Origin: an uncultured Acidobacteriaceae bacterium
GTDB lineage: Bacteria; Acidobacteriota; Terriglobia; Terriglobales; Acidobacteriaceae
DNA length: 64,000 nucleotides
NCBI GenBank assembly: GCA_963824325.1
Contig: CAWGPA010000001.1
Coordinates: 310,393-374,392, forward strand
Direction of reading: 5' to 3'
Shown one piece after another: positions 1-64,000 of this stretch; the stretch's first letter is position 1; each line of letters begins with the position of its first letter. The notes under the pieces are model-generated. The model worked only from the letters and a program-made list of their open reading frames with translations. It was not told the origin of the DNA and did no database searches. Made by a program: the position numbers and the translations under genes.

Positions 1-768
1 AAAGTTGTGATCGGCACTTGCATTGACCAATCCAAAGATGACAGGTGACAGGTATTTGTCCCACTCTGCATCGCCGTGCAGGATATTGGTTTTGCTGATG
101 GAAGCGGCTTGATAAATCTCTCCGTTGGAGATGATTTCCGAGTTCTTGGCCAGACCGTAGGTACCGCTTAGATTGAGCGTGGTCTTGCTCGCCGGCGGCA
201 GCCAGGCGGTAGTTGGGATGGATCGGATAAGAGCTATTGCGCCAGTGTAGGTTTGGGCGCTGTTGGTGGCGTCCACCAGGCTGGCGCCGAGGGTGATGGA
301 ACCGCCCCAACCATAAAGGAGATCCGACTCGTTCTGGATCTCGCGATGGAAGGTGGCGGCATCCAGGAGCGAGGCGAGCTGGCTTGCCGGAAAAGATTTC
401 TCCTGGGCGTTGGGAGGGCTAACGTTGAGCGAATCATTCTTGAGCACGATGCTCCCAACCGGGATTTGTTCGACGGCGGTCTTCCGGGTAACACGCTGAT
501 CTTTTTCTACCGCGGCGAACGGATGGGCTGTGTTGAGCGTTTTGACCTTTTCCAGGGGCACGGTCACATTTCCGAGGATGTCGCTGTGGAAGGTGACGTT
601 GCCGCCGAGCACACTGATGAGCTTGCCGGCGAGTTGCTCGCCATCATTGAAGGTAATGGTGTCGGGAGTTTCCGCATAGGCATGGTTGGCCCAGACGAAC
701 AACAGAGTACAGACGCAAGCCCACACGAGGTGGCGCGCTAAAGTAAGGAGCAGTTTCCGATTGAACAT
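1..768 (-). CDS. DUF481-like outer-membrane beta-barrel protein (C-terminus beyond window edge)
   Basis: Absent from the ORF track because there is no stop inside the window. My translation from the ATG at 768-766 gives MFNRKLLLTLARHLVWACVCTLLFVWANHAYA (signal peptide). It continues ETPDTITFNDGEQLAGKL...GWGGSITLGASLVDATNSAQTYTGAIAL...TLNLSGTYGLAK...HGDAEWDKYLSP and stays open in frame to base 1. The + ORF 253..741 is its antisense shadow. Confidence 0.7.
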   Translation of the reverse strand, partial: MFNRKLLLTLARHLVWACVCTLLFVWANHAYAETPDTITFNDGEQLAGKLISVLGGNVTFHSDILGNVTVPLEKVKTLNTAHPFAAVEKDQRVTRKTAVEQIPVGSIVLKNDSLNVSPPNAQEKSFPASQLASLLDAATFHREIQNESDLLYGWGGSITLGASLVDATNSAQTYTGAIALIRSIPTTAWLPPASKTTLNLSGTYGLAKNSEIISNGEIYQAASISKTNILHGDAEWDKYLSPVIFGLVNASADHNF

Positions 769-903
769 GATTTTCCTAAGATGAAAATTGCGGAGTGGGC
801 GCTGGATCGATCGGCTAGCGAATCGTCATCTCTCCCGATTGCGTTCGGGAGGGCGGCGCTGCTTGAGCTGGATTTCCGGGAGCTCGGGCATACCAGCGTT
901 TGG

Positions 904-1119
904 TTATTTCACAGCCTGGTTCTTGCAAACAGGACAATTCATTTTGTGCCAGCCTAAATCCCTGATGGTGGCCTTCATTGCTTCGTATCCCTCTTGCACC
1001 AATTCGTCGTAGCGGCGTTTTGATAGGCCGGCCTTTCCTTCATTGAGACGGATGTATGCATAAGCCTCGCGTTTGCTCTCAGACAGACCCGCTAGTCGCA
1101 TGTATTCAGGGCAGGACAT
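904..1119 (-). CDS. small hypothetical protein with C-terminal CPxC motif
   Basis: 71-aa ORF (MSCPEYMRLAGLSESKREAYAYIRLNEG...WHKMNCPVCKNQAVK) fills the gap between two minus-strand genes. No Shine-Dalgarno seen and no family recognised. Confidence 0.4.
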   Translation of the reverse strand: MSCPEYMRLAGLSESKREAYAYIRLNEGKAGLSKRRYDELVQEGYEAMKATIRDLGWHKMNCPVCKNQAVK

Positions 1120-1190
1120 GGAAGACTCGCAATGTTGGGATCACCCCTTCGAATTGTATCCATCGCCGGGTAGTCGGTGCAGAGGCATCT

Positions 1191-3395
1191 CTACTTCCAG
1201 AGCTGACGTCTAAGCAGAAAATCGAGGAGGTTCCAGCGAGGGCCGCTGGGCCGGCGCGGACGCAGTTGAAACCAGTACGCAATCTGCTCCGCGCGGAATC
1301 CGTCATCGGCGCGTAGTTGCAGCCACTGGCTCACAAAGGCACCCAGTTCACTGGAATCCGGCGCCATAGCAAATACCGTGGAGATAGGGCCGGAGAGGTG
1401 GTCCGGCGCTACTGCAGTGAAACCTGGATGCTCCGCTGCCCAGGCCGCGGCCTGCTGCAGCGTCCACACCGCGCCTTCGACAGGATGATCGCTTCCCGGC
1501 AGGCTGTCGTAGTTGGGTACGACCACTAGCTCCGCCTTTGGAAATAATCTACGGCTCAAGGGAATCAGTACCGGGTCATCAAACACAGCCAGCTTTAAGC
1601 CCGGACGGGAGAGCTGTTCGGCATCGAGGAAGGTTTCGGCGCGGGGAGACGGTACGATGAGCGCCAGTGGGGTTGCATAGTAGGGCGGCGACACAATGAG
1701 CGTCTGGATGCGCTGGTCCGTGTCATAAATGCCAGACATCGCGATGTCAAAGCGATGACCGACCAGATCGCCGGCAAGGTTGGGCCACGCAAAGGGAACC
1801 AACTCGATGGAAACACCCAGATCGCGTGCCAGGCGGTAGGCGTACGAGATGTCAAACCCAACCAACTCTCCACCATCGTTTCTATAGCTGAACGGAATGA
1901 CATGGGGATTGAAGCCCACACGCAGAACGCCGCGTTTGCGAATGTTGGCAATGGAAGACGTCTCAGTATCGCTATCGGTTTTGGACAATGGCGGCTCCGC
2001 CGCCGCTATGGTCGACTGCATTCCCTGGGTCAGCTGCGGGTCCAGATGTAGAGAGGCGAAGCGGCTGGTAGCCGTCGGGAACAGCGTCGGACGCAACGCA
2101 ATCGCCACAGCAACGATGCTCGCGCACAGCACAGCGACGGCCCCAACTCCAGCCAGAAATCTACCAGCGCGGAAACGTACTTTTTTAAAGTAGAGCAGTG
2201 GCACGACCAGAGTGATGAAGAAAAAGCCGCTGACAGAAACAAGCACCTGGCCGAAGCGCGTGATGGCCGAGGTCTCCACGTAGAAGTCGAGCACCGTACC
2301 GGGCAGATGCAGCCAGCTGCTGAGAAAAACCACTGAATCATAAGTCGCGCTGGGAGAGCCGAAGCACGACAAGAGCGTTATGAGCGGGAGCAACACCTTC
2401 TGAGCCAGCCTTAACGGCATCTGCGAAATATAGCTGGCATACAGGATCAGGAGATAGACGAAGTTATTGCCCACTTGCGCGAATACGTAGCTCAACGACA
2501 AGCTGGTCTGCACCACGCTTCGCCGCTCCTCGGAGTCGCCGCAACCAGCGTCGTCGAGGGCGGACTCCACCGCCCGCTCCACCAGGGGCAACGCCGCTAC
2601 CGACAGGGTCGTGACCACAGCCAGGACGATTGCCGGGCGAAGATTGCGCAAGACGGAACGATAGCTCTGCGACACCAGGGCAGAGAGCAGAAAAGGTATA
2701 ACGAACAAGCCGAGGATGGCGGCGCCGAGGAGATATAGGACGACATAAAGCAACATGCCACCCAACCGGTCAGGGCGCACGGTACCCGCCGTACTGGCGA
2801 GCAGAGCGAAGACGCCAAACGGAGCCAGCTTTACAATCCAGCCCCAGATTTTGACGCTGGCCTTCTTTACCGCGTCGAAGACCTCGAGCAATGTCTGCTT
2901 ATGGTCCGCGCTCTGGAAGGCGATGCCGTAAATGACAGCGAAGATGGCCACAGCCGGAATATAGTTTTTCCGCAGCGCCGCGAATGGATTGGAAGGAATA
3001 AGCAGGTCCATCAGCGGTATTCCGCCGCGCAATTCCGATGCCGTGAGGGATAGGGGCGGCGCTGTGGGTGGAATAGCATGCGCCAGAGCCCAGAGGGTAG
3101 TGAGGGTGAGGATCCAAAGAAAGAGAAACGGAATCCAGGTCGCGCCGAGCAGCTGGCGGGCGGTGGCGGAAGTGAGCCGGCCCAGGCCGTACATGAGGGA
3201 ACAGATGAGGTAAGGATAAACAGGGATCTGCAGCATTGCCCCATAGGCATCGCCGATGGGCTGTAGAAAGGCTGTCCGCTCGCCGAAGAAGAGGCCGCAG
3301 GAGATGCCAAGGATTGCGCCAAGGAGAATCTGCTGCGGCAATTTGGCCCCGGGATTTTGAGCCGGACTCGTGGCCTGGCCCTTAAGCTCGCTCAT
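1191..3395 (-). CDS. dicarboxylate/amino acid:cation symporter (DAACS) fused to a C-terminal family-3 solute-binding domain
   Basis: 734-aa ORF. The N-terminal ~440 aa is polytopic with a GltP/DAACS-like pattern. The C-terminal ~270 aa carries an SBP_bac_3-like signature (GVLRVGFNPHVIPFSYRNDGGELVGFDISYAYRLARDLGVSIELVPFAWPNL...DIAMSGIYDT). Confidence 0.8.
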   Translation of the reverse strand: MSELKGQATSPAQNPGAKLPQQILLGAILGISCGLFFGERTAFLQPIGDAYGAMLQIPVYPYLICSLMYGLGRLTSATARQLLGATWIPFLFLWILTLTTLWALAHAIPPTAPPLSLTASELRGGIPLMDLLIPSNPFAALRKNYIPAVAIFAVIYGIAFQSADHKQTLLEVFDAVKKASVKIWGWIVKLAPFGVFALLASTAGTVRPDRLGGMLLYVVLYLLGAAILGLFVIPFLLSALVSQSYRSVLRNLRPAIVLAVVTTLSVAALPLVERAVESALDDAGCGDSEERRSVVQTSLSLSYVFAQVGNNFVYLLILYASYISQMPLRLAQKVLLPLITLLSCFGSPSATYDSVVFLSSWLHLPGTVLDFYVETSAITRFGQVLVSVSGFFFITLVVPLLYFKKVRFRAGRFLAGVGAVAVLCASIVAVAIALRPTLFPTATSRFASLHLDPQLTQGMQSTIAAAEPPLSKTDSDTETSSIANIRKRGVLRVGFNPHVIPFSYRNDGGELVGFDISYAYRLARDLGVSIELVPFAWPNLAGDLVGHRFDIAMSGIYDTDQRIQTLIVSPPYYATPLALIVPSPRAETFLDAEQLSRPGLKLAVFDDPVLIPLSRRLFPKAELVVVPNYDSLPGSDHPVEGAVWTLQQAAAWAAEHPGFTAVAPDHLSGPISTVFAMAPDSSELGAFVSQWLQLRADDGFRAEQIAYWFQLRPRRPSGPRWNLLDFLLRRQLWK

Positions 3396-3422
3396 GCATC
3401 CACCTTAGCCAATGCTCGTTTT

Positions 3423-4160
3423 TCACCGGGGCAACCGCTTCAGCATCGCGCGCGCACTCCGGAACCACGGCCGTTCCCGGCGGCGCAGGTAGTCGGGCAT
3501 TGTCGGCTTTTTATCGAGCACCTTCTGCGCCCACTGGCGGGCTTCGGCGTTGCGTCCTTCAGACGCCAGGAGATCCGCGAAGTTCAAATAGGTTTCCGAC
3601 AACGTCGACAAGACCGTCGTCTGCCGGAAAAGCGCTTCGGCTTTTTCTTTTTGTCCGGTTTGCGCGTAGGCATGGGCAAGCAATCCGGCGGCGCGATGGA
3701 AGTCGTACTCGGGGTCTTTGTCCACTGCTCGTTTCAGGTCAGGTAACGCCGCTGCTGCATCGCCCAACAGGATGGCGCAAACGCCGCGCCGGTAGAAGGG
3801 ATCGAGCGTATCGGCACGGGCGGCGATGGCTTTGTCGAAGGCGGCCCGGGCCAACAGGAGCCGGCCATCGTCCATGTAAAGGTCGCCCAGTTCTTCGTAA
3901 TTCCCTGCCGACGGATTGTCTCGCACCATCGTCTCAAGTTCGCGAATCCGCTTGCGCCGGGGAAAGACCTTGAAGGATTGGCGGAGCAGCCCAGCGTCGG
4001 GTATGGCCTCGACGAAGATATATACCAGCGCGCCTAGCGGACCGAGAAAGAGGATGATGAAAATCCAATAGTTGTCTGGTCGTCGCCGGATGAAGTGGAC
4101 GATCGCAAATATCTGGAGCAGCAAGCCCCACGGGAATAAAAGATGGCTCAGAAGTCCCAT
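3423..4160 (-). CDS. membrane-anchored TPR repeat protein with PLD-nuclease-N-like N-terminal hairpin
   Basis: 245-aa ORF. N-terminus is LLQIFAIVHFIRRRPDNYWIFIILFLGPLGALVYIFVE (two TM segments, PLDc_N-like). TPR-like helical repeats follow (AGNYEELGDLYMDDGRLLLARAAFDKAI...). Its stop is 27 nt upstream of the DAACS start, so probably the same operon. Confidence 0.7.
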   Translation of the reverse strand: MGLLSHLLFPWGLLLQIFAIVHFIRRRPDNYWIFIILFLGPLGALVYIFVEAIPDAGLLRQSFKVFPRRKRIRELETMVRDNPSAGNYEELGDLYMDDGRLLLARAAFDKAIAARADTLDPFYRRGVCAILLGDAAAALPDLKRAVDKDPEYDFHRAAGLLAHAYAQTGQKEKAEALFRQTTVLSTLSETYLNFADLLASEGRNAEARQWAQKVLDKKPTMPDYLRRRERPWFRSARAMLKRLPR

Positions 4161-4241
4161 GCAATATTAATCCAGCCTCAGGTTAGCATCTGAGACCGGG
4201 GGGACAGGTCTTGGAGGATGGACCGCGAAGGAATCGTGGTT

Positions 4242-5333
4242 TCAGTGCGCCTTTGCTTGGCCAAGATGATCGTCAAAAAACCGCGCCATGATGGAGTCGG
4301 CCTCTCGCGATTCGGGGGTATTCGGGTTATACCAGAAGGCGTGGTTCAGGCCATCGAAGACCACCAACTGCGCCTCCACGCCAGCACGTAGAAAAGCACG
4401 ATGGAGTGTCGCCGTATCGCTCAGAAGCAGGTCGCGGGTACTGGTTACGAAGAGGGCCGGCGGCATCCCATGCAGGTCGGCATAGACAGGCGAAAGTACC
4501 GGGTCTTTAGGATCGGTAGAGCCGACATACTGGGTTAGCCATTGCACGCCTGGGGTGGGCGGTTCCAGATGTCCGGCGAGTCCGCTCACCGTGTACATGG
4601 CATGCGAATCGCCCTCCTTGCTGAAATCACCCGCGCCGGTGAAAATACCGAGCGCCGCCGGCAAAGGCAGCCCTAACTGTTTGAACTTGACCGCCGCTTC
4701 GGCGGTAAGAATGGCTCCGGCCGACGTGCCGTAAAGAGCAAGATTTTGCGGCTTGTAGGTTTTGAGCAGTTCCCGATACACCGCAACTGTATCGTCCACG
4801 GCCGCAGGAAACGGGTGTTCGGGAGCAAGGCGATACAGGACGGAGATGACCTTGGTACGCGTAAGATTGGCAATCGGGATCGACTCGTTGAGTGAACCGG
4901 AATCGCTATTGAAGCCGCCCCCGTGGACATTGATCAGGACCCGGTCCTGCTTTTCTGCCGGAACCCCATCGGCAGGGGTCACCACCCAAACCGGTATCCC
5001 CGCGATCGTGGACGATGTGATATTCACGGGATAGACGGCACGATTAGCCTTGGCTCCAGCCGCTGCCGCGGCATCCGTCTCCGCGCGTCTCTGCTCCAGA
5101 GTTTGGTTCGGCTTAGCATCCGAGGCCTGGCGTGCCAATCCTTTCTGCGCCTCGGGACTGACGGTATTCGGCAGTGGCACCACGCGCGTGATGTGCGCTG
5201 TGCCGTCAGCGTCGATGTAGCTGGAATCCTTCTGGGCGGCGGACTCCTTAGTCGTTTGCCACGCAAGCGCCGGATTTGCGAGAAGAGCCAAAACCCCACT
5301 GGTTACAGCAACCATGCTGAGTCGACGAGCCAC
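4242..5333 (-). CDS. exported alpha/beta hydrolase (HSL/esterase-lipase fold-3 type)
   Basis: 363 aa with a signal peptide (MVAVTSGVLALLANPALA), an HGGGF oxyanion motif (INVHGGGFNSDSG) and a GTSAGA nucleophile elbow. Confidence 0.85.
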   Translation of the reverse strand: MARRLSMVAVTSGVLALLANPALAWQTTKESAAQKDSSYIDADGTAHITRVVPLPNTVSPEAQKGLARQASDAKPNQTLEQRRAETDAAAAAGAKANRAVYPVNITSSTIAGIPVWVVTPADGVPAEKQDRVLINVHGGGFNSDSGSLNESIPIANLTRTKVISVLYRLAPEHPFPAAVDDTVAVYRELLKTYKPQNLALYGTSAGAILTAEAAVKFKQLGLPLPAALGIFTGAGDFSKEGDSHAMYTVSGLAGHLEPPTPGVQWLTQYVGSTDPKDPVLSPVYADLHGMPPALFVTSTRDLLLSDTATLHRAFLRAGVEAQLVVFDGLNHAFWYNPNTPESREADSIMARFFDDHLGQAKAH

Positions 5334-5420
5334 ACCAACCTCCCGCTAGAATCGAAGTCTTGAGACGGGACATTCTCTAACTTTACTGGTGGATTAGCAA
5401 CTAGCCTTTGCATGTTCATT

Positions 5421-5440
5421 CGCGGACACGTGTGTCCGCG
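5421..5440. promoter_or_regulatory. 20-bp perfect palindrome in divergent promoter region
   Basis: cgcggacacg|tgtgtccgcg reads identically on both strands. It lies between the divergent starts at 5333 (-) and 5560 (+). Confidence 0.4.
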
Positions 5441-5559
5441 CTTGAACGCCCACGAGGCCCGTGTCCCACGCATGCATTTCATTCCCCGGAACTTAAATGA
5501 ACCATGCTTTGGCCTGCGAAGTGCTTACGAGTCTTCCAGCCTGATGAGGTGACCATCGC

Positions 5560-6636
5560 ATGACGACCTGCACGCTTTCCAACCCGGGGTTCGGCAAGAC
5601 CATTGAGCTATCCGGCTTATTGCGCGCCGCGGGAGCCGCATTGGTCGCCATCTCTACCTTCCTCTCGGCGCACGCACAGACCGTTCGCACCCCGCAGCCA
5701 ACGACACTGGCGGCGCAGAATTTCGCGCTCAGCGATCTGATGGTGAACGGCGGACAGGCAGAGGCGGCCGAATACCAAGGACGCAAAGGTGTTCGTCTGA
5801 CCACCCAATCGAACGAACAGGTTTTTGCGTTTCTTAAGGGAACCCAGTTTCAGGACGGAACGATCGAGGCCGATATCGCCATGAAACGGACGACGCCGCC
5901 AGGTGTGCGGATGCCCGGCTTCATCGGCATCGCGTTCCGAACCAGGACAGATACTTCGCACTACGATTTGTTTTACCTTCGGCCCTGGAATTCTCATGCC
6001 GACGATCAGGCGATGCGGAACCATTCCGTGCAATACGTTGCTGCTCCGGGATTCGATTGGTACAAGCTGCGCAGAGAATGGCCGTGGATCTACGAATCCT
6101 ATGCCGATTTGCAGCCGGAAGGATGGAACAAAATAAGGATCGAAGTGCACGGCCGGACTGCGAAGTTGTACGTCAACGGATCGGAGAATCCGAGCTTGAT
6201 CGTGGACGGCTTGAAAGGCGAGGACCTGCAGGGCGGTGTTGCCTTATGGGGTTACCAAGGCGAGGAAGCATACTTCTCCAACGTGAAAGTCATTCCTGCC
6301 AAAGCAGAAGTGGTAACCAATGATTTCGAAGCCACGGGAACATGGGAAGTAAACCTTGCTACGGATTACGGCAAGTACGACGGATCGATGAACCTGCACC
6401 GCGATGGCAACGCGGTCAAAGGCGCTTGGTCCGGTTCGTTCGGCCAGGATCAGCCGGTCAGTGGCACGTGGCGCAACGGCTATGTCGAGCTTACGTTTAA
6501 TGGAACCTGGCCGGGTGAAAAGCCGGCGCCGGTGACTGTGACCCTGGCCGGGTGGGTGGACGGCGATTCGGCCAAGGGGCGAGTGAAAGTGGAGGGCCGA
6601 GCCGATGGACAATGGACTGCACAACGCAAGAAGTGA
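5560..6636 (+). CDS. exported concanavalin/LamG-like jelly-roll protein with extra C-terminal beta-rich domain
   Basis: 358 aa with a signal-like N-terminus (AGAALVAISTFLSAHAQ). The core GTIEADIAMK...FIGIAFR...YLRP...KIRIEVHGRTAKLYVNGSENPSLIV...GGVALWGYQGEEAYFSNVKV resembles LamG/DUF1080-type lectin folds. Assignment is by pattern only. Confidence 0.65.
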   Translation: MTTCTLSNPGFGKTIELSGLLRAAGAALVAISTFLSAHAQTVRTPQPTTLAAQNFALSDLMVNGGQAEAAEYQGRKGVRLTTQSNEQVFAFLKGTQFQDGTIEADIAMKRTTPPGVRMPGFIGIAFRTRTDTSHYDLFYLRPWNSHADDQAMRNHSVQYVAAPGFDWYKLRREWPWIYESYADLQPEGWNKIRIEVHGRTAKLYVNGSENPSLIVDGLKGEDLQGGVALWGYQGEEAYFSNVKVIPAKAEVVTNDFEATGTWEVNLATDYGKYDGSMNLHRDGNAVKGAWSGSFGQDQPVSGTWRNGYVELTFNGTWPGEKPAPVTVTLAGWVDGDSAKGRVKVEGRADGQWTAQRKK

Positions 6637-6760
6637 GCACTCCACGCAAAAAAGTTCCGATGAGCGTAATATGTTCGTCGCTGAGGATGAACAACGATTT
6701 ACAGAACTATTTCTGTGGTTGCTGCGTCCAGTTCTCTAGGACCACTCAGCAGGAGCAGAT

Positions 6761-7033
6761 TTGATGTACAGGAATTCCAAACAGATATTCAAGGGAATTA
6801 CACGCGCACTATTTGCGCGTTTGCGTAAAAAGGCCTCCACCATCGGTTTCCCCGTTGCCAAGCCCGTTGGCAGCGCGCAGAAGGACGGGATCAGAATCGA
6901 CTGGAACTATGATCCACGGCTCGAGACCCTGGAAGTGCAATCCAGCACAGTGTTTTGGATCAACTCCAGCCGCGTCGACGAGGAACTTCGTCGCGAGATC
7001 GAAGCCACGATTCGCTCTTACCGGGCGGCCTGA
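6761..7033 (+). CDS. hypothetical small protein
   Basis: 90-aa ORF (MMYRNSKQIFKGITRALFARLRKK...GIRIDWNYDPRLETLEVQ...) in an otherwise empty gap. No family recognised. Confidence 0.4.
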   Translation: MMYRNSKQIFKGITRALFARLRKKASTIGFPVAKPVGSAQKDGIRIDWNYDPRLETLEVQSSTVFWINSSRVDEELRREIEATIRSYRAA

Positions 7034-7096
7034 ACTTCGCTCCGGGAACGGCGGTGTGAAGAAAATCTCCACCTTCGTTGTTGAATTTTTACATCC

Positions 7097-8248
7097 TCAG
7101 GGCTGGCTTGGCGATTCTTTCAGGTATTGCCGTAACTCGGCGACGTTGTAGCAGTGGGAGAAAGCTGTCTCACGCAGAATGCGTCCGCTGCTAACCAGCT
7201 CGGCCAGCGATTGCTCCATGGTCATCATGCCCTCTGCACGCCCGGTAGAGATGTGGGAGCGAATCTGGTGGTCTTGACCGGTCCGGATCAGATTGCGTAT
7301 GGCGGTCGTGGCCATCAAAATCTCAACGGCGGGGTAGCGGCTCGCGGTGTCGGCAGCCGGTACGAGCTGTTGGGTAACGATTGCCACCAGGGCCAGGGAT
7401 AGCTGCTGCCGAATTTGAGATTGATGCCCGGCGGGGAAAATGTCCAGGATGCGCGAGATGCTCTGAGACGTATCGTTGGTGTGCAAAGAGGAGAGCACGA
7501 GGTGCCCGGTCTCGGCTGCCGTAAGCGCCGCAGACATGGTCTCGGCGTCACGCATTTCTCCCACCAGGATCACGTCGGGATCCTGACGTAATACAGCCCT
7601 CACCGCTTGCGCAAATGAGGGTGTGTCATGGCCCACTTCAATCTGCTCCACCAGGGAGTTATGGTTCGCATGCTCATACTCGACCGGGTCTTCGATGGTG
7701 ATGATGTGGTCGCGACGACGGACATTGATCAGACCGAGCAGCGCAGCGAGGGTCGACGTCTTGCCACAACCAGTTGGGCCGGTGAGCAGCACCAATCCCT
7801 GCCGCCGTTCCGCTAGCTGGGCCAGTGCGGCCGGCAGGTGCAACGATTCGAGCGATGGAATCTGCGCAGGCAGCAGGCGAATGGAGGCCGCCAGCGTGCC
7901 ACGCTGGTAGTGGAAGTTGGCTCGGAACCTCCCGATCTGCCCCCGCGCGAAGCAGAAGTCCAACGACTTGTTTTCTTCTAACTCCTCCGCCTGACGGGCG
8001 GTTAGCAAAGGAACTAACAGGCTGCGTATTTCCTCTGGCGACAAGGGCTTGCCGGCCGCTGGCGTGAGAGAGCCCTTCACTCGCAGCGCGATCGCCGAGC
8101 CAGCTACCAAAACGATATCGGAAGCGCCCCGCTGGATGGCAAGCGTTAATAGGCGGTCGATCGAGAAACTGCCACCGCTTGCTGGTGCAGCCTTCGAACG
8201 ATTCAATTCATCGACAAGCCGCGACAGTTCATTCCCGAAGGCAGCCAT
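7097..8248 (-). CDS. pilT: type IV pilus twitching-motility ATPase PilT
   Basis: 383 aa with Walker A GPTGCGKTSTLAAL, Walker B/Asp box DPDVILVGEMRD, and the PilT-type motifs AAETGHLVLSSLHTN and IRNLIR. Confidence 0.9.
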   Translation of the reverse strand: MAAFGNELSRLVDELNRSKAAPASGGSFSIDRLLTLAIQRGASDIVLVAGSAIALRVKGSLTPAAGKPLSPEEIRSLLVPLLTARQAEELEENKSLDFCFARGQIGRFRANFHYQRGTLAASIRLLPAQIPSLESLHLPAALAQLAERRQGLVLLTGPTGCGKTSTLAALLGLINVRRRDHIITIEDPVEYEHANHNSLVEQIEVGHDTPSFAQAVRAVLRQDPDVILVGEMRDAETMSAALTAAETGHLVLSSLHTNDTSQSISRILDIFPAGHQSQIRQQLSLALVAIVTQQLVPAADTASRYPAVEILMATTAIRNLIRTGQDHQIRSHISTGRAEGMMTMEQSLAELVSSGRILRETAFSHCYNVAELRQYLKESPSQP

Positions 8249-8545
8249 AGGCCCTTTCAGCAGGCGGAATAGCGAATATCCATTCTAGCAACGCTTCCAC
8301 CCGGCGCGGGTCGCGACCTATCCGGATGGTTCGAGAGGCGAGGCCCAAAATTGTACGCGGGAGGGGTATGCTGTATGGCTATGAACTGGTTGCCTTCGCT
8401 CCGCGCCTTGATCATTTTTGGCATCCTCATGGCTCTTTTTGCAGCTGCCTACTGGGGCTGCGGAGGGCATGTGAGATAGCGGGATCAATCTGCCAGAAGA
8501 GACTGCTCGCCGCAGATGCGCGGCGGTGGTCTCAAAATTAAGGCC

Positions 8546-9406
8546 CTATCGCGCCTTTGCCTGAGGGTCCGGAGTGGCGTCGCCCTTGAGCGCTCGAGTC
8601 AAAGCATCACTCGTTATTGTGGGCGCCCAGTACTTCTCGATGTGCTCGATCACCAATTCAGTGCCGGCAGCATGAGAGACGAAGGGTCTCGAAGCCGGGT
8701 TATACATGGCGTCGGTGAGATCGCGCACTAACACGCAACGCAGCCCCCACTTCGACAGCTGCCGCACGCCAAAGCTCCGGTTGAGAATGCACATGTTGGC
8801 GTGAACCCCCATGAACAGCACAGTGTCAATATGGCGCTGTTGAAGGACGTTGTAGATCTCCTCTCCCTTATCTGAGATCACGTCCCCCGGCGCCACGGTG
8901 AGGGCTTCGGTTTCACGGCTCCACGCCTTGTGGGGTTTATCTCCCGGAGTATCGCAACCCTCATCGCTATCGTCGATGGGCAGCGGAGCGTCGGAGAAGG
9001 TCAGTTCCGGAGGGGGCGTGGCACGCGGGGCGTTTTCCGCAAGCAGCCTGCCCGGCGCGTTGCTATAGAAGTCCATTGTCTCGGAGGGCGCATGAATGAT
9101 CAGTATGCCGGCTGCGCGGGCTACCGCCAGCATCGGTTCCATTTTCTGCGCAATGAGCCCTACCCTGTGGGTGGCGCCCTTGCACCAGTGCTTATCCCAC
9201 ATATCCGTAATGATGATCGCTGTCTTCGAGGGAACGATGGCTTCTTCAAAGTGGGCTTCCACCCAGGGTCCGTTGGCATGGAATGGTTGGATCTGGGTGC
9301 GCAGCTGCAACTTGATCTCCTCAGCGTTTGGTCCTGTTGGCGCGGACGCCGACACCGTGAGTGCCAAGAGCGCGAACGTCGAAAGCACCATGACTGGCAT
9401 TTGCAT
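8546..9406 (-). CDS. exported isochorismatase-family cysteine hydrolase
   Basis: 286 aa with a signal peptide (MVLSTFALLALTVSASA). IIITDMWDKHWCKGA and FMGVHANMCILNRSFG match the isochorismatase D/K/C arrangement. Confidence 0.75.
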   Translation of the reverse strand: MQMPVMVLSTFALLALTVSASAPTGPNAEEIKLQLRTQIQPFHANGPWVEAHFEEAIVPSKTAIIITDMWDKHWCKGATHRVGLIAQKMEPMLAVARAAGILIIHAPSETMDFYSNAPGRLLAENAPRATPPPELTFSDAPLPIDDSDEGCDTPGDKPHKAWSRETEALTVAPGDVISDKGEEIYNVLQQRHIDTVLFMGVHANMCILNRSFGVRQLSKWGLRCVLVRDLTDAMYNPASRPFVSHAAGTELVIEHIEKYWAPTITSDALTRALKGDATPDPQAKAR

Positions 9407-9441
9407 GGGATATGTCCATATCCTAACAACTCTTCCCGGTG

Positions 9442-9939
9442 TTAGCCTACGTGGCCCACGTAATCGGGTGCGTTCACCTGGACCTGAAATCCGTCCGGAT
9501 CATAGAACTTGAAGGACTCTTTGGATGTCTTGTCAGAGAACTTCAGGTTAAGTTCGGACAACCGGGCGCGAACTTCATCTGCGTTGAAGTTCGCGATGCC
9601 AAAGTCGTAATGGTCGACGGTGGCGGTTGGATGTTCGCCTTGCTCAATACCGAAGAAGGAGTTTCCGACGCCCAGGATGTGTACTGTCGCCGACTGCTGC
9701 CGGAGGGGCATCCCGAAGAAGGTTTGATAGAACTGAGATGTACGGTGAAGGTCAGGCACCCGCACAGTGACGTGGTTCAGGCTAACGGCGCGGAAGCCTG
9801 TCGGCGCCGGAGGAGTTGCGAGCGCAACCGGTCCGGCAAACGCGCCAGCGGCTAGCGTGGCGACGGAAACAGCGAATTGACGCCGCGTTAATTTACCGCA
9901 CTCCAAGTCGGCGATCATTCTTTCTATTCTTTCGATCAT
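9442..9939 (-). CDS. VOC (glyoxalase/bleomycin-resistance/dioxygenase) family protein with TAT-like signal
   Basis: ORF 9442..10011. I prefer the ATG at 9939 (MIERIERM...), which is preceded by aaggagg. It has LTRRQFAVSVATLAAGAFA and then SLNHVTVRVPDLHRTSQFYQTFFGM...FYDPDGFQVQV. Confidence 0.8.
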   Translation of the reverse strand: MIERIERMIADLECGKLTRRQFAVSVATLAAGAFAGPVALATPPAPTGFRAVSLNHVTVRVPDLHRTSQFYQTFFGMPLRQQSATVHILGVGNSFFGIEQGEHPTATVDHYDFGIANFNADEVRARLSELNLKFSDKTSKESFKFYDPDGFQVQVNAPDYVGHVG

Positions 9940-9988
9940 GGATTCCTCCTTGCCGAAATAGCTTTGCCAGGCTCGGCCATTCTCCGAG

Positions 9989-11794
9989 CTATCCCGTTCG
10001 GGACTGTTCAATTAACCTCAATCCTTTGCCCTCGGGATCGTTCCGCACTTCGCAGGATGTGTCGAAGTACATGGTTGCGCGAGTATTCGTGGTGTATGCG
10101 GGCCAATGCGGCAGGTCGCTGTGATTCGGATTGCCGGTCCGCGCGAAATTCACCCATGCGGTGCTGATCCGCTTCGATAGTGCAAACGCTTCCAGAGAAC
10201 CAGTACTGTAGTGGTCGCAGATTTCGGCATTGTCGAAGACAAAGGAAATCTCGCAAGCATGAAATGGACCGGGGCGATTGTCGAGTACCGGTGTCCGCCA
10301 GGCATAGACGTAAGCGTAGGCTGGTGCTGCACCCAAATCAGCCTTCCTGGCGGCCTGCGCGAATGAAGGGACGCGGAGGCGAGAGGCCGCAATGGTCGCA
10401 TAGAGGCTGAAGGGAGTCGCCTTGGGATAATCCTGCCGATAGGCATCGATGATCGCTTCACCATCGTCGCCGAATGCCTCGCGAACCAGCCGGCTCAGTT
10501 CCGCAGTTCCCATTGCATTGGCATCCGGGCGGTCGAGGCCGCTCACAAACTCGTGGAGATTGGTGCCGGTGAGCAGCGGGACGTCCGCGGAAAGGCCAGG
10601 CGCTCCGGGATCGAATGGATGATGGGGAAGCACGTGGCCGTCGACGGTGGGCCCCCAATCGCGCTCTCCAAAAGTTTCGCGAAGCGAAGGTTGAGGCCGG
10701 GGCATTTTCTTCATCGCCTCCGCCGCGGCGCCGGAGATGCGGTCAACGGAAATCCTCTGTAGCTCCTTCACCTGCGATTTGGATAAGCCAAGCTCGGCCA
10801 TCGTAAGTTCGGCTACGCGTCCCGAGTAATCAGGAGAGAGCGCTTTCAGGAAAGGCCCGCTCTGCACGATTGCACGATGAAACAAACCTTTGGCCGCCGG
10901 CATGGCCATGAGTGCAAGCACTTTTCCGCCGCCGCCGGATTGGCCAAAGATGGTTACCTTGCCAGGATCGCCTCCAAACATTGTGATGTTGTCGCGGACC
11001 CATTCCAAAACGGCGACGATGTCGAGCATCCCAACATTGGCGGACGAGGCAAATTCCTCTCCCCCGAGGCCTGCCAGGTTGAGATAGCCATAAACATTCA
11101 GACGGTGGTTGTGCGTGACCACAACCACATCGTGGTTGCGGGCGAGGCTCTCGCCATCGTAAGAGAGAAGATCGTGCCCGCTGCCACCGGAGAATCCTCC
11201 CCCATGCATGTACACCATGACCGGGCGTTTATGGGTGGCGTCGATCTGCGGCGTCCAGAGATTGAGACGCAGACAATCCTCGCCAGGCACCGCCATCGCC
11301 GCGCCGCGGTGAAGCACGAACGCATCTTCATCGCTGTTCGCCAGGTTCTTCCCGTCGGTATCGAAGTGGGCAGAATCATGAGTGGGACAAACGCGGCCAT
11401 ATTGCAGCGCATTGCGAATGCCTTTCCAGGGCTCCGGCCTGGCCGGAGGCATGAAGCGGCGCTCGCCCGCGGTCGAAGCACCATAGGGTACGCCCTTAAA
11501 AACGTATACGCCATTCCGCTTGAATCCACGAATCTTTCCCGCGGTCGTTTCTGCAACCGTCGCAGCATCCGATGCAATGACCGAATCTCGTCCGCAAGGC
11601 ACTTCAGCGGATTCGGGATTTGAACGCGCCTCACCTGCGGACTGCCCCCTCATGCTTGTAGGTACGATGAACGAACCGGCCAGCCCTGCCCCAAAGGCCG
11701 CCATTCCGCCCACGAGGGCACGCCGTTTTCTCGAGAAAGCGGTTAAGCGGTCACCGGCTGTTGTTGCTCGTAATTGCTCATCAAACTGTCCCAC
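9989..11794 (-). CDS. type-B carboxylesterase (para-nitrobenzyl esterase-like), TAT/Sec exported
   Basis: Carries [17 protein letters not shown] (GxSxG), [15 protein letters not shown] and GVPYGAST. The start is uncertain: the GTG at 11794 gives MGQFDEQ...[20 protein letters not shown] (twin-arginine-like), while the ORF-track ATG is at 11944. Confidence 0.85.
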
Positions 11795-12035
11795 GGCTGT
11801 ATCCCCTGTGTGAAAGAAGAGATTTAAAGTCGCACGGCCTTCTCTCACCAGCAGGGCCTGTTTTGTTCCCTTTGTGACAGGACCTGATGGACGAGCGTGG
11901 CCCCCGCTACTGTGCACTAGCAGTTGCGCAGCGTGCAAGAGCAAAGTAGCTTAGCCCAGGAGGGTCTGGGTAGGTACGGATCGCGGAACAGACCGGGCTA
12001 ACCATAACCAAGCCTCGAAGGGGCTAAGATGAGAC

Positions 12036-13115
12036 ATGCTCAATAAGATTTGGGACCCGAAGACCGCCCGAATCCTGTGTACGATATCCATCTTTGCTCT
12101 GGGATTGGCGTTTCTGCGCGCCGCGCGGGAAACGCTCGCGCTCTTCCTGTTTGCGATCTTATTCGCGTACTTCGTCGCTCCGCTCGTCGCCCGGTTGGAA
12201 AAGCCTTTGCGGGGCCGCATTCAGGCAATCGGTGCGGTTTACCTCATTCTGATTGCAGTTCTGGTCGGCCTGGGCTTTCTGGCTGGCCCCAAGATCGCTG
12301 CTGAAGGCACCGCGCTTGCGACCACCCTTCCGTCACTGCTGGACAAGGCGGGTTCCGGCGAACTCGTCTCTCAGGTGGGCCAAAAGCACGGATGGAGTGA
12401 AGCCCGGCAGGCCCAGATTCAGAACTTCTTCATTGCGCATAAAGACGACATCCTGGGCTTTGGCCGGGCTGTCGGCCAGAAGCTGGCGGAGCCGGCGCAG
12501 CACATCTGGTGGCTGATTCTCATCCCCATCCTTAGCATCTTCTTCCTTAAGGATGGTCGATCCATTGGTGAGAACCTTATCTCTTTCGGACGCGTCCCGC
12601 AGGACCGGGAGACGGTTCGCGCGATCGTTGGCGATATAAATGTCATGCTCGGCAGCTATATTCGCGCACAGCTGATGCTGGCTTCCCTCACCCTGGTTGC
12701 CTATACGGTGGTGCTGAACATTCTGCACCTGCGGTATGCTCTTATTCTTGGTCCGCTTGCTGGAATCTTCGAGTTTGTTCCGGTGGTAGGGCCGGCGGTG
12801 GCGGCGATCATCGTCTTCGGGATCGCGGTGCTGACGAGTTATCCTCACCTGATTTGGGTGGTGATCTTTCTTGGCGTCTGGCGGTTGGTTCAGGACTACA
12901 TAAACGCCCCGCACATCATGGGCGAGTCATTGGAGATCTCGCCCCTGGTACAGATCCTGGCTGTGCTGTCGGGAGGCGAAATCGCGGGCGTCGTCGGTGC
13001 TCTGATCTCGGTCCCGGCGGTGGCTACGTTGCGCATCCTCTGGCGACGCCTGACCAGCGAAAAGAGGGCCGATGCGCCGGTGGTTCCCATGCCCGCTGAA
13101 AAATCCCCGGGCTAG
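12036..13115 (+). CDS. AI-2E family (PerM/UPF0118) transporter
   Basis: 359 aa, polytopic. Shows the typical AI-2E C-terminal pattern (LILGPLAGIFEFVPVVGPAVAAIIVF...GEIAGVVGALISVPAVA). Confidence 0.85.
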   Translation: MLNKIWDPKTARILCTISIFALGLAFLRAARETLALFLFAILFAYFVAPLVARLEKPLRGRIQAIGAVYLILIAVLVGLGFLAGPKIAAEGTALATTLPSLLDKAGSGELVSQVGQKHGWSEARQAQIQNFFIAHKDDILGFGRAVGQKLAEPAQHIWWLILIPILSIFFLKDGRSIGENLISFGRVPQDRETVRAIVGDINVMLGSYIRAQLMLASLTLVAYTVVLNILHLRYALILGPLAGIFEFVPVVGPAVAAIIVFGIAVLTSYPHLIWVVIFLGVWRLVQDYINAPHIMGESLEISPLVQILAVLSGGEIAGVVGALISVPAVATLRILWRRLTSEKRADAPVVPMPAEKSPG

Positions 13116-13160
13116 AACAAGCTTTACGAAGGGCGCTGGGTTGGCCGTACCGCGAGCTGT

Positions 13161-13215
13161 ATGGGATCGGAGCAAAACCGCCATACAGGCACGCTTTACA
13201 TTGGCGTCACGAGCA
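13161..13215 (+). pseudogene. GIY-YIG nuclease N-terminal remnant
   Basis: Translation ...NRHTGTLYIGVTS matches the GIY-YIG signature block. The rest of the domain is missing and the reading frame runs into repeat sequence. Confidence 0.35.
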
Positions 13216-13262
13216 AACGGTATCTGCCCGTCCGTTGCCCTATAGCAGAAGATTCTGCTCTC

Positions 13263-13833
13263 GGGCTTCGGTGGACGAAAGCTCAGAGCAGCATGTGTAA
13301 GGTGAGCGCCGCCGAGGTCCTTCGACTTCGCGCAGTAAGCGCCGTGTCACGCGATCAATCTGTGAGGCGCTCCGCTCAGAGCCTGTGACTTTATAGATCT
13401 ATCGTGTGAAACCCTCGAACTCAAACAAAATCGTCATCCTGAGCGAAGCGCCTTCACGGTTTGTCACGTGACACGATACTTCTGGCGCGCAGTCGAAGGA
13501 CCCCGGCGGCGCTTATCTTAATCGTAGCTGCTTGGAGCTTTTCAACCACCGAAGCCCGCACCGGGCGGACGCACTGCGGCCTAGTCTAGAAGATGATTAC
13601 CGTGGATGAAGAGATGGACGTGACCATCAAGCGCGTACCGCAGTCGATCCGGCTCTCGAGGTTCCGTGGTTGAAAGCCCCGAGCAGCAGTGGGTAAGATA
13701 AGCGCCGCCGAGGTCCTTCGACTTCGCGCTACCGGCGGCGGGTCACGCGATCAATCTGTGAGGCGCTGCGCTCAGGATGACGATTTTGTTTGAGGTCGAG
13801 GGTTTCACACGAAAGATCTATAAGTCACAGGCT
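13263..13833. repeat. three copies of a ~175-nt REP-like element arranged direct (13263-13379, truncated) / inverted (13380-13557) / direct (13659-13833)
   Basis: I reverse-complemented 13380-13557 by hand and it aligns with 13659-13833. Shared blocks are ggttgaaa(a)gc..agcagc...taagataagcgccgccg(a/g)ggtccttcgact.cgcgc ... cgctcaggatgacgattttgtttgag(g/t)tcgagggtttcacacga(a/t)agatctataa(a)gtcacaggct. 13263-13379 repeats the first two thirds in direct orientation. Confidence 0.8.
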
Positions 13834-14110
13834 CTCAGGATGACGATTTTGTTGAGGTCGAGGGTCACACGAAAGGTCTATAAAGTCACAGGGTCTCAGG
13901 ATGACGATTTTTTGGGAGGTCGAGGGTTTCACACGAAAGATCGATAAGTCACAGGCTCTCAGGATGACGATTTTGTTGGGTCGAGGGTTATCACACGAAA
14001 GGTCATACTAAAGTCACAGGGTCTCAGGATGACGATTTTTTGGGAGGTCGAGGGTTTCACACGAAAGATCGATAAGTCACAGGCTCTCAGGATGACGATT
14101 TTGTGGGATC
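13771..14110. repeat. minisatellite: 5.4 tandem units of 61-65 bp derived from the 3-prime end of the REP-like element
   Basis: Units begin with ctcaggatgacgatttt at 13771, 13834, 13895, 13958, 14023 and 14086 (last one partial). Units 3 and 5 are identical. Odd and even units alternate (..aagatc(g/t)ataagtcacaggct versus ..aaggtc(a)ta(c)taaagtcacagggt), giving a ~126-128-bp higher-order period. Confidence 0.9.
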
Positions 14111-14112
14111 GC

Positions 14113-14595
14113 TTATTCGCGAAGCCAATATTGCGTGCGACCCAGGAGGGGAACGCCCATAAATCCGCGTACCTTTAGCTTGGTCCCGCCTTCCTCTACC
14201 GAGATCAGGCACTTGTAGGTCTTTCCATTCGCCGGGTCGAGGATTGTGCCTCCGGACCACCCTTCGCCGTCCTTTTGAAGATCCCAGAGGATGCGCAGCC
14301 CAATCACCGGTTTTCCCTTCTGCTCACCCGCGCAGTCATCGCAGGTGGGGTTTGGGTCCTTGGGATCCGGGTTCAACAGCTTCTGGATGCGCCCGTACAA
14401 CTTGCCTTTTTCCTCCCAGATAGCCACCACCGACTTAACCTTGCCGGTGACATCGTCAATCGTCTTCCACCGGCCAACGGGCGAACTCGCAGGGCGCGGG
14501 TTGCCTTCCGCCCGGGCGCTCGCGGCGAATAGGGATCCGGACAACACCGATAAGATGAGACACAAGATGAACGACCGTCCCACGACGTCCTCCAC
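14113..14595 (-). CDS. DUF2147 domain-containing exported protein
   Basis: 160 aa with a signal peptide. GRWKTIDDVTGKVKSVVAIWEEKGKLYGRIQKLL...GKPVIGLRILWDLQKDGEGWSGGTILDPANGKTYKC...LKVRGF...GRTQYW is the DUF2147 pattern. Confidence 0.8.
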   Translation of the reverse strand: MEDVVGRSFILCLILSVLSGSLFAASARAEGNPRPASSPVGRWKTIDDVTGKVKSVVAIWEEKGKLYGRIQKLLNPDPKDPNPTCDDCAGEQKGKPVIGLRILWDLQKDGEGWSGGTILDPANGKTYKCLISVEEGGTKLKVRGFMGVPLLGRTQYWLRE

Positions 14596-14794
14596 TTCTT
14601 AGCTTGATTGTGATGCCTGAGAAGGCCCCCGCGCTGCATCCGACGACGCCCTACTTTATCATTTATACCTGCCGGGAGCCTGTGGATGCGGCGCCGGAAC
14701 CAGAATGGGCACAACCGTCGGCGAAACCCAGAAAACCGTCCGTCTACCGACACCCAGGCCACATAAATAGATTCGCAGGCGAAATGGGGCGACG

Positions 14795-15196
14795 ATGAGA
14801 GAGCAATTGCTGCGTTTCAACGGTACCGTCGAACGCGATCCCGCGATCGAGGCGTGGATGAAAGCGCATGGAGGTGAATTGGGAGCCATCGCGCGTGAGT
14901 GGTTTGAGGTGATGCGAAAATGCGGGGACGAAGTCCGGGAGGTATTGCATGACGGTTGTCCGGTTGCATGTCTGGGAGATGTACCCTTCGGCTACGTCAA
15001 TGTATTCAGGTCGCACGTAAACGTAGGATTCTTTCAGGGCTCAGCGCTGCCGGATCCGGCTCGCTTGTTGCAAGGCGCCGGCAAGTTCATGCGGCATGTG
15101 AAGTTGAGACCGGAAACTGCCACAGACACCGTATCGCTCAGCAAGCTTATCGAGACAGCATATTCGGATATAAAGATGCGGGTTGAAAACGGCTAG
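14795..15196 (+). CDS. DUF1801 (YdhG-like) domain protein
   Basis: 133 aa. AIEAWMKAHGGELGAIAREWFEVMRKCGDEVREVLHDGCPVA...VNVGFFQG...LSKLIETAY resembles DUF1801-family proteins. Confidence 0.7.
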   Translation: MREQLLRFNGTVERDPAIEAWMKAHGGELGAIAREWFEVMRKCGDEVREVLHDGCPVACLGDVPFGYVNVFRSHVNVGFFQGSALPDPARLLQGAGKFMRHVKLRPETATDTVSLSKLIETAYSDIKMRVENG

Positions 15197-15228
15197 CTCA
15201 CAGAGTGGAGATTAAAGAGGTTCTTCGA

Positions 15229-15972
15229 TTACGCGTTCGTCCCTCCATCAACGGTGAGATTTGCGCCGGTGATGTATGCAGCTTCCGGACTGGCGACAAA
15301 TGCGACGAGGGCAGCGACCTCATCGACTTTTCCATAACGGTTGAGCGCTGTGACTGCCTTTTGAGGTGTTGCCCAATCCCCCGAAGCAGGATTGAGGTCT
15401 GTATCGATGGGACCCGGCTGCACGTTGTTCACCGTGATGCCTCTGCCCCCAACCTCTCTGGACAAGCTCTGCGCAAACATCTTCACGGCGCCCTTGGTCG
15501 CCGCGTAGGCCGCCAGTCCCGGCGTCAGGTTCCGCTCGCCAACGCACGAACCGATCATAATTATGCGGCCGTTATCATTCATGTGCTTCAAGGCTGCCTG
15601 CGTCGCAATGAACACGCCGCGCACGTTGAGGTTAATGATGTGGTCCATCTCTTCTAGTGTCGTCTCTTCGAACGGCTTTGGAATGGCTGTGCCGGCGTTA
15701 TTCACCAGCACGTCCAGTTTGCCAAGTGAGGCAACGGTCTTCTCAACCGCAGCCCTGACTGCGTCGACATCGACCGCGTCCGCCTGGATGGCAAGAGCTT
15801 TTCCGCCTGCATCTTCAATGGTCTTGACTACGGTAGAAGCTGAGTTTGCATCCTTTGCATAGGTGATAGCCACGCTGGCTCCCTCTGAAGCCAGACGTTT
15901 TGCGATTGCGGCACCGATCCCACGCGATCCGCCCGTTACCAGCGCGACTTTTCCTTCTAATGAGTGAGGCAT
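15229..15972 (-). CDS. SDR family oxidoreductase
   Basis: ORF 15229..16101. The start is set at the ATG at 15972 (MPHSLEGKVALVTGGSRGIGAAIAKRLA), which gives the TGxxxGxG motif at the N-terminus. NNAG and YaatK (YAATKGAVK) motifs are present. Confidence 0.9.
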   Translation of the reverse strand: MPHSLEGKVALVTGGSRGIGAAIAKRLASEGASVAITYAKDANSASTVVKTIEDAGGKALAIQADAVDVDAVRAAVEKTVASLGKLDVLVNNAGTAIPKPFEETTLEEMDHIINLNVRGVFIATQAALKHMNDNGRIIMIGSCVGERNLTPGLAAYAATKGAVKMFAQSLSREVGGRGITVNNVQPGPIDTDLNPASGDWATPQKAVTALNRYGKVDEVAALVAFVASPEAAYITGANLTVDGGTNA

Positions 15973-16126
15973 GTATCTCCATCTTTCTGTTGAGCGAATG
16001 GTTTTCCCTCGATTGAGCGACGAGAGGGGGAAGAAAGCGGCGATGCTGCGATTCGCCATCCAGCGATACTTCGCTGGGCGATGAGCAGATTCCCTGACCA
16101 TAAGGCCGAAACTCCCGAAAGAAAAT

Positions 16127-16160
16127 TGCTTTCTAGGCTGATGGGCTATGCTTTCTAGGC
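16127..16160. promoter_or_regulatory. direct repeat TGCTTTCTAGGC x2 (22-bp register), candidate LysR binding sites
   Basis: tgctttctaggc occurs at 16127-16138 and again at 16149-16160, in the divergent SDR/LysR intergenic region just upstream of the LysR TTG start. Confidence 0.4.
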
Positions 16161-16172
16161 AGAGGGTGACAT

Positions 16173-17075
16173 TTGGAGCTCAGACATCTTCGATACTTTG
16201 TGGCTGTCGCCGAAGCTCGTAGCCTCAAGCTTGCGGCGGAGGAGAAGCTGCATACGACTCAACCATCTTTGAGCCGCCAGATCCGCGATCTCGAAGATGA
16301 GGTGGGCACACCACTTCTCGTAAGAGGTGCAAAGGGTGTCGAACTAACACCGGCGGGGCGGGTGTTTCTAGACCACGCGCGCGTAATGCTTTCCCAGGCT
16401 GAGACGGCGGTACAATCGGCTCGGCAGATCGCTTACCCGGCAAAACCTTCTTTCGCTTTGGGCTTCATGATTGGCCACGACCGGACATGGCTTCCTGAAG
16501 CCCTCAAGCTTCTTCGTGACGAATTGCCCAATATCCATGTGGTGATCTCTACCCAGAACTCTCCCCAACTGGCCACTGCCCTCCTACATGGCGGAATTGA
16601 CCTGGCCTTTCTTCGCCAGGAAGACGGGGGCAACGAGTTGGAATTCAGGACTCTGGTCGAAGAATCATTCGAGGTATATCTGCCTTCCAATCATCCCCTC
16701 GCGGCGAAGGACGCAATCGATATCCAGGAGATTGTGGGGGAAACATTCATCAGCGTTTCTGGAACGGCTCTCAGCATCTCAGGAAAACAGCCGGCACTGC
16801 GACGAGCCATCGACAAATATCTCAAAGACAATGGCATCGAACTCAGACCAAGCCATGAGGTAGACAATCTGGGTGGCGTGATGTCTCTCATTCCCTCTAC
16901 GCGGGGGATTGCGCTCCTGCCTGTTTACGCAAAGACCTTTCTTCCCGACTCTGTTACCACCCGTCCACTCCGCGGTGTCGGGCCAAAGATAGACCTATCG
17001 GTCGGTTATCGTAAGGCCAACCCCTCTCCCATCCTGAAGCTGTTTCTTTCGAGGATCGATAAGCTCACCATCTGA
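16173..17075 (+). CDS. LysR family transcriptional regulator
   Basis: 300 aa with a TTG start. N-terminal wHTH is MELRHLRYFVAVAEARSLKLAAEEKLHTTQPSLSRQIRDLEDEVG. It is divergent from the SDR gene. Confidence 0.9.
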   Translation: MELRHLRYFVAVAEARSLKLAAEEKLHTTQPSLSRQIRDLEDEVGTPLLVRGAKGVELTPAGRVFLDHARVMLSQAETAVQSARQIAYPAKPSFALGFMIGHDRTWLPEALKLLRDELPNIHVVISTQNSPQLATALLHGGIDLAFLRQEDGGNELEFRTLVEESFEVYLPSNHPLAAKDAIDIQEIVGETFISVSGTALSISGKQPALRRAIDKYLKDNGIELRPSHEVDNLGGVMSLIPSTRGIALLPVYAKTFLPDSVTTRPLRGVGPKIDLSVGYRKANPSPILKLFLSRIDKLTI

Positions 17076-17184
17076 GCCTCACTCCTACACAGAATTGCCC
17101 GAGAAGCCCCGGGGTTCGGTAGATTTCCCAGAAGATCCATATGTATTACACTTTGGTAAGACACTTCTTTCGGGGAGGTATGAG

Positions 17185-17427
17185 ATGAGGGTGAGTTCCA
17201 TTATCAGTTCCAAGGGACAGATTGTGATTCCCGCCAACCTGAGAAAACGCTACGGGCTAAAAGAGGGCACGACCGTAGTGTTTCAGGAAGACCGTGGCCG
17301 GTTGGTACTTGAGCCCAGCAATCACGCCGCGATTTATGCCCTGCAAGGCAGCCTTGCGGGTCTCCCGCTCGAAGAGGATCTGGCTGAGGAGCGGGACGCG
17401 GAGCAGAAGCGAGAGAACAGACGGTGA
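17185..17427 (+). CDS. vapB: AbrB/SpoVT-type antitoxin (VapB-like)
   Basis: ATG at 17185 lies after ggggagg. MRVSSIISSKGQIVIPANLRKRYGLKEGTTVVFQEDRGRLVLEP is a SpoVT/AbrB swapped-hairpin motif. Its stop overlaps the next start (GTGA). Confidence 0.8.
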   Translation: MRVSSIISSKGQIVIPANLRKRYGLKEGTTVVFQEDRGRLVLEPSNHAAIYALQGSLAGLPLEEDLAEERDAEQKRENRR

Positions 17428-17837
17428 AAGAATACGTCCTGGATGCAAACGCGGTGCTCCGCTACTTCGGTGTCAGCGAGGGACAAGGTACCAACAAGGT
17501 TCGCGCACTCTTCGAACAGGCAGAGCGTGGACAGGCACGGCTTTCGATGTCCGTGGTCAACCTGGGCGAAGTCTTTTACGTTCTGCTCAAGCATGTGGGC
17601 GAGCCGCGTGCCCGGCATTACGTTCAGGTACTTCAACATGTGGCAACGATGGTCGAAGCAGATGCCGCACAAGCCCTCGGCGCGGCAGAGATGAAGCACA
17701 AGTACAAGCTTGGCTACGCGGACAGCTTTGCTGCGGCGCTAGCAGTGAGTTTGAAAGCAACTCTCGTATCGGCCGATCCGGGGTTCGAAAAACTTGGCAA
17801 GACGCTCAAGTGGGTTCGCCTGCCAAAATTTGCATAG
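17424..17837 (+). CDS. vapC: PIN-domain toxin (VapC family)
   Basis: 137 aa with a GTG start overlapping the antitoxin stop by 4 nt. YVLDANAVLRYF supplies the N-terminal acidic residue; later AAEMKHKYKLGYADSFAAALA...LVSADPGFEKL. Confidence 0.8.
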   Translation: MKEYVLDANAVLRYFGVSEGQGTNKVRALFEQAERGQARLSMSVVNLGEVFYVLLKHVGEPRARHYVQVLQHVATMVEADAAQALGAAEMKHKYKLGYADSFAAALAVSLKATLVSADPGFEKLGKTLKWVRLPKFA

Positions 17838-17986
17838 TGCATTTCCTCTCTCTCATTTTGATGGGCCAATCCCCGCTATCGACTTCGGAGACGACCAGGA
17901 AGGGATTCCAGGCGAGCAGGGCGATTTGAGCGCCGATCTTGTCCTTCTCCAGCATCGATGCTTGCCCGCTGTAAGATGGCAAAATC

Positions 17987-20453
17987 ATGGGCGATTTTTA
18001 CGACGACCTCAAATATTCCCTTCGCATGTTGATCGCCAACCCTGCGTTCACCATCACCGCCATTGCGGCCCTGGCGCTGGGTATTGGAGCAAACACTGCC
18101 ATCTTTACGGTCGTCAACACTGTGCTGCTCAAGCCCCTCGACTATCCCGAGCCTGACCGGCTGGTGCAGTTCCTGAACATCGACCCGGATGGGTCCAGTC
18201 ACTTCGCTTCGCCCACAAATTTCCTTAACTGGAAGGATCAGACCAGCGTTTTCCAGGACGTTGCTGCCTATGACGACGCGGGTCCCGGCTTCAATCTCAC
18301 CGGCGCTGTGCCCGAACTGGTTCACGGTATCCACGTTTCCAGAAACTACTTCGCGCTCTTCGGCGCTCCGGTTATGCTGGGCCGCACGTTCAACCAGCAG
18401 GAAGATAGCCCCAATGGAGGCAAGGTCGTCGTTATCAGCTACGGCCTGTGGAAACGCAAATTCGGCGGCAGCTCCCAACATCGCCGGGACCTCGATCTCG
18501 TTGGGCGATGAGTCCTACACCATCCTCGGCGTGACCGGGAAATCGTTCGTGACCGATCCCCAAGCTGACCTCTGGCTTCCCTTCCAATTCGATCCCAACA
18601 CCACCAACCAGGGTCACTACTTCCTGGTTGCCGGGCGCCTCAAACCAGGCGTCACGCTGGCTCAGGCGAATGCTCAACTCAAGATTGCTGCTGCTCAGTT
18701 CCGCCGCCGCTACCCGGACGCGGTGGCCGCTATGGACCCCAGAGGAACGTTCACCGTTCAGCCTCTGCGCGACCAAGTTGTCGCCGGTGCTCGGTCTTCC
18801 CTACTCGTGCTGCTGGGCGCGGTCGGGTTGGTCCTGCTGATCGCCTGCGCCAATGTCGCCAATCTCCTGCTCGTCCGGGCTACCGGCCGTAAACGGGAAT
18901 TCGCCATCCGCGCGGCCATGGGGGCGGGCCGCGCCCGCATCATCCGCCAGTTGCTCACCGAGAGCATTGTCCTCTCCATGATCGGCGGCGCTCTCGGGCT
19001 CATCCTGGGATTCGCCGGCGTGCGCGCCCTGCTGGCCGTCAGCCCTGGGGATATCCCCCGCATTGGTGAACACGGCGCCGCGGTCGGCATCGACTGGCGC
19101 GTCCTCGCCTTTAGCCTTGGCATTTCGCTGCTGACCGGGATTCTGTTCGGGCTCTTCCCGGCCATCGGCGCCTCACGTCCCGACCTCAACTCCAGTCTGA
19201 AGGAGAGCAGTAACCGGTCCGGTACCGGCTTCCGTCAAAGCAAAGCCCGTTCGCTATTGGTCATCAGCGAAGTTTCGCTCGCGCTCGTACTCCTCATTGG
19301 CGCTGCGCTGCTTATTCGCACTTTCATCGCTCTGCGCCACGTCAATCCCGGTTTCAACGGTCACAACGTTCTTACCCTCGAGATGTCGCTCATCGGCAAC
19401 CGCTACCAAAAGACCGCCGGGGTCGCCCAGTTCTCTCGCGACGGCCGGGAGCGCGTCAACGCCATCCCTGGCGTAGAAGTCTCGGCCTTCGCCTGCAGCC
19501 TGCCGCTCGAAGCCGGATACAAGCTGCCCTTCAACATCGTCGGGCGTCCACTGGGCAAAAATGAGTTCACCGGAGGCGCAGGCTGGCTCAGCGCCTCGCC
19601 GGGCTACTTTGCCGTCTTCAAAATCCCCATCATCCGGGGCCGCGATTTCACCGACCGCGACAGCGCAGGCGCGCCCGGCGTGATCATTATCAACCAGGCC
19701 ATGGCCAGAAAATACTGGCCTGATCAAGATCCTATCGGCCAGCTGATTGAGATTAGTAAAGGCCACGGCCCGCAGTTTGATGAACCTGCGCGCCAGATCA
19801 TCGGCATTGTGGGCGACATGCGCGTCAACGAGCTAAACATTGATCCGAACCCGCTCATGATCGTCCCCCTGGCCCAGGTCACCGACGGCATGACCACCCT
19901 CTTTGCCGGCATCAGCCCCATGGCGTGGCTGGTCCGCACCCACGGCGATCCACATCCGTACATCGCCGCCATCAGCGAACAGCTGCGCCAGGCGAGTGGT
20001 GGATTCCCCGTGGGCCGCGTCCGCCCTATGGAGCAGGTGGTGGTGCAGTCTACTGCCCGTGAGGACTTCAACATGCTGCTGCTGACCATCTTCGGAGCCT
20101 CCGCGATGCTGCTCGCCGCGATTGGCATCTACGGCCTCATGGCTTATTCGGTGCAGCAGCGCACGCAGGAAATGGGCATTCGCATGGCACTGGGAGCCGA
20201 TCGTGCCCGAATCCGGAATCTCGTTGTGGGGCACGGCATGCGTTTGGCTTTGGTGGGGATCATCGTCGGCATCAGCGCGGGGTTCGGGCTCACGCGCTTC
20301 CTCGCCAGTTTTCTGTACGGCGTCAAATCCTGGGATCCGTTGGTATTCGTAACCGTCCCGATTATTTTAGGCGCGGTCGCTCTGCTCGCCGTCTGGATAC
20401 CCGCCTCACGGGCTGCGCGGTTGGATCCCCTCCAGGCTTTGCGAACCGAGTGA
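17987..20453 (+). pseudogene. ADOP-family duplicated MacB-like ABC permease, disrupted by a 1-nt frameshift near 18473
   Basis: ORF 17987..18511 ends ...ISYGLWKRKFGGS. ORF 18189..20453, one frame over, continues PNIAGTSISLGDESYTILGV... Skipping one base restores a continuous MacB periplasmic domain. Two FtsX-type modules are present (..IACANVANLLLVRATGRKREFAIRAAMGAGR.. and ..GLMAYSVQQRTQEMGIRMALGADR..). Confidence 0.85.
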
Positions 20454-20797
20454 GACCTGCGCGACGCGGGAAAGGAAGCACGGCGGATAAACGGGGAAGC
20501 CATGCGCACCGGTTCCCTCCCAGGTTTCGTCACAGCGTGGTCAGCCGATGGGCGGGCTGACCAGCGGCAAGACGAATCCTGCCGGAAGAATTGAGAGGTG
20601 CTGCGGGTGAGAAAGATCTGTCCCTCCGCCCCTGGGAACGTCGGGTCTTCATCAGCGAGGTTCTCCGTGGCGAAGGCATGGGACTTGAAAAGATTGGAGA
20701 GAACTTCTATCGAATCCAGCCGACTTCTCGGTAGTTGTCGTGTCTCAGTGAGTGCAGTAGCGAAAAGCACTCACCGAGATCGCCAATTTCAGATGGG

Positions 20798-21217
20798 TTA
20801 AAGCCTGGGGCTCGCGTCCAACTCCGAGGCCCGCGCCAGCGCTTGCGTGTCGATGTATTCCCGGATCTTCATCACCTTGCCGTTCCGAACAGTGATGTCG
20901 AAGACCCAGTCGTCCTTGAACGCCTTATTCGTGGCCTTGATTTTCCCTGTAGCGACGCCGACGACCAGAACCCGCTCTCCCTGCGCCACAAATTCCGGGG
21001 GCTCCGGATAGGTCATCTCTATCTCTTCGGAAGCCTTCTGCAGCACCCCCGCCAATCCCGCGTGCCCGCGGTACGTGCCTGCCAGCGGCCAGTCCTCGCC
21101 CGGAACGATCCACTCAATATCTTCGGCAGACAACGACAGCAGGCCTTGCTTATCCCCGCTGCCCATCGCTCGAAAGAAATCCTTCACAACCTGGACGTTC
21201 TTTTCAATGCTCATCAA
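20798..21217 (-). CDS. SnoaL-like / NTF2-fold protein
   Basis: 139 aa. NVQVVKDFFRAMGSGDKQGLLSLSAEDIEWIVPG...DDWVFDITVRNGKVMKIREYIDT is typical of ketosteroid-isomerase-like NTF2 proteins. Confidence 0.75.
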   Translation of the reverse strand: MMSIEKNVQVVKDFFRAMGSGDKQGLLSLSAEDIEWIVPGEDWPLAGTYRGHAGLAGVLQKASEEIEMTYPEPPEFVAQGERVLVVGVATGKIKATNKAFKDDWVFDITVRNGKVMKIREYIDTQALARASELDASPRL

Positions 21218-21251
21218 ATCTCTCCTTTTCCCTTAGAACAACCGTGTCCGC

Positions 21252-21854
21252 TCACTGCACCTTCTTGAACAAATCCTGGAAGATGAGCGGACCCCAGATG
21301 CGGCCGCGTGCGTGCACCAACGCGCCACCCTCGTTGAGCTTCCCCAGCTTGACGGGTGCGAACCCGAGTTGTTTGGCCAAATCCGCCACGGGGGCGATCG
21401 CGTCCTCGTCATCGCTCGACAGAAAGACGACCCGGTGGCCGCCCTCGACGCCTGGATCGGTCGCCAGGATGGCCGCCACCAGGTGATTGAAGCCTTTCAC
21501 GAGCTTGGCGCCGGTAAACGACTTCGCAACGAAGGCGGAGGACGGGAGACCGTCCAGTTCCTCAGGTGGGACTGGAAACGAGTTCATCGCGTCAATGACT
21601 GTCTTGCCTTTCCAACTCGACAGGGCCTTCGCAACCTCGCGATGTTCTCCGAACGGGACCGCCAAGATGATTGTGTCGGCCTCGAGCGCATCCTGCAGCG
21701 ACCTGGCGACGACCGTGGGTCCAATCGCCCGAGCCAGCGGCGCTAACTCTTCGGGCTGTCGGCGACTCGCGACGGTGACTTCGATGTTCTTACGGGCGAA
21801 GGCGTGGGCGAGGGCCTGGCCTATCTTGCCAAATCCTACGATGGCATAGCTCAT
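21252..21854 (-). CDS. NAD(P)-binding oxidoreductase (NADPH-dependent F420 reductase-like)
   Basis: ORF 21252..21944. The start is set at the ATG at 21854 (MSYAIVGFGKIGQALAHAFARKNIEVTVASRR), which places the Rossmann GxGxxG at the N-terminus. Confidence 0.75.
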   Translation of the reverse strand: MSYAIVGFGKIGQALAHAFARKNIEVTVASRRQPEELAPLARAIGPTVVARSLQDALEADTIILAVPFGEHREVAKALSSWKGKTVIDAMNSFPVPPEELDGLPSSAFVAKSFTGAKLVKGFNHLVAAILATDPGVEGGHRVVFLSSDDEDAIAPVADLAKQLGFAPVKLGKLNEGGALVHARGRIWGPLIFQDLFKKVQ

Positions 21855-21900
21855 GATGTGTCTCCGATACATGTTGATGTTGCTCTTGATTTCCCGGCTT

Positions 21901-22632
21901 TTAGATTGCGGAGAAGCCGCCGTCGACAGCCAACTCCACGCCATTCACGTAGCTCGATTCGTCTGAAGCCAGAAAGAGCGCGACCGCCGCAATTTCCTCA
22001 GGACGCCCCATCTTGCCGCGCGGGATCAGGGACTCAAACATCTCCCTCGTCTCCTTGTCGAGGCGCTGGGAATCCGGCGTGTCGACCTGCCCGGGGCTCA
22101 GCACGTTCACGCGAATATTCCTGCTCTTCAGTTCGTTGAGCCAGGTACGTGCGAAGGAGCGCAAGGCCGCCTTGCTCGCCGCATACACGCCGAAACCAGG
22201 AAACCCTTTCACGGAAGCAACGGAGCCGGTCATGATGATCGATCCGCCATCGTTGATCAGCGGCAACGCCTTCTGAACCGTAAACAAGGTGCCGCGCACA
22301 ATCAGGCCGAAGCCCGCATCGAAGTGCTCCTCCGTGATCTCGCCCAGCTTGGCGGCCTCGCCCTTGCCGGCACTCGCGAACAGGACGTCGATCTTGCCTT
22401 TTTCCCGCTTCACGATGTCGAACAGGCGGTCGAGGTCGTCGAGATTGGACACGTCGCCGCGCACGCCCGTGACGTTGCGGCCGATCAGCTTGACGGCCTC
22501 GTCGAGCTGTTCCTGCCTTCGGCCCACGATGAAAACGTAGGCGCCTTCTTCCACGAACCGCTTGGCGCTCTCAAGCGCCAAGCCGCTCGATCCACCCGTG
22601 ATGACTGCAACCTTACCTTCAAGCTTTCCCAT
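21901..22632 (-). CDS. SDR family oxidoreductase (paralog A)
   Basis: 243 aa with MGKLEGKVAVITGGSSGLALESAK, ASAG and YAASKAALRSFARTW motifs. Confidence 0.9.
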   Translation of the reverse strand: MGKLEGKVAVITGGSSGLALESAKRFVEEGAYVFIVGRRQEQLDEAVKLIGRNVTGVRGDVSNLDDLDRLFDIVKREKGKIDVLFASAGKGEAAKLGEITEEHFDAGFGLIVRGTLFTVQKALPLINDGGSIIMTGSVASVKGFPGFGVYAASKAALRSFARTWLNELKSRNIRVNVLSPGQVDTPDSQRLDKETREMFESLIPRGKMGRPEEIAAVALFLASDESSYVNGVELAVDGGFSAI

Positions 22633-22766
22633 GATGACTCCCTTTGGTAGATCTGGAACATTCAGTACAGAAGATCCCTTTGATTGCTTTTTGTTGGCCC
22701 GGGGGCTTCGATTGTTTGCGCGCGGCGCGGCGATGAGTGACTCGCCTCGAAGTAACGATTGAGATG

Positions 22767-23501
22767 TCAGATCGCCGTCATGCCGCCGTCGACGAACAAC
22801 TCAACCCCGTTCACGAAGCTTGAATCGCCTGAAGCAAGAAACAGCGCGACCGTCGCGACTTCCTCAGATTGACCCATTGTTCCCCGCGGGACGAGGGACT
22901 CGAAATACTGCTTCGCTTCCTTGGTGAGAACTGCTTCCTGCATCGGTGTGGCAATAGCACCGGGAACCAGCAGGTTGACGCGGATCTTTCTGTCCTTCAG
23001 CTCGTTGAGCCAAGTACGGGCGAAGGAGCGCAGCGCCAACTTGCTCGCCGCATACACGCCGAAACCAGGGAAACCTTTCGCCGCAGCGTTGGACCCGGTC
23101 ATGAAAATTGATCCACCATCGTTGAACAGTGGCAACGCTTTCTGCACCGTGAAGAGTGTGCCGCGCACGTTGAGGTCGAAGGTCTTATCGAAGTGCTGCT
23201 CGGTAATCTCCCCCAGCGGGACGGGCTCACCTATGCCGGCACTCGCGAACAGGACGTCGATCTTGCCTTTTTCCCGCTTCACGATGTCGAACAGCCGGTC
23301 GAGGTCTTCGAGATTGGCCGCATCACCCTGAACGCCAGTTACATTCCGGCCGATGACCTTGATTGCCTCGTCGATCAGCTCCTGCTTCCGTCCCGTGATG
23401 AATACGTAAGCACCCTCTTCCACAAAGAGCTTGGCGCTTGCCAGCGCCATACCGCTCGTTCCACCCGTGATCACTGCAACTTTTCCTTCAAGCTTTCCCA
23501 T
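22767..23501 (-). CDS. SDR family oxidoreductase (paralog B, tandem duplicate of A)
   Basis: Start at the ATG at 23501 (MGKLEGKVAVITGGTSGMALASAK). It is colinear with, and by eye mostly identical to, the upstream SDR. A 60-nt block is perfectly identical between them (22366-22425 = 23235-23294). Confidence 0.9.
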   Translation of the reverse strand: MGKLEGKVAVITGGTSGMALASAKLFVEEGAYVFITGRKQELIDEAIKVIGRNVTGVQGDAANLEDLDRLFDIVKREKGKIDVLFASAGIGEPVPLGEITEQHFDKTFDLNVRGTLFTVQKALPLFNDGGSIFMTGSNAAAKGFPGFGVYAASKLALRSFARTWLNELKDRKIRVNLLVPGAIATPMQEAVLTKEAKQYFESLVPRGTMGQSEEVATVALFLASGDSSFVNGVELFVDGGMTAI

Positions 23502-23622
23502 GATTGCTCCCTCTGGCGGATGTCCAGCATCCACTACTGAGGAGTAGAGTTTCTAAGTAGTGGACGCGAACTGCTCGAACGTCCAAACATTTTGTCTATT
23601 CGTCCAAAAGGAGTGGCTCAGC

Positions 23623-24618
23623 GTGGACCCGATAAGCGACATCTTCAGAACCATGCGCATAACAGCTTTCGGTCAGCACAGGCTGGAAGCTACCGCTCCA
23701 TGGGGCTTACTCCAAGAGAAACGGGCCGAAGAACAGGCCACTCCATCTGGAGGCAAACATGCACCCACAGACTTGGCGCACTTCGCCATGCTGTCACGCG
23801 GCAACTGCTGGCTCAGTGTCGAAGGCAACTCGGACCCGATTCCGTTGACCGGTGGCGACTGCTTCTTGCTGGACCGCGGCACTTCGATCGTCATGCGCGA
23901 TAGCCCGCGAACACGTCCAAGGTCAACCTTCCGCGAACTCGCCATGAAAGCCAACGAGAATGTCGTTCATCACGGAGGCGGTGGCGCACCGACGACAATC
24001 GTCTGCGGATCCTTTAGTTTCGATCGCCTCAGCCTGAGGCCCATCAGCCAGTTGTTGCCGAGCTTCATTCTGATCAAGGCCGATCAGGCACGCACACTTG
24101 CTCTTCACAGCACCGTGCAGGCGTTGGCATCAGAAATGGCAGAACAGGCGCCGGGATCTGGAGTCGTCGCGACTCGGTTGGCCGAGGTTCTGTTTATCCA
24201 GATGCTCCGGGCGCATATCGCGTCGGAACCGGAACACAACAAAGGATGGCTTCGTGCCGTTTTCGATCCTCAAATCGGCACTGCCCTGAGTGCCATTCAC
24301 GACAGAGTGAATACACCTTGGACGGTCGAATCCTTGGCCCAGGCGGCGGGCATGTCTCGTTCCGGATTCGCAGCCCGTTTCAAAGAGCTGCTCGGACAGA
24401 CGCCGCTAGAGTATGTGACTGGATGGCGGATGCAGAAGGCGATGCAGTTACTCGAACAGCGCGACAAAAAGCTCATAGATGTAGCGCGGTTGGTCGGTTA
24501 CGAGTCCGACGCTGCGTTCAGTAAAGCGTTCAAGCGAGTTGTCGGGGCCAACACTGGTGAATACATCAAACGTGCTCGTGAAGGCCGCGCCAATGCCGGA
24601 ACAGCGGAAGCTTTTTGA
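23623..24618 (+). CDS. AraC family transcriptional regulator with N-terminal cupin-like sensor domain
   Basis: I prefer the GTG at 23623 (VDPISDIFRTMRITAF...), preceded by aaaaggag. The C-terminal AraC HTH pair is TVESLAQAAGMSRSGFAARFKELLGQTPLEYVTGWRMQKAMQLL...DVARLVGYESDAAFSKAFKR. Confidence 0.85.
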   Translation: MDPISDIFRTMRITAFGQHRLEATAPWGLLQEKRAEEQATPSGGKHAPTDLAHFAMLSRGNCWLSVEGNSDPIPLTGGDCFLLDRGTSIVMRDSPRTRPRSTFRELAMKANENVVHHGGGGAPTTIVCGSFSFDRLSLRPISQLLPSFILIKADQARTLALHSTVQALASEMAEQAPGSGVVATRLAEVLFIQMLRAHIASEPEHNKGWLRAVFDPQIGTALSAIHDRVNTPWTVESLAQAAGMSRSGFAARFKELLGQTPLEYVTGWRMQKAMQLLEQRDKKLIDVARLVGYESDAAFSKAFKRVVGANTGEYIKRAREGRANAGTAEAF

Positions 24619-24771
24619 AGCGGAGGATTCTGACTTTGGTGGCGGGTCCCAGGTGCCCAAGTGCCTCGCGTTCACGAACGGAACATAGCGCTTCCCGGCA
24701 CAAAACGTAAATCATCTCCCGGTGCTTTTGGCCCTGGGGCGGAGAGGACAGGAAACCATGAGTGTGGCCCC

Positions 24772-25140
24772 TTAGTTCCTTGTGCCGTATGTTTTCCCGG
24801 AATCGCCGCCACCATCCCACGTGCCGTCCAGCTTGTCCGCGGTGACTTTGAGTTCGATGTCGTAGTAAGAGTCCTGGTAAGGCGCCTGGAATCTCAAAAC
24901 GCCACTGACGAAAGTTAGATCTTTCGCAGGTTGTTCCCCTTCGCCGACGCTCAGGGAGCCAGTCAATTTTCCTTCACTCTCCTGGAGCGTCAGGGTCCAT
25001 TTGACCGGGTCCTCGGTACTTTCCGAGGTCATGTTCCACTTGCCGAGCAAGGGCTTATAGTCCTGTGCGTGGGCGGAAACTGTCAGCACCATGAGTCCCA
25101 GGCAGAGCGCGAAAAACCGGCGGCTGATCTTTTGAGCCAT
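24772..25140 (-). CDS. small exported hypothetical protein (beta-rich)
   Basis: ATG at 25140 preceded by ggagg. MAQKISRRFFALCLGLMVLTVSAHA is a signal peptide, followed by LLGKWNMTSESTEDPVKWTLTLQESEGKLTGSL... Confidence 0.6.
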   Translation of the reverse strand: MAQKISRRFFALCLGLMVLTVSAHAQDYKPLLGKWNMTSESTEDPVKWTLTLQESEGKLTGSLSVGEGEQPAKDLTFVSGVLRFQAPYQDSYYDIELKVTADKLDGTWDGGGDSGKTYGTRN

Positions 25141-25367
25141 AACACTCCTCCGTGGCAACCGGCGCCACCTGAGCAGTGTACCTCTGGCCTCCGCCGTGTG
25201 CTTTTACAATTTAAACCCGCTCAATGAATCCTTTGCCGCCCGGTGGGAACTCCCTGCTGCAGCAGGGGGAGCGACGACCTTCAAGCCGGTTTGAGAGGAT
25301 GCGTGGCGTCGCCGATGCGATGCCCTTCGATCTTTGATGAGGGAGTTTTCGTGCGTTCAAGCGCCGA

Positions 25368-25802
25368 TCATTGACCGGGTGAGCCATGCTTATTCAGGGT
25401 CTCACCGATGTTTGCGAGCAGCCCATTCACTTGCCCGTCGATGCTGTCCGCTTCACGGAGAATGAGCACGTAGTGATCCAGATAGACTGGGACCCCATTC
25501 AGTGGAACAGCCAGTGCCACTGCTACCACGGATGCGTCGCTGCGTCCCTCGGCATTGACGAGCTTTACGGTTGTGAAGTAGAGGTCCAGTTGGGCATCGC
25601 TCATCTTGTCCACAACGCAACCCTGATGTTGCCTCACCGCTGACTTGAGGCCGTAAAGAAACAAGTTCACTGTATCCGTAGCTGTGGCGTCACCCGGGGC
25701 TTGCGGTGCTTGGATGTACATTGGTAATTTACAGGCAACCTTCGTTTCGCCGGACGCGGCGCCCACCATCAGAACTGAAAACAGCAAAGCAATCGCTCTC
25801 AT
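25368..25802 (-). CDS. small exported hypothetical protein
   Basis: Start set at the ATG at 25802 (MRAIALLFSVLMVGAASG signal peptide). The upstream extension of the listed ORF looks non-coding. Confidence 0.55.
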   Translation of the reverse strand: MRAIALLFSVLMVGAASGETKVACKLPMYIQAPQAPGDATATDTVNLFLYGLKSAVRQHQGCVVDKMSDAQLDLYFTTVKLVNAEGRSDASVVAVALAVPLNGVPVYLDHYVLILREADSIDGQVNGLLANIGETLNKHGSPGQ

Positions 25803-26436
25803 AGTGGTTTCCCGGGAAAAGAATGCTGACGACCGTCCTATGATCCTAGGGGACGAGGCTGCTCTTCTGGCTGCACCAAAAGAGGCAGTGTCTGTGGCCT
25901 TTATTTGTAATCTTCGCAGTTTGGGCTGCCCTCTATCTGCAGACACGATCTAACCTTCACCGTGGTATCGACCCGTGTTTGCCTGACAACTGGCTAAAGA
26001 AGAGCGCGAGTCCGTCGCAGAAGGTGTGTACTACGTGGGAACCCGGCTAAGCCATCGGCGGCACACCATTGGAAACAACCAAAATGGCAGAAGTATATCC
26101 AGGTAAATAACTTGCCGCACCGGGTGGAAGTTTTACACGATCTCCGGCAGTCAACTGCTCAAGTTCCTGCGACGGGAAATGCGCGTGATTCTTCGTTTCT
26201 ATGACTCGAAAGATGCACTATCATCCGGGAAAATGATGTCGCCTCTGTTTCGTTTTCCGTGGTAGTGGAGCAAGAGGCGCCGTCCTGGTGGGGAAGAGCA
26301 AGTCCGCCCACGAGCTTCACCAGGGACAACTGATCAATCGGCCGCGGATTGGGGGGGACCGGATTGCTGAGAGGATTGGCAACGACAGGCATCTCCGCTG
26401 CTCGATTCGATTTCAAATTAAAGGGAGGACAGTCCA

Positions 26437-26925
26437 TTGAAAACAACATTCGCTCCGGGGATGATCGCCGGGCTCGTTTTGCTGGGCACGCTATCGGCGG
26501 CTGGTCAAACACAGGGCGCCCCACTGAACGGGTCTTCAGCACTTCCGACTTCAGTTCAAAACGCGCTTGAGAACACAACAAACCGGTACGACTACGATTT
26601 CATCGCCAAGGGCTTCGTGTGGAGCAATCAGCCGCTTACATCCACTGCCGGCAAAATTTGCCAGACCATGAAGGACCACGCCTTCGCCGAAACTCCCTAC
26701 GTGATCAACAGCGAGCAGGACTGGAATGACTGCCTTAGGACTCAGATCCGCAGTATTGGCTACCTGCGTTGGTTGCGGAATGGCGGCTTTGAACCCAACC
26801 CCAAAAACCGTACCAACGCTCAGGAGTATCTGAAGAAGAAGTACGCCATGGGTCCTTGGGGCAGCTACTCCTTTACCCAGCTGAGCGACGCGGTAAAAGC
26901 CACCACAGGCAAGACGATTCCCTAG
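26437..26925 (+). CDS. exported hypothetical protein
   Basis: 162 aa with a TTG start after aagggagga and a signal peptide (MIAGLVLLGTLSAAGQ). No family recognised. Confidence 0.55.
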   Translation: MKTTFAPGMIAGLVLLGTLSAAGQTQGAPLNGSSALPTSVQNALENTTNRYDYDFIAKGFVWSNQPLTSTAGKICQTMKDHAFAETPYVINSEQDWNDCLRTQIRSIGYLRWLRNGGFEPNPKNRTNAQEYLKKKYAMGPWGSYSFTQLSDAVKATTGKTIP

Positions 26926-26959
26926 CGGTTCCATTCCAGCTGCCGGGAAACCCCTCCTG

Positions 26960-26993
26960 AACTGAAGCGTCATGTTGGCACGACGCTTCAGTT
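26960..26993. terminator. bidirectional terminator-like hairpin
   Basis: aactgaagcgtc (26960-26971) pairs perfectly with gacgcttcagtt (26982-26993) around a 10-nt loop. It sits between the convergent genes ending at 26925 (+) and 27124 (-). Confidence 0.5.
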
Positions 26994-27123
26994 AGCGGCG
27001 GCCTCTCGTCACCCCGCCCGCCGGCAGTTGCCGTTAGTTTCGGCCTAAGGCGAGCGTTCAGCCGCCCATCATCGGCCGAGCCCACAGACATGGCCAGCGC
27101 CACCTGGGCGAATAAGAACAACC

Positions 27124-28680
27124 TCAAGGTTTTGCCGGGGCCAGGTGCGGGAGCGGACGCCCTGCGTGGGCATTCGTTAACTCTCCCCCATCAATGGCGA
27201 TCTGCCCGTTCACGAGCAGATACACCACTCCGGTTGCCAGAAGCTTGGGTTGTTCATAGGTCGATTGGGCGCGGATGGTCCTGGGATCAAATACGACTAT
27301 GTCGGCAAAATAGCCGGTCTTGAGAAGACCCCGGTCTTTCAGGCCTAGCGTTTCCGCCGGCAGCGAAGTGCTGGAGCGGATGGCGAAGGGCAGCGTGATG
27401 ACATGTTCGTCGAAGACATACTTGCGCAGTTTTTCCGGGAATGTTCCATATTTCCGCGGGTGGCCGGTACTGCCATCCGAGCAGGTCATCACCCAGTCCT
27501 GACGCATGAAGTTTTTCATGTCGGCCTGTTGCATATTGAAGGAGGCAACGTCTGCGCCGCCTTTTTGAATGATGGTCAACGCTGCTTCAATCGGCGTGGC
27601 GCCGCGTTCCTGCGCGACCTTGGCCAGGGTCTTGCCGACAAACTCTTTGTCCGGCGCCGCTGTCATGAGGAGAGCCTCGGGGCCGCCGCGACGGTCGAGA
27701 TTTTTCTGCATCTCAGCCACTAAGCGAGGCCTGACCGCTGGATCTCCAATCCGCTGTAACAATGCCGCTGAGCCCCCAACCTCGGCCCACCGCGGTATCA
27801 GCGCAGCTTCCACGCTGGTTCCCGACGCATCGTAGGGGTATTGGCTGGCCGTCACCCGGAGGCCTTCGGCCCGCGCCGCGTCGACTAATGCGATTACTTG
27901 CGGGCTTTGCCCCCACACGTCCCGGCCCAGCGCCTTGATGTGGGAGATCATGACGGGCATGTGGGCTTCCCTGCCGATCCTGATGGTTTCGCGCACGGAA
28001 GCCAGCAGCCCGATGTTGTAGGTGCTCTCGTCGCGCATATGGGTGTCGTAGATGCCACCGTCCGCTGCTGCGACTTTGGCCAGGGCAATCACTTCCTCGG
28101 TGCTGGAATAGCTGCCGGGCGCATAGTACAGGCCGGTGGACATGCCGATTGCGCCTTCCTTCATGCCCCGATCGACCAGCGCCTTCATGGAATTTATTTG
28201 CGCACGCGTGGGCTTTGCGTCCGACATGCCCATGACTGCGTCGCGCACCGAGCCCTGGCCGATGAACAGGGCGGCGTTGGTGCCGATGCCTTGCTGCGCC
28301 CACTTGCGCAGCGCATCGCCGATTTGCAGAGGACTGCTTCCGTCGTTGCCGGTCGCCACCGTCGTCACGCCCTGCATTAAATAGGCATCGTTGCGGCTGG
28401 TCGCCGGGTTAGAGAGGTCATCAAAGGTGTGCGTATGGGGATCGACGAACCCCGGCGCGACTATCAGACCGTGTGCATCAATGACGCGACTGGCTTTTTC
28501 GCTTAGATTTTTTCCAATCAGAACCACTCGATCCCCACGAATGCCAATATCCACTTGTTTGGCCGGGGAGCCGGAGCCATCGAGAACAGAGCCGTTGCGA
28601 ATCAGGAGATCGAGGCTCTGCGCCCACGCGGGGCTGGCCAGATAAAGAAAGACTAGTGCTGAAAGGATCCTGGGAATCAT
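27124..28680 (-). CDS. exported N-acyl-D-amino-acid deacylase (D-aminoacylase) family amidohydrolase
   Basis: Start set at the ATG at 28680 (MIPRILSALVFLYLASPAWA), preceded by ggagg. LLIRNGSVLDGSGSP...IDAHGLIVAPGFVDPHTHT is the amidohydrolase metal motif; the C-terminal ADIVVFDP is typical of D-aminoacylases. Confidence 0.8.
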   Translation of the reverse strand: MIPRILSALVFLYLASPAWAQSLDLLIRNGSVLDGSGSPAKQVDIGIRGDRVVLIGKNLSEKASRVIDAHGLIVAPGFVDPHTHTFDDLSNPATSRNDAYLMQGVTTVATGNDGSSPLQIGDALRKWAQQGIGTNAALFIGQGSVRDAVMGMSDAKPTRAQINSMKALVDRGMKEGAIGMSTGLYYAPGSYSSTEEVIALAKVAAADGGIYDTHMRDESTYNIGLLASVRETIRIGREAHMPVMISHIKALGRDVWGQSPQVIALVDAARAEGLRVTASQYPYDASGTSVEAALIPRWAEVGGSAALLQRIGDPAVRPRLVAEMQKNLDRRGGPEALLMTAAPDKEFVGKTLAKVAQERGATPIEAALTIIQKGGADVASFNMQQADMKNFMRQDWVMTCSDGSTGHPRKYGTFPEKLRKYVFDEHVITLPFAIRSSTSLPAETLGLKDRGLLKTGYFADIVVFDPRTIRAQSTYEQPKLLATGVVYLLVNGQIAIDGGELTNAHAGRPLPHLAPAKP

Positions 28681-28829
28681 CGCTGCCTCCGAAAAGCGTG
28701 CAGTGTGGTGCTGGGCGTATAGAGGATGTATTGACGGTAATTCATGGAGATCCGTATCTCTGGGCCTAAAGGCGAAAGAACCTGGCCGGTAAATGTCCGC
28801 GGCAACAGCCTGCGGAAAAACACGCTTAA

Positions 28830-29610
28830 CAAAGGGCACGGGGTTTAGCCGTGCCGCAAGTGGTGCGCGATTGGAGGGGGCTATAGAGTCTGCGTTAGAA
28901 CATAAAATTCCTGACCCACCGGAGAATATTGAAGCCCAGGATTGCATCCTGGGATATTCTCAGCCGTCCCCTTCGACAGGCTCAGGGCAGGCTCTGCGGG
29001 ACTGTTCCGTCGCATCAAACTCCCCAGGACTACCCCGGATTTCCTGCACGCTGCTCGAGAGAGATCTGCGTATGCGGCTTTCTTCACGGAAAGCCGCACG
29101 AGATTTCTTGGTGCCACCAAACTTCACAGGAAATCCAGGTCCGTCCTGGGCTACTTTCAGCCATGGCTGTCCAAATTAGGGCAATTGGTTCTGGACGGCG
29201 CAACTTGCTGAATGTGTGGAAGAGAACGTGGACAAGCGAAATGGAGTTGGTTGCGGTGGCAGTGGTCCGTACATCACGTTGGCATTCGTGGAGGGGATGG
29301 ACAGCACGCAGGGAGTTGTTAGGGGGAAGGGCGCACAGCAGGTCCCTCGGCTACCTCCGGATTTCCTGTCAGGCTTCGTGGTGTCGATAAATCCCGTGCG
29401 GCTTTCTCTACCGAAAGCCGCATACGTGGCCGTTGACTGGCGCCGTGTAGTAGGAAATCCGGAGTACGCTCGGGATGACAAAGTTGAGGGTGGTGGCGCA
29501 CCTCGGCATGGTTGGAGGTGGATGGACAGAGTCGAAAAAAGGCTAATTTGGACAAGATTGACTTTCAGCCGTCCCCGTTCGACAAGCTCAGGGCAGGCTA
29601 TGCGGGACTG
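28830..29610. repeat. cluster of REP/MITE-like elements
   Basis: (a) ggcacgg-ggtttag-ccgtgcc hairpin at ~28836-28856. (b) Three copies or partial copies of a ..tcctggg.ta.t.tcagccgtcccc..gac(a)agctcagggcaggct.tgcgggactg element at 28935-29004, ~29140-29170 and 29561-29610. (c) Two ~105-110-bp palindromic elements in opposite orientation at 29035-29138 and 29355-29464. These have terminal inverted repeats ccggatttcct/aggaaatccgg and a central gcggctttc/gaaagccgc hairpin. Confidence 0.75.
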
Positions 29611-29643
29611 AATTTGGAGACCGAACCCTTGACAGAGATCGCC

Positions 29644-29668
29644 ATTAGAATCACAATGTAATTCTAAT
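29644..29668. promoter_or_regulatory. inverted repeat ATTAGAAT-N9-ATTCTAAT abutting the PadR start codon (candidate PadR operator)
   Basis: attagaat (29644-29651) and attctaat (29661-29668) are perfect reverse complements. The ATG is at 29670. Confidence 0.5.
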
Positions 29669-29669
29669 C

Positions 29670-29999
29670 ATGCTTGGCGAATTTGAGTACCTGATGATCA
29701 CTGCGGCGGCCGGGCTTGGAGACAAAGCCTATGGAGCTGCCATTCGGGAAGAGATTGAGCATACTACTGGCCGCAAGTGCTCCATCGGTGCGCTCTATAC
29801 GACGATTGAGCGGCTGGAGAAGAAAGGCCTGCTGACAACATGGATGGGCGAGGCGACGGCGGAACGAGGCGGCCGCGCCAAACGGATGGTTCGCGTAACG
29901 CCTAAAGGCGTGAAGGCGGCAAAGGACTTCTACGAGGTAGTGATTCGGGTAAGCCGCGGCGCCTCGTGGGTGGCGAACCGAACAGGGAGTGCCTCATGA
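29670..29999 (+). CDS. PadR family transcriptional regulator
   Basis: 109 aa. LGEFEYLMITAAAGLGDKAYGAAIREEIEHTTGRKCSIGALYTTIERLEKKGLL is the PadR winged-helix pattern. Confidence 0.85.
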   Translation: MLGEFEYLMITAAAGLGDKAYGAAIREEIEHTTGRKCSIGALYTTIERLEKKGLLTTWMGEATAERGGRAKRMVRVTPKGVKAAKDFYEVVIRVSRGASWVANRTGSAS

Positions 30000-30718
30000 C
30001 AGATATCAGCTGGTCATTCGTGGAGGCTGCTGCACGACTGCTGGAAGGTGACGAACGCGAGGCCGTGCTGGGTGATTTGCGCGAAGCCGGCGAGAGTGGC
30101 CTGCGCGGATTGCTCGACGTATCCGGCCTGGCGCTGCGGCGGCACCTGTCGCTTTGGAAGGACTGGCGGCCGTGGCTTGCATCGTGCGGAATGGCCTTGC
30201 CAGGCAGCCTGCTCCTGATGGGGTTTTCCCTCTCTGTCAGCCGCACCTATCAAGGGCTCATCCACCCAACCGTCTTCAAGGCTACTGGTCTGACGGTGGG
30301 ACCAGGTTTTACGCTGCTGTTGTGCAATGTCCTTCTGTTGATCGGCTGGGCCTGGACCGGTGGCTTTGTCATGGGATCGATGTCGCGGCGAACGGTGCGG
30401 GTTAGTGCCGCTTTATCTTTTGCGCCCTGCGTGTTTTGCCTGGCACGGTTCCGCGTGGAGTCGCTATCGCGGTTCTGCCTGCTTCTCTTTCTGCTGCCTG
30501 CAATCTGGGGGGTTTGCCGTGGCCTGCAAATTGCCCAGATCCAATTGAGATCGGCACTTATCCTGGCGGCCGGTATCACCCTGCTCACGATTCCCACATG
30601 GACGAGCAAAGGCTCCTGGATTCCTAATTGGGCGTTGAGTTGGCCGGCATGGTACCTGGTTGCGATGGCATGGCGGGGCGAGGCTATGAAGGAGCGGGAA
30701 AGATGGCGGACAAACTAG
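29996..30718 (+). CDS. integral membrane protein coupled to PadR (function unknown)
   Basis: The ATG at 29996 overlaps the PadR stop (ATGA). The protein has a cytoplasmic N-terminus (MTDISWSFVEAAARLLEGDEREAVLGDLREAGESG) followed by ~5 hydrophobic segments. Confidence 0.6.
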   Translation: MTDISWSFVEAAARLLEGDEREAVLGDLREAGESGLRGLLDVSGLALRRHLSLWKDWRPWLASCGMALPGSLLLMGFSLSVSRTYQGLIHPTVFKATGLTVGPGFTLLLCNVLLLIGWAWTGGFVMGSMSRRTVRVSAALSFAPCVFCLARFRVESLSRFCLLLFLLPAIWGVCRGLQIAQIQLRSALILAAGITLLTIPTWTSKGSWIPNWALSWPAWYLVAMAWRGEAMKERERWRTN

Positions 30719-31227
30719 CGTTATCCGTGAACGGAGCTCAGCACCTCGTCTCCGCTACTCCGGAAACCCCGTTGCTGTATGTGCTGCGCAATGAACTGAA
30801 ATTATCCGGGCCGCGCATGGGCTGCGGGATGGCGCAGTGTGGTGCGTGCGCCGTCCTGGTCGATGGAGAAGAGGTTCGCTCCTGCATCGCGCCTCTTTCC
30901 TCCGCCGTCGGCAAGCACGTTACGACGATCGAGGGATTAGCTCAGGTCTGGGCAGAGAAGAAGGGCTTGAGCGAAACCGACGCGGCCAAGACGTTGCATC
31001 CCGTCCAGCAGGCATGGATTGACGAACAAGTGCCGCAATGCGGCTACTGCCAGAGTGGAATGATCATCGCCGCAGTGGAATTGCTGGAGAAGAATCCAAA
31101 TCCTACCGTGCTGCAGATCAAAGACGCCTTTACCAATAAGCCCCCCTCCCCGCACCTCTGCCGCTGCGGCACGTACGCGGCCATCATCGACGCCGTCCAG
31201 CTCGCTTCTAAAGCCATGACCGCCTGA
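30703..31227 (+). CDS. (2Fe-2S)-binding small subunit of IorA/aldehyde-oxidoreductase type molybdoenzyme
   Basis: ATG at 30703 after gaaggag. Cluster ligands are GCGMAQCGACAV and CGYCQSGMI, with CRCGTY at the C-terminus. Confidence 0.9.
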   Translation: MADKLALSVNGAQHLVSATPETPLLYVLRNELKLSGPRMGCGMAQCGACAVLVDGEEVRSCIAPLSSAVGKHVTTIEGLAQVWAEKKGLSETDAAKTLHPVQQAWIDEQVPQCGYCQSGMIIAAVELLEKNPNPTVLQIKDAFTNKPPSPHLCRCGTYAAIIDAVQLASKAMTA

Positions 31228-31232
31228 ATCCC

Positions 31233-33551
31233 ATGCTTGCGAAGAGTGACCACTCCGCCGACTCCAGCGTTATCCCCAGGCTTACGCGACGCGGATTCGT
31301 CAAGATGGGCGGCGCTCTCATGGTGTCGTTCGCGTTTCCCGGGTTCTCTGCGATCGCAGCCGAGGTTAAGCCTGCGTCTGAGACCAGGCAATTAGCATCT
31401 TGGCTCGAGATCCGTCAGGACAATACCATTCTTGTGCGCACCGGCCGCACCGAGATCGGTACCGGCATGAGCGCTTATTATGCACAAGTCATCGCGGAAG
31501 AATTGAGCGTCCAAGCAGAAGCCATCACGCTCATTATGGGCGACACGGATAAAACGCCGGACGGCGGCTACTCCGCCGGCTTTCTTTACGGAGCAGTGAA
31601 CCTGCGCAAAGTGGGAGCCTATACCTATCAGGCGCTGCTCGGGCTAGCCGCAGAAAAGCTCCGCGTTCCTGTCGCTACTCTCACGGTTACAGATGGCATC
31701 GTCTCCGGAGGCGGAAAGAGTATCCGCTACGGAGAACTTGTTCAGGACCAGCAGTTCGATCTGAAGATTCCAGTCTCTGGCGCGCCGGCAAAGGTCGACG
31801 CAACGTCGTGGAACGGTATAGCAGGGTTGGACGGTCTGACGGTGCTGGGCGACCCGCCGACGAAGCCCATAAGCCAGTACAAGGTGGTTGGCAAGTCTCA
31901 CCCTATGCCGGGCATTCCGGGCAAGGTCACGGGGAAAACGCAGTGGAGCTGCGATGTCAATTTGCCCGGGATGCTTCACGCACGCATGGTCCGCCCGCCA
32001 ACGCTGGGCTCGACGTTGATCTCCGCCGGCGCGGTGGACAAGGCGCGCTTCCCCAACGCGCAGGTGGTCAGCAAACAAAACCTGGTCGCAGTGCTCTCTC
32101 CCAATGAATGGGAGGCAGTGAGCGCTACCCGATCGGTTGCCTCCAGTACCAAGTGGAGCGAATGGTCGGGTCTGCCGGGCAGCGAACATCTGACCCAGGC
32201 ACTGCGCGACTACAAGTGGGGTGCTCCGTCGGAAAGCAGGGGGAATGCCGCCGATGTCACTGCGGCTCTGGCGCATGCGTCCAAGACTCTCTCGGCAACC
32301 TATGAGCAGCCTTACATCAAACATGCCCCCATTGGTCCCTTTGTGGCGGTGGCCGATGTGCGGAGCGATGGCACAGCCACGGTGTGGACCCATTCTGCAA
32401 ACTCGCAAGGCTTGCGGGCACAGATCGCCAATACGCTGAGCACACCGGTCGAAAAAGTAGTCGTCCGCTGGCTGGACCACGCCGGCCAGTTTGGGCGCAC
32501 AACCTTCGGAGGTGACGGCGCGGAAGGGGACGCGGCGATCCTCTCGCAGTTGACCGGGAGGCCAGTGCGTGTGCAGTGGACTTTGCAGGAGGACCTGGCA
32601 TGGTCGGCATCCTCGCCCGGCTGGGTGGAGGATATAAGCTGCGGCCTTGACGACCATGGCTGCGTGACCGGCCTGCGCAGCGCTTTCTACTCACCTCAAT
32701 CGAATGACGCGCGGATTGTGGGCGCTCTTCTTGCCGGCATGCCTTGCAGCCAGCCTAAGCCGGGCTACTGGATTGCCACTGAGTGGCCGTACGACAAGAT
32801 TCAATGCCGGCAGGAGCAAGTGTATGGGATGCCGAACCTGGGAGCAGATTCGCAGACACCCGGATTGCGCGGGCTCATCATGCGCACGCCCGGACAACGG
32901 CAGCAGAACTTCGCGCTCGAATCGCTGATCAACGAGGCGGCATCGAGCGCAGGGACCGATCCGATTGAGTTCCGGCTCTTGCACACGACCGACCAGCGGC
33001 TCATCGACATCATCCATGCCACGGCGAAGGCTGCCGCCTGGGAGCCACGTCCTTCGCCGCACCCGGGCACGCGCCGTACTGGAACCGAGCCCGTCACCGG
33101 CCGCGGAGTATCCATCATGGTCCGCCAGAACTCGTACTGGATGGGGATCGCCGAGGTGGTAGTGACTCCGGATACGGGCGCGATACAGGTGACAAAGTTC
33201 ACTATTGGTGTCGACTGCGGCAAAGTCATCAACCCGCGGCAACTGGAACGCTGCATGAAGAGCGGCGTGGTCATGGGCGTCAGTGAAGCGCTCAAAGAGG
33301 AGGTCACCTTCGACACGGGAAAAATAACCAGCACCAGTTGGAACCGCTACAAGATCCTGACCATGGCAGAGATGCCAGAGATCAAGGCGGTGCAGATTTC
33401 GCGCGACGACAAAGGCTTCGGCGGGGGCTCTGAAGCCGCCAATGCGGTGTGTACGCCGGCAGTCGCCGCTGCCTTTTTCGATGCAACCGGAGTTCACCCG
33501 CGCAGAATCCCGCTGACTCCCGCGTATGTGACCAAGCTGCTGAAAGGCTAG
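31233..33551 (+). CDS. molybdopterin-binding large subunit (IorB / xanthine dehydrogenase family), TAT signal
   Basis: 772 aa. LTRRGFVKMGGALMVSFAF is twin-arginine-like. GTGMSAYYAQVIAEEL and GFGGGSEAANAVCTPAVAAAFFDATG are motifs typical of the aldehyde oxidase/XDH family. Confidence 0.9.
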   Translation: MLAKSDHSADSSVIPRLTRRGFVKMGGALMVSFAFPGFSAIAAEVKPASETRQLASWLEIRQDNTILVRTGRTEIGTGMSAYYAQVIAEELSVQAEAITLIMGDTDKTPDGGYSAGFLYGAVNLRKVGAYTYQALLGLAAEKLRVPVATLTVTDGIVSGGGKSIRYGELVQDQQFDLKIPVSGAPAKVDATSWNGIAGLDGLTVLGDPPTKPISQYKVVGKSHPMPGIPGKVTGKTQWSCDVNLPGMLHARMVRPPTLGSTLISAGAVDKARFPNAQVVSKQNLVAVLSPNEWEAVSATRSVASSTKWSEWSGLPGSEHLTQALRDYKWGAPSESRGNAADVTAALAHASKTLSATYEQPYIKHAPIGPFVAVADVRSDGTATVWTHSANSQGLRAQIANTLSTPVEKVVVRWLDHAGQFGRTTFGGDGAEGDAAILSQLTGRPVRVQWTLQEDLAWSASSPGWVEDISCGLDDHGCVTGLRSAFYSPQSNDARIVGALLAGMPCSQPKPGYWIATEWPYDKIQCRQEQVYGMPNLGADSQTPGLRGLIMRTPGQRQQNFALESLINEAASSAGTDPIEFRLLHTTDQRLIDIIHATAKAAAWEPRPSPHPGTRRTGTEPVTGRGVSIMVRQNSYWMGIAEVVVTPDTGAIQVTKFTIGVDCGKVINPRQLERCMKSGVVMGVSEALKEEVTFDTGKITSTSWNRYKILTMAEMPEIKAVQISRDDKGFGGGSEAANAVCTPAVAAAFFDATGVHPRRIPLTPAYVTKLLKG

Positions 33552-33570
33552 AATTCCTGCGTGATCGGCC

Positions 33571-34362
33571 CTACTCTGCTAACTGGAAGATGCGAATCTG
33601 AACCAGCTTGCTGATGGTCAGGTCGTCAAATCCCCTGGCCTGCATGCGATGGATGAAGTCCGGCGTCACCTTGAAAATGCGCATCTGGATCAACTCATCG
33701 AGCGTTGGCTGGTAGCCCATGGCCCGAATCTGTTTCACTTCTTCCGGATTGACATGCTGCACGCGCAAGGCAATCAACTTGCCCGCATCCGGAGTCGGAT
33801 AACCAAGCGCATTCAGGCTACGGATATAGTCAGGATCCACATGGAAAATACGCATGGCAATCAGGTTCCCAGAATCAAGGCCGCTCACGCCCGCAGACTG
33901 CAACGAGTGAACCCAGGCGATCCCAATGTCAAATAGCGTGTACGCCTGCAGCTTCTCTGCTTCAAGATCGCGGAATCCCATCTGCAGCATGCGATCGACA
34001 AACGCCGGATCGGGTATGAATGTAAAAGCACCGCTCATCCTGCCGTCATGTACCGCACCGGAGCAGGTGAGGGTGCCGGCTTCGGCGCGAATCCTCGCAT
34101 CCAAATGTGCGCCTTCGTGCTGCAAATCGGCGAGCGCAAAGCCGGAAAACGCGCTCACCGGCTCCTGAGTCTGCGTGGAGGAACAGTTTCCGTTGCCTTC
34201 GCAGCCACTGCGCTCCAAGCGAAGATCCGCCTCGGTGCCATTCGAAGTGGCGGTGATGCTGCACGATCCCGTAAGCGTTCGAAGCTGCTCTTCCGCCTGC
34301 AAAAACAAGCAGGTGCATGCTGCCAGGAATACGAAAAGAACAACCCAGCCGGTCCTTGTCAT
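33571..34362 (-). CDS. exported/anchored protein carrying five ~29-aa repeats shared with the adjacent BlaR1-like protein
   Basis: 263 aa. Its ATG overlaps the BlaR1 stop (ATGA at 34359-34362). N-terminal hydrophobic segment WVVLFVFLAACTCLFL. The C-terminal half consists of repeats such as PDYIRSLNALGYPTPDAGKLIALRVQHVN. Confidence 0.7.
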   Translation of the reverse strand: MTRTGWVVLFVFLAACTCLFLQAEEQLRTLTGSCSITATSNGTEADLRLERSGCEGNGNCSSTQTQEPVSAFSGFALADLQHEGAHLDARIRAEAGTLTCSGAVHDGRMSGAFTFIPDPAFVDRMLQMGFRDLEAEKLQAYTLFDIGIAWVHSLQSAGVSGLDSGNLIAMRIFHVDPDYIRSLNALGYPTPDAGKLIALRVQHVNPEEVKQIRAMGYQPTLDELIQMRIFKVTPDFIHRMQARGFDDLTISKLVQIRIFQLAE

Positions 34363-36233
34363 TTCGCCTCCGAGTCCGAATCGCCCAACACGCCAGAGAT
34401 GCGTAGTTGCACCAGTTTCTCGATCGATAGCGAATTAAAGCCATGACGCTTAGCGTCGGCGAGAAATGCATCGTCAATGTGGAAAATGCGGAGCTGAACC
34501 AACTGATCAAGCGTGACGTTCGGATACTGCTGTTTCGCGGTCCTGGCATACTCGGGAGTTACATTGTGAACACGCAATGCCACCAGCTTTTCCGGCGGAA
34601 TTGCGTCGAAGCCGGCGGCCTTCATCGCAGCAACAAACTCCGGCGTGACCTTGAAGATGCGATAAGAAACCAGATCCTGGACGCTGCTTGGTTGCAGTCC
34701 CGCGGTGCGCAGCTCCGATACATACTCCGGAGTGACGCCCTGGACTTTCATAGCGATCAGTTCATCGGCGGTGGGTTTGCCGTAGCCCACCTTTGCCATC
34801 GCCTGCGCATATTCGGGAGTAATGCCCTGCACCTTCATGGCGACGTACTTGTCGATATCTACGTCGTAGCCGGCGGCGCGCATGGCATCGATATAGTCGG
34901 GCTTGTGTGCTGGGGCTTCGACAGTCGCAGCTTGTTCCGCATTTCCGCCGGAGCCTCCTGAACCAGATCCCGCACCTTCTCCCGTGCCCTTACCAGCACC
35001 TGGAGCGACCTCGGTTGCAATTGCAGCATCTTCGTTCCCAGCAGCCGGGGCTAATGCAACCTGGGCCAGTGGGAGAACCGGAGATGCAAGAGAGCTCTCG
35101 TGTAGGACGCTCGATACAACAGGGGCAGGCAGATCCATTACAGCCGGAGCAGGGATCGCGGGTGGCGCTGTTTGAGCCTGGGTATTCTTCCGCAATCCCG
35201 CGAAGAGGTGAGGCATGGGCAGCAGCACCAGCAGGAACACGGCACAAATCGCGGCCAGCGGTACGGGGACGAGTTCACGCGGACTCTTCTCGGCGTTTGC
35301 TTCACCCAGAATGCGCGCAATCCGCAGGCGGAGACCAGACCATGGCCTATGCCCGTCCAGGGCCATAGCCAGATTTAGCCGCTGATTGCGCCGCTCCTCA
35401 AGGCGCAGCAACGCGGTCGCATATACCAGAGGATCGGCGCACGATTGGACGGCCACATCGTCGCAGCAAAGCTCACGTTGCTGGCGCAGCCTGCCTCCAA
35501 GCCACCACACTGCTGGATGAAAGAAGAATAGGGTTTCGACCATGGTTTGAATCAGGTTCCAGAGATAATCAGCACGACGCACGTGTGCCAGCTCATGCGC
35601 GAGCACCGCCTCCAATTGCTCGGGACTCAGGGCCAACAGTGCAGACGCAGGCAGTATCACCAGCGACCGCACAATTCCGATAGCGAGCGGCCCTTGAATG
35701 TGTTGGGAAATATAGAGATCGACCTGTTGCGTAATCCCAAGCCGTTCGCACAGCCGGAGAAAGTTCGCGTATACGACTTCAGGAGCCTCTACGAGCGCGC
35801 TCCGGCGCAAGCGCTGAATCAGGCGCCATCCGCCGATCGTTCGCGTCGAAAGACACGCCACACCCAGCAACCACGCGACGTCGAGCCAGGGCAGGAATCG
35901 AGAGAGTTGGAGCAGTGCCGGCTGGGTTGTAGCGCCGGCTGTCTTCAGTCCCGCCAAGGGAGCAAGATCACTGGAGAGGTTCGATCCGATCGCCGCCATT
36001 GCGGAGGACGAAAAGGATGACGAGCCGGAGTCGCCGCGCGTCTCCTCATACGCAAACGTTGCCAGCGCGGTGACCATCATCAGGAGCAGGGTTCCCAGCG
36101 CCAACAGATAGCGGGTCTGACTCCGCGCCTTCGACAGCACAACATCGGTAAGCCAATAGACGAGCGCGATCGCTGCCGCCTGCCAGCAGAAATGCACCAG
36201 CGTCCATCCTAGAGACTCCAAATGATGATTCAT
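34359..36233 (-). CDS. BlaR1/MecR1-like M56 family metalloprotease signal transducer with novel C-terminal repeat domain
   Basis: 624 aa. N-terminal TM region, HELAHVRRADY zinc motif, further TM segment, Gly/Ala/Ser-rich linker, then six ~29-aa repeats (aa ~445-615). Confidence 0.9.
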   Translation of the reverse strand: MNHHLESLGWTLVHFCWQAAAIALVYWLTDVVLSKARSQTRYLLALGTLLLMMVTALATFAYEETRGDSGSSSFSSSAMAAIGSNLSSDLAPLAGLKTAGATTQPALLQLSRFLPWLDVAWLLGVACLSTRTIGGWRLIQRLRRSALVEAPEVVYANFLRLCERLGITQQVDLYISQHIQGPLAIGIVRSLVILPASALLALSPEQLEAVLAHELAHVRRADYLWNLIQTMVETLFFFHPAVWWLGGRLRQQRELCCDDVAVQSCADPLVYATALLRLEERRNQRLNLAMALDGHRPWSGLRLRIARILGEANAEKSPRELVPVPLAAICAVFLLVLLPMPHLFAGLRKNTQAQTAPPAIPAPAVMDLPAPVVSSVLHESSLASPVLPLAQVALAPAAGNEDAAIATEVAPGAGKGTGEGAGSGSGGSGGNAEQAATVEAPAHKPDYIDAMRAAGYDVDIDKYVAMKVQGITPEYAQAMAKVGYGKPTADELIAMKVQGVTPEYVSELRTAGLQPSSVQDLVSYRIFKVTPEFVAAMKAAGFDAIPPEKLVALRVHNVTPEYARTAKQQYPNVTLDQLVQLRIFHIDDAFLADAKRHGFNSLSIEKLVQLRISGVLGDSDSEAK

Positions 36234-36622
36234 CGCTTCTCCTGCTTCCGCTCAATTAATTTGCGAATTTCCTTTAGTTCGTCGCCGGTTGCCGGCTCCA
36301 TCGTCAACGCGTGCATGGCTAGTTGCGTAGCGGAGCCAGAGAACAACCGCTCGCTCAAATCTCTTAAGAGCTGGCTCTGCGTATCTTCCTGGCTTGCGGT
36401 GGCGCGATACACATGGGCTCTGCCAACCTCGGTTCGTTGCACCAGACCCTTCTCAGTCATGATCTGCAGCAACTTCAACACCGTGGTGTACCCTAGCGCG
36501 CGTTCCTGGCTTACCGACTCATGAAGCTCGCGGACGGTAGCCGAGCCCTTGAGCCACAACACCCGAAGCAGCTCCAATTCCCCCTCGGTCGGCTTGGGTA
36601 AATTGCTTTGCCTGATCTTCAT
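36230..36622 (-). CDS. BlaI/MecI/CopY family transcriptional repressor
   Basis: Start set at the ATG at 36622 (MKIRQSNLPKPTEGELELLRVLWLKGSATVRELHESV...GYTTVLKLLQIMTEKGLV). Its stop overlaps the BlaR1 ATG (ATGA). Confidence 0.9.
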   Translation of the reverse strand: MKIRQSNLPKPTEGELELLRVLWLKGSATVRELHESVSQERALGYTTVLKLLQIMTEKGLVQRTEVGRAHVYRATASQEDTQSQLLRDLSERLFSGSATQLAMHALTMEPATGDELKEIRKLIERKQEKR

Positions 36623-36634
36623 GGAGGAACCATA

Positions 36635-36672
36635 TACGAAGTCCTTCGTAGCTGTCAACGAAGATCTTCGTA
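36635..36672. promoter_or_regulatory. two tandem 16-bp palindromes (candidate BlaI operators)
   Basis: TACGAAGTCCTTCGTA (36635-36650) and AACGAAGATCTTCGTA (36657-36672). Both contain ACGAAG-N2-CTTCGT and their centres are 22 bp apart. They begin 13 nt upstream of the blaI start, in the divergent region shared with the DinB gene. Confidence 0.6.
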
Positions 36673-36762
36673 GATGGTATCCAGGCTGTGTGACCGCACT
36701 TAGCACCCGGGATTCTTTCGCCGGTATACTTCCCACATCTATCGCCGAGCGAGGTTCTAACC

Positions 36763-37296
36763 ATGAGAAGACTGGCTTTCTTTCTATTGCTTGCCATACC
36801 AATGGCTGGTTCCGCCCAAAACAAGAAGCCGCCCACCACCCTTCGCGGCGTATTGCTGGAGCAACTGCACACCACCCACGACGTAGAAGATTGGTTTGTC
36901 CCAGCCAACGTTGCGGTGGCAGGCCTCACCGCCGAGCAGGCCAAATGGAGCCCCGGAAAAGGCAACCACTCCGTCGGCCAACTGGCCTACCATCTCTGGT
37001 TTTGGGATCAAAGCGCGCTGGCCCGCTTCAAAGGCGAGAAGGCCGCTCCCTTCGACGGAAACAACAACGAGACTTTCGACAATTTCACCTCTGCCCAATG
37101 GGACGACCTGGTGAAGAAGCTCAACCAGGTAATGACCGACTGGGAAAAGGCCGTCGAAACAGCCGATGACCAGAAGCTGGCCGAGAAAGCATCCCTCGTC
37201 GCCCATGTGGGAGCACATAACGCTTACCACATTGGCCAGATTCTTTACGTCCGCAAGCTGCAAGGTGTCTGGGATCCCAGCAAGGGTGTGAAGTAG
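36763..37296 (+). CDS. DinB-family (DinB_2-like) four-helix protein with signal peptide
   Basis: 177 aa. MRRLAFFLLLAIPMAGSAQ, then ...SVGQLAYHLWFWD...HVGAHNAYHIGQILYVRKLQG gives the His triad pattern of the DinB superfamily. Confidence 0.8.
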   Translation: MRRLAFFLLLAIPMAGSAQNKKPPTTLRGVLLEQLHTTHDVEDWFVPANVAVAGLTAEQAKWSPGKGNHSVGQLAYHLWFWDQSALARFKGEKAAPFDGNNNETFDNFTSAQWDDLVKKLNQVMTDWEKAVETADDQKLAEKASLVAHVGAHNAYHIGQILYVRKLQGVWDPSKGVK

Positions 37297-37345
37297 GCCA
37301 ACGGAGACGAGGCATCTGTTCCGACAGAAGAGAGAAAAGGCGGCC

Positions 37346-39112
37346 ATGTCGAAGACCGGGACAAGCATCACACGCAGAGCTTTGTTAAAGAAGGCCACAG
37401 TGCCTGCAGCGGGCGCTGTACTGCTTCATCAAAAAAGTTGGGCCCAGAATCCCGGAGGTACGCACGCTGCAGAGTCACGCCTTCATCTGCCAGTCCTCTC
37501 GCAACCTGACTTGGCGTTTGCATTTACCGGGGACGCCGAGCCGGACCGATACAACTTGTCGCGAGCAGGCAGTGGGTGGACCGGGAGCAGCCAGGCCGCC
37601 GGCGTGCGTGTCGACTTTCTTCCCGGGGCACGGCAGGCGGAAGTCTCGCTCGAGTCTCCCACTCTCCCCGTGCAGCGGATTCATCTTCGCTGGAAGGGTC
37701 AATTCCCTGCTGACGTTCTTGCTCTCGGCGACGCCTGGGAGAGGAGCTATGGCGATCTTGCGTGGCGGCCATTGCAGGCGGAACGTGCGCTGCCTTGGTA
37801 CGCGATGCTCCACTCGAAGGAACAAACCGTCGGCATGGGCGTCAAGACGGGGGCCGCATCCTTCGCTTTCTGGCAGGTGGACCCCTCGGGGATATCGCTC
37901 TGGCTCGACGTCCGCAATGGAAGCAATGGCGTGCAGTTGGGCGACCGTAAACTGCAAATGGCTACGATCGTGACACACATCGGTGGGGGGGGAGAAAGCG
38001 CCTTCACCGCCACGCAACGCTTGTGCCGTGCGATGACCGAGGGAACGAAGATTCCCGGCAAACGGGGTGTCACTTCCGTCGATGTGATTTACGGAAGCAA
38101 CGACTGGTATTACGCCTACGGCAAAAATACGCCAGAGGGAATTCTGCGCGATGCAGACCTGGTAAGGTCTCTCGCGCCGGCGACAGGCGACAAGCCATTT
38201 ACCGTTATTGACGATGGATATCAGGATAAGTCTCGTTTCCCCAGCCTGCAAAAACTGGCTGCAGAGATCCGCAGCCGTGAGGTCATCCCTGGGATCTGGA
38301 TCCGGCCTTTACGCGCTGCGGCGAACACCAGCAGCACACTCCTGCTCCCGGCCGAACGCTGGAAGGGACCCAGCAGCGAGCAGCCCCCTCTGGCATACGA
38401 TCCGACCATTCCAGAAGCGCTCGAAGCCGCCGCGGCAGTGGCAGGGGAGGCGTGCGCATGGGGCTTTGACCTGATCAAGCATGACTTCACCACCTTCGAA
38501 CTGCTGGGCCAGTGGGGCAGCCAAATGGGGGCTTCCCCGACCCAAGGGAATTGGCATTTCAACGATCGCACGCTCACCAACGCTGAAATCGTAACCGTGT
38601 TATATCGGCGTCTGCGTGCAAGCTGCGGAGAAGAGCGCGTCATCCTTGGCTGCAACACCGTCGGCCACCTGTCGGTGGGAATATTCGATGCCTCGCGTAC
38701 CGGGGACGACGTCAGCGGAAAAGAGTGGGAGAGGACCCGCCGCCTGGGCGTTAACACACTCGCCTTTCGCATGCCGCAGCACAAGGTGTTTTACTCGCTC
38801 GATGCCGACTGTGTCCCCCTCACCCCAGACGTGCCCTGGTCCATGAGCCGGCAATGGCTAGAGGTGGTGGCAAATAGCGGCAGCGTACTGCTGGTCTCAC
38901 CCGATCCCAGGGCAATCGGCAAGCCGCAGCGAGACGCCCTACGCGAAGCGTTTGCACGCTGCGTTCATAAGCCCAGCAGTGAACCCCTGGATTGGATCGA
39001 AACCCGTACGCCCCATACCTGGCGCTCTTCAGCTCAACCGTCCAACTACGACTGGATATTGGAAGAAGGAGAGAGTCCGTTTCCTATCGGAATACAGCGC
39101 GGACCTGATTAG
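37346..39112 (+). CDS. TAT-exported putative glycoside hydrolase (alpha-galactosidase/melibiase-like TIM barrel)
   Basis: 588 aa with a twin-arginine signal (ITRRALLKKATVPAAGAVLL). FTVIDDGYQD and DLIKHDFTT resemble the DDGW and KxD blocks of the GH27/36 clan. The functional call is tentative. Confidence 0.5.
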   Translation: MSKTGTSITRRALLKKATVPAAGAVLLHQKSWAQNPGGTHAAESRLHLPVLSQPDLAFAFTGDAEPDRYNLSRAGSGWTGSSQAAGVRVDFLPGARQAEVSLESPTLPVQRIHLRWKGQFPADVLALGDAWERSYGDLAWRPLQAERALPWYAMLHSKEQTVGMGVKTGAASFAFWQVDPSGISLWLDVRNGSNGVQLGDRKLQMATIVTHIGGGGESAFTATQRLCRAMTEGTKIPGKRGVTSVDVIYGSNDWYYAYGKNTPEGILRDADLVRSLAPATGDKPFTVIDDGYQDKSRFPSLQKLAAEIRSREVIPGIWIRPLRAAANTSSTLLLPAERWKGPSSEQPPLAYDPTIPEALEAAAAVAGEACAWGFDLIKHDFTTFELLGQWGSQMGASPTQGNWHFNDRTLTNAEIVTVLYRRLRASCGEERVILGCNTVGHLSVGIFDASRTGDDVSGKEWERTRRLGVNTLAFRMPQHKVFYSLDADCVPLTPDVPWSMSRQWLEVVANSGSVLLVSPDPRAIGKPQRDALREAFARCVHKPSSEPLDWIETRTPHTWRSSAQPSNYDWILEEGESPFPIGIQRGPD

Positions 39113-39353
39113 GATCGGCGAATGATATCCGGTCAGATTTTGCCCGTGGGCCGGAGCGAAAGGTCGCGGTGTGCGTGAAGCAACCGGTCGTGAGCAGGTT
39201 TCTGTTGGCGTCATAGTTGACGACGACGCCGGCCACCCGCGGAGCGGCCACCGCCCAGCCTAAGCTTGGACGCAGCAGGATCGCAGCGTCTGCTGTCTTT
39301 GCCACCGTGGAGAGAAACTGCCGTCTTGAGCCGCCGGTCTGAAACTCCATCAA
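39084..39353 (-). CDS. small hypothetical protein with TAT-like signal (possible gene remnant)
   Basis: 89-aa ORF. ATG preceded by ggagga. SRRQFLSTVAKTADAAILL. It overlaps the 3-prime end of the convergent hydrolase gene by 29 nt. Confidence 0.35.
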   Translation of the reverse strand: MMEFQTGGSRRQFLSTVAKTADAAILLRPSLGWAVAAPRVAGVVVNYDANRNLLTTGCFTHTATFRSGPRAKSDRISFADPNQVRAVFR

Positions 39354-39371
39354 AGGTCCTCCATCAACGTT

Positions 39372-40034
39372 TCAGCTGCGCTCTGAGCCGGGGGTAACCA
39401 CATAGGGAGTTGCTTTCATGGCAGCACCTATGCCCTCGAAACCTCGATCGATAAGGTTCAGAAATACGAATCTCACCTCCCTGCTGCTTCTTCCCTTACG
39501 CTGTAGACGAAGCGCTTCAGCATATGCCGCGCTCCACGTCGCCATAAGCAATGAGGCAAACAGATGTGCCTCTGGATCAGGATGAGGCCGGCCAACAGCA
39601 TCCGCAAGCATCTTTGCGCAATCCCTTACAAACTCATCACGCAGCTCGCGTATGCGCGCTGACAATGCGGGGCTCTGCATAACCGTGTGACAAAAACGCG
39701 CTGTGCCAGACGTAAACTTGGCGAAGGGATGCTTCTGTTTCAGAAGTCGATGGGCCAGGTTTTGCATCGCGACCGCTGGCGACTCATTCTGGGAACGTTG
39801 CGCGAGCGCTTCACGAAACATCTCCCTACCTTCGTCTTCACGATCGAAAAACAGGTCCTCCTTGCGTGGAAAGTAATTAAACACGGTCATTTTCGCAACG
39901 TTGGCCGCTTCAGCGATCTCGGAAACAGTTACGTTGTCAAAGCCACGTTCCAAAAACAAACCAGTGGCTATATCAGATATGGCTTGCCTGGTTGCCAGTT
40001 TTTTGCGTTCCCGCAAACCTTTTTCGCTGGGCAT
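39372..40034 (-). CDS. TetR/AcrR family transcriptional regulator
   Basis: 220 aa. RERKKLATRQAISDIATGLFLERGFDNVTVSEIAEAANVAKMTVFNYFPRKEDL is the TetR HTH. Confidence 0.9.
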   Translation of the reverse strand: MPSEKGLRERKKLATRQAISDIATGLFLERGFDNVTVSEIAEAANVAKMTVFNYFPRKEDLFFDREDEGREMFREALAQRSQNESPAVAMQNLAHRLLKQKHPFAKFTSGTARFCHTVMQSPALSARIRELRDEFVRDCAKMLADAVGRPHPDPEAHLFASLLMATWSAAYAEALRLQRKGRSSREVRFVFLNLIDRGFEGIGAAMKATPYVVTPGSERS

Positions 40035-40057
40035 TCATAAAAGTATACCGATAATAA

Positions 40058-40085
40058 ATTTGTACCGAGTACAAATCTTGTACAA
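40058..40085. promoter_or_regulatory. candidate TetR operator: ATTTGTAC-N3-GTACAAAT followed by TTGTACAA
   Basis: atttgtaccgagtacaaat (40058-40076) is a perfect 8-bp inverted repeat. ttgtacaa (40078-40085) is self-complementary. Both lie in the 61-bp divergent TetR/monooxygenase spacer. Confidence 0.55.
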
Positions 40086-40095
40086 TTCACTCGTT

Positions 40096-41571
40096 ATGGT
40101 TAATGGAACAGCGGATGTCGTCATTGTCGGGGCTGGCCCGACCGGTCTAATGCTGGCTATCGAAATTGTCCTCGGTGGCGCTACGGTAATTGTTCTCGAT
40201 CGTTTAGCCGAACCGGATGAGACGATCAAAGCCGGTTCGATCGGCGCGCTCGGCGCCGAAGCACTCGAGCGTCGCGGCATGGGGCCCGCAATTGAAGCAG
40301 AGGAGCGCGTCGTTACCGAGGCGATGGCCGCGATGATGAAGTCGAGCGGCTCACCTACCGGTCCACCGCCCTGGCAAAAGATTGGTGGCCATTTCGCGGG
40401 GTTGTTTCTCATTGATCAGACGCGCCAACGGGAACCGGAACGGAGACTGCGTGGTGTAAGACAGCAGGCTCTCGAAAGAATGCTCGGCGAACGTGCGCTG
40501 GAAGTTGGCATCGAGGTAAAACGGGGATGGGAGGTCACTGATTTTTCCGAACATGCCGAAGGAATCACGGTGAAGGGCCGCAGTTCGAGCGAAGCCTTAA
40601 GTGTGAATTGCACTTTCCTGGTGGGATGTGACGGCGGACGCAGCATGATACGAAAACGTGCTGGGTTCGACTTTCCGGGTACTGACCCTACCCTTACGGG
40701 ACACCAGGCGATGGTTAACCTTGATCATCCCGAGCGTCTCTTGCCTCTCGGCTGGCGCAGAACAGCAAAGGGCATGCTCGCTTATGGCCCGGGACCTGGC
40801 CGCGTATTCACTGTGGAGTTCGACGGGCCTCCCGCAGATCGTGAGACAGCCGTTACGATCGAAGAGGTGCAATGCAGTCTGCGCAACGTCAGTGGCGCGG
40901 ATGTAACAGTGACAGGTATGCTGTCTGCCACGCGGTTTACTGACAATGCCAGGCAAGTTTCTGCCTATCGCAAAGGCCGTGTGCTCCTGGCAGGTGACGC
41001 GGCCCACGTGCATTCCCCATTTGGAGGCCAGGGCCTGAATCTTGGTCTTCTCGACGCAGTCAATCTGGGTTGGAAACTTGTTGCTGTCGTACGCGGGACA
41101 CTTCCGGAAGAAGTGCTTGATACATACACTGCAGAACGTCATCCAGTTGGCGCACGCGTTCTAGCCAACACTCGTGCGCAAGTTGCACTCATGCGGCCGG
41201 ATGCCCTGACAACGGAACTTCGGGAAGTTGTTGCGGGCCTCATGAAGACGGACGACGGAAATCGTTTCTTCGGAGAGATGATGAGCGGCATCACAACCCG
41301 CTACGATCTTGGTGATGAGCATCCGCTGGTGGGCAGGTTGTGTGGCAATCTCACCCTCTCTATCAACGGCGCCGAAACAAAGTTGTTCACGCTGATGCTG
41401 CAGGGGAATGGATTGCTCATCGACGCAACAAATGGAACTGTGTCAAGAATCGCAGAGGGATGGGCATCTCGCGTCCATTGCGTTCAGGTTCGAGGAAGGA
41501 ACAACAATGCTGCTTCGTCCCGACGCTTGTATTGCCTGGGTGGGCGATGGCAATCATCACAATGGGCTTGA
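40096..41571 (+). CDS. group-A FAD-dependent monooxygenase (Rox/rifampin-monooxygenase-like); C-terminus displaced by a frameshift, intact reading would end at 41626
   Basis: ATG at 40096 (MVNGTADVVIVGAGPTGLMLA, GxGxxG), plus CDGGRSMIRK and LAGDAAHVHSPFGGQGLNLGLLDAVNLGWKL. The canonical C-terminal block LLRPDACIAWVGDG...LRQWFG is encoded in the next frame (ORF 41408..41626). Confidence 0.85.
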   Translation: MVNGTADVVIVGAGPTGLMLAIEIVLGGATVIVLDRLAEPDETIKAGSIGALGAEALERRGMGPAIEAEERVVTEAMAAMMKSSGSPTGPPPWQKIGGHFAGLFLIDQTRQREPERRLRGVRQQALERMLGERALEVGIEVKRGWEVTDFSEHAEGITVKGRSSSEALSVNCTFLVGCDGGRSMIRKRAGFDFPGTDPTLTGHQAMVNLDHPERLLPLGWRRTAKGMLAYGPGPGRVFTVEFDGPPADRETAVTIEEVQCSLRNVSGADVTVTGMLSATRFTDNARQVSAYRKGRVLLAGDAAHVHSPFGGQGLNLGLLDAVNLGWKLVAVVRGTLPEEVLDTYTAERHPVGARVLANTRAQVALMRPDALTTELREVVAGLMKTDDGNRFFGEMMSGITTRYDLGDEHPLVGRLCGNLTLSINGAETKLFTLMLQGNGLLIDATNGTVSRIAEGWASRVHCVQVRGRNNNAASSRRLYCLGGRWQSSQWA

Positions 41572-41699
41572 ACCTACCCTCAGACAATGGTTTGGAGATC
41601 CTGGGGCCGAGACTGCATTGAACTGATCGCGGCATACGCCGTAGCTGCCTATTCGGCTCGCAGAGCCATCTGGGCCATGGCGTTACTGCTCCTAAGCTC

Positions 41700-42242
41700 G
41701 TGTTTGCTCCAGACCCGGAATTTACAGCCGAGGCACGTCGCAAGCGGTTGCAAGGTGTGGTGGTGGTAGCCTTGACAGTCGATGTCGCAGGAAACACTCA
41801 AGACGTTCGCGTTGCCCGTTCCATGGCGGAGGACGTAAGCAAGAAGGATAAGCAGACCGCGGTGGGCCTTGACGAAAAGGCAGTGGAGGCTGTGACGCAA
41901 TATAGGTTTCAGGCGGGACAGTTTCAGGGGAAGCCGGTTCCGGTGGAGATTGAGGTCAATGTAAATTGTCGAAATCTACCGAACCCCACGGAACCCCGTA
42001 GAAATAGGACGGGGGCCCCACATTCTAATCGGGTTCGATTTACTTTGAGGAGCGTTCATGCGCCGGATCATTGCTACCTTTGTCTCCGCTCTCGCCGTTG
42101 CAACAGCCTGCGCACAAAGCGGCGTTCCCGCAAAAGAGTTGCCGGGATTCCAGGCGATCCAGCAATCCGACCTGCGCCGCGATTTGACTTACATCAGCTC
42201 GAACGAGCTTGGCGGCCGCTTGAGCCTCCAGCCTGGAGATGA
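41700..42242 (+). pseudogene. stand-alone TonB C-terminal-domain fragment (no signal/TM, reads into next gene)
   Basis: APKLVFAPDPEFTAEARRKRLQGVVVVALTVDVAGNTQDVRVARS...GLDEKAVEAVTQYRFQAGQFQGKPVPVEIEVNV is a TonB_C pattern. Upstream in frame there is a stop at 41619 and no hydrophobic leader. The ORF runs 185 nt into the M28 gene. Confidence 0.45.
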
Positions 42243-43758
42243 ACTCGCTACCCGCTGGATTGCCAGCCAGTTCGCTAAAGCCGGCCTACAGGCGCCGGTG
42301 AAAGAGGCGGACGGCAAGCTCGGCTATCTGCAGCCCTTCACACTCATTGAGTATCACCCCGATCGTGATGCTTCTTCCCTGACGCTCACGCGTGCCGGCA
42401 AGACGACGGTCTGGCGTACCCCCGAGGTGGTGGGGGCTTACAAGCATGCGGTGGATCTTACCGCGCCCGTCCTCTTTGCCGGCTTCGGCATCACCGCGCC
42501 GGAGCTTGGCTACGATGACTACTCCACCATCGATGCCCGCGGCAAAATCGTGCTTATCTTTGACCATGAGCCGCAGGAGGATGATCCCCGCTCGATTTTC
42601 AACGGAACCGGAAACACGCGCTACGCCACCGCCCGGGTGAAGGTCATGAATGCGCAGGCTCATGGGGCCGTGGCTGTCGTGATCGTGGCTGAACCAAACC
42701 GCAAGCACCTTACCACCGCGGAGCGCGTTGCGCGCATCGGCTCCAGCGCCGTGCGGCCCGTGCCCTTGCCGCTCCAGGCCATCCGGGATGACGAGGTGCA
42801 TATCCCATCGGCAATGGTGCTGGATGCTGTGGCTGCTGAGCTGTTCGCGAGCGCGGGTATCACTCCGAGCGCTGCGCAAACAGCAATCGATCGCGACCTT
42901 AAACCGCAATCACGACCTTTGTCAGACACCACGCTTAGCCTCCACTTGCGCAACAGCTCGGAGCGCACCGGGGTTACGAACAACGTGGCGGCTCTGCTGC
43001 CGGGTAGCGATCCGCGGCTAGCGCCCGAAACTATCCTGATCACGGCGCACCATGATCACGATGGCATGGCTGCGTGCGCTGACCCTGCGCATCCGCCCAC
43101 CAGCACACCCCCCGACCCGCATCCGTGCCCGCAGATATGGCATGGCGCGGATGACAACGGTTCAGGCACCGTAGGCGTGGTCGAGTTGGCGCGCGCCTTC
43201 GCCGCTAACCCCACCAAGCCTAAGCGATCGATCCTATTTGTCGTCTTCGCCAGCGAGGAGCGCGGCCTTCTTGGCGCTTATTGGATGGCCGCCCATCCCC
43301 TGCGTCCGCTCGCCACCACGCGCGCGCAGATCAACTTCGACATGATCGGCCGGGACGAGGCGCCCAGCCCGCAAACTGACGGACTCATCAAGATCCCAGG
43401 CGATACCACCAACCGGCTCAACCTGATCGGCGCCCTCTACTCGCCTGATTATGACCGGACAGTCAAGGAGCAGAACAAGCTAGTTGGCCTGACGCTCGAT
43501 GACCGGTTCGACCACGAGTCCGCCCTGAACGTGTTCTTCCGCTCCGACCAGTTCCCTTTCGTGCTGCATAACATCCCGGCCTTCTGGTGGTTCACCGGGT
43601 TCCATCCCGACTATCACCACACAACCGATACAGTCGACAAGATCGATTTCTCAAAGATGCAGAAGATACTCGATCTCGCATATCTCGCCGCCTGGCGGTT
43701 CGCCACCGAGCCTACACCACCGCGGTTTGTACCTAATCCATCGGGTGGTGGTAAGTAG
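42058..43758 (+). CDS. exported M28 family metallopeptidase with PA domain
   Basis: 566 aa. ATG after gaggag and signal peptide MRRIIATFVSALAVATACAQ. HGADDNGSGTVGVVELARAF, FVVFASEERGLLGAYW and HTTDT are M28 zinc-ligand blocks. Confidence 0.85.
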   Translation: MRRIIATFVSALAVATACAQSGVPAKELPGFQAIQQSDLRRDLTYISSNELGGRLSLQPGDELATRWIASQFAKAGLQAPVKEADGKLGYLQPFTLIEYHPDRDASSLTLTRAGKTTVWRTPEVVGAYKHAVDLTAPVLFAGFGITAPELGYDDYSTIDARGKIVLIFDHEPQEDDPRSIFNGTGNTRYATARVKVMNAQAHGAVAVVIVAEPNRKHLTTAERVARIGSSAVRPVPLPLQAIRDDEVHIPSAMVLDAVAAELFASAGITPSAAQTAIDRDLKPQSRPLSDTTLSLHLRNSSERTGVTNNVAALLPGSDPRLAPETILITAHHDHDGMAACADPAHPPTSTPPDPHPCPQIWHGADDNGSGTVGVVELARAFAANPTKPKRSILFVVFASEERGLLGAYWMAAHPLRPLATTRAQINFDMIGRDEAPSPQTDGLIKIPGDTTNRLNLIGALYSPDYDRTVKEQNKLVGLTLDDRFDHESALNVFFRSDQFPFVLHNIPAFWWFTGFHPDYHHTTDTVDKIDFSKMQKILDLAYLAAWRFATEPTPPRFVPNPSGGGK

Positions 43759-43786
43759 TGTGAAAAGCCGCCCTATCGCTGCTGAC

Positions 43787-44587
43787 TTACGACGACTTTG
43801 CCCGCTGAAACGTTCTGCGAATCTTCATGAGCTCGTAGAAAGCGGTAAAGAAATCGAGAGGTCCTACCTTTGAACCGGCAACATCCTCCCAACGCGGCAA
43901 TGGGCTCTCGTAGATCACTTCGTCGGCGAAGGAAGCGTCCTTTTTATGTAATGCCATAAATCGGGCGATGATCTCGACGTCAAAGATCCAGCGCGATTGA
44001 AAGGGCGTAGCGAGAATCGATTTCAATTCAGGGGTAATGCGGAAGAGTTTTGCGCCACACTGCGTATCGTAAATCGGCAGCCCCAGCATGATCGAAACAG
44101 CAGTAGCGAAGCAGCGCCCGAGGTAATGGCGGATGGCTCGTCTATGAACGAAGTGGCCGAGAAGACGCACCCGGGAACCGAAGATCATTTCGAGCTTAGG
44201 ATTTCCAATCAAGCGGTTCAGCAAATGGGGAATGACAGTCAACGGCGTAGCCAGGTCCGCATCCCAGAACCCGGTGACAGCAACTCCTTCGCGAGCAATG
44301 GCAGCCAGCATACCGCAGCGTACCGCCTCCGCCTTACCGCTGTTCGGTTGCTTATCCAGTACCTCAATACGGTTGGGATGTTTCGCGCGCAATGCCTCGA
44401 GCACGCTCAGGGTTGCGTCACGGCTGCCATCGTTGACAAATAAGAAGTCCACCTGCGGGTCTTCCGCGAGGAACTCGGAAAAGCGGAGGGGCTGCAGGCG
44501 TGCTGCTTCGTTATAACAAGGAACCACCACTACACACCGTGCTGCGGGAGCTATGCCAGCGGCACCGCTCCCGATTTGTGTGTCCAT
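43787..44587 (-). CDS. family-2 glycosyltransferase (polyprenyl-phosphate glycosyltransferase-like)
   Basis: 266 aa with VVVPCYNEAARL and FVNDGSRDATL (GT2 DxD region). Confidence 0.8.
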   Translation of the reverse strand: MDTQIGSGAAGIAPAARCVVVVPCYNEAARLQPLRFSEFLAEDPQVDFLFVNDGSRDATLSVLEALRAKHPNRIEVLDKQPNSGKAEAVRCGMLAAIAREGVAVTGFWDADLATPLTVIPHLLNRLIGNPKLEMIFGSRVRLLGHFVHRRAIRHYLGRCFATAVSIMLGLPIYDTQCGAKLFRITPELKSILATPFQSRWIFDVEIIARFMALHKKDASFADEVIYESPLPRWEDVAGSKVGPLDFFTAFYELMKIRRTFQRAKSS

Positions 44588-44865
44588 CCAGAAACCTCAA
44601 GAAAGCGCGGAGTCTTGTACCTGGCAGCTCGCTCAAATCCTGCCTTCAGTCGCTGAAGTGATCTTATTACGACGGGAACGAACAAGCTGTCGAGTGGGAT
44701 GGCTGTAAAATCTGTTGCCAGGGGTCGATCAAAACATTGAAGTTTACACGTCGAACCTCAATTGAGACGGTCGCGACTCCCCAGCGGATTGGAGACGATC
44801 TGTCCGGAAGCTGCTGGTGAGATCGTGCGCAAATCCGCTTGCCCTAAGTCGCGACAGAGGTCCAA

Positions 44866-46494
44866 GTGACGATGCGTGCGTTCGCGGTTATCATCTTTCT
44901 CGCCCTTCTCTCCAGCTCGGTGCGTGCGCAGTCCGCTGATAACCCACCGGCATTTGAGGCCGCTGATGTCCATGTGAGTCCTCATCGCATGTTTCCCTTC
45001 TCCGAAGGGGGGATCGTTAGCGGCGACCGTTATATGTTTCGGCAGGCGACGATGGTAGATCTGATCGCCGCCGCGTACGGCGTGGACCCCACGAATGTAC
45101 AAGGAGGACCCATCTGGCTGGAGACCGATCGCTTCGATGTAATTGCCAAAATCCCGGCCACAACCACGCCGGCGACGGCCAAGCTCATGCTCCGGACTTT
45201 GTTGAAGGATAGGTTCCAGCTCGTGATGCATAACGGTAGTAAGCCTTTGCCGGCTTTCGTGCTCACGACGGGTAAAGGCAAGCCGAAGATGACGGAAACG
45301 GAGGGCTCTGGCGATGCCGATTGCAAATATGTCGATCAGAAACCCGCTCCCGGTACGGTGCCGTCCATTGTATTTTCCTGTCACCACACGACCATGGAGG
45401 AGTTTGCGCGCAATGTGCACGAGTGGGCTGGGGGTTACTTAACCGACCCCGTGGTGGACTCCACCGGCCTGAAAGGATCCTGGGATTTTGATATCAGATG
45501 GACGCCGAAGATGCTGCTGCAAAAAGCCGGCCCGGACGGTATCTCTATCTTCGACGCTGTCGATAAACAATTAGGATTGAGGCTGGAACGTCAAACGGCT
45601 CCCAGACCTGTGCTCATCGTCGACAGCGTGAGTCAGCAGCCGACACCCAATCTGCCGAACCTGGTAAAAATTCTTCCTCCGCAGCCCCCACCGCAGTTTG
45701 ATGTCGCAACCATCAAACCGGCCAAGCCGGACTCGGAGATGAACGCGGGTATCAACAGCGGTCAACTCAAAGTGGAAGGCATGACGCTCAGATTTCTCAT
45801 CACCTTTGCCTGGGATCTGAACCCCAACGATGAGGAAGTGCTGGTAGGCGCACCCAAATGGCTCGATGTGGATCGCTTCGACATCCTCGCCAAGGTGATC
45901 AACGACGCTCCGGGCAGCGCCGGTGCAAATGCCCCGCGGATTGACATCGAAGACCTTCGCCCGATGTTACAAGCGCTCCTGGCGGACCGCTTCAAGCTGC
46001 AGGCACACATGGAGAACCGACCCATCTCCGCGTATACCCTAGTTGCGGTAAATCCGAAGCTTAGAAAAGCGGATCCCTTGAGCCGGACGCGATGCATTGA
46101 AGGGCCGAGCCCGGATGGAAAGGATCCAAGGACCGTAAACCCGACGCTCAACCGGCTGGTTTCCTGCCAGAACATGACCATGGCGCAGATTGGAGATGAG
46201 TTGCAGAGGATCGCAAATGGATATATCTATACTTCGGTCTTAGATGCCACGAAGATCAAAGGCTCATGGGACTTTACCCTGAGCTTTAGTTCCGCCGATC
46301 TGACTAAGGGTGGCGGAGGGGGTGGTGGTGCAGGCTCTCCGTCGGGTGCATCCGCAACAGCTTCGGACCCAAACGGAGCGCTCACGTTGTTTGACGCCGT
46401 CAGCAAGCAACTGGGACTGAAGTTGGAGAAGCAGAGGCGTCCCGCGCCCGTGCTGGTGATCGATCACATAGACGAAAAACCAACCGAAAATTAG
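44866..46494 (+). CDS. TIGR03435-family soil-associated protein, internally duplicated (two full modules)
   Basis: 542 aa with a signal peptide. Module 1 starts FEAADVHVSP...WLETDRFDVIAK...LKDRFQLVMH...STGLKGSWDFDIRW...LGLRLERQTAPRPVLIVDSV. Module 2 starts FDVATIKPAK...WLDVDRFDILAK...LADRFKLQAH...ATKIKGSWDFTLSF...LGLKLEKQRRPAPVLVIDHI. Confidence 0.85.
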   Translation: MTMRAFAVIIFLALLSSSVRAQSADNPPAFEAADVHVSPHRMFPFSEGGIVSGDRYMFRQATMVDLIAAAYGVDPTNVQGGPIWLETDRFDVIAKIPATTTPATAKLMLRTLLKDRFQLVMHNGSKPLPAFVLTTGKGKPKMTETEGSGDADCKYVDQKPAPGTVPSIVFSCHHTTMEEFARNVHEWAGGYLTDPVVDSTGLKGSWDFDIRWTPKMLLQKAGPDGISIFDAVDKQLGLRLERQTAPRPVLIVDSVSQQPTPNLPNLVKILPPQPPPQFDVATIKPAKPDSEMNAGINSGQLKVEGMTLRFLITFAWDLNPNDEEVLVGAPKWLDVDRFDILAKVINDAPGSAGANAPRIDIEDLRPMLQALLADRFKLQAHMENRPISAYTLVAVNPKLRKADPLSRTRCIEGPSPDGKDPRTVNPTLNRLVSCQNMTMAQIGDELQRIANGYIYTSVLDATKIKGSWDFTLSFSSADLTKGGGGGGGAGSPSGASATASDPNGALTLFDAVSKQLGLKLEKQRRPAPVLVIDHIDEKPTEN

Positions 46495-46806
46495 AATTAT
46501 GTACCCGTCGTTTGCCAGGGCAAGGGCACAGACTGAGCCGGGATTCTATCCCCAGCCGGCGTTCTCACGCAGAGACACTAAGACCGACTCGGGGGACCCC
46601 TACCTTAGGAACACAGGCATTTTCAAGCAAAATCCCGACAAAAAGCACCTCGCAGCGGGGCAGCACACCCACTTTCATGCTCGATTGTTCTTGAGGAGCC
46701 CTTCCAGGGGGTTATTGTAGTCGGATAGGGAAAAACGGGGAGGTTTCCAACTTACCCCGGGTAGCCAGGCGGTCCGCTTAGAACGCTTTGATTTTTTGGA
46801 GTCATC

Positions 46807-48237
46807 ATGTCTACGCAAGCATTGGCAATACAGGCTAAAGAACTCTTTCACTATCTTTTTGAGCAAGCATCGCTGGGAATCGCGGTAGAGGATCTCGATG
46901 GGACGATCCTGCTCGCCAACCCGGCGCTTTGTTCCATGCTGGGCTACGCACAGAACGAACTGTGCGGCATGAATTGTTCGCAATTTGCCCATGGGGAAGA
47001 TTCAAAGGACGATTGGGCTCTCTTTCTACAACTCCGTGCAGGCATCATCGATCGGTACTCGCTGGAAAAACGCTATGTGAGAAAAGACGGCAGTAAGATG
47101 TGGGGACGTCTGAATGTCTCTCTTTTGAATAGTGGCGATGGAGGAGCCCCGCTGGTCTTTGCCTTCCTGGAAAACATCACTGAACGGAGGCAGACAGAAG
47201 ATGCGTTGCGAGACAGCGAGCAGCGGTTCCGTTTGGCGGCTCACGCCGGAAAGATGTTCTCCTATGAGTGGGATGCCGCCACGGACGTGATCATGCGCTC
47301 GGGAGACTATGCCGAGATGCTGTGCACCGATAAGGTGGAGCAACTTACCACTGGTCAACAGATAGCAGCAAAGATTCACGTGGACGACCGGGAAAAAGTT
47401 TTGGCCGCGGATGCTGCCCTTAGCGTTGAAAAGCCCGACCTTCGAGTCAGCCATCGCATGCAAAGTCCGGACGGCGCGATGATTTGGGTAGAGAGAACCG
47501 GTCGCGCGCACTTCAACGAACAAGGCAAAATCCTACGTATTGTAGGCATGGTAACGGATATCACGGAGCGCAAACTGGCGGAGGCGGCGCTTGCGGACGT
47601 GAGCCGCAGGTTAATTGAGGCCCAGGAGCAGGAGCGCAACCGAATCGCAAGAGAGCTTCACGACGATATTGGTCAACGTCTCGCACTGTTGGCCGTCGAG
47701 TTAGACCAACTCCTTCAGGGCACCCCCAATTTGCCTGAAATCCGCCGCCGTGTAGGCGAAATACAGAAGCAGACCAGCGAGATCGCCAGCGATACCCAAA
47801 GCTTGTCCCATGAGCTGCACTCGACAAAACTGGAATATCTGGGCCCAGTTGTTGCCATGCGAAGCCTCTGCCAGGAACTGGAGGATCAAACAAAGGTAGA
47901 GATTGACTTCAAGAGCCGGGACTTGCCCAGCCCCTTGCCACCGGAAATTTCTCTTTGCCTTTTCCGAGTCCTTCAAGAGGCTCTACACAATTCGGTAAAG
48001 CACAGTGGGGCACGGCACATCCAGGTGGGATTGTGGGGAACGCTGGACGAGATTCATCTTGTGGTCAGTGACCCTGGAGTAGGCTTTGACAGCCAAGCCG
48101 CAAAAGCGAGTCGAGGGCTTGGCCTGATTAGCATGGAGGAGCGGCTGAGGCTTCTGCGCGGAACCATTTCCGTCGAATCGGAACCCATGCGAGGGACAAC
48201 CATACGCGCCCGCGTGCCCCTCAGTTCGAGAAGCTGA
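46807..48237 (+). CDS. PAS-PAS sensor histidine kinase (HisKA_3 / NarL-partner type)
   Basis: 476 aa with two PAS-like modules. H-box is EQERNRIARELHDDIGQRLALL. The HATPase region runs LQEALHNSVKHSGA...VSDPGVGFD...GLGLISMEERL. Confidence 0.9.
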   Translation: MSTQALAIQAKELFHYLFEQASLGIAVEDLDGTILLANPALCSMLGYAQNELCGMNCSQFAHGEDSKDDWALFLQLRAGIIDRYSLEKRYVRKDGSKMWGRLNVSLLNSGDGGAPLVFAFLENITERRQTEDALRDSEQRFRLAAHAGKMFSYEWDAATDVIMRSGDYAEMLCTDKVEQLTTGQQIAAKIHVDDREKVLAADAALSVEKPDLRVSHRMQSPDGAMIWVERTGRAHFNEQGKILRIVGMVTDITERKLAEAALADVSRRLIEAQEQERNRIARELHDDIGQRLALLAVELDQLLQGTPNLPEIRRRVGEIQKQTSEIASDTQSLSHELHSTKLEYLGPVVAMRSLCQELEDQTKVEIDFKSRDLPSPLPPEISLCLFRVLQEALHNSVKHSGARHIQVGLWGTLDEIHLVVSDPGVGFDSQAAKASRGLGLISMEERLRLLRGTISVESEPMRGTTIRARVPLSSRS

Positions 48238-48282
48238 TCCATGTGGGCTGGCGGTAAGAGCAGCGAAAATCCGAAACCCCGA

Positions 48283-49323
48283 CTAGTGGTTTACGGAACC
48301 AACGGATGAGTGTTCTGCACAGATTCTCTCGTAGATGTGGCTTTCCTGTTCGCGTTGGAAGCTGTTCAATACATACCCGCACAGAACATCTACGTTGCAG
48401 GTCTTGGCTATCTCGTCTGTGAGTCGTTCGACCTGAACCGCCGCATCCACCTTCCCTTGCGCCCACAACGTAGGGGAAAACTCCCCACAAGCTGCCACTC
48501 GGGAATGTTCCCCGGTCGCCATCTTGGCCACGGAAGAGACTAGATCACCAAAGATCTTGAGGAATCGGACGGGGTCAGGGAGATCATTCACCATGAAGGT
48601 GGAGAGGGCTTCATCAACATCCAAAGAGAGATAGAACCCTTGTTCCATGGCAGCTAGAGCGTCCACGCCGCGTGCCAGCAATCTCTCGAGAATACGCTGC
48701 CGGTGTGCCGCGGTGGCAACCGCGATCACCGGATTTCCGGCCTTTAAAGCAGCTTCTATGAAACCAGTAAGGCCGGATAGAAATGCTGCGTCGTCAGCAT
48801 AGAACTGAACTTCATGGCTGTGAGTGATCTCCGCCTCTCCCGGCATTTGCGACGGGAGAACTTCCTGGGGGAGAAGCCGCGTTTGAGCTTGTGCGCCGGT
48901 AGCGGGGGTCCAGTGATAACCGGTTAGTCCCTTGCTGACAAACTGCCTACCCTGACAAACTGCCTCGACCGAGGCTAACAGCTCGCTCCCGGCATGTGCT
49001 TTTACAACGTAGCCCAATGCTCCTGCGCGGAAAGCTTCTTCTGCCACATAAACGGAATCTTCCTGACTCATGAAGAGTATTTTGCATTTAGGAGAGAGCT
49101 TGCTGATTCGTCGAGCCACTTCAATCCCACTGAGTGTGGGAAGCCCGATGTCGAGAACCATCAAATCCGGTTGCAGCTCCTCGGCTTTGCGAACCGCTTC
49201 TAATCCATCTGAAGCTTCACCGATCACCTGCAAATCCGGCCTTCTACCCAGAGTAGAACGCACGAATTTCCGGAACGGTTCGTAGTCGTCGACAATGAAA
49301 ACCCGGACTATTGGCGTTTCCAA
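48283..49323 (-). CDS. response-regulator receiver fused to a MEDS domain (no HTH)
   Basis: 346 aa. REC region: VFIVDDYEPFR...DLMVLDIGLPTLSG...YVVK. The C-terminal ~190 aa begins HSHEVQFYADDAAFLSGLTGFIEAALKAGNPVIAVA, matching the MEDS pattern. Confidence 0.8.
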   Translation of the reverse strand: METPIVRVFIVDDYEPFRKFVRSTLGRRPDLQVIGEASDGLEAVRKAEELQPDLMVLDIGLPTLSGIEVARRISKLSPKCKILFMSQEDSVYVAEEAFRAGALGYVVKAHAGSELLASVEAVCQGRQFVSKGLTGYHWTPATGAQAQTRLLPQEVLPSQMPGEAEITHSHEVQFYADDAAFLSGLTGFIEAALKAGNPVIAVATAAHRQRILERLLARGVDALAAMEQGFYLSLDVDEALSTFMVNDLPDPVRFLKIFGDLVSSVAKMATGEHSRVAACGEFSPTLWAQGKVDAAVQVERLTDEIAKTCNVDVLCGYVLNSFQREQESHIYERICAEHSSVGSVNH

Positions 49324-49524
49324 GTACCCTCCGCCTCCTCACTGTTCGAAACCCAACTCGCTTTGAGTGTAGTTTGAACTTTATAAGGATTTCATAGCGA
49401 ACTGGTTCGGTCGTTGCGCTGGAGCAAACTCCGATTATAGTGCCGAATCGCGGGGAAGACGCGACCATATCTTCGCCCCAGCCAGGTTCGAGAGCAAGCC
49501 AAACCGCACCGGCCTTCCATGCCC

Positions 49525-51531
49525 TCAGACCACCGGACTCTGCAGTATAAGGGCAAGGGCGTGCAGACGATTGGCGTCCGCTGTGTTCTTGGCAATAGAT
49601 GCCTCGGTCTCGACAGAAGTTGCCATTCCATGCAGCTTGGCCAGGTCTTTCTTGCCCAGATGCGATGCCTGCGCACGCGCGATTGCCTTGTTGAGATCGG
49701 CAATCCGCTTCGCGGGCAGCCCCTGCGAGCGCCCTAGCTGGTCCAGGTAAGCGCGGGCCACGACGAGTTGGGATGGCCATGTAATTTTTTGCTGGTTCTG
49801 CACGTTGAGCTCGCCGAATTGGACGAGGTTGGCCGCATCGATCTCGTTCTGCGTCAGAAATTTGCTGGGCACCAGCTTAAACACGTCGATTCCGCGGGCG
49901 ATCTCCGACCCGTAGATATAGCCGTTGTACCAATACGCAGACCAGTCTCCACCTAAAACAACAGTTTTGGCATCGATGGGTCCGCGATCGAAATAGGCAA
50001 TCTCGTACGGATGCGCGGTGTCGGTGAAGTCCAACACCGAAATACCGCCTTGATACCAAGCCTGGACTTCGATGTCGCGTCCGGGGATTGGTACCAGCGA
50101 TCCGTTATGCGCAACGCAATTTTCCGTTTCTGTTTGAGCGGCGGGCATCTTGTAGTAGCTGGCCAGCGAAAGTTTGTCGTCTTTCAGGTTGAAGATGGCA
50201 TCCGCTCCCCATTTGTTGGGGTCCGTCGCACGACAGCGCGGCTGCAGGCCGCCGCCCCACTCGTCGGTGAAAACCACCTTGGTTCCGTCGTTGGAAAACG
50301 AGGCCGAGTGCCAGTAGGAATAGTTCGGATCATTGACCGCGTCTACACGCTTTGGATGGACCGGATCTTTGATATCCAGCAAGAGGCCGTTTCCGGAGCA
50401 GGCACCAGCCGCGAGGCCGATGGCCGAGTACGCGGTGATGTCATGGCATTGGTTGGTATCCGCCGGCTTCTCCGCTCCCTTGCCATGGCTTCCGCCGTTG
50501 TTCAGCCCGTTTAAGGCGCCGCTGCGCGCATCGATAAATACCCGCGGGCTGGAAACCACCTTAGCTTGTTCCGGCGCGGCCACTGGGACCTTGATCACGT
50601 CGATACGGAATAGCGAGGTGTTGGGGTCTTTATCGGGAGCCTCGTCCGAGCAGCCCGCAAGCTCGGCTGACGGCCGCACAAACGACGTTCCCGAGACATA
50701 GAGGTAGACATTATCTTTGTCGTTGGGATCGAGAACCAGCGTATGCGTGTGTGACCCGCGGCAGGTTTGCACAGCCGCCACTTGCTTCGGGTTCCTGATA
50801 TCCGAAATGTCGAAAATCCTCACCCCGCGAAAGCGGTCCGGGCTAGCAGCCGGCACCCGGTGGTCTTTTTCATGTCCAGGCTCGGGCGGAGGCATCGGGG
50901 GAAACCCCTGTGTCCCGCAGTCCAGCCGGCCATTGGGCATTTCGACCGACATAAACAGCAGGTTCCTATACACAGACACATCGCCCTGGCCACCGGGACA
51001 AACCAGCGAGGTCAGCAACGATATCTTCGCAGGGTTCGAAATATCGTAGAAGTTCACGCCGTAGAAGTTGCCCTGGAAGAGGTGTGTTCCCTGAAATGCA
51101 AAATCAGAGTTCGAAAAAGCAAGCTGCGCGATGACCAACTGCATGGGTTTCGGAAGTCTGGCTTTGTTCACACCAAGAGTATCGAGAGTCTTCTGAACCA
51201 CTGGATCGTCTGGTTGCGTGGCCGGCAACTGAAAGGCGTCGGCTTTCTTCAGGAATGCGATGTGTTCCAGGCCCATCGCCGCCTCGCCCGCGTCGTAAAG
51301 TCCGGGCTTGAGCCCGACGCGGGGATCGTTCATTGTGGAACCTGTCATCCCCGGGGGTAGCGGCGGGGTGGGTTGCGGAGCGAACGGGTCTTCTTCTTCC
51401 GCGGGAGCAGCCGGCTTCGCTGCCGGAGCGGTGGGCGCCTGTGCTTTCAAGCTAACGATTGTGGGGTCAAATAAAGCCAGGGCAAAAGCCGCAGCCACCA
51501 AACGGAAAGCGAGAGCCTGCGTGCGGTTCAT
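49525..51531 (-). CDS. exported LVIVD-repeat beta-propeller protein
   Basis: 668 aa with a signal peptide. It has repeated hydrophobic-strand + DISNP-type motifs (GNFYGVNFYDISNPAKISLLTSL, GVRIFDISDIRNPKQVAAV, LLLDIKDPVHPKRVDAV, GIDVFKL). Its ATG overlaps the upstream stop (ATGA). Confidence 0.7.
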   Translation of the reverse strand: MNRTQALAFRLVAAAFALALFDPTIVSLKAQAPTAPAAKPAAPAEEEDPFAPQPTPPLPPGMTGSTMNDPRVGLKPGLYDAGEAAMGLEHIAFLKKADAFQLPATQPDDPVVQKTLDTLGVNKARLPKPMQLVIAQLAFSNSDFAFQGTHLFQGNFYGVNFYDISNPAKISLLTSLVCPGGQGDVSVYRNLLFMSVEMPNGRLDCGTQGFPPMPPPEPGHEKDHRVPAASPDRFRGVRIFDISDIRNPKQVAAVQTCRGSHTHTLVLDPNDKDNVYLYVSGTSFVRPSAELAGCSDEAPDKDPNTSLFRIDVIKVPVAAPEQAKVVSSPRVFIDARSGALNGLNNGGSHGKGAEKPADTNQCHDITAYSAIGLAAGACSGNGLLLDIKDPVHPKRVDAVNDPNYSYWHSASFSNDGTKVVFTDEWGGGLQPRCRATDPNKWGADAIFNLKDDKLSLASYYKMPAAQTETENCVAHNGSLVPIPGRDIEVQAWYQGGISVLDFTDTAHPYEIAYFDRGPIDAKTVVLGGDWSAYWYNGYIYGSEIARGIDVFKLVPSKFLTQNEIDAANLVQFGELNVQNQQKITWPSQLVVARAYLDQLGRSQGLPAKRIADLNKAIARAQASHLGKKDLAKLHGMATSVETEASIAKNTADANRLHALALILQSPVV

Positions 51532-52290
51532 CGTTTCTCCTTCAACATTTCTTCCATAATGTTTATCTCCGCCCGCTGGGTGTTATCCGCATCCGTGGCA
51601 AAGTCGAACAGGTCAGCGTCCTCACCCGCACCGGGGGTATCGAACAACTGCTTCACCATCACCAACGCTCCCTTGTGGTGCTGTATCATCCCGGTCAAAA
51701 ATTGCCGGTCAAATTCGGCCCCTTTAGCCTGCTGTAACGTCATTCATCTGCTCCGGGGTAAGCATTCCCGGCATAGAGGGCATCGGCTTACCGCTCATAT
51801 CCATGTCTGGCATACCGGGCATGGCCATCGACACAGGCGCGCCACGCGCAACCAGCCAGCGCTTCATGAACTTGATCTCGTCGGTTTGTGAAACGCTGAT
51901 GCGTGCACCGAGAGCGCGCACCTCTTTGTTCTGCGTGCGCGATGGAATCAGCGCGGTCATCTCCACCGCTTGCGAATGATGCATAATCATGCCCTGCATG
52001 AACTCTATGTCGGCCGGCGAGCGTGGTGGCGCCACCGCAGAGGTGGAAGGCGGGAGCTTCTTGCTTGGGGCTCCAGGCGCGCCCGGCTCCACCACCGAGA
52101 CCGAGCCTGAAGCCGCCTGTTGAGCGTAGGCCGCGGTAGCCGCGCCCCCGCAAAGCAGGGCAACGATCGTGTACTCAAAGCAAGTTAGAACCAAGATCAG
52201 AACAGGGATCAGAACCGGGACTCCGAAGATGCGCGATCCCCCGTTACGACGTCCAAGATCAACGCTCCATTTCCTCATTCGGGCGGGCAT
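51528..52290 (-). pseudogene. DUF305 family protein split into two overlapping ORFs by a 1-nt frame change at ~51741-51747
   Basis: ORF 51724..52290 carries half 1 (DIEFMQGMIMHHSQAVEM...) and ends ...MLTPEQMNDVTAG. ORF 51528..51743, one frame over, starts MTLQQAKGAEFDRQFLTGMIQHHKGALVM (half 2). Removing one base gives MLTPEQMNTLQQAKGAEFD. Confidence 0.75.
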
Positions 52291-52354
52291 ATTCGCTGCT
52301 CACACCGTATCACGGCGCCCTGTCTGTGTAATCGGCGTAGGAGACGGCCCGTCA

Positions 52355-53464
52355 TCACGACGCCTTCACCGGCTCGCCCTTCAGGAAGGCCGCGATATGT
52401 TCGTTGAGAAATTTTTCGTCCGCCGGGCTCGCCCCAGCGCCGGCCGGGTGTCCCCACAATGAAGGGATGGGCAGTAAGGTGCAGTGTGGGATAAGGGGCG
52501 CTTCATAGCGAGCATCGGCGACGGGGAAATACAGGTCGGTCGCCGACGGCATGTAGAGGACCTGTGCCTTGATCGATCCCAACGCCTTCCCCACATCTCC
52601 GCCGAAGCCGGGCGTGGCGCCGACGTCGTGTTGTTCCCAGGTGTGCATCTGCAGGATGAGGTTGTTCGCGTCTGCTCCGGGTATGAAGTTCGTCTTGTAA
52701 TGATCGACCACCTGCGCGAAGGTGGTTCCTGCAGGCTCCTCGGACTTCCATAACTCCTCGCGCCACCACTCTTGCGAAAAGAGCCACGCAGTCCATACCA
52801 GCGAAAATGCCTGGATTCCCTTCACCGGTTCCTGCTTGTAGTCCCCGCCCTGGAAGGCCTCGTCCGTGGTCAGCGCTGTGATCTCGCTCTCCAGGCGGAC
52901 GATACCGTGGCCGTAGGTTTTGGCCGTGCCCGAGGTGGCGACGATGCGGTCCATGTAATCGGGGTAAGAGACGGCCCATTGGAAGGCCTGCTGCGCTCCC
53001 ATGGAGAATCCGATGACGGCTGCCAGGTGCCGAACCCCGAGTTCCCCGGTCAAAAGTTGATGCACTGCTTCCACATTGTCCCGGATCGTGGTGACAGGAA
53101 AGCGTGGTCCATGGAACGGCTCCGGCGTGTTGCTGGGCGACGATGAGCGCCCATTGCCAAACAGTTCTGAGGTAATCAGGAACTGATGCGCGGGGTCCAG
53201 GGCCTTTCCTGGCCCAATCAGCCAGTCATATCCGCGCATATCCGCCATGTAGTGCGAAGGCAGAAGGATGGCGTTGTCTCCCGCAGCGTTCAGGTGTCCG
53301 TAGGTGCCGTAGACCACCTTCGCCTCCGGTAGCGTGACCCCGCTCTCGGTATGAAAGTTGTGAATAACGAACGTGTGCTCGACCGGCTCAGATTTCGCTG
53401 GTCTCGTCTGCGCATACGTTGCCAGCGAACAGGATGCTATAAAAATCCAGGCAAAACGCTTCAT
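52355..53464 (-). CDS. exported alpha/beta hydrolase of the homoserine O-acetyltransferase (MetX)-like family
   Basis: 369 aa with signal peptide MKRFAWIFIASCSLATYAQ. GFSMGAQQAFQW is the nucleophile elbow, and the overall MetX-like order of blocks is kept. Confidence 0.75.
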   Translation of the reverse strand: MKRFAWIFIASCSLATYAQTRPAKSEPVEHTFVIHNFHTESGVTLPEAKVVYGTYGHLNAAGDNAILLPSHYMADMRGYDWLIGPGKALDPAHQFLITSELFGNGRSSSPSNTPEPFHGPRFPVTTIRDNVEAVHQLLTGELGVRHLAAVIGFSMGAQQAFQWAVSYPDYMDRIVATSGTAKTYGHGIVRLESEITALTTDEAFQGGDYKQEPVKGIQAFSLVWTAWLFSQEWWREELWKSEEPAGTTFAQVVDHYKTNFIPGADANNLILQMHTWEQHDVGATPGFGGDVGKALGSIKAQVLYMPSATDLYFPVADARYEAPLIPHCTLLPIPSLWGHPAGAGASPADEKFLNEHIAAFLKGEPVKAS

Positions 53465-53483
53465 GCGTGGTCGTCTCCGGGGG

Positions 53484-55043
53484 TTAGGGCAATGGCGGAA
53501 AGAGCGGCGGATCTTTGCGCTGCCCGGTGGTTTGCTCGAAATCGTATGCGTAGCGAATCAGCGTCGACTCGCTGAACGCGGGCCCGAGAAATGTCAGTCC
53601 CGCCGGCAGCATGCCGTGGGTAAAGCCCATGGGAACGCTGATGGCGGGAAATCCGGTCTGCGGTGAGAGCACCTGGCTGTTATCCCCCGCCGGACTCGTC
53701 ACATCGCCCACCTTACGTGGTGGATTACTCCAGGTGGGATACACGATGGCGTCGAGATGATCCGTCGCCATGGCCTTGAGCAGCGCGTCGCGAAACGCGA
53801 TCTTTGGCGGATCGTGGTAGACGTCGGGACAGGGTGTGCGGCGATCGTCGGGTTTCGGGGGAGCCACCGCAGCGCGGATCTCCTCTTCGATGTAAGGCAG
53901 GTACAGACCCGAATCCACGATGGAAGCCAGATCGTGATAGGGCGCGTTGGGATGCTTCGCGAGGTAAGCGTTCAGATCGGCCTGGAAGTCTCCACAGCCC
54001 AGTTTCTTCTCCATAGCTTCATAGTCTGGGAGGGAGAATGGATCGACCAGCACCGCGCCTTCCTGCTGGAGAGCATGCAGCGCCTGTTGGGTCGCTGCCT
54101 TCACTTCGGGATCAGTCTTTGCGTCGTTGAAGTACTGGCGAAAGACGCCGATGCGTGCGCCGCGCAGACCATGCCGATCGAGAAAACGCGTGTAGTCGAG
54201 TTGGGGACGATGGGCATCGAGTTGCGTAACCGGATCGGCGGGATCTACACCTGCGACGACGGTGAGCAGCGCGGCGGCATCGGCCACTGTGCGTGCCATC
54301 GGCCCACCCACATCGTTCTGCACGGACAGGGGAATGATTCCCCAACGGCTGGTAAGGCCGATAGTGGGACGAATGCCCACCAGGTCGTTGTGCGATGAGG
54401 GGCCACGGATCGAGTTGCCGGTGTCGGTGCCCAGACCGGACTCTCCCAGGCTAGCCGCAACCCCTGCGGCCGTGCCCCCGCTCGACCCGGCGGGAACGCG
54501 GGTCAGATCGTAAGGATTGCGCGTGATGCCGGCGATGGAGCTTGCCGTGAGATAGGGACTAAAGGCCCACTCCGCCATGTTGGTCTTGGCCAGCAGGATG
54601 GCCCCGGCCGCTCGCAGGCGCGCCACCATGGTGGCATCGCTGACGGGTACAAAGCCACGCATGGCGAGCGATCCGCCGGTGGTTTGTAAGCCTTGCGTGT
54701 CGTAGTTGTCTTTGATGAGGACGGCGATGCCGCCGAGGGGAGGCAGCGTGTGGGTTCTGGCGAAGTTTCGATCGCAGGCATCGGCTTCGGCGAGGGCATC
54801 GGGGTTGACGGTCACGATCGCATTCAGCCGCAAGCCTTCTATCGGCGTCTGGTCATAGGCACGGATGCGCGCCAGGTAGCTTTCGACCACCGCGCGGCAG
54901 CTGGTGCGTCCCTCGCGAATGGCCTTCTGTGTCTCGACGATGGTGGCGCCGACCACATTGAACCCGCTGCTCCTGGTCTGTGCACCGGTAGGCCGGCAGA
55001 GGGCGAGCAAAAGAAGGCAGAGCGTTCGAAGAATGCGCATCAT
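53484..55043 (-). CDS. exported amidase (amidase-signature family)
   Basis: 519 aa with a signal peptide ([15 protein letters not shown]). AS signature [13 protein letters not shown]...[17 protein letters not shown]...[12 protein letters not shown]. Confidence 0.9.
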
Positions 55044-55098
55044 CGTGGTCTTACGAGAGATAACACAACAGCCTGCATCAGCTTTTCACGCGAGCGCG

Positions 55099-56115
55099 CT
55101 ACTTGGTGAAAATGTTCTTCGGACATATCGCATGAACGCCCACGCTGCCGTCCACCAGCTGCGTGATGTCGACATCGACCGCTACGCTGGTCAGCATATA
55201 GGCGTCATCGCGGCTCAGGTGCTTCTGGTCAACCAGGAAATTGATCATGTCGCGCACCGCGAGGGTGGTCGCTTCCTTCAGGTCCGGACTGAAGCCCATG
55301 CTGATGTAGCCGGTGGGCGTCTCCGCTCGCGGCCAGAGCAGATGCTGGTCCTTGTGAACAACGAACCGGAATGTTCCAGAGAGGAAGGTCTCGAGAGCGG
55401 TGATATCGACTTCACCGTTGCCCTGTCCAGCGTGGCCGTCTCCAACTTCAAAGAGCGCGCCCTTGGCATGGACAGGAATGTAGAGCGTAGTGCCGGCTAC
55501 CAACTCCTTGTTATCCATGTTGCCCCCGTGCATCCACGGTGGCGCACTGTCGACGCGGCCGGCAGAAGGCGGCGGAGCATCCCCCATACTGCCAAAGAAG
55601 GGATGCAGAGGAATGTCGATCCCCGGAGCGAAGTGGGCGAGCATCTTTGTGCGGTCCAGCGGAATGATCTTGGTGCGGCCGTAAGGATAGTCATTGGGCA
55701 GGAAACCGCGTCCGGCGCCAAAGCCATTGCAGGCCCAGGGCACATCGATGTCGATCTTCAGAATCTGCACCTCGAGGACGTCTCCTGGTTCAGCCTCGGC
55801 AATGTCAACCGGACCGGTGAGAATATGGCCTCCAGGGCCCTTGTCCTTCACTTCCCGATATATGTCGGCGTTATAGGAGGGAATGTCGGAGGCCGCAACG
55901 CCCTCCTTGATAAGGCGGTCGTTTGAGCCGCAAGTGGAAAGGGTCTGGATGCGTACCGTATCTCCTGAGTGCACGGTAAGAACGGATTTGGCTTCGGCGG
56001 AATAGTAGCCCCAGACCACAGTGGAGGGCGTGGCGGACAGCGTAGCTTGCGGTGGCTGCCCAACGGCAATGGCTGCAAACGTGAACAACATCGCTGCAGC
56101 GAGAAGAAACTTCAT
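55099..56115 (-). CDS. exported acetamidase/formamidase family protein
   Basis: 338 aa with signal peptide MKFLLAAAMLFTFAAIAVGQ. GPVDIAEAEPGDVLEVQILKID and GGNMDNKEL are FmdA_AmdA blocks. Confidence 0.8.
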   Translation of the reverse strand: MKFLLAAAMLFTFAAIAVGQPPQATLSATPSTVVWGYYSAEAKSVLTVHSGDTVRIQTLSTCGSNDRLIKEGVAASDIPSYNADIYREVKDKGPGGHILTGPVDIAEAEPGDVLEVQILKIDIDVPWACNGFGAGRGFLPNDYPYGRTKIIPLDRTKMLAHFAPGIDIPLHPFFGSMGDAPPPSAGRVDSAPPWMHGGNMDNKELVAGTTLYIPVHAKGALFEVGDGHAGQGNGEVDITALETFLSGTFRFVVHKDQHLLWPRAETPTGYISMGFSPDLKEATTLAVRDMINFLVDQKHLSRDDAYMLTSVAVDVDITQLVDGSVGVHAICPKNIFTK

Positions 56116-56161
56116 CGATGGCTCCCTGGCAGGTTTATTTTGTAGTCAGGTCAGAACTGAA

Positions 56162-56695
56162 TCATACGTGCGCCACCACGGAATTTGGCGCCTCGAGTCC
56201 GCGCTGGTAGCGCACTTCGTCGACCGTCACTCCCCACATCGTGTCTGTTCGCCTTACTCCATCGGCGGCCCACCCGTCTATTTGGTAGAAGCGCTCCGCG
56301 CGCACGTTACCCCTCAGGACCCACAGAAACGCATGTTGGAATCCCAATTCGAAAAGATAGGCACGAGCTGACGACACAAGGGCCTGGCCCATGCCGCGGC
56401 CCCACTTCCGGGGATCCACATAGAGCGCACATAGCTCTCCATAGTTCGCGAGATCCGGATCGCGCGATGGGGCCGTGGTGGCAAACCCCTGGATCAACCC
56501 TTCTTCGAGGGCTACAATCGTCCGCGGCTTGAGCGGGTCAAGGCTAGTGAAGTCATACGCGCGTGCTCGATCCTCGGGGCGAAGTTGATCGAGGTAATCA
56601 TCAGGAAGCAGCCCGCGGTAGGCTGCCTGCCATGAACGGACGTGCACCCTAGCGACAGTCATTGCGTCAGGTGGTTCAGCCGGCCGGAGCAGCAT
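56162..56695 (-). CDS. GNAT family N-acetyltransferase
   Basis: 177 aa. ALYVDPRKWGRGMGQALV...AFLWVLRGNVRAERFYQIDGW contains the acetyl-CoA binding motif (R/Q-x-x-G-x-G/A). Confidence 0.85.
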   Translation of the reverse strand: MLLRPAEPPDAMTVARVHVRSWQAAYRGLLPDDYLDQLRPEDRARAYDFTSLDPLKPRTIVALEEGLIQGFATTAPSRDPDLANYGELCALYVDPRKWGRGMGQALVSSARAYLFELGFQHAFLWVLRGNVRAERFYQIDGWAADGVRRTDTMWGVTVDEVRYQRGLEAPNSVVAHV

Positions 56696-57207
56696 TCCCT
56701 AGCATGCCATGAATACCAGGTGTCGGGATGGAGATTCGACAGGGCTATCTGGTCGTTGTTTAGCGGCTGGTTCGGGTCTATTCGATGGGTTTGTTGCCGC
56801 CGATACCCGCCCCGTTCCGCATACTGTACCCAAAGGCCCGACTAACTATTAGCGTGTTAGTACGTTTAAAGTTTTTTCTCCGCCCAATGATACTTTTATT
56901 GTTACTTATTGAGACCGGCCCGCTGACCTGCTGCCCCCTGGACGGGGCAAATCGATCAGGTGGTAGTGACTGGAGGTGGATTCGAGAGACGGTCATTGCA
57001 TCGGCTGGTTTATTCGAGGTCGGTCCGAGGACTGTGCCTGACGGGAAAGGGGGTGCAGGATGGAACACTGCCCGGGTTCCCGTTGGTTCAAGCAATGGGG
57101 CGGATGCCGCGCAAGCCGAGGTTTTGGGTTCTGGTCCATTTCAGCTAAGCTCAGTGCATGACTAGACGTGTGCCGCTGGTTCGTTCGCTGTGCGTTGACG
57201 GGCCCCG

Positions 57208-58491
57208 ATGTCGGTGGAAAGGAACCGTCTCCTAGTGGTTGAATCGCCCTTTCTCCGTCGTATTTTCCGCGCGTTTCGCCATCGGGACTTCCGGCTGATG
57301 TGGATCGGCGCCTGCGTCTCCACGACGGGCACGTTTGTCCAGCAGTTCGCACAGAGCTGGCTGGTCTACGATCTGACCAAGAACCCCTTTTATCTCGGCC
57401 TGGATCTGTTTCTTGGCCAGCTTCCTATCATGCTGTTCTCGCTCTTTGGCGGCGTCTTCGCGGATCGCATGGATCGCAGAAAGATGCTGCTGTATTCGCA
57501 GTACATCCAAATGACCTGCGCGTTCATTCTGGCAGGCCTGTTCGTAACCCACGCCCTAAAAGGAATGTCCTTTATTGCGGTGATCCTCACGCTTTCCTTC
57601 GTTGTCGGCTGTGGCCAGTCTTTTGGCGGACCTGCCTATTCCGCACTATTGCCGTCGTTGGTGAAAGGCGAGGACCTCTCCAACGCGATCGCCATGAACT
57701 CGATCCAGTTCAACCTGGCACGTGTCCTGGGTCCGGCGCTCGGCGGGCTCGCTTATACGTGGTTCGGCGCCACCTGGTGCTTCACCCTGAATGGCATCTC
57801 CTATATTGCGGTGATCGTCTCGCTCTTCATGATCCAGGTGAAATTTGTGCCGCCCACATCGCGTGAATCGATCCTGAAAAGTATGGGTGAGGGCATCCAA
57901 TTCATACGCCACCGCGAGGGGTTGGGTCCGCTGGTCGTGCTCGCTTTCTTTACTACGTTGCTGGGCTTCTCCATCACTGGATTCCTTCCAGTCATCGTCC
58001 AGACGATCTTCCACAAGGGCCCGGAGACTTATCAACTGCTGCTCGTATCATCGGGCGCGGGGTCGATTACCGGCGCGTTGATCGTGGCCGCCATGGAACG
58101 CTTGAAAGGACAAGGCCATGTGGCGCTGCTATCCCTTCTCGCCCTGGGAGCCGCGACCGCTGCCTTCGCCCTTTCCCGCTGGCTTCCACTTTCCTGCGTC
58201 CTGATCTTCGTCGCCGGCGCGGCTATCATGGCCTCGGCATCACTTATGCTTTCGCTGGTCCAGGTGATCGTCTCCGACCAGATGCGGGGTAGGGTGATGA
58301 GCGTCTACAATCTCGCCTTCCGGGCCGGAATACCGCTGGGGAGCCTGGCGCTGGGAAAGCTGATCCCCATGGTTGGCATCTCCTGGGCGCTGGCAGGCTC
58401 CGGCGGAATTCTTATTGCGCTCTCGCTATACTTCCTCACCGTGATGAGAAAAATTCCGACCTTTCAACCCGTAGCCAGGACAGGACACTGA
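57208..58491 (+). CDS. MFS transporter (MFS_3 / EntS-like)
   Basis: 427 aa with ~12 TM segments. FRHRDFRLMWIGACVSTTGTFVQQFAQSWLVYDLT and GGVFADRMDRRKML are typical of the ENTS/MFS_3 group. Confidence 0.85.
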   Translation: MSVERNRLLVVESPFLRRIFRAFRHRDFRLMWIGACVSTTGTFVQQFAQSWLVYDLTKNPFYLGLDLFLGQLPIMLFSLFGGVFADRMDRRKMLLYSQYIQMTCAFILAGLFVTHALKGMSFIAVILTLSFVVGCGQSFGGPAYSALLPSLVKGEDLSNAIAMNSIQFNLARVLGPALGGLAYTWFGATWCFTLNGISYIAVIVSLFMIQVKFVPPTSRESILKSMGEGIQFIRHREGLGPLVVLAFFTTLLGFSITGFLPVIVQTIFHKGPETYQLLLVSSGAGSITGALIVAAMERLKGQGHVALLSLLALGAATAAFALSRWLPLSCVLIFVAGAAIMASASLMLSLVQVIVSDQMRGRVMSVYNLAFRAGIPLGSLALGKLIPMVGISWALAGSGGILIALSLYFLTVMRKIPTFQPVARTGH

Positions 58492-58500
58492 AGGTCCTGA

Positions 58501-59250
58501 ATGAACGCGCACAGAGCAGGCGTATTCACCGTCGATGAGCGCAACCGCATCCGTGATCGTATTCTGGAGCTCGCAAAGTCCGATGCACGGATCGTTGCCG
58601 GGGCGGTCGTGGGCTCATTGGCGACCGGCGAAGGCGACCGATGGTCGGATCTCGATCTGGCATTCGGTGTGGCTCCAGAAGATCAAATCATCGACGTGCT
58701 CAACCGGCTCGCGGCTCCGCTGGTCACAGAGTTCGGGGCCGTTCCTCTCTTCGATTTGCCTCACCGCCAAAGCATATTTCGGGTTCTGCTGTTGGAGGGA
58801 TGTCTTCAGGTCGACCTTTCGGTCACTCCGGCATCCAAGTTCGGTCCGAATGGTCCGAAATTCAGAGTGCTTTTCGGCATCTATACGGATAACCCACCGA
58901 TCCCGGCTCCGATTGCAGGCGAGTTGATCGGGTACGCCGCGCATCATGCTGCGCGTGCCCGCTTCTGTATCGAGCGCGGCCGCTTTTGGCAGGCGGAATA
59001 TTGGTTAAGCGGCGCACGCGATTACGCTCTGAGCCTTGCTTGCCTCCGGCGCAATCTACCCCCTCACTACGGAAGAGGTTTTGACCAGCTTCCCGCCGAA
59101 GTTCAGACACGAGCCGAGGGTGCCCTGGTTAGATCCTTGGATCGCGCCGAACTGTTGCGTGCTCTGGCAGCCATCGTCGGTGTGTTTTGGACGAAGCTCG
59201 CCAGATCACCGGCGATCCAGCCGAAGTTGAACCGCATCTGCTCTTATTGA
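58501..59250 (+). CDS. nucleotidyltransferase-domain protein (minimal pol-beta-type NTase)
   Basis: 249 aa. VVGSLATGEGDRWSDLDLAFGV fits the GS-x(n)-D-x-D NTase motif, and a helical C-terminal domain follows. Confidence 0.65.
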   Translation: MNAHRAGVFTVDERNRIRDRILELAKSDARIVAGAVVGSLATGEGDRWSDLDLAFGVAPEDQIIDVLNRLAAPLVTEFGAVPLFDLPHRQSIFRVLLLEGCLQVDLSVTPASKFGPNGPKFRVLFGIYTDNPPIPAPIAGELIGYAAHHAARARFCIERGRFWQAEYWLSGARDYALSLACLRRNLPPHYGRGFDQLPAEVQTRAEGALVRSLDRAELLRALAAIVGVFWTKLARSPAIQPKLNRICSY

Positions 59251-59371
59251 CAACACCATGGCCTGAATAGCAAACCCTTGCTGTATGCAAAGCCGAAGCG
59301 AAGTGTATGCTTGGTGCCGTGTTTGCCCGTGATAAGAACGGGAGCAAACGAAAGACAGAGGGCACCAAGAT

Positions 59372-59797
59372 ATGGAAAGCAAAGGCCGGCGTTTGATGTT
59401 TCATGGCATGGTTCTGTTTCTCCTTGGGCTGGCAACCGGCTTCGCTGAGCAGCATTTCGCAAACGTACGCATGGGACTCGCCGCACACCTGGAAGGCCTG
59501 ATGAATGGCATCTTCCTTCTTGCGCTGGGGGCGAGTTGGAAGGAAGTACGACTATCTTCTCGCACCGCCTCGCTCGTATTCTGGGTTACGCTTTATGGCA
59601 CCTACGGGAACTGGCTCATGACTACACTGGCTGCGGTTTTCGGTACCGCGGCCCTTTCTCCCATCACAGGAGCTGGACATAGCGGTCTGCCCTGGCAAGA
59701 GAGCCTGGTCATGGCTGGCTTCATGACGGTGGGTATTACGATGGTGTTCATGTCGGTGGTCGTTCTTTGGGGTCTTCGCGCCAAAGCGGGTGAATGA
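59372..59797 (+). CDS. small 4-TM membrane protein (possibly hydroxylaminobenzene-mutase-like)
   Basis: 141 aa with four hydrophobic segments (HGMVLFLLGLATGF, LMNGIFLLALGASW, VFWVTLYGTYGNWLMTTLAAVFG, AGFMTVGITMVFMSVVVLWGL). The family guess is from memory only. Confidence 0.5.
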   Translation: MESKGRRLMFHGMVLFLLGLATGFAEQHFANVRMGLAAHLEGLMNGIFLLALGASWKEVRLSSRTASLVFWVTLYGTYGNWLMTTLAAVFGTAALSPITGAGHSGLPWQESLVMAGFMTVGITMVFMSVVVLWGLRAKAGE

Positions 59798-59842
59798 TTC
59801 CTTGGTTGCCGTGTGATAGAGTTCCGCATTGGAAGGTGTCAT

Positions 59843-62644
59843 ATGCGGCATTGTGTCGCAAGGGACTCGGTCCTGGGGAAAACTTTCCTCCTCTCTGCCC
59901 TCTTAGCTTCTGGATTTCTGGCAACTTCCATTTCGACGTTGGCCCAGGCTAGCGGCCAGGCCAATGCTTCATCGACTGAGAACCAGGCGCCGTTCCAGTT
60001 GAAAGTAAATAGCAACCTGGTGGTCGTGCGCGTTGTGGTGCGCGATGCGCAGAATAAGCCGGTCGAGAACCTCAAGAAGGAAGACTTTAACCTTTTCGAC
60101 CGAGGCAAGAAGCAAACCATCACGCAGTTTGCTGCGGAGACCGCGGGTTCGCAGCCCTCTAGTCCAGCTCCAGCCACCACGTCGGGAAAACCGGCCATTG
60201 CGGCTGCGACAGCTTCAGCCATGCCGCGACGTTTCCTGGCTCTGTATTTCGACGATCTAAATACTTCCGCCGCCGACTTGATCCGGGCGCGCGACGCGGC
60301 CGATCATTACCTCGCCACCCACCTCCAGCCAGGCGACCGGGTTGGCATATTTACTTCAAGCACAAGCCTCTCTGACTTTACCGACGATCCAAAGCAAATC
60401 CACGACGCTCTCTTCAAGCTCCACGCCAGCCCTCTATCTCTGAACCTGGCTAAGAGCCAGGACTGCCCGGATCTATCTGACTACCAGGCCCAGCAGATTA
60501 TCGATTACGAATTCGACGAAAATATCGACGCCTGGCAGATTGCGATTGATCAAGCTAAGAATGATCCCAGGTGTTTCAGGGTGCCATTGAATCGTCCCCA
60601 CCAACCCGAACTATACATTGCGAACTTGGCGCGGAGCGTCATAGAACAAGCCTTGACGCAGTCGCGCGCTAACTTGCAGAAACTCGATCAAGTGGTGAAG
60701 TATGTCTCACAGATGCCCGGTCAGCGCACCGTCCTTCTCGTCTCTCCTGGCTTCCTATCACGCAGCGAACAGTCTCAATTGGACGAGCTGATTGACCGTG
60801 CATTGCGGTCGCAGGTGGTTATCAGTTCGCTGAATCCCAAGGGCCTGACCAACGTCACGCGTGAAGGCGATGTATCCCACAGTTATCTTCCAGGGACAAC
60901 GCCAGGAGCTGCGGTTGGGAAAACGCAGGGTTTGGATTCGGAAAGGGAGGCGGCAGTGCAGGACGTGCTGGCGGAGGTGGCGCAAGGCACGGGCGGAGAG
61001 TTCGTTCACAACAACAACGATCTGCAGGCCGGATTCGCGGCGCTTGCGCCCGCTCCCGCGTATTACCTGGCCTTCGATCCCACGGATATAAAGCAAGACG
61101 GCAAGTTCCACGAGTTGAAAGTGGCGCTGGCGGAAAAGCACAAAGGGTTCAGCGTCCAGGCACGGCGTGGCTATTTTGCGACGGGAAAGAATGCTGAGCC
61201 CAACGATCTCGCCAAACAAGTGGGAGCAAGCGAATCGGATGCCCAAGCGCAGGAGCAGATCCGGGAGGCGGTTCAGTCAAAGACTGATTTGCAGCAACTG
61301 CCGGTCACGATGGACGTAAGAGTCTCGTCCACCAAAACTGAGGCCCGCGCCCTTGGGCTGACCGCGCACCTCGATCCGAAGGCGCTCCACTTTCGCAAGG
61401 ATGGCCAGCGCAACCTGGATAACGTCACATTCGTCTTTGCCATCTTTGATGCAAAGGACGACATGATTCAGCTGCAGCGAGGACAGGCCAAGATGGACGT
61501 TTCAGACGCGGAACTTCAGAACATCCTGCGTGCCGGTCTCAAGATGGATTCGACCTTTGAGTTGAAGCCAGGCACCTACCGTGTTCGTGAGGTCGTGACG
61601 GATTCTGAGGAGCATCGCCTAACTGCTGTATCCCGCACTGTTAATGTTTCTACCGAGTGCTGCGTAGCTCCCGACTTGGCAAGCAATCATCCAACCTCGC
61701 CCAACCAGCCCGCGCCGTCTCATGACCTTACCGGCAGCCAGCCGGGCTCTCCCACTCAGAGCGTAGTGGGATCGGCATCAACAACTGTAGCCACGTATAT
61801 TGACTATTCCCTGCGCAAGCTGAGCGCGGCGGTTCCCACCCTGGATGGGATGAAAGCCGATTCCAATCAGGATCAGTTGGCCGGGATCCTCTCCAAAGTT
61901 GGTGAGGCGACCGTGAAGTCATTGTCCACGGTGCCCAATTTATCTTCCCGCGAAGATGTGTACTCCATCGTGCTAGCCCGTGACCCGGGATTAACGAATA
62001 GCGTCGTGGGCATGGAGGAAACGCCGGGCCTGCTGGACCTGGAATCGCAGCTGCTTCAGTCGCGCAGTATCGAGTTCAACTACTTGCTTCTCTTTGATCA
62101 CCACGCGGATGGCGCAACCTCCATCAAGGAATTAAGGACCGATTTCAAGAACCGGCAGGTCACCTCGCCCGTCAACGGGGTCGGTCCGCATGGCTTCGGA
62201 TTCGCGTATCAATGGTTGCTATTAACGCCTGCGAATCAATCCGAGTTACGCTTCCGCTATCTCGGACAGCAGAGAATGGACGATCATAAAACCTTCGTTC
62301 TGGGTTTTGTGCAGGTCCCAGATCAGGTAAAGATACCGGGAAAATTCACCTGGGCGGGCAAGGAAGCTCCGTTCTTCTTCCAGGGAATTGTCTGGATCGA
62401 TCAGTCTACGTTTGATGTGGTTCGGCTGCGCACCGATCTTCTGTCGCCCGTCCCCAGCGTCAATCTGCGGCAAATGACCACGGAGCTCCATTTCCGCTCC
62501 GTGCGCATCCACGGTTACGGCGCCGATCTTTGGCTACCTTCTGAGGTGCTGATTCGCACGGCACAAACCGACAGCATTGTGGAAGAGCTGCACCAGTATT
62601 CCGCGTACAGATTCTTCCACGCCGAGAGCCGGCTCGTGCCGTAG
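59843..62644 (+). CDS. TIGR03436-type VWFA-related protein with ~330-aa C-terminal extension
   Basis: Start set at the ATG at 59843 (MRHCVARDSVLGKTFLLSALLASGFLATSISTLAQA). FQLKVNSNLVVVRVVVRDAQNKPVENLKKEDFNLFDRGKKQTITQF is the family N-terminal sandwich, followed by a VWA core (RFLALYFDDLN...LLVSPGF). After a Pro/Ser linker comes an extra domain. Confidence 0.85.
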   Translation: MRHCVARDSVLGKTFLLSALLASGFLATSISTLAQASGQANASSTENQAPFQLKVNSNLVVVRVVVRDAQNKPVENLKKEDFNLFDRGKKQTITQFAAETAGSQPSSPAPATTSGKPAIAAATASAMPRRFLALYFDDLNTSAADLIRARDAADHYLATHLQPGDRVGIFTSSTSLSDFTDDPKQIHDALFKLHASPLSLNLAKSQDCPDLSDYQAQQIIDYEFDENIDAWQIAIDQAKNDPRCFRVPLNRPHQPELYIANLARSVIEQALTQSRANLQKLDQVVKYVSQMPGQRTVLLVSPGFLSRSEQSQLDELIDRALRSQVVISSLNPKGLTNVTREGDVSHSYLPGTTPGAAVGKTQGLDSEREAAVQDVLAEVAQGTGGEFVHNNNDLQAGFAALAPAPAYYLAFDPTDIKQDGKFHELKVALAEKHKGFSVQARRGYFATGKNAEPNDLAKQVGASESDAQAQEQIREAVQSKTDLQQLPVTMDVRVSSTKTEARALGLTAHLDPKALHFRKDGQRNLDNVTFVFAIFDAKDDMIQLQRGQAKMDVSDAELQNILRAGLKMDSTFELKPGTYRVREVVTDSEEHRLTAVSRTVNVSTECCVAPDLASNHPTSPNQPAPSHDLTGSQPGSPTQSVVGSASTTVATYIDYSLRKLSAAVPTLDGMKADSNQDQLAGILSKVGEATVKSLSTVPNLSSREDVYSIVLARDPGLTNSVVGMEETPGLLDLESQLLQSRSIEFNYLLLFDHHADGATSIKELRTDFKNRQVTSPVNGVGPHGFGFAYQWLLLTPANQSELRFRYLGQQRMDDHKTFVLGFVQVPDQVKIPGKFTWAGKEAPFFFQGIVWIDQSTFDVVRLRTDLLSPVPSVNLRQMTTELHFRSVRIHGYGADLWLPSEVLIRTAQTDSIVEELHQYSAYRFFHAESRLVP

Positions 62645-62664
62645 GGTTGCGTTGAGAATCTGGT

Positions 62665-63843
62665 TTATGGTTCCGCGTAATACATCGTGTTCGTGCGCAC
62701 CGTAATTCCCGGCTTGTCTATCTTCACTTCGAGCGGATGGTATTCGCCTGGGCCTGCAGCTGCATTCGACTCAAACGACAGCACGTAATACGAGGCGGCA
62801 TCGGCAATGCACGCGGCAATACTTTCAGGAATATTCTTTTTCTCGATGAGTATTTGGCCGCCGCTCTGATGCGCGAAAGCCTGCAAACTGAGGCTACCGG
62901 CCGTGACCTCGTCTTCATTTTGCAGACCGTTGAGCAATGCCTTGTCGTGATCGTTAAGCGACTCGGTTTTGCGCAGGAAGTCGGACGGACAAATCATATT
63001 CAACGTGACCTGCCCTTCCCGCAATGCTGTCGAAATATGCACCAGTTGGGTAAAGAGGTTTCGCTTGAGCGCTGCGTCGTCGTGACGAAATTGCGGATTG
63101 TAAAGATGAGGCCATCCAGGCCCGATCCAGATCAGGATCGCCCTCCCCGGAACGTTTACCTGGCGCTCCGCCAACTTGCTCAGGGCGCCCACAGATTCCG
63201 TGAATCGCTGGTTTAAACAATTGAGCTGGCGAGCTGATTCGGCGGTAGTTACAGCATCTGGAATCATGAGGGCCTGAAATGTCTCATTGGGGTTCATCTC
63301 ATCCGCGCAGTTGATCGCCTGAAGGTTGCCGGTGAGATCGTTCAGCTCAGTCAGGACAGCGTCGCGGTCGCGTGAAGGCTTGCTCACGGTCAACCCGGAA
63401 TCGGATACGGCCGCAATCGACATTGGATAGGTGAGAAGCTCCTGGCTCTGCTTCAGAAACCTCTGAACTTCTTTCCGGTCATTGGCGATATCCCGCGCAG
63501 AGTTGTTCACTGCATCCAGCACCAGGATGACGTGGGCAGCCGCTGCGGCGCCCTCCACCGCTTTAAAGGAGAGGTTTGGGCGGGGACTCTGGTCGTCAAC
63601 CAGCGTGAAGTCCTGCGCATTCCAGCCGGAAGCAGGCTTACCGGATGCATCCGTTACCTGCACATTCAGGATGATGCGATGTTGAATCTGATAGGTTCGT
63701 TCCCGGTCCAGGTGGGATCGGGGGACCAATCGCGGTGATTGACCTTCTCCGGCAGGGTTCGCCGGGAAGGGAGGAACGACTTGCGCAGCCAAGGAGAGGG
63801 CAGAGCATAGACCCAGCACGCTCATCCATTTCGGTGGTAACAA
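62665..63843 (-). CDS. TIGR03436-type VWFA-related protein
   Basis: 392 aa. The start is the TTG at 63843 or the ATG at 63825 (MSVLGLCSALSLAAQ). RIILNVQVTDASGKPASGWNAQDFTLVDDQSPRPNLSFKAV, then HVILVLDAVNNS...ILIWIGPGWP. Confidence 0.85.
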   Translation of the reverse strand: MLPPKWMSVLGLCSALSLAAQVVPPFPANPAGEGQSPRLVPRSHLDRERTYQIQHRIILNVQVTDASGKPASGWNAQDFTLVDDQSPRPNLSFKAVEGAAAAAHVILVLDAVNNSARDIANDRKEVQRFLKQSQELLTYPMSIAAVSDSGLTVSKPSRDRDAVLTELNDLTGNLQAINCADEMNPNETFQALMIPDAVTTAESARQLNCLNQRFTESVGALSKLAERQVNVPGRAILIWIGPGWPHLYNPQFRHDDAALKRNLFTQLVHISTALREGQVTLNMICPSDFLRKTESLNDHDKALLNGLQNEDEVTAGSLSLQAFAHQSGGQILIEKKNIPESIAACIADAASYYVLSFESNAAAGPGEYHPLEVKIDKPGITVRTNTMYYAEP

Positions 63844-63946
63844 TTTGAGCTCACCTCCCGGGAAGCGGTTGCGCGAACCAATGCTTAATCATCCAGGCGC
63901 AACTTGCAACTGGTGGATGGATCCTGCTCGAAAAAATCCGGTATCA

Positions 63947-63995
63947 GGGCACGGCTTCAGTCGAGCCGTAAAGGGCTTAAAAGAGAATTAAGCCC
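63947..63995. repeat. REP-like double hairpin
   Basis: gggcacggct-tcagtcg-agccgt, then gggcttaa-aagagaa-ttaagccc (perfect 8-bp stem, 63973-63980 / 63988-63995). The first hairpin resembles the gggcacgg..ccgtgcc element at ~28836. Confidence 0.5.
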
Positions 63996-64000
63996 AGATT

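Follow-up and report, generated by a model that had tools for sequence, protein, structure and literature searches.

A BlaI/BlaR1-type operon from a soil acidobacterium in which an M56 protease and a predicted secreted partner protein share a tandem helical repeat

BlaI/BlaR1 is a textbook case of signalling by regulated proteolysis. In a 64-kb stretch of DNA (hereafter the window) from an uncultured Acidobacteriaceae bacterium, a soil acidobacterium, we find three minus-strand genes in the order BlaI-type repressor, M56 (BlaR1-type) protease and a 263-aa partner, the last two of which encode copies of the same ~29-residue repeat. We propose that these genes specify a split periplasmic receptor on a BlaI/BlaR1-type switch, with the partner as its detachable half, a reading in which our confidence, drawn from sequence comparison, is about evenly balanced. 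The genes are as follows:

36230-36622, minus strand: BlaI-type winged-helix repressor, 130 aa from its ATG (PF03965 Penicillinase_R, E=1e-26)
34359-36233, minus strand: M56 protease with HELAH, 624 aa (PF05569 Peptidase_M56, E=1.6e-31)
33571-34362, minus strand: partner protein, 263 aa, matching no family in Pfam or NCBIfam

Open reading frames and Pfam agree with the original prediction on the order of a BlaI-type gene, an M56 (HELAH) BlaR1-like gene and a gene for a 263-aa protein, and the ATGA overlaps by which it held the three minus-strand genes to be coupled can be read in the sequence at 36230-36233 and 34359-34362, with GGAG 5-6 nt 5' of both downstream ATGs (M56 and partner). The repressor scores 94 bits against PF03965 (cut-off 22.6), which places it in the BlaI/MecI/CopY winged-helix family; the NCBIfam CopY/TcrY and BlaI models also match it, with scores under their cut-offs. 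Its start is the same ATG chosen by gene callers in loci L001 and L004. No beta-lactamase or PBP gene is linked to the operon, whose neighbours are a divergent DinB gene and convergent Mo-hydroxylase genes, neither of them kept beside the operon in relatives.

Upstream of the repressor gene, the control region contains three elements:

36657..36672, no strand assigned: operator dyad 1, minus-strand sequence TACGAAGATCTTCGTT, whose final bases are the first of the -35 hexamer; present in 77/77 related loci
36635..36650, no strand assigned: operator dyad 2, TACGAAGGACTTCGTA, 22 bp from dyad 1, filling the spacer and abutting the -10 hexamer (36634-36629)
36629..36658, minus strand: sigma-70-type promoter, TTGACA, 18 nt, TATGGT (10/12 matches)

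Both dyads follow the pattern TACGAA-N4-TTCGTA and occur 22 bp apart in all 77 related loci, and neither the stretch TTCGTTGACA of dyad 1 nor the -35 hexamer varies in 74/74 loci. The promoter is the sole promoter-like site in 33400-36900, and its predicted transcript start lies at or beside the ATG at 36622, which would make the mRNA leaderless. Since the two conserved dyads, putative BlaI sites, overlap this leaderless promoter, the operon probably represses itself, and the layout of paired dyads over a regulatory promoter appears to be that of a BlaI/BlaR1-type system. The half-site here is TACGAA, whereas BlaI/MecI operators have half-sites of the TACA/TGTA type. Further dyads were found neither in the 64-kb window nor in 80 related loci of ~12.7 kb each, and no local output gene was found besides the operon itself. 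A neighbourhood regulon was rejected, there being no further operator and the DinB and Mo-hydroxylase neighbours not being conserved. Were the partner purely regulatory, the system would have no visible effector in the window.

The M56 protein divides into three parts:

35199..36233, minus strand: aa 1-345, four predicted TM helices and cytoplasmic zinc-protease domain (PF05569, Foldseek and K+R pattern)
34902..35198, minus strand: aa 346-444, Pro/Ala/Gly-rich disordered linker, predicted periplasmic (pLDDT <50 for aa 357-443)
34389..34901, minus strand: aa 445-615, six tandem 28-29-aa two-helix repeats, a predicted periplasmic alpha-solenoid (12 helices, pLDDT 93-97)

Against a motif list of HExxH, ExxxD and a conserved Arg (bioRxiv 10.64898/2026.08.03.742534), HELAH occupies aa 213-217 (nt 35583-35597), ExxxD is provided by E254 and D258, and R304 is present; H213, E214, H217, E254, D258 and R304 show no variation among 50 M56 homologues. 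The predicted structure resembles S. aureus BlaR1 (Foldseek to 8EXQ/8EXP, E=2e-05, probability 1.0) and the K+R distribution follows the positive-inside rule in agreement with BlaR1 topology, and we predict four TMs, with the protease in the cytoplasm and the C-terminal domain outside it. As first noticed from the sequence, this C-terminus carries no penicillin-binding-type sensor: Pfam and NCBIfam detected no transpeptidase/PBP domain there, neither PF00905 nor Beta-lactamase matched, and NCBIfam blaR1_generic reached 91.7 bits against a cut-off of 400 while covering aa 119-341 only. Lacking that domain, the protein was rejected as a bona fide beta-lactam sensor of the BlaR1/MecR1 kind. In itself, the lack of a penicillin-binding sensor in a BlaR1-like protein is nothing out of the ordinary: only ~6% of the M56 proteins in a 2026 survey had a transpeptidase domain. 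The commonest InterPro class in that survey, M56 followed by a C-terminal region without an identifiable domain (PMC13492132), is the one to which the window's protein belongs.

The partner likewise divides into three parts:

34294..34362, minus strand: aa 1-23, signal peptide read from the sequence, cut predicted between LQA and EE
34009..34284, minus strand: aa 27-118, beta domain of six predicted strands (AF2 pLDDT ~90 save for one loop; beta-domain HMM E=6e-23)
33574..34008, minus strand: aa 119-263, five tandem 28-30-aa repeats (AF2: ten helices, pLDDT 93-98)

The original prediction gave this protein an N-terminal hydrophobic anchor. The hydrophobic stretch is indeed present, but it looks like a cleavable signal peptide rather than an anchor, with A23 at the predicted cut invariant and E24 almost so among 39 partner orthologues; distant stand-alone homologues have canonical signal peptides. 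Between signal peptide and repeats lies a beta domain of ~90 aa, missing from that earlier description, which has four conserved cysteines (C34, C54, C60 and C100) and the motif order GxW ... R[DE]AG ... GxGxGxFxFxP. It matched no Pfam model, and nothing in the PDB resembled it significantly. An OAA lectin, the best PDB profile match, reached E=0.19 only, and lipocalin, CYTH and DcrB matches in Foldseek were weak and of low probability; these candidate folds were set aside. The partner is thus predicted to be a secreted periplasmic protein made up of signal peptide, beta domain and repeats. Given a positive-inside M56 protein on one side and the partner's signal peptide and four cysteines on the other, we predict a periplasmic location for the two repeat domains, as had been anticipated.

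The repeats themselves, six in the M56 protein and five in the partner, were counted correctly at the outset, and all 11 peptides then quoted lie at exactly the coordinates given for them. A repeat-unit HMM applied to the six-frame translation of the window recovered these 6+5 copies and no others, a result that is circular for the 11 copies themselves and informative for absence elsewhere in the window. The consensus is TPEF-x2-E-x3-LGY-x6-D-x-LV-x-MRIHGV, and BLASTP aligns the M56 repeat domain with that of the partner at E=6e-28, in several registers and at 25-37% identity. We looked for a DNA-level tandem repeat in the repeat regions and found none, suggesting that the copies are old and have been kept at the protein level; this absence, together with the 25-37% identity between the domains, rules out a recent duplication or an assembly artefact.

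Consistent with the first impression that the repeat has no named domain, no Pfam or NCBIfam model matches it. TPR, Sel1, HEAT, HEAT_PBS, Ank and PPR gave nothing at E<=1 in either protein (Pfam), only sub-threshold UBA and HHH_5 matches fell on the repeats, and Pfam over 90 homologues returned scattered, inconsistent helical-domain matches (e.g. HHH_5 in 15/50), so that a known domain is ruled out by searches of the two proteins and their homologues. Profile and Foldseek searches of the PDB revealed no natural structural analogue: the only resemblance is to a designed helical repeat protein, 8v2d (sequence profile E=0.008, Foldseek E=0.0096), and Foldseek with the partner model gave nothing at E<=0.001 (best 0.013, TM<=0.2). 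TPR, Sel1, HEAT/PBS-lyase, TALE and designed repeats likewise stack tandem helix-turn-helix units of ~29-34 residues into a solenoid, as predicted here, but the window's repeat has its own consensus, is found, by prediction, strictly in the periplasm and has a specific beta domain as its companion.

Among 79 partner and 72 M56 orthologues, the repeats are at least as conserved as the protease core (0.66-0.80 for the M56 repeats, 0.73 for the core). Single repeats match the catalytic domain in conservation at surface and core positions alike, and conservation within the partner is highest in its last two repeats (p3, p4; 0.83-0.86). Judged by this conservation, the repeats are under purifying selection. 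The linker, by comparison, is one of the two least conserved M56 segments, with a majority fraction of 0.35 vs 0.30 in periplasmic loop L2. Repeat number is fixed at 4-5 in the partner and varies from 4 to 14 in M56 proteins (4-12 among related loci).

The pairing of an M56 gene with a repeat partner, whose conservation had been raised as a check, holds among relatives: in 77/77 related genome loci the partner gene immediately follows the M56 gene. Because the loci were ascertained through the partner, the count is biased as evidence that no split-type M56 lacks one. These loci come from ~80 Acidobacteriaceae/Terriglobales genomes with differing flanks at 51-90% identity, scanned with a profile built from orthologues only. 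From genus to genus the flanks change, yet the gene order and the 4-nt overlaps stay fixed, and the arrangement of BlaI, M56 with repeats and beta-plus-repeat partner also occurs in L091 and 10 unrelated metagenome loci.

Elsewhere the pieces are fused. In 48/111 M56-class representatives the beta domain lies between TM4 and the repeats, always N-terminal to the latter, whereas the beta-domain HMM finds it in neither the window's M56 protein, linker included, nor any of its 72 orthologues. Conversely, none of the six fused-type loci examined (L149, L172-L176), whose phylogenetic independence is uncertain, has a separate beta-plus-repeat gene. The order of beta domain followed by repeats is common to 32 stand-alone and 48 M56-fused representatives, and the two parts are, from their sequences, one evolutionary module. 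The partner has all that this proposed module comprises, with an N-terminal beta domain, five repeats (at least four being expected) and predicted export; of the module's two parts, only the repeats occur in the window's M56 protein. The idea that the partner is a co-sensor therefore gains indirect support, in that the whole beta-plus-repeat module is fused to M56 elsewhere, in operons without a partner.

The repeat family is large, with ~3,900 clusters at 50% identity, and the module occurs in Terriglobia, Blastocatellia and Krumholzibacteriota. HExxH is present in 111/111 long proteins, of which the 49 scanned with Pfam were all Peptidase_M56, as was the window's own, and no transducer other than M56 was fused to the module among the top 150 representatives. 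A word-indexed search with the beta-domain alignment recovered 11 short proteins only. Among ~24 informative stand-alone module genes in metagenomes, 12 have no M56 gene in the locus, suggesting that the module works also without a linked protease.

In the split receptor that we propose, BlaI would bind the two dyads over its own promoter and keep the leaderless three-gene operon self-repressed. The M56 protein would span the inner membrane, its zinc-protease domain on the cytoplasmic side and its C-terminus reaching into the periplasm on a flexible linker, a six-repeat alpha-solenoid replacing the penicillin-binding domain, and the secreted partner would combine a small, disulfide-bonded beta domain with a similar solenoid of five repeats. 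The receptor may have been split in this lineage, such that the protease keeps the solenoid and the partner brings the beta domain in trans. The partner would associate with the tethered solenoid through its own solenoid, or the two would bind one ligand next to each other. A ligand or a change in envelope state at the pair would then lead the cytoplasmic protease to cleave BlaI, and the operon would be derepressed. We infer the physical association, the sign of the partner's effect, BlaI cleavage, the ligand and any remote target genes from this arrangement. S. aureus BlaI is cleaved at N101-F102; the residues aligned by eye in the window's repressor are H-A, and the dipeptide is not conserved. 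Direct cleavage of BlaI by an M56 domain has precedent (PMC9834060). More tentatively, and somewhat short of even confidence, we suggest that beta domain plus 29-residue solenoid may be an undescribed, widespread periplasmic sensor module and the ligand-recognising part of a large subclass of BlaR-type proteases, and that the partner may dock by repeat-repeat contact and gate repressor cleavage.

The partner could instead be the regulated output, the tethered solenoid sensing a ligand that the derepressed soluble partner sequesters or shields against, much as bla operons pair a BlaR1 sensor domain with an inducible beta-lactamase, each of which binds beta-lactams. This account is unlikely but a serious contender, because no non-regulatory product other than the partner lies under the conserved operators, with no other dyad in the window or the 80 flanks, stand-alone beta-plus-repeat proteins without a linked M56 point to an autonomous periplasmic role, and the partner's repeats are fixed at 4-5 while those of the sensor range from 4 to 12. 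It leaves unexplained, however, why M56 proteins without the beta domain stand beside partners and beta-bearing ones have none, and translational coupling would favour near-stoichiometric synthesis with the sensor, which suits a subunit over a bulk effector. We consider it improbable that the partner acts as an inhibitor in negative feedback, or as a decoy, like CpxP with CpxA or RseB with RseA, which would bind the solenoid or compete for ligand, hold the protease off and, once induced, reset the switch. Such a role draws on the same evidence as the co-receptor model, and the effect's sign is unreadable from sequence. Partner and sensor share a compartment and a repeat module, co-expression from a self-repressed promoter would build in feedback, and the most conserved surface, in the partner's last two repeats, fits a protein-protein interface. 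A pure decoy, however, would need no conserved beta domain, and the forms with the module covalently in the sensor would go unexplained. Least probable of all is that the repeats form a rigid stalk or envelope anchor (e.g. a spacer to peptidoglycan or the outer membrane) and the partner is a functionally unrelated envelope protein built by chance on the same structural repeat, for although M56 repeat number varies as widely as in spacers (4 to 14) and the sole structural resemblance is to generic designed helical repeats, surface and core positions are conserved at catalytic-domain level, the genera share one gene order with 4-nt overlaps in spite of changing flanks, and the beta domain is distributed in complementary fashion between fused and split forms.

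Soluble periplasmic proteins that are encoded next to a membrane transducer and serve it as its ligand-binding receptor half are familiar from LuxP-LuxQ, TorT-TorS and ChvE-VirA, which offer an analogy to the split receptor; here, unlike in those systems, the transducer is a protease rather than a kinase, the partner has no Venus-flytrap fold, and a homologous repeat occurs in both proteins. With BlaI/BlaR1 and MecI/MecR1 of Staphylococcus and Bacillus (PMC9834060), the window's system has in common a PF03965 repressor, a four-TM M56 protein with HExxH, ExxxD and Arg, a cytoplasmic protease domain and extracytoplasmic C-terminal sensor (both predicted here), and autoregulation through two promoter-overlapping dyads spaced by about two turns of the helix. 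It differs in having a six-copy helical repeat in place of the acyl-serine transferase (PBP/class D) sensor domain, a repressor-first gene order, a third, secreted protein with the sensor's module, and a Gram-negative acidobacterial host. Atypical BlaIR systems such as CenIR of C. difficile (PMC13492132) and PvmSR of P. aeruginosa (bioRxiv 10.64898/2026.08.03.742534) also combine M56 and BlaI-type proteins with no transpeptidase domain, and both papers cite a mycobacterial BlaIR that likewise has no beta-lactam sensor. The extracytoplasmic part of these three is short, none or different, whereas the window's is a predicted repeat solenoid, and no description of them includes such a solenoid or a periplasmic protein that is co-transcribed and has the sensor's domain. 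The mecR1-mecI-mecR2 locus likewise has a third co-transcribed gene that modulates the switch, and MecR2 is described as an anti-repressor acting on MecI (PMC3406092). The partner, in contrast, is predicted to be exported, has a domain in common with the sensor and is similar to no named family; its signal peptide, four conserved cysteines and lack of a family match led us to reject a cytoplasmic anti-repressor of the MecR2 type.

By the 2026 survey, a beta-lactam sensor is missing from about 94% of M56 proteins, and the largest class has an unannotated C-terminus (PMC13492132). The locus defines one sensor of this class, belonging to a large family that an HMM can recognise, and its fused and split forms are a natural experiment on which pieces belong together. 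The conserved operator, two small soluble domains and a predicted protein pair provide experimental handles. If repeat-repeat docking is true, the switch would be the first of the BlaR type to have a periplasmic co-receptor of its own. If the split-receptor reading is true, it would add a binding-protein-dependent mode to protease-based transmembrane signalling and open a route to what the abundant soil Acidobacteriota sense in their envelope.

We located the operon in three minus-strand open reading frames, all present as the original prediction had described them.

Genes of the operon (window positions)
36230-36622, minus strand: BlaI/MecI/CopY-type repressor, 130 aa (PF03965, E=1e-26)
34359-36233, minus strand: M56 peptidase, 624 aa (PF05569, E=1.6e-31)
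33571-34362, minus strand: partner, 263 aa; open reading frame with no Pfam or NCBIfam match

This is the only M56/BlaI pair in the window. The proposed ATGA overlaps were found at both gene junctions, and GGAG lies 5-6 nt ahead of each downstream ATG (M56 and partner). All eleven repeat peptides that had been quoted, six in the protease and five in the partner, were recovered at exactly the coordinates claimed for them, and an HMM of the repeat unit detected no further copies in a six-frame translation of the window. The repeat domains of the two proteins are homologous: BLASTP aligns them in several registers (E=6e-28), the best of which reaches 37% identity. No DNA-level tandem repeat was detected under them, so the copies are old and have been maintained at the protein level.

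In the M56 protein, residues H213, E214, H217, E254, D258, and R304 do not vary across 50 aligned homologues; they are the counterparts of the HExxH, ExxxD, and Arg features described in S. aureus BlaR1 (bioRxiv 10.64898/2026.08.03.742534). Its AlphaFold model (mean pLDDT 81) is confident for the M56 domain (aa 1-345) and for twelve helices (aa 447-613), with a Pro/Ala/Gly linker between them that is disordered (aa 357-443; pLDDT<50). The N-terminal part resembles the cryo-EM structures of BlaR1 from S. aureus (8EXQ, 8EXP, and 8EXR; Foldseek E=2e-05, probability 1.0). The distribution of K+R obeys the positive-inside rule for BlaR1 topology, which predicts the N-terminus out, the protease loop in, and the C-terminus out. 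A transpeptidase domain is absent from the window M56 protein, and the NCBIfam model blaR1_generic matched aa 119-341 only (92 bits; cut-off 400). The system classifies as a BlaI/M56 family member on every criterion that can be tested from sequence, and it is not a beta-lactam sensor. Since most M56 proteins have no transpeptidase domain in their sensor (PMC13492132), this feature of the protein is ordinary.

The original prediction could attach no named domain to the repeat, and indeed no Pfam or NCBIfam model fits it: for the repeats of the two window proteins Pfam returned UBA and HHH_5 only, below threshold, and when homologues were scanned (40 stand-alone, 50 M56) the helical-domain matches were scattered and inconsistent. 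A PDB profile search with a double repeat had a sole match, the de novo designed helical-repeat protein 8v2d (E=0.008), which was found again when the solenoid of the M56 model was used in Foldseek (E=0.0096). The solved structure nearest to this natural repeat (window 33574-34901), whether judged by sequence or by fold, is thus a designed protein (PDB 8v2d_J).

The partner was modeled with confidence (pLDDT 89, pTM 0.80): a hydrophobic helix at the N-terminus is followed by a beta domain of six strands (aa 30-117) and then by ten helices (aa 119-258), two per repeat. Foldseek with this model found nothing at E<=0.001 (best 0.013), and a beta-domain profile had no significant match in the PDB, the best being the OAA lectin (E=0.19). 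A literature search of incomplete coverage yielded no description of the repeat, the beta domain, or a periplasmic partner for a BlaR-type protease. The partner had been thought to carry an N-terminal anchor; the hydrophobic stretch is present, but we read it as a cleavable signal peptide, and the partner as secreted, because LQA|EE after the hydrophobic core is nearly invariant among 39 orthologues, because the beta-domain cysteines C34, C54, C60, and C100 are conserved in this set while C16 and C18 of the signal region are not, and because canonical signal peptides open the sequences of distant homologues of the stand-alone type. Whether the N-terminus is cleaved or anchored, the body of the partner is predicted to be periplasmic, in the same compartment as the protease repeats.

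Conservation was examined in 80 loci, sampled by an orthologue-alignment scan with one genome per species. All belong to Acidobacteriaceae/Terriglobales (Silvibacterium, Alloacidobacterium, Edaphobacter, Terracidiphilus, and Acidobacterium sp. S8 included), with 51-90% identity to the partner. The order BlaI, M56 with repeats, and partner with beta domain and repeats was kept wherever the contig allows (77/77 loci), with 4-12 repeats in the protease and always 4-5 in the partner. The flanking genes vary from locus to locus, so the three genes move together as a unit. Scored as majority-residue fraction, conservation was 0.83-0.86 for partner repeats p3 and p4, 0.64 for the partner beta domain, 0.66-0.80 for the M56 repeats, 0.73 for the protease core, and 0.35 for the M56 linker. 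The repeats are under strong purifying selection, surface positions included. In several MAG loci (L016, L040, L070, and others) the M56 gene is split over two to four frames, probably through frameshift errors in long-read assemblies and not because it is a pseudogene.

Directly upstream of the blaI ATG, two dyads spaced 22 bp apart coincide with the sole promoter-like site in the region.

Predicted regulatory sites (window positions)
36672-36657, minus strand: dyad 1, TACGAAGATCTTCGTT, upstream of the blaI ATG
36650-36635, minus strand: dyad 2, TACGAAGGACTTCGTA, upstream of the blaI ATG
36658-36629, minus strand: promoter, TTGACA, 18 nt, TATGGT

The dyad pair, with core TACGAA-N4-TTCGTA, is kept in 77/77 loci, and no extra dyad at <=1 mismatch was found across the 80 loci; the window holds one other match only, with 2 mismatches, which is within chance expectation. 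Dyad 1 overlaps the -35 hexamer and for this reason always ends in T, with 'TTCGTTGACA' unchanged in 74/74 loci. Dyad 2 occupies the promoter spacer and directly adjoins the -10 hexamer. Because the dyads lie over the promoter, the operon is predicted to be self-repressed through these putative operators, of which it would be the sole target locally. The -10 hexamer ends 6 nt before the blaI ATG (window 36620-36672), an arrangement kept in related loci, and blaI lacks a Shine-Dalgarno sequence, whereas both downstream genes are preceded by GGAG. With the predicted transcript start at or adjoining the ATG, the blaI mRNA is probably leaderless. Divergent from the operon is a DinB-family gene (36763-37296), adjoined by a plus-strand 588-aa ORF (37346-39112) that bears a signal of the twin-arginine type (TRRALLK) and matches nothing in Pfam at E<=1e-4.

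Searching 1.84 billion representative proteins with the double-repeat profile recovered 3,949 clusters when the limit was E<=1e-3 and 892 when it was E<=1e-30, the named sources being Acidobacteriaceae, Blastocatellia, and Candidatus Krumholzibacterium. Of the 150 best matches, 111 are long proteins with HExxH, four hydrophobic segments, and 4-14 C-terminal repeats, and Pfam identified Peptidase_M56 in all 49 of the 111 that were scanned as well as in the window's own. The other 39 are short; 32 consist of a signal peptide, the beta domain, and 4-9 repeats, and the remainder are mostly fragments. Membrane transducers of kinds other than M56 were absent from the best 150. Five homologues of 134-150 aa (P0275-P0279) match the beta domain alone; they may represent a form of the module that has no repeats, or simply be fragments.

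An HMM built from the beta domains of the partner and its distant stand-alone homologues detected this domain inside 48 of the 111 M56-class representatives, always between TM4 and the repeats, indicating that beta domain and solenoid form one module that is either fused to the protease or secreted. The domain is absent from the window M56 protein and all 72 orthologues, and present in the partner. In all six fused-type loci (L149, L172-L176), picked without reference to the partner, BlaI is followed by an M56 gene that carries both beta domain and repeats, and a separate beta-plus-repeat gene is missing from every one of these loci. A repeats-only M56 gene followed by a beta-plus-repeat gene occurs in the 77 genome loci, L091, and ten unrelated metagenome loci; these split-type loci were found via the partner, which biases the M56-to-partner direction, and the fused set numbers only six. 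This complementary pattern is what fission of a receptor gene would predict, whereas a partner that acted solely as a downstream effector would not readily account for it.

The module also occurs apart from a linked protease. Among metagenome beta-plus-repeat genes with enough upstream sequence, twelve stand-alone genes had no M56 anywhere in the locus and ten had M56 directly upstream; at two more loci a truncated repeat-bearing ORF lies upstream at the contig edge. In another lineage (L087, L093, L101, L108) the stand-alone gene is directly downstream of the housekeeping genes rph (RNase PH) and rdgB (Ham1), with M56 absent, and in Candidatus Krumholzibacterium (L088) it follows genes for an ECF sigma factor, a HEAT-like protein, and a DUF4097 protein. 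Locus L089 (5001-6710) encodes a 569-aa secreted protein, P0256, that carries the module twice (beta, repeats, beta, repeats) within an array of five MacB-type (MacB_PCD/FtsX) permease genes. Evidently the module can also serve in the periplasm independently of a protease. The reading of the partner as an effector or sequestering protein therefore has some support, though we consider it rather unlikely given the fused and split forms.

Two further features of these neighborhoods were observed. An ArsR-type HTH gene lies just downstream of the module gene in L088 and L094. MacB_PCD/FtsX permease genes adjoin repeat-module genes in four independent contexts (L004-L006, L088, L089/L090, and L174), in L174 on the same strand after the fused-type M56 gene; MacB-type permeases are very abundant in Acidobacteriota, so this adjacency is a lead only and could be due to chance.

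Once the BlaR1 sensor has been acylated, BlaI is cut directly by the metalloprotease domain of that protein (PMC9834060). By homology, the cytoplasmic M56 domain here would cleave the repressor upon a change of state in its periplasmic domain, a solenoid on a flexible tether of ~100 residues. The beta domain, provided in cis in other lineages, would be supplied by the co-translated secreted partner, and the two proteins could form a split receptor through repeat-repeat docking or by binding one ligand side by side. MecR2, which the mec locus is known to encode as its third component, works as an anti-repressor on MecI (PMC3406092) and is unrelated to the partner. The original reading of a co-sensor or decoy, or of homotypic gating, is partly supported and is sharpened by the finding that the partner is probably secreted and not anchored, by the beta domain, by the fused and split forms, and by the conserved operators. 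We give about even chances to a split receptor formed jointly by the partner and the tethered solenoid, and regard it as very probable that the operon encodes a proteolytic switch of the BlaI/BlaR type whose periplasmic repeat sensor is new.
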